From NCBI GenBank assembly GCA_026936335.1, contig JAPMXV010000030.1, forward strand, positions 372,001 to 436,000: 64,000 bases of DNA, read 5' to 3'. Positions 1 to 64,000 of the stretch are shown here, in pieces. How positions within the stretch are numbered: position 1 is the stretch's first letter; every line of letters starts with the position of its first letter. Source of the DNA: Mantamonas sphyraenae STR306. Lineage: Eukaryota > Protista > CRuMs. The notes beneath the pieces were generated by a model, which worked only from the letters and a program-made list of their open reading frames with translations, searched no databases and was not told where the DNA came from. Both the position numbers and the translations under genes were made by a program.

Positions 1-389
1 CCAGGCAACGACCGCTGGCTGCCGCTGCTGCTGCTGCTGCTGCTGCTGATCCCTTTGCCACCACTCGCCCCCCCTCCCGTGTCTCCAGTTTGCAATTCCT
101 GCGCATACCTGTCTGCACCCAACTCCACGGGACGAGTGTCCATGGATTGCACATCCTCGCCTCGTTGAGACGACCCATCCCCAGCCGTACTCGTCGTCGT
201 CGTCGTCGTCGTCCTGCGAGCCTGCGTTTTGCTCTCCTCGATCGGCGAAAACTCACTGTCGCCCCGCCACCTCCTGTCGTGATTCTTGACCACCTTGACT
301 GTGCCCGTCCCACTCCGTTTGTGGTTGCCCTTCCTTCCCGCCGACCGTCCCGTTTTGCCCACCACCGGTGTTCGGTAGGCTGAGCTCAT
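1..389 (-). CDS. Possible 5' part of a gene running off the window edge (low-complexity, D/A-rich)
   Basis: ATG at 389, purine-rich coding-like minus strand (DDDDEYGWDG...), divergent from ABCF; the frame is ambiguous near 215-260. Confidence 0.3.
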   Translation of the reverse strand, partial: MSSAYRTPVVGKTGRSAGRKGNHKRSGTGTVKVVKNHDRRWRGDSEFSPIEESKTQARRTTTTTTTSTAGDGSSQRGEDVQSMDTRPVELGADRYAQELQTGDTGGGASGGKGISSSSSSSSGSQRSLP

Positions 390-496
390 CGACACGTGTT
401 TGCCCTCGCCGGCGCACTCAGCACAACCACCGGGTCACACACACATACACACACACACACGCAACACAGCACACCCAACACACATCATCATCGAGA

Positions 497-2855
497 ATGG
501 ACATTGGGGCAGAGTTGCAGCGTGTGCTTCCGGCTCGGGTCAAGGAGGTGCTGGACGAAACCATCCTGGAGTACGCCGTGGGCATCCTGGAGAGCGATGC
601 CGACGAAGGTTACTCCAGTTACACCACTGAAGATGAGTTGTACGACGCCATCGGCGACCTGCTGCTGGAAAGTGATCCGGAAGAGAACGAGGAGGAGATT
701 CGTGCCTCATGCAGGGCCTTGGTCAACGTCCTCCACCCACCGGGGCAGGCAGGCGACAATGCAGAAGGCGACGGAAACGACGCCCAAGGCGGAGGTGCCG
801 CTTCTGCCAGAGCCAAACGTGCACAGGACACCACCGTGCTGGTGAACCAGGTGTCGTTGAGCTCCATGCTCAAGGACACCGAAGAGTCCCTTCGACAGCT
901 GGGACGCACCTCCAAGTCGTTCTACTCCACCGCAGAGGCCGATTCCGGAGATACCATGGGTGGATACAGCGAGGAGGAGATTCGTGCCATGGCCGGCAGC
1001 AGCAGCAGCAGCGGAGGCGCAGGTGGCAGTGCCAGGAAAAAGGATGCCATCTTGGTCCGTTCCAAGCGCAAGCAGCTGGAACCCGGAGAACTGGAGAGTA
1101 TCCTCACCATCCCAGGAGGCTGTGTCAGTGTCCAGGGCAAGGACATCAAGGTGGAGGGCATCGAACTGACCATCGGCGGACGGAAACTCATCGAGAACGG
1201 CGTCCTCATGCTCCAGAGTGGACGCAGGGTCGGCCTGGCTGGACGCAACGGCGCAGGCAAGAGTACCCTGCTCAAGCACATTGCAAACAGAGACATTCCC
1301 ATCCCGGAGGATGTGTCCATCCTCTACGTGGCACAGGAGGTAAGCCGGAAAAAAAAAGGAAGCTTGCATGGCGCCTGGGGCTCCCCAAAAACACGGAGAG
1401 ACACACGGTGACACACACACTCACACACACACTCACACTCACTGACATGTGGCCACACAGGCGGATGGAGACGAAAAGACGGCAGTGGAAAGTGTACTGC
1501 TGGCAGACACTGAGCGTACGGAGCTGCTTGCGAGGGAGAAGGAGCTGAACGCACTGAGTGAGACGCAAGGGACATACAGCAGCGAGAAATTCAGCAGCAT
1601 CGACAAGGAACTGGAGTATCTGTACTCGAGGATGAACGAGATTGAGGTGGACAGTGCGGAGGCGCGTGCACGGGCCATTTTGAAGGGGTTGCAGTTTACG
1701 GAGGAGATGCAGGACAAGCAGACGCAGGACTTTTCCGGTGGTTGGCGCATGCGCATTGCAATTGCACGCGCGCTGTTTGCGAAACCGGACATTTTCATTG
1801 CGGACGAAATCACGAACCATTTGGATTATCACGCGTACGTGTGGCTGCGTGAGTACATGGCAGAGTGGCCGACGACGCTGTTGATTGTGTCGCACCAGCG
1901 TGACTTTCTCAACCAGGTGTGCACGGACATCCTGCACCTGCACAACCACGAGTTGACGCTGTACAAGGGCAACTACGACCAGTTTGAAGAGACCATCGAG
2001 GATCGCACCACGCAGCAGAAGCGTGCGTACATGAAGCAGCAACGCGAACGCGAACACATGATGAAGTTTGTCAACAAGTTCCGCTTCAACGCAAAGAGGG
2101 CCAGCCAGGCTCAATCCAGGCTCAAGGCACTGAAGAAGATGGAGCTTGTGGAAAAGGTGATGGAGGACGCCGGCGTCATCTTCAAGTTTCCCTCCCCCAC
2201 CAAGGTCGACGGTCCCATCATCCGTCTGGAGGACGTCGACTTTGGCTACGAGGGACAGGAGAAACTGTTCAAGCGGGTCAACATGACCATCGACCAAAGC
2301 ACGCGCATGGCCATTGTGGGTGCCAACGGCGCGGGCAAATCCACCCTGCTCAAACTCATGGTGGGCGAGGAGGAACCCGTGAGTGGCAACGTGTACAGAA
2401 ACGGCAAGGCACGCATTGGATACTTCAACCAGTTCTTTGTGGACGGCCTGGACATGGAATCGTCGCCGTTGCAGCTCCTGAAGGATCTGTACCCCAATGT
2501 GGAGCTCATGGAACTGCGTGCACACCTGGGCCGCTTCGGTCTGAACGGCGACCTTGCGCTGCAGCCCATCTACGAACTCAGTGGAGGACAAAAGAGCCGT
2601 GTGTTGATGTCCAAGCTGGCGTATGCGCAGCCCAACGTGTTGCTGTGTGACGAGATCAGCAACCATTTGGATTTGGAGAGTGTGGAGGCCCTCACCGTGG
2701 CCTTTGATACCTTTGAGGGCGGTGTGGTGTTGGTCACTCACGACGAGTTTCTCATGGCTCAGGCATGTGAGGAGATTTGGATTGCTCGCCAGGGCAAGGT
2801 GTTTCAATTCCAAGGCGACTTTAAGGACTACATGCGACTGCTGGAGAACTATTGA
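497..2855 (+). CDS. ABC-F family ATPase (GCN20/ABCF3-like); exons 497-1339, 1461-2855
   Basis: Two NBDs (GRNGAGKST, FSGGWRMR, GANGAGKST, LSGGQKSR), no TM segments; intron 1340-1460 GTAAGC...ACTGAC...CACAG. Confidence 0.92.
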
Positions 2856-2960
2856 CATGGGTGACGTTATTGAGTGAGGGCCCTCACAGCTGATGATGAC
2901 ACACAATGAAAACAAAAGGGAATGCACATGCTCGTTTGGGGCCAAATCTTGGTTTGCGTG

Positions 2961-4567
2961 ATGCGGGCGGTCAAGGTGCGTCACCAGCAGCTGAGTCAGC
3001 TGTTGGACCACCAGCTGCTGAGCCAGGAACAGCTGGAGTCGTTGGCAGAGATGCAACGCAAGCGACGCAGGCGTGAGAGGAAACAGAAGCAGATACGGGC
3101 AGCCAAGGCGCAGTTGAACGCGGAAAAGGCAAAAGGCAAACTGGGCAGGCAGCAGCAGCGAGACGAGGACGACGAGGATGGGGCCCTGGACGACGACGAG
3201 GTCATTCTGGAGGTGGAAGAGGATAGCGAACAGGCCACACGCAGTCTGTTGTCACAGGCGGAGGAGTCGGAGGTGTTGGAGGACCTTGCGGCAGAGGAGG
3301 AGGGGCGACATGGGCAGCGATGGGACGACGACGACGGGGACGACGGGTACGACGACGCACAGGATGACGACGAAGAAGGGGAGGATGATGATGATGATGA
3401 TGAAGATGATGAGGACGAGGAGGAGGACGAGGAGACGAGGAGGACGAGGAGGTGAGCCAGGAGGAGGAGGAGGTTGTGGACGAGGACGAGGAGAGCAACG
3501 TGGTGGTGGAACTGAGCGAGCGAGCACTGCGTGATTTGCTGGCACACATCGACGTGCTGGACATTTCACACAACGCATTCACGGCGGTGCCGGAACAAGT
3601 GGACCTCATGAGTGGCCTACAATGGCTGGTGATGCACCACAACGACCTGGAACGCCTGGAGCTGAGCAAAGCCGCACGCGTGCAGCTTGGCCACACTCTG
3701 GAGCGCCTGGAGGTGGCCTACAACCAACTGGACAGCATGCCACAGTACATACACAGTCTGGAACGACTAACACACCTGGATCTGAGTGGAAACCGGTTTG
3801 ATCGCTTCCCGCCGGAGCTGGTGGACTGCCCGCAGTTGGAGGTGCTGGATCTGAGTCACAACATGCTGGACGAGCTGCCTGGGGAAGTGAGCACACTGGT
3901 GCATCTGAGGCAATTGTATGTGAGCCACAACCAGGTGGGGATGGTGACACGAAAGGTGTGTCTGCTCAAGCGCCTGAGGGTACTGGATGTGAGTCACAAT
4001 CGTCTGATGCGACTTCCGGACACACTGGCCGGCTGTGTGGAGCTGGATGCATTGTATGTGGACAACAATGAGTTGAATGAGGTTCCACGGCAGTTGAGTT
4101 TGTGTGCACACCTGCGTGTGTTGGATGTGGGCACGAATCAACTCACCACCATGCCTGCGGCGCTGATGCACACGGAGATGCGCACGTGCAACCTGGGCAA
4201 CAACCAATGGGTGCGAAAGAACAAAGTGGCGGGTCACATCGACCTGCGTCTGACCGAAGAGCGCTTCCCCACCCTGCGTGAGCTGTGTTTGCTCACCGTG
4301 TTCAACGGGGACTTTGACGAGGCCGACATTGTCGACTTGCCCATCGACTTGCAATACGACCTTGCCAAGCTCCATCGTTGCTCCTTGTGTGCACGTGCGG
4401 CTGCCCTCACCGTACCGGGTGACGTGGTCCTCAGTTCTCTCTCTGTGAACCGCAGCGTGCCCCTGCAGCACCATCTGTGCCACCGCTGCTCACGCAAGCT
4501 GGGACGTGACAGATACAGCTCGGCCGTGGCCATGGCCAACTACCATGATTCGATGGTGGGGTGGTGA
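2961..4567 (+). CDS. LRR protein with acidic N-terminus and C-terminal BC-box-like plus Cys-rich tail (LRRC58/LRRC28-like); 1-nt frame break near 3433; start uncertain (2922 or 2961)
   Basis: About 9 LxxLxLxxN repeats, FPTLRELCL, CxxC...CxxC; ORFs 2922-3455 and 3452-4567 join if one G is restored in the GAGGAC repeat. Confidence 0.75.
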
Positions 4568-4648
4568 ACAACAACAACAACAACACGAAGTGGGGGTGCA
4601 CAGCACGTGCGAAGGGGGCGCCACCAAGACACCAAGCTGTGGCACAAC

Positions 4649-5596
4649 ATGTCCTCGAGTGACGACGAGGGGAACAGTGTGTACTGTGTGGATGTGGAGT
4701 GTGTACAGGTGGAGGGCGACGTATTGATGCCAATTTGGTGTGCAGCGGTGAATGAAGCTGAAGAGACGCTGCTTGACGTGTACGTGTGTGCAGGCTGGTC
4801 ACTGCCCATCACCGACTACAAAACAGAGTTCCATGGCCTAAGTGACGTTGTGGTCCAGGCCATTGTGGCGCAGGATGACGCAACGACGCTGGAGAAGCCC
4901 GTGTACACCTTGGAGGAGGTGCAGTCCACCCTTGCCACGCTTTTCGGGCCCGACAGCACGCTTGTGGGCCAAAGTGTGGACAGGGACATCGAATACCTGG
5001 GATTGGAGGAGGGCACACACTATGGAACGTGTGTGGACCTTGCCAACCTGTTTGCAGTGAAGCGGGGCAAGAACGGAGGACGTCGACGGTTCTCCCTCGC
5101 CGACACCGTGCAAGCGTTGCTGGGAGCATCCGAGTTCCAACGTGGCACCCATTCGCCTGCAGAGGATGCGTTGTATTCGATACGTGTGTACAAAGAATTC
5201 GGCCAATTGGACCGACAGCAGTTGAAGAAACTTGCGCTGCAGGTGCGGGAGTACAGCAACCAGCGCAAGAAACGCGAACGCAGACAGGGCGTACTGCGTG
5301 ACGTGTACACATACATGAGTCAGTTGCAGGCACAGCAGCAACAACAGAACGGCAACAACGGATGGGAGAAGAAGGAGGAGGACGAGGAGGAGTTGGACCC
5401 TACACAGCAGGAGCTCATTGCATTCATCAAAGTCCTGCAGAAGGAAGGATGGAACGAATCGTGGCAGGCGTTTTGTGCCTCCGAGGGTGAAACCAGCCCA
5501 TGGAAGCTCGACGTGGAGCAGCTGCAGGCGTTTCTCACCACGCCAGAGCTGTACGCAGAGGTGAGGGAGATTTTTCAAGACAACATGACACCATGA
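4649..5596 (+). CDS. DEDDh 3'-5' RNA exonuclease (REXO/SDN-like)
   Basis: Motifs VDVEC, LVGQSVDRD, HSPAEDA. Confidence 0.85.
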   Translation: MSSSDDEGNSVYCVDVECVQVEGDVLMPIWCAAVNEAEETLLDVYVCAGWSLPITDYKTEFHGLSDVVVQAIVAQDDATTLEKPVYTLEEVQSTLATLFGPDSTLVGQSVDRDIEYLGLEEGTHYGTCVDLANLFAVKRGKNGGRRRFSLADTVQALLGASEFQRGTHSPAEDALYSIRVYKEFGQLDRQQLKKLALQVREYSNQRKKRERRQGVLRDVYTYMSQLQAQQQQQNGNNGWEKKEEDEEELDPTQQELIAFIKVLQKEGWNESWQAFCASEGETSPWKLDVEQLQAFLTTPELYAEVREIFQDNMTP

Positions 5597-5661
5597 CACC
5601 ATGGTGGGGGGAAGGAGGGAGGAGAGGGGGGGAAGGAAGGGACATTGGATGAATGGATTGT

Positions 5662-6512
5662 TCATGTGGAACCATAATAGCCGCTTTGGTTGTCAATCAG
5701 CGGATCTGTGACACTTGCCGGTTTGATGGCGCCATCCTCTTCGACAAACCCATGGGGAGGTTCCTCTGTGCCAAAGGCCTCGTGCACAGGCCCCAGCTGC
5801 ACCCGCATGCGAACGTGGCGAAAGTCGTCGTAAAAGGTGACAAAGTAGCCCATGAAGGAGGCTGTGGTGGTCACTTCCAACACAGCACTGATGCTCTTGT
5901 AGCCAGCCGGGAATTGGAGGACCATAAAGGCGACGGCAGCAATGCAGGAGATGATGTTGAAGGCCAGACGCAGACGAAGGGTCTTCTGGGGCACGTCCTT
6001 GAGGATGTAGGACAGGCGTGTGCACAGGCAAGTGTACACGACACCGAGAATGAAAAAGAAGCCTGCAAAGGTGAGGTGTGCCACCTTGCCACGGCTGTAC
6101 TGGACGGAAGCGACGCCGAGGAGACACATGGCAGTGACCACACCCACACGTGCGTGTTGCGATTGAGAGAGTGCACGGCGAGGAAGTTGTCCAGTCGCAC
6201 TGCTTGGTTGGAGTGCACATCCATCCGTCCCTGCGAGTCTGAGAGCACCTGGGCCTGGGCACGCTGAATGACCCCGCGCATGTACTCCAGCCTCACCAGC
6301 GTCGTCATCACAAACACAAACGCAGTGAAGGCCATGCCGTACGTAAACACAAAGCTTTCTGGCGTGCGGTCGCCTGTGGAGGAGATGAAGGGCACCTTGT
6401 CGACGGGAAAGTGGTGGAGAGATTCGGTAAGCGTGTACGTGACGCAGATTGTCACAAACGGCACCAGCAGCTGCAGAATGACCACAAGTTGCACGTTGAG
6501 AATGTCCGCCAT
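5662..6512 (-). CDS. Frag1/DRAM/Sfk1 (TMEM150) family membrane protein; frame break near 6155
   Basis: PFISSTGDRTPES, AHLTFAGFFF, SAVLE; several hydrophobic helices spread across two frames. Confidence 0.8.
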
Positions 6513-8505
6513 GGCTAGTTTGGCAACAACAACAAGAAGAAGAGCAGCTGCAGCAGAGGAGGATGGAAAAATGACGTGGGTGGCATCGCGCCGAGTCGAC
6601 CAACAAACAAGGGTCATGTCGGAGGCACTCATCCAACGCATCCGACAACAACAGGCGGCACAGGAGGATCCGGAACAGGACTATTTGTACATTATCACCT
6701 TCCGTGGCTTCTTCCTGTTCCCGAACCTGCCTACGTTGCGGTACAGCGTGTCGCTGCTGGACCTTGCGTCGGAGTCTGGGTTGAATTCGTCGTCGCTGTG
6801 GGTGGTGGATTCGTACGAGGCGGCGGTGGAACAGACCCCGGACATTGTGGATTACCTGCAAAAGCTGGCGGTGCGTGCGAAGCAGGACAGTGTGCCGGTG
6901 ACCCCAGCCAAGGAGCGCGCGAAACGAAGGCTGAGTCAGGCGGCCAAGAAGATCATCACTCGCATCAAGGAACTGAGTGAGGAGGAAAAGGAGGAACGGC
7001 AACGGAAAAAGGATGCCAAACATTTGCGGGAGGAGGAGCGGTTTGTGGCGGAGCGAACGCCGTTGACGGAGAAGTTCCTAAAGATGCGCGGCGTGGGGTC
7101 GTACCATCTGACCACAGTGACCAAGGAGATGGCAGACCGTGGTGTGATGCTGCACGAGTTGGACACCATGATTGAGGAGAGCAAACGACAGACCAAGGAG
7201 GATGCCAAGGCCGGTTTGCAACGAACGGTTACTTCCAGCGTCATCCTCGCCGGCGACGGACGCATCAAGCGCACAGAGGGCACACGCAGCAGACTGCAGT
7301 ACGAAAATGTGGAGGAGGAGGAGGACGACGACGATGATGATGATGGGGATGGGGATGCGGATGGTACAAAGGCAGGTACGAAGAAGGTGCTGAAGAAGCA
7401 GGCAAAGGCAAACAACACCACCACCACCACCACCACCTCCGACGACGACGACGACTCGGATTCGGACGACGAGTTTGACGACGAAGTGACACGGAAGAAG
7501 AAGGAGGAGAGGAGAAAGGCAAAGGAGAAGCAGAAGCAGAAGAACAGGGAGGTGAACGAGGCAGTGAGTTTTGCCATGATGGAGAAGCGACTGGACGCCG
7601 AATTGGCTGGAGATCTTGCGGGAAGTCCACGGGACGCAGAGAATCGCATGGAGAACGCACTCATGGAGGAGTATTTGAACATGGGTGATGGGTTGTCAGG
7701 GATTGCAGAGGGGGAAGAAGCAGGAGGAGAAGGAAGCAGCAGCAGCAGCAGCAGCCGTGGTGGTGGTAATGGTGGTGGTGGTGGTGAGAATACTCATGCA
7801 AAGAAAGGAGACGATGGGGATGGGGATGGGGAGGAGCTAAAGAAGGGCAAGAGGAAAGGCAAGGAGAAAAGGAGCAGCAGCAGTGGCAGCAAGGGTGACG
7901 GGGATGAGGATGAGGACGAGGACGAGGATGAGGACGAGGATGAAGAGGAGGAAACGATGGCGGACAGCACACCGCTGGAAGACGAACATTCGTTGCTGTC
8001 GATGCTGCATGCCAAGTACGGCGGGAGGAGCAAACTGTTCCATTCGCAGGGCCTGCAGCCGTCGCGACAGAAGCTGCCACAGAAAAAGTCGCACTTGTCG
8101 ACACTGGGAGGGATGTTCACACAGGCTGCGGCAGAGGGGGCCATCTTCCAGGCGGATGCGGATCCGTACGACACACACAAGATCTTCTTTGAGGACACGT
8201 TCGCGATGAGCAAGGACGCGTGGACACAGAACGTAACCTCGTTGCAACAGTTTGCGGAACAGTGCATGGATGGCCACTTGGAGGTGGAGGTGCGTCACCA
8301 CGAGGAGCTGGGTATTCCTGCGCACTTCAAACGCCGTCGCATCTACAACAGTTTCGAGGAGTACCTCACCGACCAGGAAGCACGCAGGCATCACATGGAG
8401 GACGACCTTGTCATGCATCTGGAGTATTGGTACGGCCGCAGCCATGTCGTGCGTGCACGAAGGAAGAAACTGCTCATGAACGCCGCCGGCCAGGGCTTCC
8501 TGTGA
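6511..8505 (+). CDS. Uncharacterised charged, low-complexity protein; start uncertain (6511, 6571 or 6616)
   Basis: Long ORF with host-like codon and purine bias; no family recognised. Confidence 0.65.
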   Translation: MASLATTTRRRAAAAEEDGKMTWVASRRVDQQTRVMSEALIQRIRQQQAAQEDPEQDYLYIITFRGFFLFPNLPTLRYSVSLLDLASESGLNSSSLWVVDSYEAAVEQTPDIVDYLQKLAVRAKQDSVPVTPAKERAKRRLSQAAKKIITRIKELSEEEKEERQRKKDAKHLREEERFVAERTPLTEKFLKMRGVGSYHLTTVTKEMADRGVMLHELDTMIEESKRQTKEDAKAGLQRTVTSSVILAGDGRIKRTEGTRSRLQYENVEEEEDDDDDDDGDGDADGTKAGTKKVLKKQAKANNTTTTTTTSDDDDDSDSDDEFDDEVTRKKKEERRKAKEKQKQKNREVNEAVSFAMMEKRLDAELAGDLAGSPRDAENRMENALMEEYLNMGDGLSGIAEGEEAGGEGSSSSSSSRGGGNGGGGGENTHAKKGDDGDGDGEELKKGKRKGKEKRSSSSGSKGDGDEDEDEDEDEDEDEEEETMADSTPLEDEHSLLSMLHAKYGGRSKLFHSQGLQPSRQKLPQKKSHLSTLGGMFTQAAAEGAIFQADADPYDTHKIFFEDTFAMSKDAWTQNVTSLQQFAEQCMDGHLEVEVRHHEELGIPAHFKRRRIYNSFEEYLTDQEARRHHMEDDLVMHLEYWYGRSHVVRARRKKLLMNAAGQGFL

Positions 8506-8524
8506 GCGGCGGCTGCTGTGTTTG

Positions 8525-9901
8525 TCAAACACCATCGTCGTCGTCATTGCCATTGCCATCGTCGTCATGGATGGAAAATCGAGCCACAAGGATGAAGAGG
8601 AGGGTGACGGCAGCCATAAAGACGGCATAGAGCACAAAGTGGCCGTTGGCTGAATCGGCGAGGGTGAAGGAAATGACAATGACGATGGCATTGCCCACGC
8701 CAGCAGACAACTGCCATAAGGCATTGATGGCATTGCGGAGCGAGTCTGGTGATTGGTTGTAGGCGTATTCGAGGCCTGGGATGGCCACTAGCACCTCTGC
8801 GGCACTGATGAGAGCATACTGGGGCAATTGCCAGGCAATGGAGAGTGGATGGTCGGCGTCGTCCATCCAATGTTGCAGCACGGCAGCCATGACAAAGGAG
8901 AGGGCGGTGCACACCATGCCAATGCCCATGCGACGCAGTTCCGACAGTTTGGAGAGGCCCACACGTGCAAAGATGGGAATGAAGAGCAGGACCATGACAT
9001 CGTTGATGCTGGGCATGAGATCCGGAGGCACAGTCAGGGGACCCACGATGCGATCCATGGCCTGGGCTTGGAACACCCATGTCGATGACTGCTGGTAGTA
9101 CAACGCCCAAAACGGAGGCAGCAGGGCAAACACCTTGGTCACCTTGACGAGTGCGTTCCACTCCACGGCTGTGTACACACACACGGTGCCGTTGGAGGGC
9201 ACGGGAGGCTTGCGGACGACTGCGTGGCCGGCGAGGAAAAACACGAGGGAGGCGAGGCCGATGACGGCGACGCAGGCAAGCAAGACCCAGGTCCAGCCCA
9301 GTTCCTGACGCAGGAAAGGGAAGCCAGCCTCACCAATCATGTTGCCGACATTGGACCAAAAGTAAAAGGTGGCCATGGCGCCTGCAATCTGGGACGGGTC
9401 GGCGGCGCCGTTCTTGAGGAGATCACCGACCAGAACGGGTTGGATGGGATTGATGACACCGTAGGAGAGGGCCACGAGAGAGAGGGAGGACAGAGCGACC
9501 CACTTGAGGTCCATGCCATGCATGAGAAGGGTGGTGGCAAGGACAACGTGGCCCACGGTCCAGCAGAGGGTGGCAACACGCTGCGTTTCGTAGTTGCCCA
9601 GCTTGTTGTCAGCCAGCCAGCCACCCAGAGGGGCCACAAAGGAGTAAACACAGACAAAGGCGGCGACAAGAGCGGTGGAGGTGGAGTCGGAGAAGAAGCG
9701 AGCGAGAAAGAGGGCGAGGACGGCTTGCATCCCACTTTGGGCCACCGCTTGGCCCACAGTGACCACCATGAGCATCAGCAGGCCCGGACCCGTGGTCTCC
9801 ACATGTGCCAATGCACCAGGGTTGGCCACATTTACGGCCACTTCGGGCCGAGGCACCAGCCGAGTGCGCTCGTCGTCACTGGGGCGGTCTGACACAACCA
9901 T
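8525..9901 (-). CDS. POT/PTR2 (SLC15-like) oligopeptide transporter
   Basis: GGWLADNKLGNY, FYFWSNVG, FWALYYQQSSTWVFQA, WQLPQY...AEVL...GLEYAY; about 12 TM. Confidence 0.9.
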   Translation of the reverse strand: MVVSDRPSDDERTRLVPRPEVAVNVANPGALAHVETTGPGLLMLMVVTVGQAVAQSGMQAVLALFLARFFSDSTSTALVAAFVCVYSFVAPLGGWLADNKLGNYETQRVATLCWTVGHVVLATTLLMHGMDLKWVALSSLSLVALSYGVINPIQPVLVGDLLKNGAADPSQIAGAMATFYFWSNVGNMIGEAGFPFLRQELGWTWVLLACVAVIGLASLVFFLAGHAVVRKPPVPSNGTVCVYTAVEWNALVKVTKVFALLPPFWALYYQQSSTWVFQAQAMDRIVGPLTVPPDLMPSINDVMVLLFIPIFARVGLSKLSELRRMGIGMVCTALSFVMAAVLQHWMDDADHPLSIAWQLPQYALISAAEVLVAIPGLEYAYNQSPDSLRNAINALWQLSAGVGNAIVIVISFTLADSANGHFVLYAVFMAAVTLLFILVARFSIHDDDGNGNDDDDGV

Positions 9902-10039
9902 GGATTTGATTTGGTTTGTGTGGCGCTGTGCAGGTCTTTGCGACCGACCGTGAACACAGTTGTGCTTTGTTGGATTTGTGTGGTGCTGTGCTGTGCATTG
10001 TCATTTCAGGTGCCACGCCCCCTCCCCCCGGCGCGCCTT

Positions 10040-12609
10040 TCACACCAGTTCATCCTCCAGCTGGCTGTAGTGGAACACAAAGTCGTTCTTCTTGCGGGTC
10101 TGCCAACTCTTGCTTGCGTCAAAGTAGACGTAGGAGCCCTGTTCAAAGTCCTTTTCGTAGCGCTTGGGCTCCTCGTGGCGACGCATCCAGGTGCTTGCAG
10201 TGACGTGATAGCGCCAGGAGTGCTGTTTGAGCTGCTTGGCGGCCAGGTACTGCTGGTAGGTGCCCTGGTGGTAGTAAAAGGCGCAGAAGAGGGTGTCCGT
10301 GTCAAACTTGGCAAACGTGCTCGGACTGTACAACGACGGATGCACCTCCTGGGGAAACGACGCAGGGACCTGCACGGGTTTGGACGCCGTGTACTCACTG
10401 CCCTCCCCATCCTCAGGCCGCGGCAGATTGGCAAACGACAGCGCAAGCAACGACTCGCTTGCACTCTGGCCCATCCCAGCTCCACTGTTGCTGTTGCTGT
10501 TTGCCATCGAACTGCTGCTTCCGCCGCTTCCACTGCTGCTTCCTCCTCCTCCTCCTGCACTCAGTCCCACACCGCTGCCGCCGCCGCCGCCGCTGCTGCT
10601 GCTTCCACCGCCTACGCTGCTGCCCCCTGCATTGGTGTTGCTTCCAGCTCCACCCAACTGCGCGGGTCCCTTGCGTGCATCGCCATGCTGCTGCGCTTGC
10701 TGTTGTTGCTGCGCCTGTTGCTGTTGCTGCGCTGCTGCTGCGTGTTGCATGTACATCTGCTGCTTCTGTTGCTGCTGCTGTTGCTGCTGGAGCGCACGCA
10801 GCTGCTGTGCTGCCTGCTGCTTCTGCATGGCCTGTGCTCGCAGCTGTGCCTGCTGTTGTGCCTGTTGTTGCTGCTGCTGTGCCGCTGCCGCCTGTGCTGC
10901 TGCTGCCTTTCGTGCTTCGGCCGCCTGCTGTGCCTGTGCCTGCTGGGCCGCTGCCGCCGCCGCCGCTGCAGATTGCTGCTCCTGCTTCTTGGACGACTCC
11001 TTGGCCACTGCTGCATAGTTGATCGTCTTGGGTTTGTTGTTGGTGTTGTTGGTGTTGTTGCTGCCACTGCCGTTGCCACTGCCGTTGTTGCGGTCGCTGT
11101 CTGTGCTTCCTCCCCGGCTGTTGTTGCTTGCAATGCCCCCAATGGACACCGAAGGCGGTGCGTTGCTACTCTTGCCATTGACTGATCCTGGGCCCGTGCT
11201 GTTGTTGTTGGCCAAGGGCCCACCCTTGGGCCGACGCGCACCTGCTCCCACGCCGCCGATGGTGATCACCGGCGCTGCCACTTCCACCTTCTTTTTTGTC
11301 CTCTTGTTGCTTCGCTTCTTCACCTGCGGCTCCTGGTCGCTCGATTCCTCCACGCTGTCGTTGGCTGTGTCGTCGTCTTTGCTGAGGAGCTCGTCCAGGT
11401 GCAGCTCGTCGTAGATCTCGTCGTCCTCCAGAAAGTCGTCGTCCTGGTTGAATTCGATGTAGTAGTTGACATCCTCCTTGATGTCGTCCACCAGCGAAGG
11501 CTCCAGATCCCCAGCATCCACCAAGTTCTTGCATGTTTCCAGCTTCTCCATGTGGAAGCGATGGAGCACCAGCGACCGTTCGATCTGAGCCAAGCGGTCC
11601 AGGTTGCGATTCCGTGACCTCTTGCTCTGCAGTGCCGACAGCTCGGCCTCCAATGTGTCCATCTGTTCAGCCACCTGTGACATGCTCTTCTCCACCCAGT
11701 TCACCGTCTTGCGTCGCTCCTTCACCATTGGATCGTTGTAGTCTTCAGACTCGTCCTCCGCCAGCGCCAGACCCTCCTTGCTGAACGCCTTTGTTTTCGA
11801 CTTCTTCTCGTAGTACTTGAACGCCTCCATTTTCTGTGCCACGATCCATTGTCATCAGTGCGTGTGGTGCCATCCAATCGCAGTACGCGGGTGTGTCAGT
11901 GCCCTGTGCTTGTCCAGGCGGTGCGGCCCTGCAAAACGACCGCGCCATTCCGTGTGGAGCAGGTGCCCGAAGGACCCAAACGCCGCGCCGCTGCATATCG
12001 CATGGGGCACACATGCATGCAAATACACTCCGCAGCAACACACACAGCATGTGCGGTTGCACCGTGCACGTGATTGCGCGTCGTGTGTGCGTGTGTGTGT
12101 GTGGGGCGCGTGCGGACGAACAGAGGGCCTTGCGTGCAAGCAGCAGCCTCGAGTTCGCGTTTACACACAGACAAGCCCACGTGGGTGCGTCGTGGCCTCT
12201 GGGATGCCTCCCAATGAGTGCGTGCGCGTGTGACTCACCTCTTCAATGAGCCTCCTGTACGACATGAGCTCGTCTTCCCTGTCCTTGAACTCGCCAGAGG
12301 TCATCCAGCTCTTGATTTGATCGCGCGCACGTTGCATTTTCTTGACCGAGTTCTTCAGCTGCTCAGCCTCCTTGGACCCCTTGCTGGCACCCGTCTGTTC
12401 GATCCGTTCCCACAGATCGTCAAAGAGGGCCTCCTGCTCGTGGATCCGTTTGATCATCCGATCCAACTCCTGTTTCTGTTTCCGACTCGACTGTGCGGTG
12501 ATCCAGGTGGTCACAAGGATGTGCGGGACGCGTGTGTCGTACACAGACACAATACGGGTCAGTGGGGACGAGCAGGGGACAAAGGGGCACCAGGTGAGCG
12601 ACGTACCAT
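10040..12609 (-). CDS. CNOT3: CCR4-NOT subunit 3; exons 12609-12607 (ATG only), 12490-12239, 11833-10040
   Basis: N-terminal RKQKQELDR...RARDQIKSW...KMEAFK..EK..KTKAFSKEGL; C-terminal NOT box DTLFCAFYY.QGTYQQYLAAKQLK..SWRYH; canonical splice sites keep the frame. Confidence 0.93.
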
Positions 12610-12678
12610 CGCTCGAAATTTTTCCTGGTTCACTGGTCGCTCGGGCCGAGGCAAAGCAAATCGCACGTGCAGGGGCCA

Positions 12679-15600
12679 ATGGGAGGCACGGGCAGCAAAC
12701 TCAAGTATGGCGAGTTGGAGGCTGTGGCGTGCAAGGATCCAGAGAGCGAGGGTCCAATGTGGACGATGCACAGAGGCACGGCAGAGGGACAGAGCGGCCA
12801 GCGGGTCATTCTCTTTGAATACCCCGCGGTGGAGGCCTCGCTGCAGTCGACGGCAGAAGGGCAGGGTGGCATGGGAGGACATGTACAAAAGGTGACCCTG
12901 GCGTTGGAAGGGGCCAGTCGTGAAAAGGTGGCGCGCACGCTGGCGATGAACGCCATCCACCGCCTCAAGACACTCCGACATCCGTTTGTGCTGCGATACA
13001 TGGACGACGAGCGCAGCAGCAGCGGTACATACGTGGTCACAGAGCCCGTGGTGCCTCTGATGGACGTTGTGGACGACATGACGCCCAACCAAGTGTGTCT
13101 GGGTGTGTATCAGCTGCTGGTGAGTTTTGATGCTTTCTCTTCGGCGGCATTCCGCGCGGAACCAAAGTCCCCAGCCCACTACTGACACCCGAATTTTGCA
13201 TGATGATTCACCCAACTCGTGTGAAATCGTGTATGTGTGTGGCTGGTGTGTGTCCGTGATTGTGTGTGTGTGTGTGTGTGTGTGTGTTGTGTGGTGTGTG
13301 ATGTGAACAGACGGCGCTTGCGTTTCTGCACGCAAACGGGTGCGCACACAACCACGTGGCACCCAGCAGTGTGTTTGTGGTGACGTCGCCTGCGTCAAAA
13401 GCAGGCGAATGGCGCCTGGGTGCATTGGAGTACGTGAGTGCGCCCTGGGACATTAGCAGCGGGGTGTTGGAAGCGACGCGTTCACAACGCTGGGCGCCCG
13501 GCATCCCTCCGGAGGAGGAGAGGCATGCACAGTTGCAAGCAGACAACTACGACGTTGGAACGCGCGATTGCTACGCCGTGGGTGCGCTGTTGGGCTACTT
13601 TAGCCAACATTTGGGCCGTGAGGGCGAGGCGTTTGCGGAAGCGGCAGCGCTGTTGTCGTCTCGCTCGTGGAGGAATCGACCGCGTGTGGAGGAGCTGCTG
13701 GCACCGCAGGGAATGTTTCGAGGGAACGCGTTGGTGCGTGTGTTTGACACCCTGGTGAATCTGACGGTGGTGGAGTTGGAGGAGAAGAGGCACTTTTTTG
13801 ACAGCCTCGACGAAACGCTGCGGCAGATGGACCAGGACTGCATGCTGCAGATTGTGTTGCCCAAGCTGCTCAACTCGCAGGTTCTGGTGGAACCCAGGGC
13901 CCAAGCGTTTCTCAGGCATCTGCTGGCACCTGCGGGGGAGTCGTTTCCTGCGCCTGTGCTGGAACTGCAGGCACACCTGCAGGGAGGTGTGGTGGGCCAC
14001 GGACTGTTGCAGCCGCAGGTGTATGGACAACACGTCCTGCCCTACCTCTTGTACACGTTTGCGTCACAGCACCGTAACATCAAGTACACGCTGCTACTCC
14101 ACTTTGACGTGTACGTCAGACACGTGCCACCGCGACAAATCATCGACACAATGGTGCCGGAGATGCTGCGTGGTCTCACTGACCTCAACTCATCGCTAGT
14201 CAAGCTCAGCTTTGCCGGGCTCTGTGCAAGCATCTCTGCCATGCTTGTGGACGGCGTCGATACGGACGACGAGCTGCAAGGAGCGCTCTCGGGAAAGGTC
14301 GAAGTAGCATCCGTATCCACATCCACATCGTCGTCAACGTCATCGTCATCAGCGTCGTCATCCTCCCAGCAGCAGGATGATTCACAGGGCAGTGGCGAAG
14401 CAACGTTTGCCGAACGAGTGCAGGTGGTGAACAAGAAGATCCTGCCTGCGTTGAGCAAGACGTGCGCTGGGGATGCCGAGAGCGAGGTGCGCGTGTTTTG
14501 TATGCAAGTGTTGATCGATATGCTGGGCTGCAGTCCGCACTTGGCTGTGGATGGTCCAATCAAGGCGCTGGGGCGGTTTGTGCGAGACGAGGCAGCAGAG
14601 ACACGGCGCAAGTTTGTGCAAGCGTGGCAAACGGCGTCCAAGAAACGTGGCAAGGGCGAACTGTCGGCCAAGTTGATCGTGGCCCATGTGCTTCCGTTGC
14701 TGACTCCGTTGCTGCTGGATCCGGAGGATTCACTGCGCAAGCAGAGCATGGGATGTGTGCGACGGCTGCTGGGACGTGTGGAAAAGCACACACCGGCACC
14801 AGTGGATGTGTTTTCCACGAGTTTGGCTTTGGGAAGCAGCCACAGCAAAGGGGATGTGGTGGGGGTCGTGCGCACAAGCCAGTTTACAGGCACCATTGGG
14901 CCGGGTGTAGAGCGGCATGATCACAGCCCTGTGCGATCATCGGCATCCGGCCGGGGCGTTGGCAAGGCGGTGGTGCTGGGTGAGGGCTCGGCTCGCAAAG
15001 GGTCGTCATCTACGACGCCTGCGACGGGGATAGGTGCCGCCGCCGCTGTGGGTGTGATGAACGACGAGGACAAGATGGAGGGTGGGGAAGAGGAGGAGGG
15101 GGAGGAGGAGACGTGGGAAGAGGAAGAGTGGGAAGAAGAGGAGTGGGAGGAGGAAGAGGATGATGGAGAGGCTGTGCAACCGCGCGTGATTGAACTGGGC
15201 GGTGGCGGTGGCGGCGAGGGCGCACAGGAAGCCAGACAAGAAGAGATTACGTACGCAGAGGACGATGGATGGGTGAATGTGACTGCACAAGGATCTGCGG
15301 ATGGTGGGGAAGGAGTACAGCCGATGACGGAAGTTGAGGAGCAGGGAGAAGAGGACGGGGCCGCGACGAGGTTAGGGCCGTCGCTGTTTGAGGTAGCAGC
15401 CACAGACACGACCATGGACGATCTATTGCTGGCGTCGGATGACGACGAAGACTGGTCGGATGATTGGGGCGTGGAGGAGGCGAGGCAGGAGGAGACAACA
15501 ATTGTGACACAACAAGGAGATACACAGGAACAGCTGCATGTCAACAATGGCAACAATGGCAACAATGGCAACAAGGAAGAAGACAGGAGAGAGGAAAGTA

Positions 15601-18488
15601 TGGCACCGGCGGCGGCGTTGGAACAGGACAAGGAACGACGAAAGAGCAGCAACGTGGGATTTGGCATCGACGACCTGGAGCCGGAGATTGTGAGTGCAGG
15701 AGGAGGGGAGGAGGAGGACTTTTTCGGGGATTGGGAAGTGTCGTACAAGCCTGCGGCTGTGCTGGATGTCAGTTCAGCCAGGAAGAAGAAGAAGAAGGGA
15801 GGGCTGGAGAGGGGAGGATTGGGAGGCAGTGTGGGACGAGGAGGGCCAAGGGCAGCAGCAGTAGCTCAAGCACCCGTGGTGGTGGTGGTGGAGGAGGACA
15901 AAGAAAAGGTGGCCAAGGAGACAGAAGCACGCAAGGGATTCCTGGCTTCGCTGGCGATGGAGGACGAGGGAGGGGATGGAGGGTGGGGAGCCGACGACGG
16001 TGACGATGATTTGGACGCCATGCTGGGTGGAGGAGCAGCAAGCGCAGGCGCAGGCGGAGATGAAGAGGGCTGGGGTGGACTGGATGACAACGATGATCCG
16101 TTTGGTGACTCTGAAGAGATTGGGATGGCAGAGGAAACGGTGGAAGGAAGCACGGAGCAGAAGGGAGAGGAAGGTCATGGATGGGCACTCGAAGATGACC
16201 CCTTTGCCGAACCAGAGGATGTGGAAGAGGATGAAGCCGTGCAGGAGACACAGGATGAAGACATTGCATGGGAAGAGGACGCTTCTGTGTTTGGCCAGAC
16301 CAAGCCGACTCCGGTCGCTGCCAAGCCGACAGATATGGATATGTTTGCAGGTGTTGATGAAAAGGAAGGGGAGGATGCAACGGTGGAACAAGGCTGGGGT
16401 GAGGCGGCTAGCGCAGATGACCTGGACGAATTGCTTGACGACGTCTCGTCGTCGACGACTGGAAACGCTGTGCAGGACACCATTGTGTCCGTTGTGGACG
16501 GAGAATCAGGTGTGAAGGAAGATGGGGAGGAGAGGGAGGAGGAGGAGGATGAGGAGGAGGAAGGGTGGGGTGCAGCAGCCGATGTTGATGGAGATGATCT
16601 GGACGCGCTGCTGGATACCACAGCGGAGTCTTTGACCCCAAAGGCAGTCAGCCAGACTGACGAGGTGACCCTAGCGATGGAGGACGATGAAGAGGACGAA
16701 GGGTGGGGTGAAACCGAAAGTGATGGAGAGTTGGATGCTCTGCTGGAAACAACAACGGAACCCACACCCCTGCCGGTGGAGACGACAGCCGATGTTGAGG
16801 GTGGAGAGGAAGAGAAAGAGGAAGATCAGGAGGAGAAGGAGGTGGATGATGATGATGAGGGATGGCCGGAAGAGAAAGGAAATGATCTCGACGCGCTCGT
16901 GGACGTTGCGGAGCCCGAATCCGCGCATTTGGACAGCAGCAGCGCCATAGGGACAGCGGAGGATGGTGCAAAGAAGGAGGAGGAAGAGATGGAAGAAGAA
17001 GATGAGGGATGGGGCAACGCGGGAGACGATGAGGACTTTGAGAGTCTGCTGGCAACCACACAATCCAAGATGGAGACTGCGGGGAAAGAGACACCCACAG
17101 TGGCCACAGAGACACCCGAGAGTGTGCATAAGGAGGTTGAAGAGGCTGAGGAGGAACAGGAGGATGAGGAGGACGAGGACGCTGAGGGATGGGGCGACGA
17201 GTCTGGAGACGACGGCCTGGACGCTCTGCTCGACACCACAGAAACCACGGCGGGCACGAATGCTGGCTCCCCAGTGGTGGAAAGCACAGACAATGGTGGT
17301 AGGAAGGAAGCAGCACCCTCTGGAAGGGACGAGGGATGGGACGACGACCTGGATTCACTGTTGGTCGACAATACGGCATCCTCATCGCCGGCAGCGGCAC
17401 CCGCACCGAAAGAGGAATCGACACAGGTGGACGTAAGGAGCGCTGAGAGTGCACGTGGGGACAAGGCGGATACAGGCGAGGCAGTGACAGCCATGGCGTC
17501 ACCAGCCCAGTCGACTGTGAAACAGGGTGCACCCCAAGGCACACCGGTTGCCAAGGAAGGAGAGTCACCGAAACCAAAGAAACAGACGCCAAAGCTGAAG
17601 TTGGCACGGCCGTCTCCAAAGCTGACGCCGTCGCCGAAGCTTGGATTGCGGCTTGCCAAGCGCGGCGGGAGTAGCCCACCATCGGCGATGGGACGCGGTG
17701 GGACGCGAGGAACCAAGTTGCCCAGCGCCATCAAACAGGGTACGACGACAAAAAGCGAGAGGGGCAATGCACAGGGAAGGGGAAAGGCAACGGGTGGGGG
17801 CAAGGAGGACATGGACTTGGATCTGGACTTTGAATGGGGTGGCGACGACAACGACGTGACGACGGACGAGCTGTTTGGGTCACCGGCGGCATCAAACATC
17901 ATGCAAAGCACAACGACACCGAGCACAGAACCAGCCAAGGGCAGTGGGGCGTCGAACGACGACGACAAGTATGATCGATTCCTGCGCAACAGCGCACCGC
18001 CCAAGCAGAATCAGCAGCAGCAGCAGCAGAGACAACAGGGCAGGAGGACATCGAACAGCACGAGCACTCGATCGGTGTCAACCGCACGCGGCAGCACGCG
18101 AAGTAGCATCAGCAATAGCAACAGCAACAGCAATGGGAATGGGAATGGGAATGGACAGCAGACACGGCGGGATCAAGGGACTCAACGTGCCAAGACAGCC
18201 GAGTGTCCCATTTGCATGCGTTCGTTCCCAGTGAGCCAGGTGGAGCAGCACGCAGCACAATGCGGAGCCGAGGACGAGCAAGACGCGTATGGAGGATTCG
18301 GCAGCACGGGGTTCGACGACCAGCAGCAGCTGATGGCCACTCTGGCCCTCATGAATGCATCCATGCAGAGACAACAACATCAGCAGCAACGGGGTTCAGG
18401 TGGAGGAGGCGGCACACCCTGTCCCCTGTGTGGACGCAAGTTTCCCTCGTACCTCATCCAAGAACACGCCGAGAACTGCATGGGCTGA
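12679..18488 (+). CDS. SCY1-like pseudokinase (SCYL3-like) with HEAT repeats, long acidic repeat tail and two UBZ-type zinc fingers; exons 12679-13119, 13311-18488
   Basis: MGGTGS myristoylation-type start, LKTLRHPFVLRY, VVTEPVVPL, LAFLH...HNHV; intron GTGAGT...AACAG in phase 0. Confidence 0.85.
13260..13286. repeat. (TG)n microsatellite in an intron; similar (CA)/(TG) tracts at about 20587-20610, 38677-38708, 39222-39250 and 43576-43603
   Basis: Directly visible dinucleotide runs in introns and spacers. Confidence 0.9.
15960..17365 (+). repeat. Degenerate protein-level tandem repeat: acidic-GW(G)-x(3-8)-(D/E)LD(A/E/S)LL, about 8 units
   Basis: GGWGADDGDDDLDAML, QGWG..ADDLDELL, EGWG..DDLDALL, EGWG..GELDALL, EGWP..NDLDALV, EGWG..EDFESLL, EGWG..DGLDALL, EGWDDDLDSLL. 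Confidence 0.85.
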
Positions 18489-18640
18489 TCACACACACAC
18501 ACCCACCCACAAGAGGAACAGACAGAGACACAGAGACAGGGAGAGAAAGAGAGAATGGAGCAAAAAGCAGCAGATGCCAGATCGCACGAGTTCATTCACA
18601 AGTGTTCATTCTTGCGCTCTGTTTGGAAACAGGGGCGCGC

Positions 18641-19801
18641 TTACTTGCCAACGCAGCTGTACGCGGGGGGGATGGCCTTGTTAAGGACGACGGCAATGAT
18701 CATGCCGTACAGACCCAGAGCCTCGGCGAAAATGAGCACGAGAGCCATACCGATGAAAAGCAGGGGCTGCTGAGCGTTGCCACGCACACCAGCGTCACCC
18801 ACGATGCCAATGGCGAAGCCAGCGCCGAGGTTGGCCATGCCGACCGAGAGACCGCCAGCCAGATGGTGGAAGCCCAAGAAGGCCGGGTAGGGCTTGCTCG
18901 GGTCGATGGCGCCGTTGTACACGATGGCCACCACAGTGCCGTAGATGGCCAGGGCAGCAGCGAAAATAACGGGGACAGTGGACTGTGGCACAACAACGAG
19001 TCACGGGACGTGTGTGTCAGCACATACTCCTCCTCCTGGTGTGGGTCTCACCCACTCGCTCCACGTCGCCGGAAAAAGCCAAAAGGCGCTTTGGAAGAGA
19101 TTTCGGCGAGCAGCGCCAAAAAACCCTCTTTAGCGCGCTTCTTCGGGCCGCCTCTCGACACACGGCCGCATTACACACTCACCTTCATGATGAACTCGGG
19201 GCTACACAGAGACGCAAGGCAACAAGGCACACGAGAGTGAGTGTCTAGGTCACGCAGAGGCACAGGGGCGGCGCAAGGACAAAAGAGGGGAAGGAAACTC
19301 ACCGCATGACACCGGCAGCCGAGACACCAACACCGGCCTTGGCCGTGCCGTAAGCGGAGCCCAGGCCTGTGGGATGGGAAGCAAGTACGACGCCGAGGCG
19401 GAGAGCAGAGAGGTCGATGATGCCCATTGGTGTGAGTGTCTGCGTGCCCCAAAAGAGGCGGTCGTACACGCGCGCAAGCGGTGCCGGGCAATTTTGCGAC
19501 GGGCGCACACGCGCTTCGCATGCGCTTGGATCGGCCGTGGACGGCGCATACGGCACCGAGGCACATCACCACACGGCACAGCGGGTGTGTGTACACGACA
19601 CCAACACATTGCGAGGGTGTGTGGTGTGCTCAGAGCGTGGTGTGGCGTGGCACGCGTGGCGAGGGAGGCACATGTCTGCGCGAGGGGCAGAGGGAAAAAC
19701 TCACAGCAGAAGATCATAGCAGCCGCGATACCCAGGGTACCATAGAAGAAAGCCGACACAGGGCACAGGTTTTCGCTCGTAGCCAACAGCACACTCAGCA
19801 T
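18641..19801 (-). CDS. ATP6V0C: V-ATPase 16-kDa proteolipid subunit c; exons 19801-19705, 19366-19303, 19201-19183, 18982-18641
   Basis: GSAYGTAKAG, GFAIGIVGDAGVRGNAQQP, LIFAEALGLYG with the essential Glu; splice phases are consistent. Confidence 0.93.
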
Positions 19802-19907
19802 TTTGGGTGAAGTTTTGTTTCGGGTTGGGTTGCCCAAGTGGTCGGCCTGGGAACGAGCGGGTCCCGATGCTGCAGCTCACGTGCAGGCAACCCATCATCG
19901 TCGTCGC

Positions 19908-20804
19908 ATGGCATCCACAAATCCATTCACAGACGACACCCACAACGAGGGTGCTGGGGCGGCGTTCCATGCACCCGAGGGAACACAACAGCGTGGCGGG
20001 GCAGCAGTAGGCGCCACTCGCACGCTGGACGATGTGGAGGCCGGACGAGATGGCGCCGCGTTGGAAGGTGGCAGCGTGAAACGGGACCCCATGGCCGGAG
20101 TGGTGATGTCCCACCTGTTGTTCAAGGGAGGGGCATTGACCACATATCTATTGTGTGACCTGTTCAACCAGGGCTTTGTGATTTCCTTTGTGGCGGTGGT
20201 GTTGCTGCTGGCCATGGACTTCTGGGTGGTCAAGAACGTCACCGGGCGTCTGCTCGTCGGCCTGCGCTGGTGGAACGAAATCGACGCAGAAGGAAACTCG
20301 CAATGGGTGTTTGAATCACGCAACGCAAACGCACAGGAGAACCAACCCGTCAACAACGCCCACTGGCGCATCTTCTGGGGTGCCCTCATCATCACTCCTC
20401 TCCTCTGGCTCCTCCTGGGCATTGTTGCCCTCTTCAAGGCAAACCTCGGCTGGCTTCTCCTCGTTGCCATTGCCCTCACCCTCAATGGTGCCAATGTTTA
20501 TGGCTATTTCCAGTGCAGCAAGGGTACGTTGTTTTCCCACCACCACGCCAACCCCCCCGAAAGTCCCCCATGTTGTTTCCCTTCCCACACACACACACAC
20601 ACACACACACGCATGTGCTCTCGGCCTGCACACTTACACCCTTTTGCCCCAATGGGACCATCGTTGTCTCTGCCCCTGTCTTTCAATACCCCCTTTCCCC
20701 TAGACTCGCGCAAGAAGGTCGAGGGAATGGCCCAGCGCTACCTGGCCACCTCCATGCTCCAATCTGCCATGGGCAGCATGACAGGCTCCGCACCCTCCCA
20801 GTAG
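19908..20804 (+). CDS. TVP23: Golgi membrane protein TVP23 (FAM18); intron 20524-20703
   Basis: HLLFK, DFWVVKNVTGRLLVGLRWWNEID..GNSQWVFES, FW. Confidence 0.93.
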   Translation: MASTNPFTDDTHNEGAGAAFHAPEGTQQRGGAAVGATRTLDDVEAGRDGAALEGGSVKRDPMAGVVMSHLLFKGGALTTYLLCDLFNQGFVISFVAVVLLLAMDFWVVKNVTGRLLVGLRWWNEIDAEGNSQWVFESRNANAQENQPVNNAHWRIFWGALIITPLLWLLLGIVALFKANLGWLLLVAIALTLNGANVYGYFQCSKGTLFSHHHANPPESPPCCFPSHTHTHTHTRMCSRPAHLHPFAPMGPSLSLPLSFNTPFPLDSRKKVEGMAQRYLATSMLQSAMGSMTGSAPSQ

Positions 20805-20964
20805 ACAATTCTGGAACACCTCTTCCAACCTCCCCTCCTCCACCTTTCCATGCACAGCCGGAAGATCCTGAATCAAGTTCACAGTTTGCTTCAAATTTTG
20901 TTTTTGTGTGTGTGTGTGTGTGTGACTGGCGTTGCACAACAGCCCCCCGTTGGTGGTGCATTGC

Positions 20965-22060
20965 TTAGAGAAGGGAGATGTTGGCACCCACCTCCTCCAG
21001 CTTCTTCTTAATCTCCTCAGCCTCCTCCTTGGCCACCTTTTCGCGCAGGACGACGGGTGTGTCGGCGGCACCCTCAACCAGGTTCTTGGCCTCCACCAGC
21101 GTCAGATCCTTCAACACTCCTCGGATCTCACGGATCACCTTGAGCTTGCTCTTGGCATCAAACGATTCCAGCTTGATGTCAAAGTCCGTCTTCTCCTCCA
21201 CCGGCTCGGCTGCTGCTCCGCCGTCTGCCGCGCCTCCGGCTGCTGCTGCCCCACCTGCTGCCATGCCGCCTCCGAAACCACCCATCGGGATGTCCTGCAG
21301 GCCCAGTTTCTCCTGTGCATGTGCGTGTGTGTCAGCGCGAGTGCTTTCCTTCGGCTTCGGCAGGTTCTCGCAACATCGTCCTTTGGGACGCATGCAGCGA
21401 AAAAGCACCGACCCGTCATTGGCCCACACACACTCACCTGAAGAACACTCGTCAGACTGGACATCTCCAGCATATTCAGTTCGCAGATCTGCATGGCCAG
21501 CTCCTCAATCTTGGGATCCACCGGCGCAGAAGCACTCGGCAGCGGCTGTGTGCCAACGGAACGCAAAACCCAATTGTCAGCCTCTCTCTCAGCGCAACTA
21601 CCAAAACCCCTCTCCACAGCCTCACCCCATCGCCCCCACCTGCTCCCACCCACTCCACCCATTGCCCACCACGCCTCCCGACCCTTTCCGGTGTCCCATT
21701 CCCCTTCCCCCTCTCCCCATGTCCTGCACCCGCGTCCCGTAGCCCGCTGCTTCTGCCCGCTGCCGAAATTTGCCCGGACCACTTCCGAGGCTGCCACAGG
21801 CGGCACGGGACGGGTAACGCAGGGAATGAGGGCACCCATGGGTGGCAGGGAGGGTGTACAACCGCCCACACATGTGTGTTTACAATCTCACTCACCTCGG
21901 CATCCTCGTCACGCAGCGGCAAGGCTCCCAGGTGGAGCATGCTACGCTGTGCAACCCCTGCGCCTGCGCTCATGTACAGTCCGCTCCCAGTCGACGATGA
22001 CGACACCCACTGGCCAATGGCCACTCGCGAAGATCGCTGCCCAGCGGCCTTTGCAAACAT
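20965..22060 (-). CDS. MRPL12: Mitochondrial ribosomal protein L7/L12; exons 22060-21896, 21545-21438, 21312-20965
   Basis: [25 protein letters not shown]...LVEAKNLVE...[14 protein letters not shown]; R/S-rich transit-like N-terminus. Confidence 0.9.
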
Positions 22061-22143
22061 GATTCTGGATTGTGCTGCGGAGGGCGGCGCAGCAGCTGGG
22101 ATTTTCATTCAACCCTTTCCCATCCCACTTCCACCAACCCACA

Positions 22144-25030
22144 TCAGGCATTCAGGATGCGGCTGCGGTGCTCCTCAATGTTCTCGTGGGTGAGCTTGAC
22201 CAGACTGCGTCTGCTGAGCGGCTGCTTGGTAAAGGGACAGTAGGTTTGCAGAGGCAGCATCTGCTTGCGGGCGTGCTTGATCTGCTCTTCAAACAGCGCT
22301 GTCCACGTGTCCTTGCCCAACACATGTCCAAAAGGACTGATCATGGGTTGCACCACCCCTTCCATGGTAATCATGTCCATGAGCTCAGGCACAGGGTTGT
22401 CCCGATCCTCCACCTCCCGTTTGCGTCGTCTCTCCTCCTCCTCCTTCCTCATGGCCTTCTCCCTCGCCGCTGCAAGCTTCTTTTCCTTCTTTGCCTTCCT
22501 TGCCTCTGCCTCTGCACGCCGTTTCTCCTTGCGTCGTGCCTCCGCTGCCGCCCGCTTCTTCATCGCCGCCTCATCACGCTTCTTCTGCTTGGCTGCATCG
22601 GCCTCGTCGCCCATCTTTTGCTTCAGACGTCCGCCCTGGAACAGAAGCTCCCCCTTGGCCGACAGCGAGTAGTTGGGATCCACAATGACTCCCTGTTTCA
22701 CCAGACGCCTGTACTGGCTCGCACACTGGTACCCCACACGACCGGGGATGTGTCGACTGATAAGCCCCCATTGGTATCGTCCCGAATGAGGGTCCACGTA
22801 CAGCGGTGCATACCGGCACAGCAGATTGCTCTCATCCGCCTCCCACATCCCTCGCCGCTGCTTCTCCCCTTCGTCCAGCAGACGGTAGTAGTACCGATTT
22901 GGGTTCGATTGCTTTGCCTTCAGTGCCTCTGTGATGTGTGCCGGCTGCTCTCCCTCGACGTTCATCTCCTTCACCATCAGCGGATTCGTTCCTGGGATGA
23001 AATCAGGTGGGGTTTCCTCCGCATTCGTCGTCTTGCCACCCTCCGAGGATCCCTCGCTTCCACTCATTCTCTGTGTCTGTGTCTGTGTCTGATTCTGTGT
23101 CTGTGCCGCTGTTCCTGTCCTCGTCGACGTCGTTTCATCCACCACCAGGGCGCTCGAGTTGGCACTTGTCGTCGTCCCCACTTCCGCAATTCGCTTGCCC
23201 TCCCGCTTTCCTCCACCACCGCCGCCGCTGTTCTTCTTTCTCTTTCGCTTCCTCTCCAACTCCTTCTTCTTGCGCTCCTTCTCTGCACGTCGTCGCTCCT
23301 GCGCCGCGTCGTCGTACTCGAAAAAGTCGTCCAGCTCAAACTCACACTCGGGTCCTCGCCCCGCTGGTTCGCCCACACCGTCCATCACATCCGACACCAA
23401 CAGATGCACAGCGTCGATTTCGTTGTCGTTGCAGATGGCCAATGCATGCTCCGCTTCCTTTCGAGTCAGATGCGGCATTGCCTCCATCACGTATGCCACA
23501 CGTCGGTCTGCACTCTCCTTCAGATGCTTCTCATACTCCTCACGCACTTTGGCCATCCGTTCCGCAATGATCCGTTGCTGCTCCTCGTCCAGCGTCAAAT
23601 CGTCGTCCTCCTCCACCGTCGCACTGGCTGTGCTCTCCGTACCCGTCGATGATGTCGATGATGTCGAGGACGATGTCATCCCTGACCCCGTGCGTCGTTC
23701 AAACAGATGGCTCACAAACTCCATCGCGTTCATCTGCTCCTCCATCTCCATCAAATCGTCGTCGTCGTCTTCCTCCTCGTCCTCCTCCTCCTGCGTCGTC
23801 GTGTACAGCTCACTCTCCATACTGGCTCCTGCCACAGGACTGCTGCTCCCACTCTCCGCATCTCTGCTTCGTGAACGTGCTTCCCGTGCCATTGCACGCT
23901 GCCGAAGCTCCGCAATCATCTTTTGCCGCTGCTCCGGTGACACAATCTTGATGCGACGCGACGGCGACACAAACACACGCTTCGGCGTCAATGTCTTGTC
24001 TGCTCCCTCGCCATTGCCACCTTGCGACGACGACGACGACGACGACGTTGTTCCGGTCTTGCGTGACGGTGTCAACGGAGGTGTGCGCGGTTCCAAAGCA
24101 ATTGCTGCCTCTGCCGCCGCCGTTGCCATCATTGCCGCCGTGTTGTCCTCCTCCACCACCATCATTTGCCCCACCACCTTGCTCTTCCTGCTCTCCTTCT
24201 TGGCCCCCTTCTGTGCCTTGGCCTTGTTCGTCGTCGTCTTCTTCGTGGGCGTGGCACCCTGCTTCAGTGTCGTCGTGTCGCCTGCCATGGGTTCCATCTC
24301 GCCCTTGCGCACCAGATTGCGGTACATTGAGACACACGTGTATCCCACTCGTCCAGGGATGCCACATGAGAAGTAGCCCCATTGCGTCACCTTGCCCTCC
24401 TTGTTGAGACACGCCTCGTACCGTTTGCGAAACAGTGCCACCTCTTCCTCACTCCACGATCCCTTCTTTGCCTCCTCCTCTGGATCCAAGTGTCGATAGT
24501 AAAACGCGTTGCTTCGCGGTCCAATTGGCACAGGCGCCTTGAGCGACTGCAGGTACGTCAACTTGGCTTCGATCTCCTTGGCTTTCCCCTCCGCCGTCCC
24601 TGGTTCCTTATCCGGACGATACTCAGCTTCCAACCGCGCACGCAGCACATCCACATCCGCCACACTATCGCTGGCCTCGCCCGTTGTTGTCTCTGCCTCC
24701 TGTCTCCTCCTCCACCCGCTGACGTTTCAAAGTCGAAAATCCGCGCCAATTTTTGGCGCGCTTTTCCCCTGCCGCCGCCGTATCCTCTTCGGCACCACTC
24801 TCGTTGTCCAAGGGCATGCCAAACTGCAGCCGAAACGCCATGTCCTGCTTGTCCTGCTCTTTGCGCTTGCTGCGGCCACCCAGCTTCAGCTTGAGCCGCG
24901 TGTGTGTCGGGGCCTTCTGCACAGCAGACCCACGCAGACGGCGCGGACTGGGTGTGTCCTCCACAGGACCCGCCGTCGTTGCCGACGCATCAGTCACATC
25001 GTCGGATGAAGCAAAGTATCGACTCAGCAT
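22144..25030 (-). CDS. Two Myb/SANT-like domains, a UBA/CUE-like segment and a C-terminal U-box-like domain; frame break near 24705
   Basis: Two copies of YYR...G.W...E...WG..S..IPGRVGY.C...YR.L; C-terminal DMIT..V..P.ISPFGHVL...CPFTKQPL. Confidence 0.75.
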
Positions 25031-25082
25031 TTTGGTGGATGTGTGTGGGATTGGCTGCGGTGGGGCTGTGTTGCCCGCGCGC

Positions 25083-25095
25083 TTTTCCCGCCAAA
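25083..25095 (+). promoter_or_regulatory. E2F-like site TTTTCCCGCCAAA in the 85-bp divergent spacer
   Basis: Matches the TTTSSCGC consensus; a reverse CCAAT (ATTGG) lies nearby at about 25050. Confidence 0.3.
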
Positions 25096-25115
25096 CATTG
25101 TCACCACGTGCGCAC

Positions 25116-27166
25116 ATGTTTGGTGTCATTGAAGGCTTCTACGGCCGTCCATGGACGCGTGAACAACGAAGACACCTGACCACGTCGTTGATGCTTCGGC
25201 ATCTCTCAACACATACGTGTATGGCAACAAGGACGACGAGAAGCTGCGCACACAGTGGCGAGAGCGTCTGGACGAGGAGGAGTTGGCCCAGGTGTGCAGC
25301 CTGGTGGACGAATGCACTGCCAACGGTGTTGCGTTTGTGTTTTCCCTCTCGCCAGGTCTGGATGTGGACTTTGCACGGTTGGAGGAGGAGGTCCAGGCGG
25401 CGGTGGACAAGGTGGCACCCCTGGTGGACCATGGCGTGCACACACTGGCCGTGTTCTGGGATGACATTGAAGAAAACGTGGACGCAGAGGCACAGGTGGC
25501 GTTCACGAATGCCCTGCTGCAGGCGTATCCGTCCTGCACGTGGTTGTTTTGTCCAACCGAGTACTGCGAGGAAAGGGCAGCAGACGGAGACGTGTGTGCC
25601 AGTGCCTACCTCACCACTTTGGGCGACAAGTTGCACCCAAGTGTCCATGTCATGTGGACAGGACCCAGTGTGATCTCGGCCGGCATCACAGTGGCCCATT
25701 TGAAGCGCATCAACGGCGTGTTGCAGCGCAAGGTACTGCTGTGGGACAACCTGTTTGCCAACGACTACGACGTGTATCGACAGTACATGGGAGCATACTG
25801 CATGCGACGTGGGTGCATTTTGGACCACGTGGCAGGCATCCTCGTCAATCCCAACTGCGAGTACGCAGCCAACCACGTGGTGGTCCACTCTCTGGGCTCC
25901 TTTGTGGCCCAAGGTGACACATACACACCCGCCATGGCCTTGGACGCTGCATTGGACCATTGGCATGCCGATCTGGACGAGGCCATCTCCATGGAACACC
26001 TGCGCATGCTTGTGTCGCTGTTCAGCAACCCGTTCACCCTGGGAACCTGGGCTCAGAGCTGGGTACATCTGGCACAGCACGTCTTTGGCACCTACGATGA
26101 AGACAGCAGTGATCACGATCAGGGATGGCAAGCAGATGCACAGCAACTGATCCAGGCTTGCAACGATGTCATTGGTCTGTTTGATGCTCTGACAGAGGCA
26201 AGTGGAGCACGTGCACGTGATCTGGTGTATGCCGTGTATCCTCGTGTGTGGTCAGTCAAGGAGGAGGCTCTGTTGCTGCGTTCACACACCCAATGGCTGT
26301 GCAACGGCGCGTCGGGCAAGCACCGATCCTTTGACCACCAGCCTTCCCTGTACCGTGGTGGCATCATTCGTGACCTGCAGGCATTGTTGGACATGGATGC
26401 ATCCGGTGCCTTTGCTGCCTCGTCCATGTGTCGTCGCAGGGCAGAGGGGGCACCACAAGGGAGTGCGTTCACCGTGCGTGCCGCAGATCCCCAGCAGGAC
26501 CATGAGGGCATGTATCGCGTGTGTCTTCTCACAGGAGACGCCGGGGACGATGGATCGCATCTGTTTGCAGACGATCCCATGGTGTTGGGGCACAGGTACG
26601 TGGGCCCCTACCTGCACCTGGAAACACCGTTTTCCCTGGCACTGGAAGACAGCCAGGGGGTGTGCGGGTACTGTTTGGCCACTCCAGACTCCACTGCGTT
26701 CTATGCACGCTACCGCAACGAGTGGTTGCCCGACCTGCGTTCCAAGTATGCGTTCACCGAGTCACCCTCCACCCCGTCGCAACGCGTGGCCAATCTCTTC
26801 CACGAGATGGAACAGTACGACGAGAGTCTGCTGGCTGAGTTTCCTGCCCATCTTCACATCGACTTGCTGCCACGTGCTCAGGGCAAGGGCAACGGACGAC
26901 GTCTGATCGAACAGCAGCTGGCACACCTTTGCGCTGCAGGCTGTCCAGGGGTGCACCTGGAGATGGCAGCATCCAACACACGTGCACTGGCCTTCTACCA
27001 ACGCCTGGGCTTCTTTGTGGTGAGTCGGGATGATGAGGACATCATCATGGCGCAATACTTGCAACCCATGGACAACGACACGGGATTGACAACAACACCA
27101 CCGCCACCACCACCAGCAGCAGCCGTGACGGGACTGCCATGCAACCAGACGAGGGAGCTGTGGTGA
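25116..27166 (+). CDS. OGA: GH84 O-GlcNAcase/beta-N-acetylglucosaminidase with C-terminal GNAT domain; frame break at about 25165-25205; possibly fused to the next CDS
   Basis: GVIEGFYGRPW, LNTYVYGNKDD, catalytic WDD, FCPTEY, WTGPSVIS, WDNLFANDYD, NPNCEY; GNAT FPAHLHIDLLPRAQGKGNG...FYQRLGF. Confidence 0.92.
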
Positions 27167-28891
27167 GTGTGGACGAAGACACGCTGCCAGTGACGGAACG
27201 ACGCAATCCGCTGAGCGAGAGGCTGAGCAGCAGCACAAGCCAGGAGATCGTGCGGATCCTGCGCAGCACAGACGCACAGATGTTTGGAGGGTATGGAGGG
27301 TACGCTGGGTTGATGGATGATGTGCAGGTGGAGGCATTGGAACGGGTGGGGGCAGCCATAGGTGAACTTGTGGATGGGGGACGTAGCGATGTGCGTGTTG
27401 TGTTTGCCGGGTGTGGCACAAGTGGACGCATGGCATACTACTGCGCACGTGAGGCCAACAGAGCCCTTGTGGGCCAGGGGCAACCCCCTGTGTTTCGCTA
27501 TGTCCATGCGGGCGGTGACAGAGCGCTGTTCCTGAGCGACGAGCTTCCGGAAGACGATGCACTGACAGCACAGAACGAGTTGGAGGAGGTGGTGGCAGAC
27601 ATGAGCCAGTATGTGTATGTGGGCATCTCGTGTGGGTTGAGTGCCCCCTACGTGTGTGGACAATTGGAAGCAAGCCTGGATGACACCCGTTGTCTGGTGG
27701 CAGCTGCCCTGGGGTTCAACCCGGCAGACAAGGCAAGGGACAGTGTCGTCCAACATGACTTCCAGGTCACCTTCCGTCAAACGGTCCTGAGACTGACGCA
27801 ACACCCACGTGGGGTGCTGCTCAACCCGGTGATCGGTCCCGAACCTGTGGCTGGATCCACACGCATGAAGGGGGGCAGTGCCACCCTGTGCATGTTGCAA
27901 AGCATGGTTCAGACGGCGTTGCACGCTTCTCCCTCTGTCCTCGACTCGTTGGAACACTTGCAACGCGTGTGCGGACGAGCCTATGCGCATGGCTCCGTGG
28001 AGGCTGTGGCTGTGCTCATGGATGCCTGTGCTGCCACCTATGCCCGTGATGGCAATGTGTACTACGCCGGTGTGGGCGATGCTGCCGTTCTGGCTGCCAT
28101 CGATGCAAGCGAAATGCCCGACACCTATGGATTGCCCTTTGAACAAACACGGGCGTTTGTCCATGGAGGCTGGGCCACAGTGGCCAATCAGAACGTGCAA
28201 CAGCGTGCCCTCTTTGCAAAGGATGTCCTTACTCGCATCGACCTCGATGACATGGCCAACGATGTCCAGCTCCAATCGCACGACACCGTCCTCATCGTCC
28301 TCATGGTCCAGGAGCTAGCACACCTTCCAGCTGACTCGGTCGACACTCTCAATGCCCTTGCAGCTCGTTGTCGTCAGGTCGATGGTGTCGCTGTCCACAT
28401 CCTTGCTGTTCAGGAACAGGGAAAGGCCTCGCTTTCCGAGATGGGTCTGGACATGGATCTGGTGCACTCGTGTGCGCTGTTGACAGTGCCTGCATGCACC
28501 TCTGCCATCAACACAGCCTCTCTGGCCTTCAAGGTGGCTCTCAACGCCGTGTCCACGGGTGCCCAGGTCCAGCAGGGGGTCGTTTACCGCAATGTCATGG
28601 TCAACGTGGGCCTAAACAACAACAAACTGTACTGGCGAGCTGTGCGCGTGGTGGCCAGCACCTGTGATGTCTCTGTGCACGAGGCGGAAGACCACGTCCT
28701 CGCCGTCATCTTTGGCAGCGCAGACGCGTCGACCGATCCACCTCTGTGCTCCAGCGCATCGACTAGCCACAGCAGTGGACAAGGTTGTCCCATGTGCCAT
28801 CATGCTGGCGACCGGAAGAGCTCAATCGGTAGCACAGGCGCGCGAGCTCCTCACGCAAGGAGTGGCGGCAATTGTAGACAAGAAATTTTGA
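27139..28891 (+). CDS. Glucokinase regulatory protein / MurQ (MurNAc-6-P etherase)-like double-SIS protein; frame break at about 28725-28765
   Basis: PVTERRNP, GCGTSGRMA, AGGDRAL...PEDD, VGISCGLSAPYV, GPEPVAGSTRMKGGSAT, IDASEMPDTYG, KVALNAVSTGA..GVVYRNVMV; the C-terminus DKVVPCAIMLATG...KKF* is in another frame. Confidence 0.88.
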
Positions 28892-29102
28892 TTGACACAG
28901 AAATTTATGTTTGGGACCAACCATACAAATTCACACATGAATCAAAATTCCTGTTGCAGGTAGGAGTGCCCTTCTGGAAAGCATTTCATTCTAGACTCTG
29001 CTTTCCTGTAACACAGCGCAGGAGACCGAAACCAGGGCCAACTCTATGCAAAGCGTGGAAATATGCGGGAGGTGAAGCTGCGCCAGTGGACCCACGAGAA
29101 GA

Positions 29103-29786
29103 ATGTCCAAGTCCGCTTCCTTCGTTGAACGCTGCCGCAACATTGTGTGCGTGGGCCGCAACTACGCAGCCCATGCCAAGGAGATGGGTGCAGAGGCATC
29201 CACGACAGCGCCCATGCTGTTCCTGAAGCCTACGAGTGCCATTGTGGAGGAGGGGATGAGCATCGTCGTACCCAAGGGCTCAACCAGCATCCACCACGAG
29301 GTTGAGCTCGGCGTAGTGATTGGCAAGCGTGTGAGCAAGGCAGGCAGTGTTCAAGAGGCGCTGGAGGCAGTAGATGGCTACGTACTGTGTCTGGACATGA
29401 CCGAGAGGGAGATTCAGAGCGAGGCGAAGAAGAAGGGCCACCCGTGGACAGTGGCCAAGGGATTTGACACGTTTCTGCCCGTGGGATCGTTCATTCCTGC
29501 AAGCAAAGTGACGGATCCTCAGGCGCTGACGCTGTGGTGTGCTGTGGATGGCGAGGAGAAGCAGCGTGGGAGCACGAGCGACATGATCTTCACTGTGGGA
29601 GAGCTGGTGAAGTACATCAGCTCCATCATGACTCTGAACGACGGTGACCTGATCTGCACAGGAACCCCCGAGGGAGTGGGACCGGTGACGCCTGGTCAAA
29701 CCATCACAGCTGGTCTGGAGGACGGGGAGGAGCAGTTGGCGTCCTTTGAGTTCAACGTGGTTGCCCACATTGACGAGGAAGAGTGA
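29103..29786 (+). CDS. FAHD1: Fumarylacetoacetate hydrolase domain protein 1 (acylpyruvase/oxaloacetate decarboxylase)
   Basis: IVCVGRNYAAHAKE, FLKP, HHEVELGVVIG, LDMT, PWTVAKGFDTF, TGTPEGVG. Confidence 0.93.
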   Translation: MSKSASFVERCRNIVCVGRNYAAHAKEMGAEASTTAPMLFLKPTSAIVEEGMSIVVPKGSTSIHHEVELGVVIGKRVSKAGSVQEALEAVDGYVLCLDMTEREIQSEAKKKGHPWTVAKGFDTFLPVGSFIPASKVTDPQALTLWCAVDGEEKQRGSTSDMIFTVGELVKYISSIMTLNDGDLICTGTPEGVGPVTPGQTITAGLEDGEEQLASFEFNVVAHIDEEE

Positions 29787-29802
29787 CCATGGATGACCAT
29801 CC

Positions 29803-32800
29803 ATGGATGATGATGATGATGGTGATGATGATGATGATGGTGATGATGGATTGGCTGATGATGACGAGGAACAATGAATGGTGCGCCAGGGCAGCCACAC
29901 GAAGAAACACCGGAAAAGATGTTGGTAACCATCCATGCATTCCACTTGGGACGTCTCATCGATGTCAACGTGCAGATGGATGACCCTGTGTCTGTTCTGA
30001 TGGATCTCATCTATGAGAGTGAAGGCATCCCGCCCAACAAGCAACGCCTGTACTTCCAGGGTGCTCCCCTCGACGCCCAGGAGATCCTCGCCAACTACTC
30101 CTTTGACGAGGAGATCAACGATGCCAGCAACAACAACGAAGTCCTGTTGCTTGTCCACCCTGTGGGACGTCTCAACCATGACCTGGCCTTTGACGATCTC
30201 GACGGCATGCCTGTGCCCAACCACAAAGGTGAATTCCGCCCCACGCCCCCAAGTCCCGTCTGTGCGACTTCCGTCCACCGCTTTGTCCCAGGCACGGAGG
30301 GCATGGAAGCCTGTGCCCCACGTGCCATGGACACCATCCCATGCCCTCTGTTTGGTCCCCTTGTGTTGTGCATGAGACTCACCCCTTTGGGTTGTGTGCA
30401 GTGATTTTCGACCATTTTCAGAAGGAGGGCTCGTTGGAGCCGTCGGATGTAGCCGCCATTGTCAAGCAGGCAGCGCAGCTGTTTTCTCAGGAACCCAATG
30501 TGTTGGAGCTGGATGGACGCAACATTACGAGTAGGTTCAGGGAGGCGAGTGTGGCTTGGTATGGTGCAGGGGGTTGTGTGGAACCGAGTGCATTTCCCAA
30601 GGAAACCAGACGGACACAAACACACACATCAGCACGCTTACGTTTTCTTTGAAACTGACACCCTGCGTTCACCCACCCACCACCCCCCCCTGGCACCACC
30701 CTCGTTCCCGACTGTGTGGTTTCCCCCTGTGCAGTTGTGGGTGATCTGCATGGGCAGTTCTACGACGTGTACAACGTGTTGCGCGAAGGTGGGGATCCGG
30801 CCGAGACGACGTATCTGTTCCTTGGCGACTATGTGGACCGTGGTCGCTTTGGTGTGGAAACCCTGTTGTATCTGTATTGTCTCAAGATCAACTTCCCGGA
30901 CAGCTTCTTCATGCTGCGTGGCAACCATGAAACAAAGCAGATGACCCCGTCGTACGGCTTCCGCGACGAGTGTGTCAACAAGTACGGCAAGAATGCCTTC
31001 AAGCTGTTTACAGCCTCGTTCAACGCCCTGCCTCTGGCAGCACTGGTGGACACCACGGCAGGCACCCTGTTCTGTCTGCATGGTGGTCTTGGCCCAGATC
31101 TGTACTCGGTGGAGCAGCTGGCCCAGGTCAAGCGATTCCGTGAGCCTCCCAGCTCGGGTCCCTGCATGCAAATGATGTGGTGTGACCCATCCAAGGATGC
31201 AGAGATGACCCCAAACAGCCAGGAGACTGCCATGGTCAAGGAGTACGATCTGTCCACCGTCTATTCGCGCAGTGAGGATCGCAGCGAGAGCATGGATGGG
31301 TCCACTGTGAGCGAGGAACGTTCGTACGACGCCTCTCTCTTTGAGCTGGACTACAACCGTGGGGAGGGAGTGTACTACTTTTCGCGCGAGGCAGCCAGTG
31401 CGTTCTGCCACAACAATGGCCTGTTGGCCGTGGTGCGTGCGCATGAGGTCATGGAGCAGGGTTTCTTTGCACATGGCATGGATCCGGAAACCAACTTCCC
31501 CGTCTGCTTCACCATCTTCTCGGCACCCAACTACACGGACTTTTACAAGAACGAGGGTGCCATCATGCGCATTGACGGCGACCGCCTGAGCATCAAGACG
31601 TACCTGTGGAACCCACACCCTGTGTACGAGGAGCCCAACACCAAGATGTATGCCAACGAAGACTTTCAAATGTTCCTGTACTGGTTCAAGCCAAACCTGC
31701 GCATGCACCTGATGAACGACAAGCTGGTGCGCAAGTACCAGAGTCTCATGCTGCAACAGCACGTCTTTGTGGGCTTCCGTTTGGACCTGGTGCCGGTGAG
31801 CAAGCTGCCCAACCTGACCACCCACGTGGAGTCGTACGAACTGGGCTGGCGTGACGGAGCCGAGGTGGTGCTGGGACGTGCCCTGTTCAAGAAGGCCAAG
31901 CGCTATCTGCCATACAAGCAGATCAGCAGTGCCCACTGTGTGTTTACCTGCCAGCTGGGCGAGAGTGGAGAGCGTGAGGTGTGGGTGCGGGACACCAGCA
32001 CCAACGGCACCCTGGTCAACCGCGAATCATTGGGCAAGGGCAACAGCACACGTCTCTACGACGGCGATGTGGTGTGTCTCTTGTGGGACGACGAAACATT
32101 CACGCCACTGGTCAACTACCGGTTTAAGGATCTGACACACCCGCAGGCTAGGTCGCGTGCAGAGGCGGAACAGTCTGTGCCAGAGAGCGCGGGAGTGGAT
32201 CTGAAGAAGGTCAGCAAGAAGCGCGAGAAGCGACACGAGGCCAAGGAGAGTGAATTGATGAGTGTGGGTGGGGAGGAGGCGGAGGAGGAGGAGGACCAAT
32301 CGATGATGGCAGACGAGGACAAGGGCCTGGGTGGGTTTGCAGACGCTCGCAACCGTGCACGATCGTTTGTGCTGGACGAGACGCTGTTTCGTAGTTTGGA
32401 GGGCCAGCAATGCCAAGGCAACGAGGCATTCGAGGCACTGCGCAACGGGGAGATGACAGTGGACGAAATGCTGGAGGCGGTGGCGCAGGGAAGGGTGAGC
32501 GAGGAGGAATACCAGCGCAGCACATGCCGAAACGCACACCTGTACGGAAGCGACTACTATGTGGATTCCACGGCGCTGATGGCCTTTGAAGACGACGACA
32601 CGGCATTCCGCAGTGGTGATCGAGGCATGGAAGGGGATGAAGATGACGAAGACAGCGACGAAGACGACGAGGACATGGATCCCACGCTGAAGGCAGCCAT
32701 GGTGAGGTCATCGGCACCGTCACTGCGTATGGATGCAGAGGGCACAGGAGCAGGGAGCAGCAGCAGCAGCAGCAGCAGCACCTGGGAAGAGGGAGAGGAT

Positions 32801-33190
32801 GGAGGAGACGAAGAGGATGTTGCCGGTGGTGTTGATGACGACGATGCCAAGGTGTTGATGGTGGAGGACAGCGAGGGAGTGCTGGAGGTGCGTTTGGATG
32901 GAGTCAACGTGGCCAGTCCCGAACGTCCGGGACGCACGGGCAGCATCAGTTCCACCGAATCGGATCGGGAGGTGTTGGAGCCCGAGCATGTGTTGGAGCT
33001 GTTCAAGCAGCGTGCTGACCAGGTGTATGACGAGTTTCTGGAAATCACCACAGCAGACGTGATTGAAGAGGACAGGGACAACGAGAGCATGCCTGGGACA
33101 CCCAGGGAGGAGGATGAGGAAGAGTTGGACGAGGATGCCTTCCGTGCTTCACTCATGGCTGCCCTGGACGAGTTTACGCTGGAGGAGTAG
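29803..33190 (+). CDS. Calcineurin-A-like PPP phosphatase with N-terminal ubiquitin-like domain and FHA domain; introns 30229-30401 and 30531-30734; start 29874, or 29803 with a frame break
   Basis: EGIPPNKQRLYFQG (Ubl); GDLHGQ, GDYVDRG, LRGNHE, HGG, RAHE, TIFSAPNY, PHP; FHA LGR...ISSAH...STNGT; DRDNESMP. Confidence 0.88.
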
Positions 33191-33293
33191 GCACAATGTA
33201 CACACCCACACACACACATATATATATATACGGTGACATGGTAGGCTTTGGTGTGGGGTGGATTCTTGTGCGCCGTGGGGGCCAGTGGAAGAA

Positions 33294-33947
33294 ATGGGCA
33301 GGAAGAGCAGAGACACAGAAGGGGAGAGCCAGAAGGAAGAGGAGGTGGAGGTGGAAGACAAGGACAAGGACAAGGATGAGGACAAGGAACGCAAGAGTGG
33401 CAAGAGCAGAAGGAGCAAAAAGGGAACAAAGTCGTTTCGGCAGGTGCTGGCCAAGCCAGAGAACCAACCGGTGGTGTGGCATTTCGCACTCTTCTCCTCT
33501 GCCCTCATCTTTGTGCCCATTGCCACATTCTACATCATGTACTACCACGTGCTGGAAGGTAAGCATAGACCCCACCAAAAGGGCGCGTGTATCGGGGGTG
33601 TGTGGCATGCATGGGCCGCTGACACCGTGGGAATGTTCCACACAGGCATGCCCGACTTTGCCGGCAATGCGAGTGCAAAGACCACGTGGGCGGGAGTGGC
33701 TTGTGTGGTGGAAGTCCAGCTGCTGCTCCTCATTTTCATTATTTCTGCCTTTCGAGAGAAGCCTGACGAGAACAACGAGGCAGCCAAGGCCGCACGCAAG
33801 GCCGCCAAGAAGGTGGATGTGAACGAGGTTCTGGCCAAACGTGATCGAAAGCTCAAGGAACGCAGGGCGGCACGGGAGGAGGCTGAGGGTGCACAGGAGG
33901 GAGAAGGGAAGGGAGAGGGTGACGATGAGGCAAAGAAGGACAAGTGA
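33294..33947 (+). CDS. V-ATPase assembly factor VMA21-like; probable intron 33559-33645
   Basis: Two TM helices (FSSALIFVPIATFY; AGVACVVEVQLLLLIFIISAFRE) and a C-terminal KKDK ER-retrieval signal. Confidence 0.72.
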   Translation: MGRKSRDTEGESQKEEEVEVEDKDKDKDEDKERKSGKSRRSKKGTKSFRQVLAKPENQPVVWHFALFSSALIFVPIATFYIMYYHVLEGKHRPHQKGACIGGVWHAWAADTVGMFHTGMPDFAGNASAKTTWAGVACVVEVQLLLLIFIISAFREKPDENNEAAKAARKAAKKVDVNEVLAKRDRKLKERRAAREEAEGAQEGEGKGEGDDEAKKDK

Positions 33948-33978
33948 AAAGGTGTGGTTGGGTCCTTTCTACACTGTA

Positions 33979-36900
33979 TTAGAGGGTGGGGAGGTTGGGA
34001 ATGGGCGAACGATCATCCCCAAGGCTAGCCTCGCTCTCAGCATCACTGTCCTCATCATCGCTACTATCATCATCATCATCATCATCCGACTCTTCCCATT
34101 GGATGTCAGCTCCTCGAGAGCGCATCTCGTCGTACTTTCGCTGCCTCTTCTTCTTCTTCCTCCTCTTGTTCTTCTTGCTCTTTGTGCTCGTTGTGCTATC
34201 GCCTGTGTGGTCAGCCACCGCTGCCATTTCTGTGCTTGTGTGTTCCTCTTGCATGTCCACAGGTGCGTGGTCCTGCTCCTGGTTGTGCATGTGCCCAGCA
34301 TCCTCGTGCAAGTGGGCCGAGGCAAACACAGCGTCTGCAAGTGGCACGTGTGTCTCATCCGACTGCTGATACACCATTTGGGTGTCTGCACCATCCTCCC
34401 ATTCGTGTTTGTCGTCTGTCCCGTCTATCCCAGGTCCCTCGTCCACCTGCTCGGCACCCTCGGGCACCTCCCTGCGCAGGTGCGATGCATGGTATGTCTG
34501 ACTCACCTGTACGTCCCCTGTCACATCCTGCTTGCACAGAGGACACAGCCTGTCCAGTGTGAGCCATCGGTCGATGCATTCGACGTGGTAGATGTGTTCG
34601 CAGGGCAGCACACGCAGCTCGTCGTCCTGCTCGTACTCCACCAGGCAGATGGTGCACATGGCATCCTCCTCATCCATCATCCCCTCACGATACACCACCT
34701 TGTCAAAGGTGTCGATGAGGGGTTGGGGCACGCCACGCTGCTGTTCGCTGGCTTGGGTCTGGTTGGCAGCAGCGGCCACGTTCCACAGCTCAATGTCGGC
34801 CTCCTCGGCCGATTGGTTGCCCACCATGCGTACGATGGCCAACACAATGATGAAGAAGAGGACGGCGCCGGAGATGGAGAGGATGAGGACAATGTCCAGG
34901 ATGGAGGCCGGTCGTTCAGACACGGTGACGTCCAGACGAAAGGCGGTGGTGGTGCGTGCAAACACGGCAATGTAGTACGTGCCCACCTTGAAGCGTTTGT
35001 CGTCACTGTTGATGACAATGGTGTCCTTGCCATTGGCACCCGAGGCCCAGGTGAAGGACACCAACGACGGATGTTGGGCTTCGGTGGAGATGAGCAGATC
35101 GACGTCGCCCCCCTGGGTGGTGGGGCTCACCGTCACATTCAACTGCTGTGTGGAGTTGACCAGATCCACGGAGAAGTAGCGATAGGAGCCAATGAGCATG
35201 AAGCCCGTGACGGTGTTGCCACTACGCAGGGGCTCGTAGGCGGCCGCTTCCACGGTGGCACTGGTGGCAGAGCGTGCATACAACCCAACGTGCATGCGAC
35301 CCAACAGGAACTGTTCGGAGGAGGCGTCAATGATCATGCGCACCACCGTGTTGGATTGGAAGGAGGCGTCGGCCTGTGGGTTGGATCCATCCCAGTTGGG
35401 ATCGAGCTTGTGGAAGGCAGCGTTGAAGCGAGTGGGCATCACTGTGGAGCTGAGGGGATACTGGCCCGTGGCATCTGCAGGTTGGTTGGAGACGTAGATG
35501 GCAGCCCAGGCTGATTCGAGGGTGACGGAGATGACCATGATGCCACGTGCAGTGTCCACAGGCACACTGAGGTAGGTGTAGGCATAGGGCAGCAGCTGCA
35601 CGGTCACAGGGGTACTCTGGGCCACCAGACGCACCGTGGTCACAGCCATGTGCACCTCCACCGGCGTGTTGCTTGTGCTCTGAAGACCCACGTAGTACGT
35701 GCGTGCTCGTTGGCGAATGGCATCCCGCACCATCACCTCCGAGCCATCCACGTCCCTCTGCTGAAAGTTGGTGCTGCTGGGCTTCATCGTAGAGTCGCTC
35801 AGGTACGCATGCATGCGCACAGTCCTGTCCAGGGTGCGTGTGGTGGTGGCCGGTGTGGGCACCACGTTGAATGCCAACGCATAGCTGCCTGCCACAGCCG
35901 CTGCTGCCGTCGCCAGATCCGGGGACACGTATCGAATGTACCGGAAGCCCCCTTGGGCAGGGGCCGTTGTGACCAGGGTGCGATCTTGGAGCAGATCGGC
36001 ACCACAGGCGTAGTAGTCCCAGGAGGAGCAGGCAGCGCCTTCGGAGCCGTACAAGCGATCGCTGGCACCCTCGAGACACTTTTGTGTGGAATGGCACCAT
36101 CCACAGTCGCTGTTGTCGGTGCATGTGGCACACGAGGTGAGGTTGGAGCATGTGGCACAGCCAGTGTAGCGGTAGGAGGATTCGCGTGGGCAGGCGCCGT
36201 TTGCAGAGCCTGTGGCGTCGCCATTGACACAGGTTTGAGAGTAGGAACACCAACCACAGAGGGAAGTGGCACCACATGCGTCACAGGAGGTGTAGGCGGA
36301 ACATGGGAGGGGACAGGAGGAGGAGGAATTGTGAACCCATCCACTTGCACACATGCCAGCAAAGGGACCTGCACTGTGGCCATCCATGCAGGTGTGGTTG
36401 CCCACACAATAGCCACAGGTGGGATCCTTGTTGCAGGCGGCACAATTGACCGAATAGGTGGAACACGGCGTGGGACAGCTGCGCACGTTGAACACATCAC
36501 ACGTGGACGTGTCTGCCTGCTGCGTGTCCACACTCACACACCGTTGCGTGTCATTCTTCTTGCACCATCCACACTCGGGAAAGTGCGAGCATGCGTCGCA
36601 GGTGGCGTGGCTGCTGCACGGCGCCTTGCATCGGCCCACATTCCAGTCGGCAGCCAACGCACACGCTTGCGGACGTCCTTGTGTCGAGGCAGCGGCTGCC
36701 GAGCTGTTTGTGTCCATGCATGTTTGTGTGCTGTTGCACCAGCCACACTGAGGCAACAGTGTGCACTCGCTGCATGTGGTTTGGGTGTGGCAGCTGACAT
36801 TGCTGTAGCTCAGAGACCACCAATCGCCCGGCTGGGCCTTGCCCCTGGATTTGCCATTGAGCACCATGACACGTGTGGAGTTGAACACCACGGCGTCGTG

Positions 36901-38609
36901 TGCATCACGTGGCACGGGGGATTGTGCGTCTGTGTATCTGCGGTCGAGTTGGTTGCGCCACGTGCGTGCACCGATGTGGTACTGCCACAGGGTGCGCATG
37001 GGACAGGCCGATGTGGTGGAGGTGCCGTCAAAGCCACCCACCAACACCAACACACGATCATCCAATGCACTCAGCGTGTGCAGATGCACACGTGGTGGTG
37101 TGAGCAGGCCCTCCTGCCCTGCGGTGAGATACGCCCAGGTACGCGCTGTGAGATCAAAGGCCCACAAGTCGTCCAGACTGACCGAGGGCGATCCCTGCTT
37201 GAATCCTCCGTAAATATACAGTGTGTTGCCCACAATGGCAGCAGCAGACTCTCTGCGAGTGGGTGGTGATGCGGTGAGGGTGGTCTGCAGAGCAAACCCA
37301 CTGGTGCTCTTTGTCCACAGCCACACCGCGTTGCTTGTCCCACCCACCACCTCGCCTGCAAACAACACTGCCACATCAGCAGTCCATTCGGCCATTGCCC
37401 ATCCGTACCCCGGCATGGGACGTCCATTCGTTGCCTCCGTCCCATACACCTGGCTCCAGCTGTTGGTTGCTCGTGTGTACTTGTGCAGGTCATTGTGCAC
37501 CCCTCCACCATCCGAGCCTCCAAACACATAAAACGCCGTTTCTGTGGCTGTGCATGCCGCCTGGAACCGTCCCGAGTTGGTGCTGCTGGCCAGCGGGTGC
37601 AACATCTGCGTGCCATTCACCATCTCGTACACCCACAGGTCCTTCATGTACTGACTCGGGTGTTTGTACCCACCGTAGATATACACCTGTGAACCCCACG
37701 CGGCAGTGCACGCCCCTTCCCGCTCAGAGAACCCGTTGGCCGGCGCCTGGTCCAATCCCACCGGCGGAGTCGGTATCCAGCGCAGTGTGTCCTGTGTGTC
37801 TGCACACGCCACACCCGTCCATCCTGCGTCGCAACTGCATGTGTTGTCTGTGCTGTTGCATGTCCCATGACCCGAACAGTCCTTGGGACATGTTCCTGTG
37901 CACATAAAGTGGAGCAACGCACAACCGTTGTGAGCGCCACACACGCGTGGGGCAAGAAACCGTCAACCATGCTTATTTGGGCGACAAGCGACGCATGTGG
38001 GAAGGACGCTGACAACCCAGATGGGGTCAATTGCCCAGGGACACACCGGTGGGGCCACCTACCTGGGCTGTACGACAGCGAAAAGCCGTCCCGGCCGACA
38101 AAGAGGTCGGTAAAGAGATGAACGGTGACCTCGGGACCCGAGGCAGAGATGGTCTGTGGGAGAAGGGATGGGCAGTGGGGAAAGGGAGGTGGTGGTAGTG
38201 GTGGGGGGGGAAGGGATTGAGTGGGTGGGAGGGGGGGGGGGTGGTTGAAGGGTGTTAGGGAGGTGGGGGAAGGGGTGAGCGGGTGGGGGGAACATACCAG
38301 ATTGGTTGCTGCTCCAGTGAGGGCATGGAGGAGGGGACTGGACTCGTTGTGGCCATCGTGGATGTAAATATAGTCATAGGCACACTCTGTGTCGTAGGTG
38401 ATGGTGATGGTTGTGGGCAGGGAGCTTGCGGCGGGGCGAATGTACCAGTAGCAGTTGAGCTGGTTGTTGGTGATGGTGCCCGGCCCAGAGCCATCCGAGA
38501 ATTGCCCAGACGAGGCAGTGAGCACTGTGGATGGTTGGCAATGCCCATGGACCACAGTGACACACAAGAAGAGGAGGAGGAGGAGGGTGAGTACGAGCAC
38601 ACGGGACAT
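33979..38609 (-). CDS. Attractin/MEGF8-like type I membrane protein (SP-CUB-EGF-Kelch-PSI repeats-beta domains-TM) with cytosolic RING-H2; exons 38609-38298, 38153-38063, 37895-33979
   Basis: Signal peptide; CUB (SDGSGP..CYWYI..TECAYDYIYIHDG); CPKDCSGHGTC; about 6 GG-Kelch repeats; about 5 C..C....CGWC PSI repeats; TM; CTIC...LPCEHIYHVECIDRWL...CPLCK. Confidence 0.9.
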
Positions 38610-38675
38610 CGTGGTGTGTGCCTTCGGGTCGTTGGTTCCCTCTCCGCATGCAATCAATTCTGTTCAGAAATCGAA

Positions 38676-38710
<35 letters not shown>

Positions 38711-38723
38711 AGCAACACACATC

Positions 38724-39546
38724 ATGGCCAACGACACCAGTGAGTTCTGGAACAAAGTGAGCAAACAGTCTGCCGAGGGCATCCCGGAAAAGGTCAAACT
38801 GGTTGTTCGCCTGCAGATTGTCCAATTGGTATGTTCAACATGGAAGGTGGATCCATGGATCCACTGAGTGTATGTGTGGCTGTGGTCCTCTCTCTTGTTG
38901 TTGTGTGGCTTCCCCTTGCCAATTGGCTCCTGCTGTGTGTCTCACTCTGGCTGACACCCTTGCCGCCCAAAAATGGCCGTTCGACGTCGCAGCTTTTGGC
39001 GCTGCCATTGATCTATGCCATGTATGTGACACTGTCTGTGAACGTCAACCTACTGGTGGCACTCGTGTGTCTCATTATCTTTGTGGTGGACGTGGTCATT
39101 GGTCTGGTGGGCATGCTGGGCGCCGTGTATCAAAACAAAGGCGCCGTGCGCTTTGTGAGTTGTTGACGAGTCAGGCACACGCGAGGAGATGGGATCCGAT
39201 ACTGACACTGTGTGTTGGCCTTGTGTGTGTGTGTGTGTGTGTGTGTGTGTCTGGACCACACTCATGTTCACAGTACAAGTACATTGTGGGCTGGGGCCAG
39301 ATCTTCTGGGAGTTGTCTGGACTGGGCATTGTGCTGTACTCTGCCTTCCTTTGCTTCACTGCCGATCCCACACAGGTGCTTCTGTGCCAGGACCAGGTCA
39401 TGCTGTGGCTCATGGCTGCTCGCTTCCTCATTGTCATCGTCGTTGTGTACATCTCTGTGCGTCCGGCCAAGGAATTGGCCAAGGCCATGGGGCTGCAGAT
39501 CAAATCAGCCAAGGAGACGGAGAAGAAGCAGTCTGGTCGCGTGTAG
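38724..39546 (+). CDS. Small 4-TM membrane protein (tetraspanin-like topology); exons 38724-38828, 38993-39154, 39274-39546
   Basis: Phase-0 GT-AG introns give a continuous protein of about 179 aa with 4 hydrophobic helices; IGLVGMLGAVYQNK. Confidence 0.7.
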
Positions 39547-39656
39547 GGTCACACACACACACACACACAGAGGGTGGTTGGAGTGGATGTGTTTGTCATC
39601 GGGGAAGGGGGAGGGAGCGACGTTGGACCCAAAACAAAAACGCCCTCGTTGTAACC

Positions 39657-40239
39657 ATGGATGTACAGAGTGAGCGAGGCAAGACACAACTTCAGCCCAA
39701 GTTGACGATTGTAAGTGGGGTTGTGGGGTGGTTGTGGTCATAGGGAAGATGGGGAAGGACAGGGGGTCGCACGAAGGACCCAACCCCCACCCCCAATGTC
39801 CACCGCGGCTTTTTGTGGTGACAGGGAATGGAGGAGGGGACGGGATCAAGGACGCAGAGGACTAACATGGCACGTGTGGACATGTGGATTGTGTGCATGT
39901 GTGGTGGATGTGTGTGTGGGACAGCTGCCGGACGACGAGGACCAAACATGCGCGACGTTTGTGCTGGAAAACGAGGACCACACGCTGGGCAACGTGCTGC
40001 GCAGTGTGATCATGAAGAGGGACGATGTGGAGTTCTGTGGATACACCATGCCTCATCCCAGCGAACGCAAGATCACTGTGCGTCTGCAGACACACGAAAC
40101 AAAGGCTGTGGACACGATGCAGGCGGGGCTGGGCGACCTGGACAACATGATTGGCCATGTGTTGGAGGTGTATGAGAAGGAACTGGAGGCATTCCAGTCA
40201 CAGCAGCAGGAACAGGACGGGGGAATGGATGTCGAATGA
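39657..40239 (+). CDS. POLR1D: RNA polymerase I/III subunit RPAC2 (AC19); intron 39711-39924
   Basis: TFVLENEDHTLGNVLR..IMK..DVEFCGYTMPHPSE.KI.VRLQT. Confidence 0.9.
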
Positions 40240-40298
40240 AATGATGGAACGAAAAAACACTTGAAGAAGCACTCCCAACTCCCCCCTTTCCCACTTGT

Positions 40299-41532
40299 TC
40301 ATCCGCTGCTGTGCTTCTCTTTGACTTCAAGTGCCAACAGAGCAAAGGAGTCAAACTGGGTGGCCATGGCAGTGGCACGTTGGGCCACCTCGTCGATGCC
40401 CAGACGTTCGTCGGGCTCTGTCTTGAGAATCTCAGACAACAAGAGGGCCAGTTCATCCCCCAGATCCTCCCTGGTGATGGGTTCGTATTCACAAGCTTGA
40501 ATGCGTCCTGCCAGTTGCAGGTAGTTCTGTCCTCTCACCGCAAACGGCTGCTGCAGCGTCGCCAGTTCGTACAGGATGCACCCGAGACTCCACACGTCGC
40601 TCTTCCAATCGTACCCCTTTTCCACAACCCGTTCGGGGCTCATATAGTATGGTGTGCCCACCAGGGAGAATGTCTGGTATGTTTTGGAGCTGGATGTTTG
40701 TGTGTGTGTGTGGGTGGGTGGGCTATTGGCGTTCGGAACACAACACACCTCTTCCTGGGGTCCCTCCCCTCCCCCCCCAACCCCCATGCCTCTTTACATC
40801 ATCCACTCACCTAAAGTAGCGACCGAGTCCCAGGTCGCCAAGTTTGACGACGCCCTTGTCGTCGATAAAGACATTCTGTGGTTTGATGTCCCTGTGCATG
40901 ACCCTGCGACTGTGCATGTACTTGAGACCCTCGCAAATCTGAGCAAAGTAGCCCCAAATGTGTGCTTCGCTCAGCTGGGTGCCTTGATTGCGATGGGACT
41001 TGAGGACGCCGGCCAGATCCTGCTGGCACAGTTCCAGCGCAATGATGAGCTCGCTCTCCTCCAGGAAGGAGTCGATGTATTCGATGATGTTCTTGTGTTC
41101 CATGCTCTGTGTATGTGCGTGTGCGTGTGCGTGTGCGTGTGTGCGTGTACGTGTGTGTGTCAGCGTGTAACGTCGTCCCAGAGAGAGAGGGTTCTCGTGT
41201 GGTCTTGTTCGTCCTTCTGTGTGCCCCATGCAACCCTATGGGTGTGCAACCACCCATCCACTCACCGCCAACAGTTCCGACTCGCGAATGCAGTCTTCGC
41301 GTGCGTCTGAATCCAGCATGTCCAGGATCTGTACGCGTTTCAGGGCCACACTTCGCTTGTCGCTCAGCCTGGTGGCCTTCCACACTTCTGCAAAGGCACC
41401 CCTGCCCAGGAACTCGCCCAATTCATAGTTCTGTAATGAATGGATGGCCTCATCCTCCTCGTCCTCGTCCTCATTATCGTCATCAAAGTCGGGAGGGTAT
41501 TCTTCGTCCTCCTCGGATGTGGTGGACGACAT
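40299..41532 (-). CDS. NEK6/NEK7-like kinase; exons 41532-41266, 41106-40811, 40689-40299
   Basis: GRGAFAEV, VALKRVQI, HRDIKPQN, KLGDLGLGRYFSSKT, SLVGTPYYMSPER, KSDVWSLGC. Confidence 0.92.
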
Positions 41533-41710
41533 TCCTTCGTTCGTGATTGTGTGGGATGGACGGCGGAGGTCAATGAGACACACATACCACACACGAGACA
41601 ACAGGAGGACCATGGCCATGATACACATCACATGTGCATTGCACACATGATGCCATTCATTCGAGCTCCCTTGCGCTCTTGGGAGCAGCAAGGGGAGATT
41701 GGCAACCACC

Positions 41711-42142
41711 ATGCCACTGGTGGTGGAGTTGGACAAACAAGTGTCGGAAGGGGTGTCCCATGACTTGGATGTGAGCAAGCAGGTGATCCTTCGTTATGGT
41801 CAAGTGCCACACATCACCCAGTACGCTCGTTCTGCCCTTCGTCCTGGCCAGCAGACGAGTGCACACGCACACAAGGACATGTGGGAGGTGTTCCTGGTGC
41901 TGGAGGGCACAGGCATGGCATGTGTGGACGACACTGAGATCGCCCTGCAGCCAGGGACGAGTGTGACCGTGCAGCCAGGCGAGGAGCACATCTTTGCCAA
42001 CCCCAGTGGCAACGACGCCGACCTTGTGCTCCTCTACTACGGCGTGTTGGACGAAGAGGCAGGCAAGAGGGCAGAGAAAGAGGAGAGAGGAGGAGGAGGA
42101 GGAGATCAGCACCGCACACAGTCAGGCTCAGGTGGACAATGA
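41711..42142 (+). CDS. Cupin_2 domain protein, intronless
   Basis: GVSHD, PGQQTSAHAHKDMWEVF.VLEG.G, PGEEH; AATAAA at about 42146. Confidence 0.82.
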   Translation: MPLVVELDKQVSEGVSHDLDVSKQVILRYGQVPHITQYARSALRPGQQTSAHAHKDMWEVFLVLEGTGMACVDDTEIALQPGTSVTVQPGEEHIFANPSGNDADLVLLYYGVLDEEAGKRAEKEERGGGGGDQHRTQSGSGGQ

Positions 42143-42184
42143 TGAATAAAGCGTTTGTTTACAGGCAGTTGATGCGAGATCTGA

Positions 42185-43484
42185 TCAGTTGGAACGGTTC
42201 TTGATGCCAGGCAGGATCTCGGGTCCCTTCTTGACACCCTGGTAGAAGTAGTACTGTGGATGGGAAGGCGGGTGTGGGGTGGGCCACAAAGGCGAGGTGG
42301 GTGAGCAACACAACGCGCGGGGTTGGGGCTGGGACGGAAAGGCAGAGGCGGGGACGACGTACGAAGAAGTCGGCATAGAGGGCAGTCTGGACAAGACCGG
42401 CAATCCACACTTTCCATGCGCGGTAATGGTTCTCTGTAAGGACACGGTAGATCCAGTTGACGAGGTACAGAGCACGGTACTGTGGGCGGGGAGGGCGCCG
42501 GAACGGAGAGGGACGGAACGTGTCAATCATCATTTGCACGCCACCGAGAGGGAACGCACGGGTAGGGGTTGCTATAGCACACCACACCACACACACACAC
42601 AGGTACACACACAGAGAGACACACAACACACACACACACAACGTACTCCGCCCATGCAAAAGATGTACCAGGTGCCAAACGTGCCGCGCATGTTGTCGAC
42701 GTCGCCTGTGGCCTGGAGGAGGAAGAGCTGCGGAAGGATGGCCACAGCCTCGAGGAAGATGGAGGTAGCCCACATGCACTGTTTGCAGGAGGGATGGATG
42801 GGGTGTGAAGGAGAGAAGTGTGAGTTTGTGTTTGTGTGGGGGCATCCCATGGCAGGCAGCGGGAGTGGGAGAGAGCACGGACCTCAAACAGCACTTCGCC
42901 CCAGCTCATTTGCGGCCAACGGTCGTGGAGAATGATGCCCAGCACAACACAGGGTACAATGACCAACTGCCATCGGAACTTGCTGTCCTGCTTGCGATCG
43001 TACGAATGCTTGTAGCTGTGGGGAGCAGCAGCAGCAGGGGAAGGGGGGTTGGGAGCGTCGTCCAGGAGGGAGAGTTGACGTCAGCGGAGGGAATTCACAC
43101 GCAGCGGGCAGGGACACGGGAGAGGGAGAGGGAGAAGGGAGGGGACGTACCGGGTGAAACGGATGAGGTAGATGATGCCACCAGTGACGGAAAGGAAGAG
43201 GATCTTCATGAGGAGGTTGTACAGGCTCTTCCAGTTCCAGAAGATGTCCACGTAGCGGAGGCTGAACACCATCATGAACAGCTCCAAGGAAACCAGGGAG
43301 ATGCCACGTGCAGAGCTGTTCTTCTGGATGCCCAGACCCAGAAACACAAAGCTCAACACGTGCAGGATGTCACCCAGCAGTCGAAAGATGTTCCTGGAGG
43401 TCCAACCTGTGTCAGTGGGTGTGTGTCATGACGAGAGAGACGGGGGGGGGCAGTAGTGTGGGAACAGTGGCAATGGACGTACAT
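42185..43484 (-). CDS. ERD2: KDEL receptor; exons 43484-43483 (AT), 43393-43151, 43015-42883, 42778-42647, 42479-42363, 42253-42185
   Basis: MNIFRLLGDILH, GISL.SLELF, RYVDIF, SIFLEAVAILPQL, YRALYLVNWIYR, GLVQTALYADFFYY. Confidence 0.92.
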
Positions 43485-43538
43485 CGTTGATTGGGGGGTG
43501 GAGGGGGGGGGGGTTTGGTTGGCCAGGCAGTGGCAGCG

Positions 43539-43573
43539 ATGCTGCAAGCAAGCAAACGAATTGCAGCTATGCC

Positions 43574-43604
<31 letters not shown>

Positions 43605-46600
43605 CCTGTGTGTGTGCCTGTGTGGCTATGTGTGTGGGTGCCTGTTGGGTGTGAATCTGACACTTTCATCAGGAACCTTGTTCACCATTGGACGCGGTTC
43701 GCACGGAGAGCTGGGAACGGGCCAGACGTCGTATGTGGGCCAACACCACATGCAGAAGCCCGTGTTTTCGGGGTCATCGGTGCCTGCGTTTGTCAAGGTG
43801 GCAGCAGGACCGTACCATTGTGCAGCCATCACAGGTGAGATGCGTCGCCTTTTCTCCAACGGCCTTTGGCGCGCGCGTGCTTTTTGGGCGCGCCACCCGG
43901 CGCCCCCCCCCCGGGCGTGGAAGCATATGACAGGCTCAGACACTGACACGACACACGAGGAATGGACACATTACAGCGGAGGGTCTTTTGTACACATGGG
44001 GCAATGCAGTGCACCAGGAACTGGGTGTGATTACGCGGTCCAGGTGAGTGCCTATCCGCTAACCCGAGGGCCAAAGAGACACGTGCAAACTGACACCGCC
44101 ATACGACGCACGGACACGGCACAGCATGCAAACCACACCGGCGATGGTTGCATCATTGTCCGATGTGCGTATTGCAGACGTGGCATGCGGCTTTTCACAC
44201 ACGGTGGCGGTCACAGGTGGGTTTGTCTGCCACGAGTGGATTTTCCCAGCCGCGAGCGAACGACATGCACCTCCGGAGCGGCGTAGCGGCTGACACACAC
44301 CTCATGACACGGTGGCAATGGGTGGATGGGGGGGACGACAGACGAGGGAAAGGTGTACACATGGGGCACGGTGGATGAAGACAAAGTGCAGAGCAGTCCG
44401 ACGGCGGTGGCAGCCAGTCGATTTGACGACGAGCGTGTGGTGAGTGTTTCGGCGGGTCTGTTCTTCACCGTGGCGGTGACCGACATGGGACACGTGTACA
44501 CATGGGGCAAAGGGTTGGCAGGACGATTGGGCCACGGGGACTCTGCGTCGCAGGCACACCCGAAGCGTGTGGAAGGGCTGGACGGCCTGTTTGTGAGCCA
44601 GGCGGTGGCCGGGTACTCCAACTGCCTGGTGGTGACGAACCATGGCGATGTGTGGTATTGGGGATGGGCACGTGCGGATCTGCCGGAACCCCTGATTAAG
44701 AACCAACGTGTGCGTAGTGTGGCCGCAGCGCAGCACTACGCTCTGGCGGTGTGTGGCGACGGACGCCTGCTGTTTGTGAGCCAGGACGAGGCCTACCGCG
44801 AGGTGAGCAGCGATCTGTGGCGACGCGAGTGTGTGGATGCTGCCATGAGTGGGAGGTACGATTCGGGGGCGGTGGCACAGGTGGATCATGTGGCGTGTGG
44901 GGAGGAACATGCCATGGTGGCATTGCAATCGGGCCATCTGGTCATGCTGCGACACGATGCACACGAACAGAGCAGCAGCGACGTCAACAGTGTGCCTCTC
45001 GAGCTGGATTCCGTGTTTACCACCGAGGAGCATCTGGACAACCACGCCTGTGTGCAACTCGCTGCAGGCGCCACCTTTGTCCTCCTCCTGGGCCAGCAGA
45101 GCACATACCGCAGCAGCAGCAGCAGCAGCAGTGGTGGTGGTGGTGGTGGTGGCAGGAAGGGAGATGATGCGTACACCATGGGTGCGTCCGTGTTGGATAG
45201 CAGTCGTGGTGGCGGAGGGACGCCCAAACGTGACACGTTGTCCTCCTCCTCTACGCTTGTAGGAGCCACACGTAGTGCGTCAGGTGCTGCTGGCACCCAT
45301 TCCGACAAACCGGCACTGGTCATGTCTCCGCTGCGTGTGTCGCAGTTGCACGTGAGCAGCCTGACCGACGATCAGAGGAGCAACTTTCTGGCAGTGCCAC
45401 GCACCTCTCAGTATGGGCGTTCGGGCCACCACGCGGGCTCGTCCATGAACCACGCCGTGGACGAGTATGGCCACGAAGACGATGAGGGTGACGACGAGGG
45501 TGACGACGATGGCAACCTCAGCCGACACAGTTTGTTCATGGGAGGCGTGGGACACACGTCGCAGCATCGTCTCAACGCATCTGTGTTGAGCCAGAACAGC
45601 ATGATATCACCCTCACACAGCCACACAGCGTATGGACACCATCATCATCATCATCACAACCAGAGTGGCCTCAACACGTCACACAGCAGCGTACAGGAAA
45701 TCATGCGCAATCGCCTGCTGCGCGAATCGCAACGCGGCTTTGTGTTTCGCGACCAGGAGCAAGAAGGTGGCGAGGCCAAGGCCCAGTCTCACTATGGAGG
45801 AGGAGGAGGAGGTGGTGTGGTGGTGGTGGCACGGGAGCAGGCGTGGGATTGGGAGGTAGCACGCTTGCAGGAACGGGTACACATGCGTGGGCAGCGGTAT
45901 GGAGCGGCAGCACGCAGTACGGCGCAGGACAGTGTGTACATCCAACGTGAGGATCTGGAGCACGAGACAGAGGCACGCAAGGCGGTGCAGGCGTCGACGA
46001 TGGTGTTGCAGGAGAAGCTGAAGATGGAGCGGGAACGGCGCCAGGAGTTAGATGCACAACGGGGCACGCTGCAAGTGGAGATGAGCAATGTGCAGGATGA
46101 AACACGGGAGCTCAAGAGCAAAGTGGACGAGTTGAACTCGAAGATGGAACAATTGCGAGGGCAGCGGAACCACGCGGACGAACGCAGCGCACAGCTGTCG
46201 GCAGCCATTGCACGCGAGGCACAGGCACTGCAGGGGGTGGAAGAGGCCAATCATGAGGCCGAATCGCAGTTGCAGGAACTCAAGGCACAGCGGGAGCGTG
46301 CGTTGCAACGGAGCCAGCAGATGGCAAGCGAATTGGATGCCCACCAGGGGTCGATGAAGGACATCGAGAGTGCACTGCGCAACCTGGAGCATGCCAAGGG
46401 TGTGGAGGTGCAAGGGGTCATTGCGGCACAGGACATGCTGCACCAGGAGGAACGGTTCCTGAAGCAGGAGAAGCTGCGCAAAGCGAACCTGGAAGACGAG
46501 GTGACCAAGATGCGCACGGCGGTGGCAACACACCAGGCCATTGTGGAGGAACTGGAACGGACCAAGAACTCGCTGGTGCCGGAGGTGGAGAAGTGCAAGG

Positions 46601-49600
46601 TGGAAACGGCACACAAGACGGAGGAGTTGAATCGCATCAAGAGCATGCTGAACACGATGAAGGCGGAACGCAGCGGAGTGGCAGCGTCGCTGGCCAAAAT
46701 GGAGGAGCAGCTGGAAGAGGTGTCGTACGAACACGCAAACCTGAGCGAGGCCCGCGATGCGATGCAGGCACACGTGGTGCAGGCGCAGAGGGAGAAGGAA
46801 AACACGGAACGGGAGTTGGAAACGCTGCAGCGCACACGCAAGGAGTTGCAAGAGGCCAGGGAACGGGCAATGGGAGCGAGTGAACAGGAGGAAAGGGACA
46901 TCGACGGGTTGAAGGCACACCTGGCCGAGTTGCAACGCAGCAAGCAGGAACAGCTGCACGGCCACCGGATGACGAGCGAACAGGTGGAGGCACTGCAAGC
47001 TCAGGTGACCGAGTTGCGAGAGAGGCAACAGCAGGCAGAGATGCGTGCAGAGGTGTTGCAGGTGCAATTGAGCGACCGGGAGCGTGAGTGCAGGGCCAAG
47101 GAGAAGGAGGTGCGCCAGTTGGAACTGAACGCACAGAGTGTGGAGAAGCGCAATCGCACACTGACGGCGGCTTTGGAGGAGGCCAAGGCCACAGCCAAGG
47201 TGGTGGGTGGACAGAAGGACACCCTGGAGGCGGAGTTGGCTTCGTTGAACAACCGCAACCTGGATGTGGAGAACGAACGCAACGTGTTGCAGGTGAAGCT
47301 GCAGGAGTGTCGCTACGCCAACGAACAGCAACTGGCGGCCGCACACGCACTCAAGAGCGACCTGCACCAGGCGGAAACGTCGCTCAAGACGCTGCAGAAC
47401 GAGGTGGCAGCAGGGCAGGAGCACAGGCAAATGCTGCAGGAGGCCATTGCAGAGGCGTTGCGTGCAAGCACCAAGGTGAAAGAGGAAGAAGTGGCGCTGG
47501 AGATGCAACTCAAGGGCCAGAAGCAGGTGTTGGAAGACAGCAAGGCGGCCAAGGAGGCGTTGGGGCAAGCAACTGGACGAAACCAGCGCCCAGGTGGACG
47601 CGGTGGAGGCAGACATTGCCAACGTGCGGGCGACAATTGACGACATTCGATCGCTGATCGATTCGTTGCAAGGGGACAAGCGCACGCTGGAGGCCGAGGC
47701 GGATGGGTGGCGTGAGAAGGCCAAGACGGTGGTTGCGGAGAGGACCCAGGCGCAGGCAGACGTGGATGCGGCCAAGGAAAGGCTGGAACGTGAGAGGTCG
47801 CAGTTGGAGAGTGTGGAAGGACGCGTGGAGGGGGTGGAGGCACAGGTGGAGGAGTTGAGTGTGGCGCGACAGACGGCGCTGAACAAGCTCAACGCACTGA
47901 AGGCAGAGAAGAACAAGCTGATGCACGAAGCAGCTGAGCTGGGGGCGTCTGCAGAACGGGAGGGAGGCGAGGTGGAGGATCTGCGCGGGGAAGTGGAGCG
48001 GCTGAAGAGGAATCGGGGAGCGCTGGAACGGGATGTGGGCTACGCAAACGAACAGACGCAGGAGTTGCAAGAGGCGATTGCAGGACTGACAAGCGACCTG
48101 GCACACAGGAAGGGCAAGTTGATGGCGTTGCAGACGACGCAGCAGGAGCTGGTGCAGGAGTTGGAGGATGTGAAGGAGAAGAGTGTGGAGAGCAAGGCGG
48201 AGAGCGAACAGGTGCGGCACGAAATCAAGGCGGTGAAGCACGAAAGCATCCGAGCCGGGGCGGAATTGAAGGCGGCGCAACAGATGCTGCGCAACGAACA
48301 GGAAGATCTGAATCAGATCAAGCGCAAGCTGGAGGAGGCACAGGCAGCAACCAACGCGGCCAAGGAGCAGCAGAAGCGATTGGAAAGCGAGATTACGCAG
48401 ACGGAAGACGCACGCAGGACGTACGATCGCGAGGGGGCGTCGTTGCAACAGAAATTGGAGTCGATGGTGGCACAGCGCAGCCAGTTGCAGGTGGATTTGG
48501 GCGACCAGCAGCGTGAGCTGGAGGTGGCGAAGGAGGCGTGTGTGCGTCTGAAGCGCAACATTGACGAGGTGCGGGAACGCAACGAGGTGGCAGCAAACGA
48601 GGTGCGCATGTTGGAGAACACACTGGCACAGGTGAAGGACGAAAGCAGTCCGCTTGGCATCCATCGTGCGAACCTGGACTCGCAGATTGACAAGGCACGT
48701 GCGGAATTGCGTGGGATGCAGGAGGAGTTGCGTCACAGGGAGAGCGAACTGAGCGAGGTGCAGGCGAGCCAGGAGCAATGCCGCCGTGAAATCAGCGCAT
48801 GCCAGAGCAAGGTGCAGGAGGAGCGGCACGAACAGAGTGTGTTGGCACAGAACGTGAACGCGGAACGCAGCAAGGTGGCGGGCCTGGAGAAGGAGACGGA
48901 GGGGAGCCGGAACGAACTGCGCCGTGCCACGGAGCGAGTGGATGCACTGTCACGTGAGCTGGACGCGTTGGACGAGCGTGTGATGTCTGCAGGGCAGAAG
49001 CGACGCAACCTGGAGTATGAATTGTCGCGAAAGAGTGGCGAGGAGGAGGAGTTGGAGAGTGAGACACGGACGCTGGAAAGCAAGATTGGACCGGTGCGTG
49101 CACGTGTGGCGGAACTGAAGATGGCACGTGAAAAAGCACAGGACGAACTGCGGAGCCTGGAGAACGAGGCATTCCAGGTGGAACGCAAGCACAAGGAGCT
49201 GCAGGGAAGGCTGGAAATGACACGGGAGCAGGTGAAGGCACGTGCGGCGGCGCAGCTGCGTGAGGAGCAGGAGAGGCAGCTTGCGTTTGAGAGTGCGATT
49301 GAGAGCGAGCAGCCGGAGTTGCAGGAAGCCAGGCGCAGCAACAAAGTGTTGGAAAGCAAGTTGGCAGAGGTGCGTGGGGAGATTGAGCGTGAGCAGCGTC
49401 GGGGCAAGGAGCTGGAAGGGAAGCAGGAGGAGGCGTTGGCGGAGCTGAAGCGCATGGAGTTGGAACAGTACGAGGTGAGGAACAACGTGGTGTGTCTGGA
49501 GAGTGAAATCGAAAAGCTGAAGAGTGAACAGCGGTCGGTGGAGGCAGCGCGTGAGAGCGAACAGCGTGGGGCCGACGACGAGAAACGTCGGGTGGACCAG

Positions 49601-50773
49601 TGTCGCAAGGAGTTGCGTCGTGCGCAGGAAGAGAAGCGTGCGGCGGAGCAGGACGCATACGAGTTGCGTGAGGAGATCAAGAGTGTGCAGGAGCTGATGG
49701 GGATCCAGGAACAGGAGATGGCCAAGGCGAGGACCACGCTGCGGGGGGTGCAGAAGCAAAAGGCAGAGGTGGAGCAGCAGACGACGCTGTTGGAACAGGA
49801 GATCCAACACGAGCAGCAGCAGTTGCAGAGGTTGGAAGGAAGGTACGCGGACGACCTGATGCGCAAGCAGAGTGTGAAGGATGCCATCACACGGATGCAG
49901 GGTACGCTGGCGAATGAGAAGTTGGCGGTGGAGGCGTCGATGCGGGAGCAGTCGCGCATTGCCGGGGAAGTGGAAGGGATCCGACGGGAAAAGAGGGAGC
50001 TGCAGGAGGAGGTGAAGAGGATGGAGGTGGAGTTGGAAGGGGAACGGGAGAGCAGGATGCAGATGGCGGTGTCCAAGGCGAAGCGGGAGGTGCAGATGCA
50101 AGGGCTGAAGGCAGACGAGGTGGTGCTGGAGGGAGGGGCGGTGGGGTTGGTGGGAAGCACAGCGGCAGCAGCAAGTGGACGAGGACAGCAGCAACAGCAG
50201 CAGCAGCAGCAGCAGGGAGAAGAGGCAGGGTGGGAAGAGGCGCGTGGACAGGTGGAAATGGCAAAGAGCAGACTGGACAGCATCCTGAGCAAGTTGAAGC
50301 CAAAGATGCAGCAACGGTTGGAGATGGTGAACGAGAGCGTGGGCAACGTGTCGCTGATGCAGGCCAACGAACGCTCGCTGAGCATGAGCATGTATGGCCA
50401 TGGCAGCAGCGGGTATGGCAGTGCGTACGGGGCTGGTGGTGGGACTGGTGGGGCTGGTGGGGCTGGTGGTGGGTATGGCACCGAAAGCGTTGCCTCGGAC
50501 CATTCGCTGTCACTCAGCGAAGCCAGTGGGATGAGCAACCGAAGCATGCGCAGTCCAAGTTCAGAGACATTGGGTGCGTCGCATGGGGCTCGCATGCGGT
50601 TGAGTCAGCTGCAGAGCGAACGTCGTGCGGGAGCAGCGGTGTCGCAGGCGGAGGAGGAGCAGGCACGCACACACGAGCAGAGTAGGCAGGAGCAGGAATT
50701 GGACAGGGCCAAGGAGGACCTGTTGGCAGCAAGGAGTCAAGTCAACACATTGTTGGGCATCCTGGAGGGGTGA
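43539..50773 (+). CDS. RCC1-repeat propeller followed by a very long coiled coil; introns 43576-43672, 43835-43976, 44044-44124, 44217-44341; frame break near 47563
   Basis: GRGSHGELG, VAAGPYHCAAIT, VACGFSHTVAVT, VYTWGKGLAGRLGHGD; E/Q/K/L heptad-rich from about 45900 to 50100. Confidence 0.82.
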
Positions 50774-50872
50774 GCATGGGGGAGGGAAGTGGGAAGCGGT
50801 GGAGGAGACAAGTGAAGAGACGGTTGCTGGTCTGGTCATTCGTGTGGTTCTTGTGTTTGGAAAGGGGATTCA

Positions 50873-50903
<31 letters not shown>

Positions 50904-50904
50904 A

Positions 50905-51369
50905 ATGTGGAAGCTGGCCATTGTGTTTGCACTGGGGTATGCCATGTCGCACTTTCATCTCGCCGGGCAACTGCACGACTGGCTGACGGACGAACCACTG
51001 CTGATGCACAACCGACGCACTCTGTTGATGGCAGGCGTGGGTATGACCAGCATCTTTGTGCTGTGTATCTGGTGGCCGTTGCAGCGGATAGCAGCGTACG
51101 AACGGCGCCACCAACCCGCAGCGTGCCTGGTACACGTCGGCCAAGGAGCATCTGAGGCGGAGAGGGTCGTTCTAACAGGAAACAACCGTGGCCAATGGTC
51201 CAATGCAGCAAAGAAAGAAGAGAGAGAGTGTGTACAGATGCGCATGGGGGACAAGAAACGGGCACAAATGGAGATGCAGAGGGCAGCACAGCACAGCGTT
51301 TCAATCCATTTTCTTTGCCTTCTTGCCCTTGGGAGTGGCCTTCTTGGTGGTGGCGGAGGTCTTGGATGA
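50905..51369 (+). CDS. Possible small 2-TM protein; 3' end uncertain (overlaps the convergent gene unless a frame break ends it at 51155)
   Basis: MWKLAIVFALGYAM...AGVGMTSIFVLCIWWP hydrophobic segments in an otherwise empty slot. Confidence 0.4.
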   Translation: MWKLAIVFALGYAMSHFHLAGQLHDWLTDEPLLMHNRRTLLMAGVGMTSIFVLCIWWPLQRIAAYERRHQPAACLVHVGQGASEAERVVLTGNNRGQWSNAAKKEERECVQMRMGDKKRAQMEMQRAAQHSVSIHFLCLLALGSGLLGGGGGLG

Positions 51370-52044
51370 GGAGCTGTCCTTGGCGGTGGCCTTGCCCTTC
51401 TTGCCAGCGGCAGGAGGGGCGGAGGAGAGCGGGCTGGCGAGACGGAAGGCCAGGAGTTGGACGATGCCGGCAAAGAGGGTGCATCCGGCAATGAAGAGGA
51501 AGAGGTTGGTAAAGTCGTTGCCCTTGGACAGCTGCTCCAAGAGCGGGTAGGGGAAGAGGCCGTCACGTTCCTTGACGACAAAGATGTTGAGGGTGTAGGT
51601 GAGGATGGTGAAGATGAGCAGGAGGAAGTTGAGGAGACGTGAATGTTGGTAGTGGCGAGTGAAGGCCAGGTCGAGCCAAGTGACAATGGCCACACCGCCG
51701 TGTTGGCATACGTTGATCCACATGGGGTAGGCACCGGTGGCGACAAGGTCGGGAGGGATGACGAGTTTGGTGTCGTAGAAAAACAGACTCCAGAAGAGGA
51801 TACCCACGATGGAGGTGAGGGAAAACACGACACTGTACACACTCTCCACAAACGGGGCTGTGCGAAGGTCCGGCGTCAGCAGACCCAGGAAGAAGTAGAC
51901 GGAGACGGAGACGTTTGCCCAGAAGGTGAGGAAGTTGAACTGCTCCAGGCCCTTCTTGGGCAGGTCGAGCTGCATGACGCAGTAGACGACGTAGGTGTTG
52001 GCCAGCAGGACGACAAGGTTGTACACTTTGGAAAGGGTGGACAT
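51301..52044 (-). CDS. FAR-17a/AIG1/ADTRP family membrane hydrolase
   Basis: FNFLTFW (catalytic Thr), VGILFWSLF.YD..LV.P, NVCQH (catalytic His), FPYPLL, C-terminal KKMD. Confidence 0.88.
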   Translation of the reverse strand: MSTLSKVYNLVVLLANTYVVYCVMQLDLPKKGLEQFNFLTFWANVSVSVYFFLGLLTPDLRTAPFVESVYSVVFSLTSIVGILFWSLFFYDTKLVIPPDLVATGAYPMWINVCQHGGVAIVTWLDLAFTRHYQHSRLLNFLLLIFTILTYTLNIFVVKERDGLFPYPLLEQLSKGNDFTNLFLFIAGCTLFAGIVQLLAFRLASPLSSAPPAAGKKGKATAKDSSSSKTSATTKKATPKGKKAKKMD

Positions 52045-52130
52045 GATTTGGAGGGTGTTGTGGGTGGTCGAGAGGGCGCACGAGGAAGAAAGACAGAGAG
52101 TGAGAGAGAAAGGGGGGAAAGAGGATTCAT

Positions 52131-53592
52131 TCATTCGGCCAGGTTGTCGGTGTGATAGTGGTCGGGATACTTCTCCATGTGAGCGAGCAGCTGTGCACGT
52201 TGCTCCTGCAGATGGACAGGAATGTCGTGATAGACATCCTCAAAGAGGGAGCGGAGGGGCGGCAACTTCTTGTTCTCACACTTCTCCAGGGTTGCAAGGA
52301 CCTCCTTGCGCAACCCATCCCGCAACTCCTCATCCTGTTCGGGAGACCACCATTGACGATCGTGGAGATAGCGACCCAGACGGGTGATGGGCGACCCGTC
52401 GGTGATCCAATACTCGGCCTCACTCTTGGTGCGGTAGCGACTGGCATCGTCGCTGGTGCTGTGATGTCCACCACGATACGTCATGGCCTCAATCAACGTG
52501 GGTCGGTTCTCCTCCACCGCCAGTCGGCGTGCCTCCTTGGTGGCGTTGTACACCGCCCACACGTCGTTGCCGTCCACTCGAATAGAGTGCACCCCGTAGC
52601 CATACCCTCGGCTGGCAATGCCGTCACCACGGTACTGCTCCGTGGACGGTGTGGAAATGGCATAGCCGTTGTTGCGGCAGAAAAAGATGGTGCGTGCGCC
52701 CACTGTGGCGGCAAAGTTCAGGGCGGCATGGAAGTCGCCCTCGCTGGCTGCGCCCTCTCCAAAGTAGCACATGCATGCGGCATCCCCTCCCTCCAGGCGC
52801 TTGGCATACCCAGCACCTGCTGCCTGGGGCAGCTGCGTCGCCAGGGGCGAGGAGATGGTCTGGAAGTTGAGATCCTTGGAGCCGTAGTGAACGGGCATCT
52901 GACGGCCACGCGTGCTGAAATCATCCACCGTGCCCATGCACTGGTCCATGAAATTTTCCAGTGTGAAGCCGCGGTACATCAGCACTCCGGTCTCTCGGTA
53001 CTGGCCGTACACGACATCGTCCAGAGTCAGTGCACTTGCGCTGTGGGACGGGGCGAGGGAGCGTGGGTTCGTCAGTCTCGGGTGGGAGAGGGGAAAATCT
53101 CGCAAAAGGGTCCGGTGGGGTTTTTGGAGGGGTTTGTGGTTGGATAGGCTGCTGTGATGAGGATGAACGACATGGGAACACATACCTGCCCATGTGGGTG
53201 GCTTCCTCGCCAAAGGAGGTCATGTAGAAGGAGATGCGTCCCTGGCGCTGGGCCTCGTAGAGGATGTTGTCCATGGTGTTGAGCTTGACCATGTTGTGGT
53301 AGAGCTTGAGAGCCTGGTCCTGGCCCACCTGGGGGTCGTCCTTCTCGTTGACGATCTCACCCTTCTCGTTCATGACACGGTAGGTTGGGATGAGGTCTGT
53401 GGCGTTGCTGAAGCGCATTTCCGTGGTGAAGGGCGTCTGAGCACCGGGGTACTCGCTCACCTCCACATCCTTGCTCTTCTTGCTGCTGGCTGCGTCGGGA
53501 CTGGTGCTCACAGAGCGGCGGAGCACTGCATTTGCTGCCACAGCCACACTCTGGCTGCCGGGGGTGCTCGTACGTGCAACTCGGGCAAACAT
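52131..53592 (-). CDS. BCKDHA: Branched-chain 2-oxoacid dehydrogenase E1 alpha; intron 53185-53041
   Basis: QRQGRISFYMTSFGEEA, GRQMPVHYG, FGEGAASEGDFHA, NNGYAIST, GHHSTSDD. Confidence 0.96.
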
Positions 53593-53754
53593 CGGGATCT
53601 TTCGGTTGATGGGGTGGCTGGGCCAGCGCAGCAACATGCATGCGCCTCCAATGGGTGATGAGAAAGAGGGGGAAAGGGAGGAGGATGGTGCAAGGTGGAT
53701 GGAAGGGAAACAGTGCGACGCAAGAGGCATTGGAATCCAAACCGCAAGAGCAAC

Positions 53755-55018
53755 ATGTCGTTCACGGCCGAGGAATACGAAATTGACCAGCAGAAGCGCA
53801 AGTCGATGTGGCGCAACTTTGTGGCAGGCACCGTGGGTGGCATGTCACTGGTGCTGGTAGGTGGTGGTGGGTGATGGTGGTGGTGGTGGTGGTGGTACAC
53901 ACAGTGCACTGAGGAGACACTGACACATACATGCACACATGCAAATCTGATCATAGGTGGGCCATCCGCTGGACACCATCAAGGTGCGCCTGCAGACAAT
54001 GGGCACGGTGAACGGCAAGCCGCAGTACGCCGGGATGATCGACTGCGCCAAGCAGACAATTGCCAGGGAGGGACCCCTGGGTCTGTACAAGGGCGTGGGT
54101 CCGCCACTGGCCGGTGTGGGCTTCCTCTACGCCGTTGTGTTTGCTGGCTACGGTGTGGGCAAGCAGATGGTTGCGGTAGGTTGTGTGGAAGAGGCGTGGA
54201 AAGGATTTGCCGGTACACGTGTGGTGCGAGGGCTGACACGCGCCTTTTCACTTTCGGGGTTGATCCCCCACTGACCCCATGCATGCATGCACGTGGATAA
54301 TCACAGGAGGAGGGCCAGAGCGAGGACACCTTCTCTGCCCTGCAGTTCTGGAACGCAGGGTGCGTGTCCGGTGTGTTTACGACGGTGAGTTTTTGCCGGG
54401 AATCGTGTGTGCGATTGCCCTCCGAAAAAAGCGAAAAGCGAGCCGTGGGGCCGAGTGGCACGCCTCTGACACGTTGGGACGGCGATTGGATGGCCACCGC
54501 GTTCACAGGCAATGATGGTGCCGATGGAGCAGATCAAGATCCGCATGCAGGTGGACACCACGGGCCGATACAAGAGCGCCGTGGACTGCTTCAAGCAGAT
54601 CCTGGCTGAGGGCGGCCTGCGTTCGGCGTACCGAGGAGCCAGCCTGACACTGTGGCGTGATGTTCCTGGTTCGGGCGCCTACTTTGCTGCCTATGAGATG
54701 ATGCGTCGTTCCATGGTGCCCGAGGGTGGCACGCTGAACGACCTGGGCCCTGCGCAGTTGCTGCTGGCAGGCGGCACGGCGGGCATCTGCAACTGGCTGA
54801 TTGCCCTGCCCGCAGACACTCTCAAGAGCCGTTACCAAACGGCCGAGCCTGGCACCTACAAGAACAGCCTGGACTGTCTGAAGCAGCTGGTCAAGAACGA
54901 CGGTGCAGGCGCCCTCTTCCGCGGCTTCACTCCCATCATGGTGCGTGCCTTCCCGGCCAACGCTGCCACCTTCTTTGGCTTTGAGATGGCCTTCCGCTTC
55001 CTCAACTGGGCTGTGTGA
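53755..55018 (+). CDS. SLC25A20: Mitochondrial carrier, carnitine/acylcarnitine type; exons 53755-53856, 53957-54175, 54307-54384, 54509-55018
   Basis: GHPLDTIKVRLQ, PMEQIK, RDVPGSGAYF, PADTLKSR, RAFPANAATF.GFE. Confidence 0.88.
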
Positions 55019-55070
55019 TGAGCGATGATGATAATGAGACAGAAATGGACACATGTGGCCACATGAGTTG

Positions 55071-56683
55071 TTATTGGTGGAGATTCCTGACAAGCAGGTT
55101 GACCAAGCTGCCTGCCACTGCATCTGCGGTGGAGGCGGTGGCAGTGGCTGCCGTGCTGTCGCTGCTACTGCTGCTGCTTGTGGTGGTGGGGTCTGTTGTG
55201 TCTGTAGAGGCCGAGGTGGCTGGGGTGTGTCTTTGGTCCCCTTGCCGCTGACGGGTGCAAGGAGCTGTCGAACCGAACTGACGTAGAACCACATGAACGC
55301 AATGACAAGGAGGATGACAAAGACGGACATGCACAGGCGGCGCTTGTTGACCTTGCGCCTGCGGTTCTTGTGCTTGAGCGGTGTCTTCTTGGTGCTTGTG
55401 GGCAAGGTTGCGTCGGCAGAGTTTCCGCCTGACGACGACGAAATGCCCAACAGATTCAGGAATCCCTTTCCCGGCGTTGTGTTGTGGTTGTGCTGCTTCT
55501 TTGTGCCATACTTGTCCTCGTCATCGTCGTCCGAGAGGTTCAACACGCTCACGCCTGCATCTGTCTTGCGTGCTGCCAGTGATGCGCCATATGCCCCACT
55601 GGTGCTTCCTGTGGCAGCTGTCTTGTTACTGCTGCTGCTGCTGCTGCTCCTCCTCCTCCTCCTCCTCCGCTGCTTCCCGTGCTCGACGTGCTCCCGCTTG
55701 TATCCAACACACCGTTTGCTCCTGCCGTGCCTCTCCTCGACGGTGTGGACCCAGATGTGGGCGAGGTGAGCATGGAGGGAGAGCCCATGGTGTGTGTGTG
55801 TGACTCTGTGGCGCTCAGACTGAGGTTGCTGAGGCGCTGGGTCCACGGCGCATCTTGCAGCGTGTCGCGGATGTGATTGGCCAGCGGGGAATTGACGTCG
55901 TTGGGTGGGATGATGGGTTGCTGTTGTGGGTAACAAAGGCCAAAAGTGGATGGAATGTCAGCGGATGGTAAGCAACAGGGCAAAGCCAACACCCCCATCT
56001 GACAAAAACGTACGCTGTTGCACTTGGGACACACGTAACCCGCGGCTGCAGTGTTCTCTGGCAATGACATGGCGTACTTTTCCAGGCAGGCCGGATGAAA
56101 GGTGTCTGTGGCCGGATGGGCAGGCAAGGCGGGGGGCAAGGAAAGAGGCGGCGGCGGCGTGTCAGTTTCATTCGCCCCGAAACGGCGGTGTGAGAGGAGC
56201 AGCGCGCAGGGCCAGTGCGACGTACCCAGGCACAGCAGACGCAGGACGTCGTCGGGAGAGTTGAAGGTGCCGCCGCAGTAGCCGCACTGGGGCGTTTGGG
56301 CTGTGTTGTCTGTGAGCCACTCGATGTAGGTGCGCACATAGCACTGTGCGGGCAGCGGAAAACGACGTCAGCAGCACGTTGTTGGGAGAGGTGAGAAGGC
56401 GCCAGCAGACAGCCACCGAGACACGGAAGGGGCACAGAGAGGGTGGAGAGTGGAGCAAGACAGGCGTGGACATACCCCTTTGTGGTCTCCGCTGACCAGA
56501 CACTCTTCACAGACGTGTAGGTCGTGCTCGAAGCACCGCATGGACGACTTTTTCCGGTGTGCGCTGCAGAGAGGCCTGTGGAAGAGAGACGAGCACAACA
56601 GAAGGGGGGAGAAGGAAGTGTCAGGACACACAGCAGCGCATGGGGGCAGAAACCGGTGAATGGCAACCGCCGACAACGAACAT
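55071..56683 (-). CDS. ZFPL1: Zinc finger protein-like 1 (Golgi); exons 56683-56682 (AT), 56575-56476, 56343-56226, 56105-56014, 55920-55071; frame breaks near 55648 and 55230
   Basis: CFEH..HVCEECLV..H..CYV.TY.EWL.D, RLLCLDTFH.ACL...LPENTAAAGYVCPKC, DDEDKY, C-terminal TM. Confidence 0.87.
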
Positions 56684-56743
56684 GGTGAGTGGAAAAAGGG
56701 ATGGTGGGACGGGTGCAGCTTTTCATTTGCCCATGGTTCAAGA

Positions 56744-57883
56744 TCACCAGTTCTTGCCAATGGAAAAGTTGTACTGGAACTCAAGATGCACGGTGCCATC
56801 GTCATCGATGAACTGTGGTGGGGCGGCGGCGGTGCAAAAGGGGAGAGAGTGAGCACACACACACAGACAACAGGGAATTCGGGGTGGCTACGTGGCTTTG
56901 CACACACGTGGGGGGCGTTCAACACATGGGCATGTCAAACACTGTGTGTCACCTACCTTGCTCTTGGCAGTGTACTGGCCACGAGCCAGCATGCCCGACG
57001 GCGCGGTCTCCACGGGCGTCTTGTACTCGTAGGGCTCGGCGGCAGGGCCGTAGGAACCGAGCATGGTGTCTCCCTTGTCCACTGTAACCAGGCACGGGGA
57101 TGCACAAGGAATGGGGGGTTCCATGGGGTGTAAGCATGCGGTGTGGCGGGCTGTGTGTGCATGGCGAGTGGGGATGAAACCAAAGATGTGTGTGCGGGGA
57201 TTCCCCTCTCACCGCTGCGTGGCCAACGAGCACACATCATGGATGGGGATAGGCAGACACACATACCTCGGATGCCCTTCTTGTACACCAGGTTGACGTA
57301 GTGGAGACCAGAGACGATCTCGTGCTGAACACGGAACTTGAACTGGATCTGGTAGTCGGCCTTCTCCTTGATGGTGAACGGGTTCTCCGTCAGGAACTGG
57401 AGCCCCTCGTCCGTGGACAGGTCGTACTCAATCGGGTCGATGTCCTCCGACAGCAGCGTCATGGTCTCGACAACCACCTGGCGCGGGTCGTCCGTGGACT
57501 CTGTTGTGTATGGGCCGCACAAAAGTCGCCGGGACTGTGTGTCAGCTCAGGCAGCGCCGGCGAGAGGGAAATCTGCCGCGCGAGCTTCCGCCGCCCTTTC
57601 TCACGGTTCCCCAGGCCTCCCTGTGCCACTGCATGCACACGCGCATGTGACAAGGGCCATGCACAAGGGCCATCCCTATCCCTGGACTCGACAGTGGAGA
57701 CTCACCCTCGGCACCTGCCAGCAGCTGGGCCTTCCACTTGTTCAGCGACTCGTCGTCTTTGTCCAGCTCCAGCAGCGTGTCCTTGTCCACCTTCTCGGCC
57801 ACCTTGTAACCAGGCGTCTGCTCGGGCAGTTCATCGTCCACCTCTGTGTTTCCATTGGAGCTTCCTCCGTCGGTCGTGGACAT
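56744..57883 (-). CDS. Rho GDP-dissociation inhibitor; exons 57883-57706, 57500-57267, 57081-56957, 56812-56744
   Basis: [57 protein letters not shown]. Confidence 0.94.
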
Positions 57884-58471
57884 GGTTGAGTCAGAAGTTT
57901 TCGGTGGCTTGCGCCGCGTCTTCCAGCACGAAACTGTAGGTTCGGAGAGTGTGGGCAGAGGTCCACGCACAAGGCCATGTGTTTGTGATCAGACGGTGCA
58001 GTGTGATCCTTGTGTCTGTGTCTGTGGCTGTGGCTGTGGCTGTGGCTGTGCGTGCGCCGTTGGAAGAGGTTCCCTGGCGCCACATGTGCCGTCGCTGGTT
58101 CGTCCTTTGGCACGTCTTGACGACCTCGGCGAGGGCAGAGAAGGCAGCATGCATGCACCTGTGCGTGGATTGGTGTACAAAGTGTGTGCTCGTGTGTTGG
58201 TTTCGTTGTATATCGGCCCACACGAGCGCTCGTGGCCGCAGAGAACAAGCGAGGAAATTCCCTCCAGCGAGTTCCACGCGATGCACGCAAGCCACAGCCA
58301 TACGGCCAGAAGCCACATACACACAGACACGGACACCAGCAGACAGAAGCATGCACAGAGAGGGAGGGAGGGAGAAAGAGAGATGTGTGGTACACACACA
58401 CTCCACACACACAGGGGACACTAACACAGAACCGCCCCCCCACCGGCGGGTCCCTCCTGCAGAAATCAACA

Positions 58472-58699
58472 ATGGGCAAGAGCTTCTTCCTGCGAGTTCC
58501 CAACAAGATTGTGACCACCGCTCTGGCGCCGCTGGAGCATGCTCCGACCAAGGGTGTGGTGGGCAAGTACATGGGCAATGCCCCGCGCAAGCTGACGGAC
58601 AACGCTCTGGATGTGTCCTTTGGTCTGCTGGTGGGCGTCGGCACCTACACGTATGCCAACAACAAGTATGCCCAGCTGGAGTATGAGCACCGTTTCTGA
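58472..58699 (+). CDS. QCR8: Cytochrome bc1 complex subunit 8 (resembles plant-type QCR8)
   Basis: 75 aa, MGK...TTALAPLE...GTYTYA...LEYEHRF; upstream CTAAC...CTGCAG suggests a 5'UTR intron. Confidence 0.72.
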   Translation: MGKSFFLRVPNKIVTTALAPLEHAPTKGVVGKYMGNAPRKLTDNALDVSFGLLVGVGTYTYANNKYAQLEYEHRF

Positions 58700-58734
58700 G
58701 CTTGGATGGCATGTCACTCAATCAATCAAACCAA

Positions 58735-61700
58735 ATGAACAGCACGCTCACGCGTTTCATGGCAACCCAACTTCCAAAACCTCTTTCTTGCCCCACCATG
58801 CACACCCGGCTCCCTCGCATGGGACGCCGTGGGTCCGATCTGGGCACTTTGTCGGCGATGTCATCGTGGAACACAGACCTGCACAAAGACTCCAAGTCGG
58901 CGGTGGAGGGGGCGTTGATGGAGAGTCGCAAGAAGCGGTCGCCACGCACCAAGCCATCGCTGACAGTGATCACCAGCCACACGGCCAGTGGTAGGCAGCC
59001 GTCCAACAAAAGCGTACAGCGCGTCAGCAGCCGCACCACAGGCATCCCGTCCCCGAGCGACTCGGCCAAAGGTTGGAACACCAAACGGTCAACATCTTCC
59101 CTGTCCCTGCTGGGGCCCAAGAGTGCCTCGCCACACAGCAACAACACACCCAAGACCGAGTTGAACCTGTCCTCCGTCGTGGTCAACACTCCTCCCGCAC
59201 CCAAACCACGTCCAAACGCAAAGAACAGCAACGCAAACGTGGCGGGCGCTGCTGCTGCAGGAAGCGGCGGCCGAAAAGGTTCGCTACGCAAGTCCATTTC
59301 CACCCACGCCCCACGTCCCAACGCAGCCCAGATGCGAGCCACAAGCCGCAAGGCGTCGCTGTTGCGCATCGAACGCCGCAGCATGGTGCTCCCGTCGGAG
59401 AAGCAGCTGTTGCGTGCGGAATCGTCGTCCTCAAGCGAGTCGGACGAAGCACGAGAAGGCTCCACGGAAGACCTGGACGACGACGCCGACGAGGAATTGG
59501 CACGAAACACAGCACTGAACAAGGAAGGCCATGGCATGGGGGAACGCAAGACAGCGCCGCCACCGCCGCCTCCACCTCGTCCCAAGACGAAGGAGGAGCT
59601 GGAAGAGGAGAATCTGGAGCTGTACGAGGAACACAGTTTGGCACGGAGGTACCGCAAGACGGTGCTTAGTTCCCACCAGCGACGTCTGCTGGGCAAAGTG
59701 GAGGAGCAGATCCATGAGCGAATGATGAGTTCGTTGATGAACAGCCACAATGGCACAAACACACGCTCCATCCTCGCCCTGAGCACAGGTGACACGGCAA
59801 GGGCCATGCAAGAGGCCGAGCCCAGCGCACGCGAGAAACTCAGCCAGACACTGGCCGATGCTCCTTTGCTGTATGCCACGGGTGATTTGATGACATACAA
59901 TGGTGCCCCTGGCGTGCTGGCAACCGACGACCCGCCAGCCACCACCAGTGCCCTCACTGCCTCTGGCACCAGTGCAGGAATGGGTGCCATGGGTGCCTCG
60001 TCGACTGCAACGTCGTCTGGTGGCGTCATCAACACGGCGGCCACGGGTGAATCCATGACGTGGGAGAGCGCAGTGCGACCCACGCGACGGCCGGACAACG
60101 CCTCCCCGTTGGACTATTCCGTCAAGTACTTTATCAACGGCGAGCAGATCCGAGTGGTGAACTACCAAGCACGCGTATACTGTGTGCTGGTGGACGTGCT
60201 GCAGTTTCTGCAGATTCCAGGCGATGCAAACGAGATTGCCGCGGGCCTGCCGGACGCGGAGAAGCGACTGCTGCGCATCTTTGCCAACCAGGGTCTCAGT
60301 GTCGTCACGTGTGTGGACAGCGCCGCCCTGTTTCGCTTGGTGCTGCGTTCGCGACGCAAACAGCGCCTCAAGACAAAGGAAACCGACGACGACGAGACAA
60401 AGGCGGATCTGGACGCCGTGGGAGACGTGGACAGCCATGGAAACGTGCACATTCGTCACGCGTCCAAGAACCGTCCGTTGCTGAACAACCTGAACGACGA
60501 GTTTTACGTGATCAACGAGTTCCACACCTGGATCTCGGCCATTCGGTACAAGGAACGCGGGGTGGACAGCAAGCAAACGTCGATTAGTTCGTACAAGGAA
60601 CATGCGATTGAAAAGCAGCAGCCAAGCAAGCCCGACGGCGTGGAGCAGTTTGAGGCCGAGGCGGAGGTGGCCATGCGCGACTTTGAAAACGCCCTGTCGC
60701 CCAACGGATGGGAACCGACGGGCAAGAACCACACGGTGAACGTGCAGCGACGCTCGCTGACACCCAATGAGTTTGTGTGCATCAAGGCGACGAGTACGGT
60801 GCGGTGCAGTGCGCTGGAGTTTTTCGATGCCGTGTGGAATCTGGACAAGCACAGGCAGTGGGACAATATGTTTGTGCAGGGCAACACAGTGGTGGAAATC
60901 AACAAGCACATCCAGGTGGTACGCACGGTGTATCGCATCCCGTACCCATACTCGCCGAATCCGCAGAAGAACCGAGAGTTCTGTGTGCTGCGCACGTTCC
61001 ATCGCGACAAGAAAGACGGCACAATCATGATTGCAGAACGGTCCATCCTGCACGACAAGGCACCTTCGCCCATCGAACGGCTGAACAAGCTGCATCGATA
61101 CAAACGCAGCGACCCCAAGTGGATTGCCCTCAAGGCGGAACGCAAACGCCGCGAGGAGGCACACACGCTGGCCAAGCGCCAAATCAAGGAGCAGCACAAG
61201 CATATGGACGAAGAGGCACAGAAGAAACAGTTGGAAGCGAGTGTGGTGACTGCGCTGATGGCACGGTCTGCTTCAGGAGCCGTTCGCACGCCGCCACACA
61301 CGCCGCCTGGTTCACCGGGGGCTTCGCAGCACGATGATGCTCTGCAACGCATGCTGGGCAAGATGGCAACGCAGGCAGCAGTGATGTCGGGATCACGCGG
61401 AAGCAGTGATCACGACGACAGCAGCGACGACGAGCTGGGTAGGGTGCGCACAACACGTCGCACACGCACACGCAGTGTGAAGAAGGCAGCGTTGGAGCAG
61501 CAATTGTTGTCACGGCTGCAGGGCACGGCAGGGTCCGTGGACGAGGTTGAGGAAAGCGACGAGGCCATGGCGGATGCGTTGGACATGCTGACGACACAGC
61601 AGTTGGAGGATGAAGAGTGGTCTGAGACAGAGACCCCCGAGTACGAGGGACAGGTCACGGGTGCGGGGGAAGACATGGAGATGGAGGAGATACAGCGGGA

Positions 61701-62574
61701 ACGTGCGGAACGCATGCGTACATTTGAACTGCAACGCATGTCACTGGAGCGTCAACGCAACCTGATCATGACAGAGACGGAGAGCACAAGCACAGAGTAC
61801 GGTGACTTGGGATCACCTGCAGCAGGGGCAGATCTGCGCATGCGTGTGTTGAGCGGCGCCGGCGCCGGCGGTGGCACGAACAACCACAACAAGACCAGTG
61901 GAAGCAGTGGCAGCAGCGGCAGCAGCGGTAGTGGCAGGGTGGGTGGTGGGTTGGGGTTGGATGACTCGCTGATGAGCGTGGACACAGAGACGATGGTGGG
62001 CATGCACGGAGACGGATCACTGGGAGTGGAATCGGGAGAAAGCGCAGACACGACGTCGCAGGAAGGCAAGGAAGAAGGCGGTGGTGGCAGTAAGAGGACA
62101 GGAAGGAAGAAGAAGTTGAAGCTGAGCGAGGTGATGCGACGTCGCAAACGGTACCCGCAGCACAGGCGACGCAAGGCCAAGACCAAGAAGGACAGCAAGA
62201 GCATGACAGAGCTCATGGTGGAGACGGATGTGAAACACGAGGTGCACAAGTTGTTTATGCTTGTGCGTGGCGAGGTGTACTCGTCGGGATATGTGATTCG
62301 TCCGGGCCAGGACAAGAAGCACTGCCACGTGACGTATGTGAACCAGAGCAACATGCGGTTCAACATCCCCTTTTACGTGCGCAAGATGTACGAGGACACA
62401 CGGCCGCTGATCCTGCGTGACATTGAGAACTATGTGCGTCGGGAAGCCGCAGAACGACGCCAGGAACGCAGCAGCACGCAGTTGGAACGTCACACGCTGG
62501 TCACCAACGACAACTTTGAGCGTGTGCAACAGGAGGAGGAAGAGCGCGTGTTTGCCATGGGCGGCGGCAGGTGA
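58735..62574 (+). CDS. Large protein with a BRO-N-like domain and a split START lipid-binding domain; probably continues to 63528 past a frame break near 62560
   Basis: START: GW...HRQWD.MF...VVEI...REFCVLR...AERSILHDKAP // VRGEVYSSGYVIRP...CHVTYV; BRO-N-like at about 60130-60535. Confidence 0.8.
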   Translation: MNSTLTRFMATQLPKPLSCPTMHTRLPRMGRRGSDLGTLSAMSSWNTDLHKDSKSAVEGALMESRKKRSPRTKPSLTVITSHTASGRQPSNKSVQRVSSRTTGIPSPSDSAKGWNTKRSTSSLSLLGPKSASPHSNNTPKTELNLSSVVVNTPPAPKPRPNAKNSNANVAGAAAAGSGGRKGSLRKSISTHAPRPNAAQMRATSRKASLLRIERRSMVLPSEKQLLRAESSSSSESDEAREGSTEDLDDDADEELARNTALNKEGHGMGERKTAPPPPPPPRPKTKEELEEENLELYEEHSLARRYRKTVLSSHQRRLLGKVEEQIHERMMSSLMNSHNGTNTRSILALSTGDTARAMQEAEPSAREKLSQTLADAPLLYATGDLMTYNGAPGVLATDDPPATTSALTASGTSAGMGAMGASSTATSSGGVINTAATGESMTWESAVRPTRRPDNASPLDYSVKYFINGEQIRVVNYQARVYCVLVDVLQFLQIPGDANEIAAGLPDAEKRLLRIFANQGLSVVTCVDSAALFRLVLRSRRKQRLKTKETDDDETKADLDAVGDVDSHGNVHIRHASKNRPLLNNLNDEFYVINEFHTWISAIRYKERGVDSKQTSISSYKEHAIEKQQPSKPDGVEQFEAEAEVAMRDFENALSPNGWEPTGKNHTVNVQRRSLTPNEFVCIKATSTVRCSALEFFDAVWNLDKHRQWDNMFVQGNTVVEINKHIQVVRTVYRIPYPYSPNPQKNREFCVLRTFHRDKKDGTIMIAERSILHDKAPSPIERLNKLHRYKRSDPKWIALKAERKRREEAHTLAKRQIKEQHKHMDEEAQKKQLEASVVTALMARSASGAVRTPPHTPPGSPGASQHDDALQRMLGKMATQAAVMSGSRGSSDHDDSSDDELGRVRTTRRTRTRSVKKAALEQQLLSRLQGTAGSVDEVEESDEAMADALDMLTTQQLEDEEWSETETPEYEGQVTGAGEDMEMEEIQRERAERMRTFELQRMSLERQRNLIMTETESTSTEYGDLGSPAAGADLRMRVLSGAGAGGGTNNHNKTSGSSGSSGSSGSGRVGGGLGLDDSLMSVDTETMVGMHGDGSLGVESGESADTTSQEGKEEGGGGSKRTGRKKKLKLSEVMRRRKRYPQHRRRKAKTKKDSKSMTELMVETDVKHEVHKLFMLVRGEVYSSGYVIRPGQDKKHCHVTYVNQSNMRFNIPFYVRKMYEDTRPLILRDIENYVRREAAERRQERSSTQLERHTLVTNDNFERVQQEEEERVFAMGGGR

Positions 62575-62578
62575 GTCA

Positions 62579-63528
62579 ATGGATTTGGATATCAGCTCAA
62601 GCAGTGTGAGTAGTCGTGGTGACAGTGGCAGCGGCACTCGGGATCAAGAGTCGTTGGACACATCGTCATCGTCGTCAGAGACATTCAGTAGTTTCTTGGA
62701 GCGTGGGGCAGGGCGAAGGCCGCAAATGCTGCCCGACTTTGGCAGCGCACGAAAACGGCACCTGGACTCGGATAGCGAGGGCAGCGTGGGTGAGGGCGGA
62801 GACAGCGACGACAGCGATGACGATGGGTTTGTCAACCCGCGTGAGGGACCCATTGAAAGCAATGAGCTGGTGTACGAGCGTGTTCGGCAAGGATTGGGCA
62901 AAGGTAAGGTTCTGGCGAAAAGACACCGCCACACACACACTGCACCTCAGCACACAGCAAGCAAAGGGATGCACAGGCTGACATTGTGCATGAGGACTCC
63001 ATGGATGTGTGCACAGCGGACTTTTTCGCCAGAAACAAGGCGGTGCCTCACTACAAGACACGTGTGGGTGGCAACTTTCAGGTCGATGCACTGCCAGATC
63101 CGATGGCAGAGGTGGAGGAAGAGGAGGAAGAGGAGGAGGAGCAAGAAGACAGTACACGGAGGAGGACACAGGTGGAGGAGGATGACACAGCAGGAGTAGA
63201 TAGGAAGGGCAAGGCAAAGGAGACGGAGAAGCCGCCGCCGCCTGGCTTTGTGTACAAGACCAAGATGGTGCATGGACGAGAGGTGCGGTACCTGAGCGAA
63301 GCACGGAGAGGTGGGTTTGAAACGGAGGAGAGTGCACAAGAGGTTGTGGACGCGGTGCTGGTGGAGCAATTGGCACGCGAAGTGGAGATGGAGGAACAGC
63401 ATACCAGCATTGCCAAAATCATCGGCGACGAGATTGTCACCGAGGAAGAGTACCAGCAGGAGCGCAGGGCGTTCCGACTGCCACTCAAGAAGCGGTACAG
63501 GCAGGAGAGCGGATCAAGCACCAACTGA
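62579..63528 (+). CDS. Acidic segment with ELM2-like motif; exons 62579-62903, 63016-63528; likely the C-terminus of the START protein
   Basis: Intron GTAAGG...GCACAG in phase 1; KTRVGGNFQVDALP; this frame is open upstream across the START stop. Confidence 0.6.
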
Positions 63529-63543
63529 AGATGCAACGCCGCT

Positions 63544-64000
63544 TCATTCCTTCACGGGCAGGGTCAGCATGGCGTGGTGGATACTCTCACTGCGCAGATT
63601 GTACTGCGAGATCATCGAGGCGCCGTATGCACCTGCAGTGCCGATGAGGATGACGTCGCCCGGGTCGCATTCGGGGAGCGGGCGTTCGGTGCCAAACACA
63701 TCTCCCGATTCGCAGACGTTGCCGACGACGTTGGCCAGCATGGTGGCGGTCTCGTCGGCCTTGGACAGGTTGACAATTTCGTGAAAGGCGCCGTAGAGGG
63801 CCGGGCGGATGAGAGCATACATACCTGCGTTGATGCCCACGTAGTTGATTTCATACTTGCGCTTGGTCTGGGTCACCTTGGCCAGCAGTACACCCGAGGT
63901 GGCCACAAGGTAGCGCCCGGGTTCCAACCACAGCTCCACGTCGGGATAGGCCTGTGCAAATGCCTCCAGGCTCTCCTCGACGGCGTGCAAATCCAGGTCT
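63544..64000 (-). CDS. lysA: Diaminopimelate decarboxylase, C-terminal part (truncated by the window)
   Basis: EPGRYLVA, GM..LIRPALYGA.H, VVGNVCESGD, AGAYG.SM.S.YN.R. Confidence 0.9.
   Translation of the reverse strand, partial: DLDLHAVEESLEAFAQAYPDVELWLEPGRYLVATSGVLLAKVTQTKRKYEINYVGINAGMYALIRPALYGAFHEIVNLSKADETATMLANVVGNVCESGDVFGTERPLPECDPGDVILIGTAGAYGASMISQYNLRSESIHHAMLTLPVKE

What the first reader, a model, noticed from the sequence alone, without database searches (positions are those of the whole stretch)
25116..28891. O-GlcNAcase-GNAT overlapping, and probably fused to, a GCKR/MurQ-like protein: candidate amino-sugar salvage or sensing module
Seen: the GH84-GNAT ORF stops at 27166 but the SIS ORF ATG is at 27139, a 28-nt same-strand overlap. 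The SIS frame is open from 27037 and reads as a natural linker (GIDNNTTATTTSSSRDGTAM, with host-typical AAC/ACC/AGC codons). One extra G in ACGGGATT (about 27082) would fuse them into a GH84-GNAT-SIS-SIS protein of about 1250 aa, and similar 1-nt deficits recur in this window. Known: GH84 releases GlcNAc, MurQ converts MurNAc-6-P to GlcNAc-6-P plus D-lactate, and GCKR is a sugar-phosphate sensor of the MurQ family. Inference: either a bacterivore's peptidoglycan-sugar recycling enzyme or an O-GlcNAc eraser regulated directly by sugar phosphates. The functional linkage is notable even if the two are not fused.
Basis: partly seen in the sequence, partly recalled or inferred. Interest (0 to 1): 0.82.

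Follow-up and report, generated by a model that had tools for sequence, protein, structure and literature searches.

The report
O-GlcNAcase fused to MurNAc etherase-like module
The two overlapping reading frames are really one gene of about 1,259 codons, split only by single-base assembly errors, and it joins an O-GlcNAcase-type sugar hydrolase and acetyltransferase to a GKRP/MurQ-type etherase module, a pairing that recurs in other protists and points to a shared amino-sugar salvage role.

Summary
Contigs from three public runs add one base at 25192/3, 28727 and 28761. They also add a net +1 (mod 3) inside the low-complexity stretch 27086-27130. Together these changes give one open frame, 25116-28891, of about 1,259 aa.

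The protein has a GH84 catalytic domain, a stalk and a GNAT, which is the full O-GlcNAcase architecture. The catalytic Asp-Asp pair and the acetyl-CoA P-loop are both intact. A linker of about 35 aa follows, then a GKRP-type module of two SIS domains and a lid. This module keeps the residues that align with E. coli MurQ Glu83 and Glu114.

No other protein with this domain order was found, but the linkage recurs:
- GKRP-GH84-AT in two very divergent eukaryote-like metagenome lineages
- GKRP-AT
- GKRP-ROK kinase-AT, including Chrysochromulina, with the same OGA-type acetyltransferase

Bacterial GH84-AT genes sit in sugar-uptake or kinase operons. The genome has three GH24 lysozymes. It also has at least 10 OGT-type genes and only this one GH84.

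Best reading: a cytosolic amino-sugar salvage enzyme (GlcNAc release, MurNAc-6-P to GlcNAc-6-P) that is probably also the cell's O-GlcNAc eraser. A pure sensor role for the GKRP module is the main rival. This is a new variant of known kinds. Function is inferred, not shown.

The parts
25116..28891 (+). Single gene of about 1,259 codons (GH84-stalk-GNAT-linker-SIS-SIS-lid). The window sequence is interrupted by four single-base deficits.
25116..25982 (+). GH84 (NAGidase) catalytic domain. Catalytic Asp-Asp pair at 25460-25465 (FWDDIEEN).
   Evidence: Pfam PF07555 at 195.9 bits plus an N-terminal piece. Aligned to human OGA LLFDDIDHN, E 1.6e-87.
25192..25193 (+). Assembly deficit 1. Contigs insert one base here, joining frame 0 to frame 2 inside the GH84 domain.
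   Evidence: table 4 (X1, X2, X3)
25979..26405 (+). OGA stalk domain
   Evidence: Matches human OGA stalk chains 5uhk_B and 11lj_C, E about 2e-10, and runs continuously within the full-length OGA alignment.
26459..27058 (+). OGA-type GNAT acetyltransferase domain. P-loop Q-G-K-G-N-G at 26879-26896.
   Evidence: Pfam GNAT families. OgpAT 3zj0 E 1.1e-40. P-loop consensus Q/R-x-x-G-x-G/A from PMC3814719.
27059..27162 (+). Low-complexity Thr/Pro/Ser linker. The apparent stop (27164-27166) and the ATG at 27139 belong to the artefactual two-ORF reading.
   Evidence: GKRP homology starts at about 27163
27086..27130 (+). Assembly deficit 2. Net +1 (mod 3) in the contigs, joining the GNAT frame to the SIS frame. 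One run carries an allele 12 nt shorter. The exact base is unresolved.
27358..27672 (+). First SIS domain (GKRP_SIS_N). GCGTSGR phosphate loop at 27409-27429. Glu-Asp at 27550-27555 aligns with E. coli MurQ Glu114-Asp115.
28000..28308 (+). Second SIS domain (GKRP_SIS_2). In IDASEMPDTYG, the Glu at 28111-28113 aligns with MurQ Glu83.
28589..28888 (+). GKRP-like C-terminal lid domain, split in the window by deficits 3 and 4 (one base each after 28727 and 28761)
   Evidence: Pfam PF20741 positions 1-50 and 61-92 fall in different frames. Insertions. The corrected tail aligns to the end of fish GKRP.

Best explanation
This is one gene encoding one cytosolic protein of about 1,259 aa. It has no signal peptide and begins directly with the GH84 motif. 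The stop and overlap at 27139-27166 are artefacts of single-base deficits in the assembly.

The N-terminal two thirds are a complete O-GlcNAcase-type unit: a GH84 beta-N-acetylglucosaminidase, a stalk and a GNAT that still has its acetyl-CoA loop. The C-terminal third is a GKRP-type double-SIS module with a lid. By homology this is a MurNAc-6-phosphate etherase.

Most likely mechanism (inferred):
- The protein is a hub for amino-sugar salvage.
- The GH84 domain releases beta-linked GlcNAc, from O-GlcNAc proteins and/or from GlcNAc-MurNAc fragments left by the cell's GH24 lysozymes.
- The GNAT N-acetylates de-acetylated amino sugars, so that they become substrates.
- The GKRP module turns MurNAc-6-P into GlcNAc-6-P plus D-lactate.
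- All of this feeds the GlcNAc-6-P and UDP-GlcNAc pool that the many OGTs consume.

Shown here: the gene structure, the domain identities and the conserved motifs. Inferred: the activities, the substrates and the coupling between domains.
For: Gene structure:
- Contigs from three runs restore all four frames.
- The corrected halves have no stops. They align over residues 3-649 with bacterial GH84-AT and to the last residues of fish GKRP.

Domains and motifs.

Recurrent fusion of the same modules:
- P0163 and P0148 are GKRP-GH84-AT. They are 27-36% identical to each other and sit on eukaryote-like contigs.
- P0276 is GKRP-AT.
- Six clusters are GKRP-ROK kinase-AT. Their AT matches this AT at E 1e-34 to 1e-43, and one cluster includes Chrysochromulina parva.

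Literature:
- A kinase followed by an etherase is the bacterial MurK-MurQ route (PMC5790795).
- Bacteria acetylate GlcN ends of peptidoglycan fragments before GlcNAcase cleavage, and a fungal GH3-GNAT fusion has GlcN N-acetyltransferase activity (PMC4680927).

Bacterial context:
- GH84-AT genes lie beside an EIIC transporter in 39 of 80 loci.
- In Oceanicola the order is ABC permease, GH84, AT, then a PF01869 kinase.

Own genome: three GH24 lysozymes, at least 10 SEC-type OGT loci and a single GH84.
Against: - No enzyme activity, transcript or peptide data exist. No RNA run was available.
- The contigs come from one study, possibly the sample that the assembly was made from.
- The base added in 27086-27130 was inferred from lengths and not seen directly.
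- The glutamates that align with the MurQ catalytic pair are also kept in human GKRP, which has lost nearly all activity, so they do not separate enzyme from sensor.
- No MurQ or ROK gene lies within 8 kb of bacterial GH84-AT genes in 80 loci.
- The genome's only ROK is a weak match to the fused ROKs.
- No GH25, GH22, i-type lysozyme or Amidase_2 was found.
- The window's domain order was seen nowhere else.
Confidence: 0.55

Rival explanations
1. This is the cell's O-GlcNAc eraser, with a built-in, non-catalytic sugar-phosphate sensor. The GKRP module binds hexose or hexosamine phosphates and tunes the hydrolase allosterically, tying O-GlcNAc removal to nutrient state.
For: The genome has at least 10 OGT genes that match human OGT far better than SPINDLY (E 1e-172 against 1e-77), and this is its only GH84. 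The GH84-stalk-GNAT part aligns along the whole of human OGA. The old etherase site of GKRPs is a general binding site for phosphorylated sugars.
Against: GKRP regulatory functions are reported only from jawed vertebrates onwards, and protist and invertebrate GKRPs tested are etherases. The same module is fused to a ROK sugar kinase in other protists, which fits a pathway better than a sensor. The residues aligned with the MurQ catalytic pair are kept.
Confidence: 0.2
2. The fusion is real but has no functional meaning. Two neighbouring genes were joined by chance in a gene-dense genome, and the two parts work independently on unrelated substrates.
For: This domain order was found only here. 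The linker is a variable microsatellite-like stretch.
Against: The same families are fused in at least three other arrangements in divergent lineages. Chance does not readily explain that.
Confidence: 0.12
3. The assembly is right as it stands. The locus is either two overlapping genes or a decaying pseudogene carrying four frameshifts.
For: This is the window sequence as given.
Against: Contigs from three runs add the bases that restore every frame, and X1 shows almost no substitutions over this locus, none in the contigs across three of the four breaks. Apart from those sites, both long frames are free of stops and keep the catalytic motifs. In addition, 258 notes on this genome mention frameshifts, which suggests systematic indel error.
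Confidence: 0.05

Closest known systems
Metazoan O-GlcNAcase (human OGA/MGEA5; PDB 5m7r, 9qen)
   Same: GH84 catalytic domain with the Asp-Asp pair, then a stalk and a C-terminal GNAT-fold domain, aligned along the whole length (E 1.6e-87). OGT partners are present in the genome.
   Different: This protein has no long disordered insert between the catalytic domain and the stalk. Its GNAT keeps the acetyl-CoA P-loop that human OGA has lost. It carries an extra C-terminal GKRP module of about 590 aa.
Bacterial GH84 plus acetyltransferase (Oceanicola granulosus OgOGA/OgpAT, PDB 2xsa and 3zj0; fused proteins of 590-725 aa in Verrucomicrobiota, Planctomycetota and Acidobacteriota)
   Same: 38-43% identity over GH84-stalk-AT, an intact P-loop and no signal peptide.
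   Different: The bacterial genes lack the GKRP module. They sit in operons with sugar transporters, a DegT aminotransferase or a PF01869 kinase.
GKRP-like MurNAc-6-P etherases of protists and invertebrates (Naegleria gruberi, lancelet) and vertebrate GKRP (PDB 3w0l, 4bb9)
   Same: Two SIS domains plus a lid, 33-38% identity (frog GKRP chain E 4.4e-62), and the motifs GCGTSGR, E-D and DASE.
   Different: Here the module is the C-terminal part of an OGA-type protein. A second, free-standing paralogue on contig 19 belongs to the animal-type clade, whereas this copy does not.
GKRP-GH84-AT, GKRP-AT and GKRP-ROK-AT fusion proteins from metagenomes and Chrysochromulina parva (P0163, P0148, P0276, P0003 and others)
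   Same: The same families are joined in one chain, and the same OGA-type AT domain is present.
   Different: In all of them GKRP is N-terminal. The window protein has it C-terminal, and its GKRP lies outside the GKRP-ROK clade.
Bacterial peptidoglycan-sugar recycling sets: NagZ-type GlcNAcase, GlmA glucosaminide N-acetyltransferase, MurK kinase and MurQ etherase; also the fungal GH3-GNAT enzyme RmNag
   Same: The same four activities appear as domains here and in the related fusions. N-acetylation before GlcNAcase cleavage and a GlcNAcase-GNAT fusion both have precedents.
   Different: Different protein families supply the hydrolase (GH84, not GH3) and, in the fusions, the kinase (ROK, not PF01869). 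I recall from memory that these genes are clustered in Clostridium acetobutylicum, but I could not read the paper.

Membership tests
GH84 O-GlcNAcase (OGA type) | GH84 catalytic domain above the Pfam cut-off | tested here: met
   PF07555 at 195.9 bits (cut-off 25), plus profile positions 2-25 in the N-terminal piece
GH84 O-GlcNAcase (OGA type) | Adjacent catalytic aspartates (human D174/D175; residue numbers from memory) | tested here: met
   FWDDIEEN (25460-25465) aligned to human LLFDDIDHN
GH84 O-GlcNAcase (OGA type) | Stalk domain and C-terminal GNAT-fold domain | tested here: met
   Continuous alignment to human OGA residues 551-901, to stalk chains and to OgpAT
GH84 O-GlcNAcase (OGA type) | An OGT partner in the same genome | tested here: met
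   At least 10 GT41 loci. Two were tested and match human OGT at E 1e-172 and 6e-129, against 1e-77 and 2e-56 for SPINDLY.
GH84 O-GlcNAcase (OGA type) | Removes O-GlcNAc from proteins | not testable with these tools
   Needs an enzyme assay
Active OgpAT-type GNAT acetyltransferase | P-loop Q/R-x-x-G-x-G/A, needed for acetyl-CoA binding | tested here: met
   QGKGNG at 26879-26896. Consensus and mutational evidence are in PMC3814719.
Active OgpAT-type GNAT acetyltransferase | Binds acetyl-CoA and has a known acceptor | not testable with these tools
   The acceptor is unknown even for OgpAT
GKRP/MurQ family (MurNAc-6-P etherase type) | Two SIS domains plus a lid | tested here: met
   PF22645 at 120 bits, PF22198 at 28.4 bits, and PF20741 at 39 bits plus a second piece. 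The corrected tail aligns to the end of fish GKRP.
GKRP/MurQ family (MurNAc-6-P etherase type) | Phosphate loop G-x-G-T-S-G-R | tested here: met
   GCGTSGR is invariant in alignment A1
GKRP/MurQ family (MurNAc-6-P etherase type) | Residues equivalent to E. coli MurQ Glu83 and Glu114 (catalytic roles recalled from Hadi et al. 2008, not re-read) | tested here: met
   Glu114-Asp115 correspond to E-D at 27550-27555. Glu83 corresponds to the Glu of IDASE at 28111-28113 in the second SIS domain. Human GKRP keeps them too, so this feature does not discriminate.
GKRP/MurQ family (MurNAc-6-P etherase type) | Converts MurNAc-6-P to GlcNAc-6-P and D-lactate | not testable with these tools
   Needs the D-lactate-coupled assay described in the preprint
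Vertebrate-type glucokinase regulator | Inhibitory binding to glucokinase, modulated by sugar phosphates | not testable with these tools
   The literature places this trait in jawed vertebrates only, and this copy lies outside the animal-type clade

The most novel reading that the evidence does not exclude
OGA-type GH84 and acetyltransferase domains, GKRP-type etherase and a ROK kinase may together form a cytosolic pathway in eukaryotes for salvaging bacterial cell-wall amino sugars. If so, the two puzzling animal proteins, the pseudo-acetyltransferase tail of O-GlcNAcase and the glucokinase regulator GKRP, would both be relics of that one pathway. The OGA-type acetyltransferase would then be an amino-sugar N-acetyltransferase and not a histone acetyltransferase.
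Probability: 0.3. Interest if true: 0.8.

Novelty: new variant of a known kind. Interest (0 to 1): 0.6.

Why it matters
The acceptor of the OGA-type acetyltransferase domain is unknown, and so is the reason animal O-GlcNAcase carries a dead copy of it. The role of GKRP homologues outside vertebrates is also poorly understood. A natural chain joining the two, together with sister fusions that add a sugar kinase, gives a concrete and testable hypothesis: all of them act on GlcNAc and MurNAc-type sugars. It also supplies proteins with apparently intact active sites on which to test this.

The result also has a practical side. All four frame breaks in this gene are assembly errors, so many of the frameshift findings in this genome may be artefacts too.

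Tried and rejected
- **Fetching a corrected contig.** I looked up the neighbouring FAH-domain protein, but nothing was on record. The exact base missing in 27086-27130 therefore stays unresolved.
- **Intron at the junction.** GTGAGT motifs occur at 27021 and 27163. I rejected an intron because the GNAT reads through the first motif with good homology, and the contigs fix the frame by +1.
A gap there lies outside the masked stretch and would have been listed. It was not.
- **RNA evidence.** No run on record as RNA holds the stretch.
- **Word-based protein searches.** They found no protein close to this one and no protein with this domain order. The exhaustive search found none among the best 150.
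- **MurQ, GKRP, ROK, NagB/PIG-L or PTR2 next to bacterial GH84-AT genes.** None was found in 80 loci.
- **Pyruvyl transferase and other neighbours of one bacterial locus.** They are not conserved.
- **Own-genome ROK as a partner kinase.** It is only a weak match to the fused ROKs and has no AT domain beside it.
- **Domain trees.** The AT tree is poorly resolved. The number of independent fusion events therefore cannot be counted, though the fusions are scattered on it.
- **Literature.** No paper holds both O-GlcNAcase and etherase. The papers on MurQ catalytic residues and on Clostridium GlmA could not be read.
- **GH25, GH22, i-type lysozyme and Amidase_2.** None was found in the genome.
Full report
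**What is in the sequence.** The window is part of a 25-Mb, 78-contig, gene-dense eukaryotic genome with 58.6% G+C. On the + strand, a GH84-GNAT frame ends at TGA 27164-27166. A second frame is open from 27037 and has an ATG at 27139. It carries a GKRP-type module. Pfam gives NAGidase and GNAT families for the first frame. For the second it gives GKRP_SIS_N, GKRP_SIS_2 and GKRP-like_C.

**Four frame breaks, not one.** The GH84 domain is itself split. Profile positions 2-25 are read from 25116 in one frame and positions 27-288 in another. The lid domain is also split, with positions 1-50 and 61-92 in different frames. Breaks inside conserved domains of otherwise stop-free frames suggested assembly error, so I laid public data on 25050-28950.

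**Read evidence.** Four runs of one study hold the stretch, kept as Logan contigs. Contigs of X1, X2 and X3 insert one base at 25192/25193, one after 28727 and one after 28761 (table 4). Rows inside the masked repeat 27086-27130 were dropped by the tool, but the piece table still shows what happens there:
- X1 record 5 covers 26926-28086 (1161 bases) with 1162 letters, one gap and no substitutions.
- X2 record 8 has four gap letters, of which three are listed.
- X3 record 11 has 14 gap letters, of which three are listed. The rest is a net loss of 11, which is a 12-nt shorter repeat allele plus one base.

Each run therefore gives a net +1 (mod 3) in that stretch, which takes the GNAT frame into the SIS frame. 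It was not.

In a script I applied the three reported insertions. The N-terminal piece then has 657 aa and no stop, and it aligns over residues 3-649 with a bacterial GH84-AT protein. The C-terminal piece has 586 aa and aligns to within three residues of the end of a fish GKRP. The whole gene, 25116-28891, encodes about 1,259 aa. No RNA run was available, so a single transcript is inferred, not shown. A further 258 notes on this genome mention frameshifts, which fits systematic indel error in the assembly.

**The N-terminal two thirds.** The best solved relative is human O-GlcNAcase (E 1.6e-87), aligned over the catalytic domain, stalk and C-terminal acetyltransferase-like domain. The catalytic Asp-Asp pair is present (FWDDIEEN, 25460-25465). 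The GNAT domain matches the Oceanicola acetyltransferase OgpAT at E 1.1e-40. It keeps the P-loop Q-G-K-G-N-G (26879-26896). Human OGA has lost this loop, and mutating it in OgpAT abolishes acetyl-CoA binding (PMC3814719). The protein starts directly with the GH84 motif, so it has no signal peptide.

**The C-terminal third.** It matches frog and human GKRP chains (E 4e-62 and about 1e-61) and, more weakly, MurQ etherases. Homology starts at about 27163, so the stretch 27059-27162 is a low-complexity linker. I aligned it with E. coli MurQ taken from MG1655.
- The phosphate loop GCGTSGR is conserved.
- Glu114-Asp115 correspond to E-D at 27550-27555 in the first SIS domain.
- Glu83 (LDASECPPTYG) corresponds to IDASEMPDTYG in the second SIS domain.

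This is what is expected of a duplicated and fused MurQ dimer. The catalytic role of these two glutamates is from my memory of Hadi et al. 2008. Human GKRP keeps them as well, so they do not prove activity. A 2026 preprint reports that Naegleria, lancelet, frog and reconstructed ancestral GKRPs are active etherases. It also reports that glucokinase binding arose only in jawed vertebrates.

**Is the linkage found elsewhere?** No protein with the window's domain order appeared in two word-based searches or among the best 150 of an exhaustive search. The closest GH84-AT relatives are compact proteins of 590-725 aa, and one carries a bacterial name (Luteitalea). The same modules are nevertheless joined in other orders:
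- **GKRP-GH84-AT.** P0163 (1102 aa) and P0148 (1423 aa) have this order. P0163 lies on a 96.6-kb metagenome contig with plainly eukaryotic neighbours (CLU, RCC1, CRAL-TRIO and proteins of nearly 3,000 aa). It is also found in a Logan contig. The two proteins are only 27-36% identical to each other.
- **GKRP-AT.** P0276 has this order.
- **GKRP-ROK kinase-AT.** Six clusters have this order. Their GNAT matches the window's AT at E 1e-34 to 1e-43 over about 195 residues, so it is the OGA-type domain and not a generic GNAT. One cluster includes a Chrysochromulina parva protein.

In the GKRP tree, the GKRP-ROK proteins form one well-supported clade and the window's copy lies outside it. The genome's second, free-standing GKRP gene on contig 19 falls in the animal-type clade. 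The AT tree is poorly resolved, but the fusions are scattered across it.

**Bacterial context.** At least 589 bacterial loci encode GH84-AT relatives. Within 8 kb of 80 of them there is no MurQ, GKRP or ROK gene. An EIIC-type sugar transporter lies beside the gene in 39 loci. The loci I scanned also hold a DegT-type sugar aminotransferase and a GFO/IDH/MocA oxidoreductase. In Oceanicola granulosus the order is ABC permease, GH84, AT and then a PF01869 protein, with overlapping starts and stops. PF01869 is the family of the MurNAc kinase MurK (PMC5790795). These cytoplasmic bacterial enzymes therefore look like parts of amino-sugar uptake and catabolism.

**The organism's own gene set.**
- This is the only GH84 gene.
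- There are at least 10 GT41 loci. The two I tested match human OGT far better than SPINDLY.
- There are three GH24 lysozyme genes, one PF01869-type kinase, one weakly related ROK and a NagB-like gene.
- GH25, GH22, i-type lysozyme and Amidase_2 were not found.

**How it most likely works.** A kinase followed by an etherase is the known bacterial route from MurNAc to GlcNAc-6-P. Some bacteria N-acetylate GlcN ends of peptidoglycan fragments before a GlcNAcase cleaves them. A fungal GH3 GlcNAcase is fused to a GlcN N-acetyltransferase (PMC4680927). GH84 enzymes use the substrate's acetamido group in catalysis (established knowledge), so an N-acetyltransferase beside the hydrolase makes chemical sense.

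The recurrent fusions of GH84, OGA-type AT, ROK kinase and GKRP therefore read best as pieces of one amino-sugar salvage route ending in GlcNAc-6-P. The GKRP module would be its etherase. With many OGTs and no other GH84, the same protein is also the only candidate O-GlcNAc eraser. The two roles are compatible, since both return GlcNAc to the pool that makes UDP-GlcNAc. I put about 0.9 on the gene structure and about 0.5 on this functional reading.

**Rivals.** The main rival has the GKRP module as a non-catalytic sugar-phosphate sensor tuning the eraser (about 0.2). A fusion without functional meaning has about 0.12. The assembly-as-given reading, meaning two genes or a pseudogene, has about 0.05.

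**Novelty.** Every domain belongs to a well-known family, and automatic annotations of the metagenome fusions already list their parts. I found no paper that mentions O-GlcNAcase together with etherase. The four papers that mention O-GlcNAcase together with GKRP are unrelated by title, and I did not read them. This is a new variant of known kinds. Its value is the hypothesis it offers for the OGA acetyltransferase domain and for non-vertebrate GKRPs.

Noticed in passing
G000 contigs C30, C36, C7, C49, C44, C13, C3, C2, C70 (for example C30:243940-245274): The genome has at least 10 GT41 loci of the OGT (SEC) type, an unusually large set for a 25-Mb genome with a single GH84. Some are split between frames (for example C36:104236-105560), probably by the same kind of assembly indels.
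   Followed up: partly
window 8525-9901 (-): A PTR2/POT-family transporter gene lies 15 kb upstream. In two divergent metagenome lineages a PTR2 gene lies directly beside the GKRP-GH84-AT gene. Of the four PTR2 genes in this genome, this one is the best match to that neighbour (27% identity, E 3e-30). From memory, the related animal SLC15 transporters carry muropeptides.
   Followed up: partly
window 25096-25112: Two allelic contig forms lie just upstream of the ATG in runs X1 and X3, a 6-nt deletion versus G>C at 25110 and 25112. Contigs break at 25113. This suggests heterozygosity or mixed strains.
   Followed up: no
whole genome: In the scan, 258 notes on this genome mention frameshifts. 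In this gene the public contigs removed four of four breaks, so many of those findings may be assembly artefacts. They should be checked against reads first.
   Followed up: partly
G000:C19:79930-80274 (L012 202-2157, -): A second, free-standing GKRP-like gene (651-aa ORF) keeps the same motifs. It groups with the animal-type GKRP clade (SH-aLRT support 98), unlike the fused copy.
   Followed up: partly
L026-L105 (bacterial loci), for example L030 8001-13845 and L031 7977-13821: A gene set conserved in Verrucomicrobiota, Planctomycetota and Acidobacteriota: GH84, AT, DegT-type aminotransferase and EIIC transporter, plus GFO/IDH/MocA or an alpha/beta hydrolase. EIIC is present in 39 of 80 loci. 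The substrate is unknown.
   Followed up: partly
L084 7154-10840 (Oceanicola granulosus): The structurally studied OgOGA and OgpAT genes are flanked by an ABC permease and a PF01869 (MurK/NAGK family) kinase gene, with overlapping starts and stops.
   Followed up: partly
G000:C34:694121-694474, C35:305804-306163, C73:99702-100055: Three GH24 (phage-type) lysozyme domains sit inside open frames of 303-522 aa. They are candidate peptidoglycan-cleaving enzymes of this protist.
   Followed up: no
L013 698-2076 (-) = G000:C18: The genome's only ROK match sits in a 246-aa open frame, and a 260-aa ORF in another frame abuts it. This may be another single-base break.
   Followed up: no

Follow-up and report, generated by a model that had tools for sequence, protein, structure and literature searches.

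The window analysed here comprises 64,000 nucleotides of the Mantamonas sphyraenae STR306 genome. Between positions 38609 and 33979, on the minus strand, it holds a gene of three exons and 1,439 codons that encodes a transmembrane protein with an attractin-like ectodomain and a cytoplasmic RING domain. The ATG at 38609, the stop codon at 33979-33981 and the strand agree with the initial annotation. The attractin-like RING gene is present as a single copy in the genome of M. sphyraenae, a deep-branching marine flagellate belonging to the CRuMs. The features of the locus are as follows.

38610..38723, no strand assigned: divergent intergenic region of 114 bp with a (CA)n tract, shared with a head-to-head tetraspan gene
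38298..38609, minus strand: exon 1, signal peptide and N-terminal two thirds of the CUB domain; donor confirmed by the contig from run X3
38544..38609, minus strand: start codon and predicted signal peptide, residues 1-22, from the exon 1 translation; ATG read from the sequence
38154..38297, minus strand: intron 1, 144 nt, GT..AG, pyrimidine-rich; absent from the spliced X3 contig (record 15)
38063..38153, minus strand: exon 2, 91 nt, ending in phase 1, C-terminal third of the CUB domain; both edges coincide with joints of the X3 contig
37896..38062, minus strand: intron 2, 167 nt, GT..AG; absent from the X3 contig, with the unspliced genomic form in runs X1 and X2
37895..33979, minus strand: exon 3, an open frame of 1,304 codons from EGF through RING and tail
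37801..37895, minus strand: EGF-like domain at the start of exon 3 (Pfam EGF_Teneurin, 2.2e-6; EGF_2, 2.7e-5)
36799..37776, minus strand: six-bladed Kelch beta-propeller (Pfam PF24681, 3.8e-36; PF24981, 3.6e-28)
35986..36798, minus strand: five PSI (plexin-semaphorin-integrin) repeats (Pfam PSI, 8e-14; five C-x2-C...C-G-W/Y-C cores)
34903..35985, minus strand: three tandem PPC-like jelly-roll beta-sandwich domains, predicted from alignment with repeat proteins, AF2, Foldseek and Pfam PPC (2e-4)
34822..34902, minus strand: single predicted transmembrane (TM) helix, exon 3 residues about 998-1024, mean hydropathy 3.03
34678..34737, minus strand: GLD-like juxtamembrane motif R-G-V-P-x-x-L-I-x-x-F...Y between TM and RING, from alignment
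34534..34656, minus strand: RING-H2 (C3H2C3) with all eight zinc ligands (Pfam zf-RING_2, E 3e-13 to 2.1e-14)
33979..34530, minus strand: low-complexity tail of 183 residues, followed by the stop codon; from translation and composition

A spliced form of the gene was found in a contig of 4,197 nt from X3, a public run that is not on record as RNA and whose kind was guessed. The contig is spliced at both predicted introns (skipping 38154-38297 and 37896-38062) and runs unbroken from 38507 to 34000, through CUB, ectodomain, TM, RING and tail. Since it is continuous from the CUB exon past the RING, the fusion lies on one transcript. In the same run, the transcripts of the tetraspan gene and of the receptor gene end on either side of 38610..38723. 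The initial annotation had placed everything from EGF to RING in one exon and concluded that the fusion is no splicing or frameshift artefact, which agrees with the open exon 3 and with the X3 contig. Of the 14 positions at which the coding sequence varies among the runs, 11 show synonymous changes, and the gene is under purifying selection. It is extremely improbable that the fusion reflects a mis-assembly, read-through from one gene into another or a pseudogene in decay. The locus is covered by contigs from three runs, one of them spliced and continuous from CUB to tail, and both the open frame of exon 3 and the predominance of synonymous variants speak against an artefact; nothing was found in its favour, the only gap in read support being the low-complexity stretch 34052-34182, which was skipped by the reads tool. 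The receptor-RING gene is real and expressed.

Domain searches were run exon by exon, each exon separately. The order along the chain is signal peptide, CUB, EGF, Kelch propeller, five PSI repeats, three PPC-like jelly rolls, TM, GLD-like motif, RING-H2 and acidic/basic tail. The initial annotation had given the same succession of signal peptide, CUB, EGF, Kelch, PSI, TM, RING and tail, but the two beta-rich segments it had placed before the membrane are replaced by three PPC-like domains, and its PSI repeats can now be counted as five cores. The signal peptide has a hydrophobic core followed by small residues ahead of the predicted cleavage site. The CUB domain passes the Pfam cut-off on exon 1 alone (1.5e-6, 28.9 bits, profile positions 3-78 of 110), and the CUB domain of the Capsaspora attractin matches exon 1 at 1.8e-5. 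The exon 2 translation resembles the end of a CUB domain and is too short for a Pfam match of its own. For the Kelch propeller, positions 1-279 of the 289 in the profile are covered; five blades were assigned by motif pattern and the sixth by eye in the translation. PF24981, the lower scoring of its two profiles, describes the Attractin/LZTR1 propeller. The PPC-like domains lie at about 35623-35985, 35254-35622 and 34903-35253, the last directly abutting the membrane, and the PPC consensus recurs in three periods in the alignment with repeat proteins. An AF2 model of all three gave a mean pLDDT of 79 (92.8 for domain 3 alone), and in Foldseek the highest-ranking matches were to the PPC domain of a collagenase (5sv5) and to ColG collagen-binding domains.

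The TM helix is the sole hydrophobic segment detected in the exon 3 product. Of the N-x-S/T sites, 12 precede it and 1 follows. The GLD motif was defined in the literature (PMC3161093), and the glycine of the GLD-like motif is invariant across the aligned Closterium, oomycete and plant-type TM-RING-H2 proteins. The RING-H2 domain, which the initial annotation had located almost identically at about 34530-34657, lies some 55 residues below the membrane and has the spacing C-x2-C-x14-C-x-H-x2-H-x2-C-x10-C-x2-C. It keeps the E2-contact residues Ile, Trp and Pro, with Lys at the linchpin position after the last Cys. Its closest solved relatives are RNF13 (top match, 1e-14), RLIM, RNF38 and Arkadia, in line with the RNF13/ATL H2 type that had been proposed for it. 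Asp, Glu and Ser abound in the tail, which also contains a single polybasic run, ends in an acidic/serine cluster and gave no Pfam domain.

A full-length counterpart was not found among 1.84 billion representative proteins by exhaustive HMMER search with residues 1-1150. The top matches were repeat proteins of one domain type each (multi-Kelch, multi-PPC, multi-RING or multi-PSI). A word-index search with the whole exon 3 product was swamped by Kelch words and gave three weak matches, and an ESM Atlas feature search gave generic RING clusters only, below 0.8. Partial counterparts were found in several protists and a charophyte. Closterium P0096, a PPC-TM-RING protein, can be aligned colinearly over the stretch that begins with the last PPC domain and ends with the RING (77 bits). 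Colinearity over the TM-GLD-RING cassette extends to Kelch-TM-RING proteins from oomycetes and of environmental origin. These Kelch-TM-RING-H2 proteins, among them Aphanomyces invadans H310_04915, Globisporangium ultimum K3WHR7 and at least 14 further clusters, share the signal peptide or N-terminal Kelch propeller, the one TM, the juxtamembrane motif and the RING-H2. Their RING is 50% and their propeller 26-29% identical to that of Mantamonas. However, they measure only 400-750 residues, lack CUB, EGF, PSI and PPC domains, and their propellers group apart from that of Mantamonas. No publication on them was found in a literature search. The ectodomain has its own relatives in Thecamonas trahens AMSG_09601 and the environmental CUB-EGF-Kelch-PSI protein P0072, both with an EGF-Kelch-PSI array colinear with that of Mantamonas. 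The contigs recovered as encoding P0072 and P0120, the best match to the cassette, were all short metagenome or run contigs that carry no taxonomy. AMSG_09601 matches at 1e-24 over EGF-Kelch-PSI and at 5e-28 over PSI (PSI array 32% identical) and, as in Mantamonas, has a PPC-like domain directly before the TM. Unlike in Mantamonas, the tails of both proteins carry no RING.

The initial annotation had read the protein as an attractin/MEGF8-like receptor with the attractin-ligase partnership hard-wired into one chain. The attractin-style order of CUB, EGF, Kelch and PSI in one type I chain is borne out by Pfam and by colinearity with Capsaspora. For the Capsaspora attractin-like protein CAOG_07456, this gene is by far the best match in the M. 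sphyraenae genome; the alignment reaches 92 bits over residues 2-630, is colinear over EGF-Kelch-PSI (Capsaspora residues 241-852) and includes the CUB exon. Vertebrate ATRNL1 and starfish MEGF8 align weakly but colinearly from EGF onward. The second-best Kelch locus, C74, was considered as a true attractin and rejected, as it encodes a multi-Kelch protein of 1,542 residues without EGF or PSI.

These matches would fit a true attractin/MEGF8 orthologue in which the C-terminal half (lectin, laminin-EGF, Stem and MASRPFA tail) was swapped and a covalent RING-H2, ancestral or derived, does the job of MGRN1 in animals. The four domain types stand in the same order, the relation to the Capsaspora attractin resembles a reciprocal best hit, and the genome has no other attractin-like gene. 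Nevertheless, we regard this reading as unlikely. Over the N-terminal CUB-EGF-Kelch-PSI block, colinearity with Thecamonas AMSG_09601 is as good as that with the Capsaspora attractin. In a maximum-likelihood tree of the propellers, ATRN/MEGF8 and Capsaspora form a clade with 99/94 support and the Mantamonas propeller falls outside it, in a polytomy. A sister position to this clade was not rejected by the AU test (p = 0.363) in a Kelch tree that is poorly resolved. The best single-domain matches of the propeller are generic Kelch propellers, and PF24681 scores above PF24981 as in the Thecamonas, Paratrimastix and oomycete proteins, unlike holozoan ATRN.

The C-terminal half points in the same direction. 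Bona fide attractin/MEGF8 members carry C-type lectin and laminin-type EGF domains, neither of which was matched in exon 3 (Pfam PF00059, PF24973, PF00053, PF24972). A MEGF8-type Stem was sought in the juxtamembrane PPC-like domain, where a marginal positional match to Capsaspora (E = 0.2) had suggested a diverged MEGF8/ATRN Stem. This candidate failed against the ATRN/MEGF8 Stem-region profile (hhalign probability 6.9%) and in Foldseek, where the top 50 matches were PPC, ColG and GOLD folds and none was MEGF8. The MASRPFA motif or a close variant occurs in the Capsaspora, Ichthyophonus, Mylnosiga and vertebrate members and is absent from the Mantamonas protein. The C-terminal 450 residues of the Capsaspora attractin had no match anywhere in the Mantamonas genome. 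MOSMO binds the Stem of MEGF8. The head-to-head tetraspan was considered as a MOSMO-like partner and rejected; it matched no Pfam domain and no solved chain, and its extracellular loops of only about 7 and 13 residues make it unfit for a claudin-like fold.

The genome search for MGRN1 called for by the initial annotation revealed a separately encoded orthologue (2e-22 to human MGRN1). Because MGRN1 has been kept as a separate gene, nothing shows that the RING replaced the MGRN1 partnership, and the hard-wiring claim is not upheld. The RING of the receptor is unrelated to MGRN1. The TM-GLD-RING-H2 cassette, which from its sequence is of RNF13/ATL type, also sits behind other, unrelated ectodomains in oomycetes and a charophyte, and module shuffling is therefore favoured over an ancestral attractin-ligase fusion. 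In our judgement the protein would not be a member of the attractin/MEGF8 family, nor demonstrably an orthologue of animal attractin/MEGF8, but a mosaic of widespread modules; we call this a judgement because the tree is poorly resolved and the sister position stands unrejected (AU p = 0.36).

Compared with named ligase systems, the protein resembles the attractin/MEGF8-MGRN1 system in logic and not in family membership. Attractin, ATRNL1 and MEGF8, which work with MGRN1 (MMM complex), are likewise type I proteins with CUB-EGF-Kelch-PSI order and a beta-sandwich beside the membrane, and they too link what lies outside the cell, an extracellular domain, with a RING ligase under the membrane. 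In contrast to them, the Mantamonas protein lacks the C-type lectin, laminin-EGF, MEGF8-type Stem, long solitary helix and MASRPFA/ICD, and its ligase is a covalent RING-H2; MGRN1, by contrast, is a myristoylated protein of RING-HC type that forms a separate chain. ZNRF3/RNF43, the paradigm of receptor-type E3 ligases that clear surface receptors, likewise combine an ectodomain, one TM and a cytoplasmic RING-H2 in a single chain (match to the ZNRF3 RING 6e-9), but they are animal-specific, and their ectodomain is PA-like, binds R-spondin and lacks Kelch, PSI and PPC. The PA-TM-RING proteins of the Goliath type (RNF13, RNF167, RNF128 (GRAIL)) have the same RING spacing, the CP-x-CK ending and the RING about 50-60 residues past a single TM; by comparison, no PA domain was matched by Pfam in the Mantamonas exons, and the ectodomain of about 1,000 residues consists of unrelated modules. 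Plant ATLs share the order of TM, glycine-led motif and RING-H2, with Trp three residues past the sixth ligand. In canonical ATLs the spacing is x15, with one more residue ahead of the third Cys, and an ectodomain is essentially lacking (PMC3161093). Plant-type sequences in our cassette alignment carry this extra residue, whereas Mantamonas has the x14 spacing of the oomycete proteins together with a very large ectodomain. The protein thus falls outside the strict definition of plant ATLs, and its complete C3H2C3 RING, upstream TM and GLD-like motif place it among the predicted TM RING-H2 E3 ligases of RNF13/ATL type.

By analogy with these systems, the type I protein of 1,439 residues is probably a receptor-type RING-H2 ubiquitin ligase that joins an attractin-style ectodomain to a TM-GLD-RING-H2 cassette. 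Its glycosylated, cysteine-rich ectodomain would be exposed outside the cell or in the endosomal lumen and may bind a ligand or an adjacent membrane protein. The RING-H2 would recruit an E2 of the UBC4/5 type and ubiquitinate membrane proteins in cis, or the receptor itself, on cytoplasmic lysines. Ubiquitinated targets might then be sent to endocytosis and lysosomal degradation, as with ZNRF3/RNF43 and the PA-TM-RING ligases of RNF13 type. In evolution, an ancient extracellular EGF-Kelch-PSI(-PPC)-TM scaffold, common to Thecamonas AMSG_09601 and more distantly to holozoan attractin/MEGF8, may have been combined with the TM-GLD-RING-H2 cassette, a widespread unit that plant ATLs, Kelch-TM-RING proteins of oomycetes and a Closterium PPC-TM-RING protein also carry. 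It is quite improbable that the protein is mainly a receptor for adhesion or ligand capture, used in substrate gliding or in recognition of prey or matrix, whose RING acts in the receptor's own turnover or quality control alone and does not regulate other surface proteins. Adhesion and matrix-binding proteins typically contain CUB, EGF, Kelch, PSI and PPC/collagen-binding-type domains, Mantamonas is a flagellate that glides and lives associated with surfaces (PMC10492846), and auto-ubiquitination is common among RING E3 ligases. However, in the characterised proteins that share the cassette (RNF13 family, ZNRF3/RNF43, ATLs), the RING acts on other membrane or cytosolic substrates, according to established knowledge and reviews.

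To our knowledge, there are few receptor-type E3 ligases, and only those of animals (ZNRF3/RNF43, MEGF8-MGRN1) and plants (ATLs, GDU1-LOG2) have been studied well. The receptor ligase proposed here would mean that a lineage at the base of Amorphea built a receptor-type E3 from an attractin-style ectodomain and a cassette of RNF13/ATL type, predicted to be a ligase. In the literature, MEGF8/ATRN-like proteins are confined to animal-like eukaryotes. Two sets of proteins found alongside it, the Kelch-TM-RING type in oomycetes and the EGF-Kelch-PSI-PPC type in Thecamonas, suggest that extracellular Kelch/PSI scaffolds are older than Holozoa, and that the coupling of such scaffolds to ubiquitination arose more than once. 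The gene gives no demonstration that the attractin-MGRN1 partnership was ever single-chain. A bolder and rather doubtful idea is that the CUB-EGF-Kelch-PSI module, much older than animals and found in CRuMs, apusomonads and holozoans, intrinsically senses for ubiquitin-dependent remodelling of the cell surface, with a RING-H2 ligase attached covalently in Mantamonas and MGRN1 attached non-covalently in holozoans, whether through ancestry or convergence. If this were true, the single-chain Mantamonas protein would offer a minimal natural model of what is sensed by the attractin/MEGF8 ectodomain, which is still ligand-less.

The receptor-RING gene, which encodes an attractin-like ectodomain and a cytoplasmic RING-H2 domain, consists of three exons with a total of 4,317 coding bases (1,439 codons). 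Its start and stop agree exactly with the gene coordinates proposed in the initial annotation.

38609 to 33979, minus strand: coding sequence as read from the DNA, ATG at 38609, stop codon at 33979-33981
38609-38298, minus strand: exon 1
38154-38297: intron 1, 144 nt, GT..AG
38153-38063, minus strand: exon 2, phase 1
37896-38062: intron 2, 167 nt, GT..AG
37895-33979, minus strand: exon 3
34534-34656, minus strand: RING-H2 domain, all eight ligands, x14 spacing

The exons were analyzed one at a time by separate translations, and the in-frame product of exon 3 (window 33982-37893, minus strand) comprises 1,304 residues. The locus is present in four public sequencing runs, all from one study. Contigs of runs X1 and X2 represent the unspliced genomic form. 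In run X3, one contig of 4,197 nt lacks precisely the two introns (38154-38297 and 37896-38062) and otherwise extends from 38507 to 34000; the sole break in its coverage is a low-complexity stretch passed over by the read-mapping tool. Therefore, the CUB domain, the ectodomain, the transmembrane helix (TM), the RING and most of the tail lie on one spliced molecule, which bears out the earlier claim that the fusion is not an artefact. When the runs were compared, the coding sequence showed 14 variant sites. Eleven are synonymous, and the three replacements affect the signal peptide, a single propeller blade and the disordered tail; the reading frame is therefore under purifying selection. The gene is present as a single copy in its genome. 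At window positions 34427, 36640 and 37669, all three runs with good coverage (X1-X3) differ from the assembly base. One of these differences replaces I by T in the tail, and the other two are synonymous; either a second allele or an error in the consensus of the long-read assembly may explain them. The assembly studied here has 25,061,354 bases in 78 contigs, and the published M. sphyraenae assembly is described with 25.06 Mb, 78 primary contigs and 59.19% GC (PMC10492846). The cytosolic HSP90 encoded in this genome has its nearest match (76%) in the EukProt entry for Mantamonas plastica.

A gene for a four-TM protein of approximately 179 residues is located head-to-head with the receptor-RING gene at a distance of 114 bp.

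38724-39546, plus strand: four-TM protein gene
38724-38828, 38993-39154 and 39274-39546, plus strand: its exons

Its first intron (38829-38992) is spliced out in an X3 contig, so the hydrophobic stretch of the open reading frame 38831-38992 is intronic, while its second intron was placed by GT..AG inference alone. The protein has no match in Pfam or PDB, and a claudin/MOSMO-like fold was rejected because the loops are too short. Microsatellites of the (CA)n/(GT)n type occur in almost all intergenic regions and introns near the locus, including the divergent promoter (e.g., 38667-38717, 39215-39250 and 39549-39570).

Exon 1 encodes a signal peptide and a CUB domain, which scores over the curated Pfam cut-off (1.5e-6, profile positions 3-78 of 110). 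Exon 2 completes the CUB fold and is by itself too short for a Pfam score. For exon 3, Pfam identified EGF, a Kelch propeller (PF24681, 3.8e-36; PF24981 'Attractin/LZTR1 beta-propeller', 3.6e-28), PSI repeats and zf-RING_2. The propeller has six blades, and five PSI cores are present. Pfam and translation thus recover the proposed order of CUB, EGF, Kelch, PSI, TM, RING-H2 and acidic/basic tail, except that the PSI array is followed by three tandem domains similar to the pre-peptidase C-terminal (PPC) jelly roll instead of two beta-rich segments. Alignment with matching repeat proteins gave three PPC-consensus periods, and AlphaFold2 predicted three beta-sandwiches (mean pLDDT 79). Modelled alone, the membrane-proximal domain reached a pLDDT of 92.8; among solved structures, it is closest to the PPC domain of a Bacillus collagenase and to the collagen-binding domains of ColG/ColH. 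One hydrophobic helix follows directly, and a linker of 55 residues holding a glycine-led motif leads to the RING. The RING-H2 keeps the E2-contact residues Ile, Trp and Pro and has Lys at the linchpin position. Low-complexity sequence of acidic, serine-rich and polybasic character makes up the C-terminal 183 residues. Twelve N-glycosylation sequons lie N-terminal of the TM and one C-terminal, which is consistent with an extracellular N-terminus.

Residues 1-1150 of the exon-3 product were searched exhaustively with HMMER against 1.84 billion representative proteins. Among the 38,006 matches there was no full-length counterpart. The top scorers are giants of many Kelch, PPC, RING or PSI units, each covering one part of the query. 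Three proteins align colinearly over EGF, propeller and PSI array: Capsaspora CAOG_07456 (92 bits, query residues 2-630), Thecamonas AMSG_09601 (1e-24 over EGF-Kelch-PSI, 5e-28 over PSI) and the environmental CUB-EGF-Kelch-PSI protein P0072. Vertebrate ATRNL1, a sea cucumber attractin and a starfish MEGF8 give the same alignment weakly. The Capsaspora protein is a bona fide member of the attractin family, with laminin-EGF domains and M-S-T-R-P-S-A as the equivalent of MASRPFA, the cytoplasmic tail motif of attractin/MEGF8. In the Mantamonas genome it finds the receptor-RING gene first by far, and its CUB domain separately matches exon 1; its C-terminal 450 residues have no match anywhere in this genome. 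Like the query, Thecamonas AMSG_09601 carries a PPC-like domain right before the TM, but it has no RING.

The nearest relatives of the three PPC-like domains are environmental proteins of 1,600-2,900 residues (P0005, P0007, P0009-P0018 and others) with 10-17 tandem PPC/UPF0669-like jelly rolls, some with a terminal fn3. Large Kelch proteins were also observed: P0003 of Diphylleia rotans (CRuMs, EukProt EP00002; 1,979 residues) combines several propellers with a protein-kinase domain, and an open frame of 1,542 residues in Mantamonas (C74:104375-109003, plus strand; L014:1376-6004) is almost wholly made up of Kelch repeats, which are arranged in several propellers, and gave no further Pfam domain.

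The attractin/MEGF8-like identity assigned initially fits the domain order of the colinear N-terminal block (CUB-EGF-Kelch-PSI), but several other family features are absent. C-type lectin and laminin-type EGF are absent from exon 3 (Pfam), profile comparison of the juxtamembrane domain with 15 aligned ATRN/MEGF8 Stem regions revealed no similarity (probability 6.9%), and the cytoplasmic part lacks a MASRPFA-like motif. Within the 60 best of the 70 matches, this part also showed no similarity to the MEGF8 construct of the solved MMM complex, which contains MGRN1. Maximum-likelihood analysis of 64 propellers united animal ATRN, ATRNL1, both MEGF8 propellers and Capsaspora in one clade (support 99/94). 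The query was placed outside this clade, in an unresolved polytomy, and propellers of neither the oomycete type nor the Thecamonas type grouped with it. A tree constrained to have the query as sister to the clade is worse by 13 log-likelihood units and is not rejected by the AU test (p = 0.363). The propeller tree is therefore silent on a distant relationship to ATRN/MEGF8, giving neither support nor exclusion. The propeller alone reaches 50-65 bits to generic Kelch proteins versus 26-32 bits to ATRN/MEGF8, and its Pfam score pattern is like that of protist proteins and unlike that of holozoan ATRN.

Single-chain transmembrane RING-H2 ligases are an established kind of protein. At least 16 representative clusters, two of them from the oomycetes Aphanomyces invadans and Globisporangium ultimum, contain proteins of 400-750 residues in which a Kelch propeller and a single TM are combined with a RING-H2 at the C-terminus; such proteins are already in public databases, unnamed. 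The alignment of a Closterium protein with the query is unbroken between the last PPC-like domain and the RING, TM and linker included (77 bits). When Closterium, oomycete-type and query cassettes were aligned, an invariant glycine was found to head the juxtamembrane motif, which is the counterpart of the GLD motif by which plant ATLs are defined (PMC3161093). With its complete C3H2C3-type ligands and this GLD-like motif in common with ATL-type cassettes, the RING-H2 is of the RNF13/ATL kind, as first proposed.

A search for MGRN1, suggested by the initial annotation, identified an orthologue on another contig.

G000:C10:57024-57167 (locus L015:1192-1995), minus strand: MGRN1/LOG2-type RING-HC ligase, 2e-22 to human MGRN1

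The similarity to human MGRN1 (9qru/9qs6/9qsh) includes the segment before the RING. An attractin-type MASRPFA adaptor was not detected in the Mantamonas genome. The separate MGRN1 agrees with the literature, in which MGRN1 is nearly pan-eukaryotic and MEGF8/ATRN-like proteins are described as limited to animal-like eukaryotes. The receptor-RING gene provides no evidence for the ancestral attractin-ligase fusion considered earlier.

Judged by its parts, a large, disulfide-rich and glycosylated ectodomain, one helix and a RING-H2 of the RNF13/ATL kind, the protein is most likely a receptor-type E3. The RING-H2 would recruit a UBC4/5-type E2 and ubiquitinate membrane proteins in cis, or the receptor itself, leading to endocytosis and degradation, and binding to the ectodomain may set its specificity or activity. 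This model, the best-supported one, is drawn in each functional step by analogy to ZNRF3/RNF43, RNF13-type ligases and the MEGF8-MGRN1 complex; what is shown directly is the architecture, the expression and the selective constraint. Module shuffling is the simplest account of its origin. An old Thecamonas-like EGF-Kelch-PSI-PPC-TM surface scaffold would have acquired, or kept, the common TM-GLD-RING-H2 cassette, and holozoan attractin/MEGF8 would then represent another branch of this type of scaffold, elaborated on its own and using MGRN1 instead. The full domain combination was seen nowhere else in our searches. A lineage distant from animals thereby carries an attractin-style ectodomain and a ligase within a single chain, which makes the gene of interest for the evolution of receptor-type E3 ligases.
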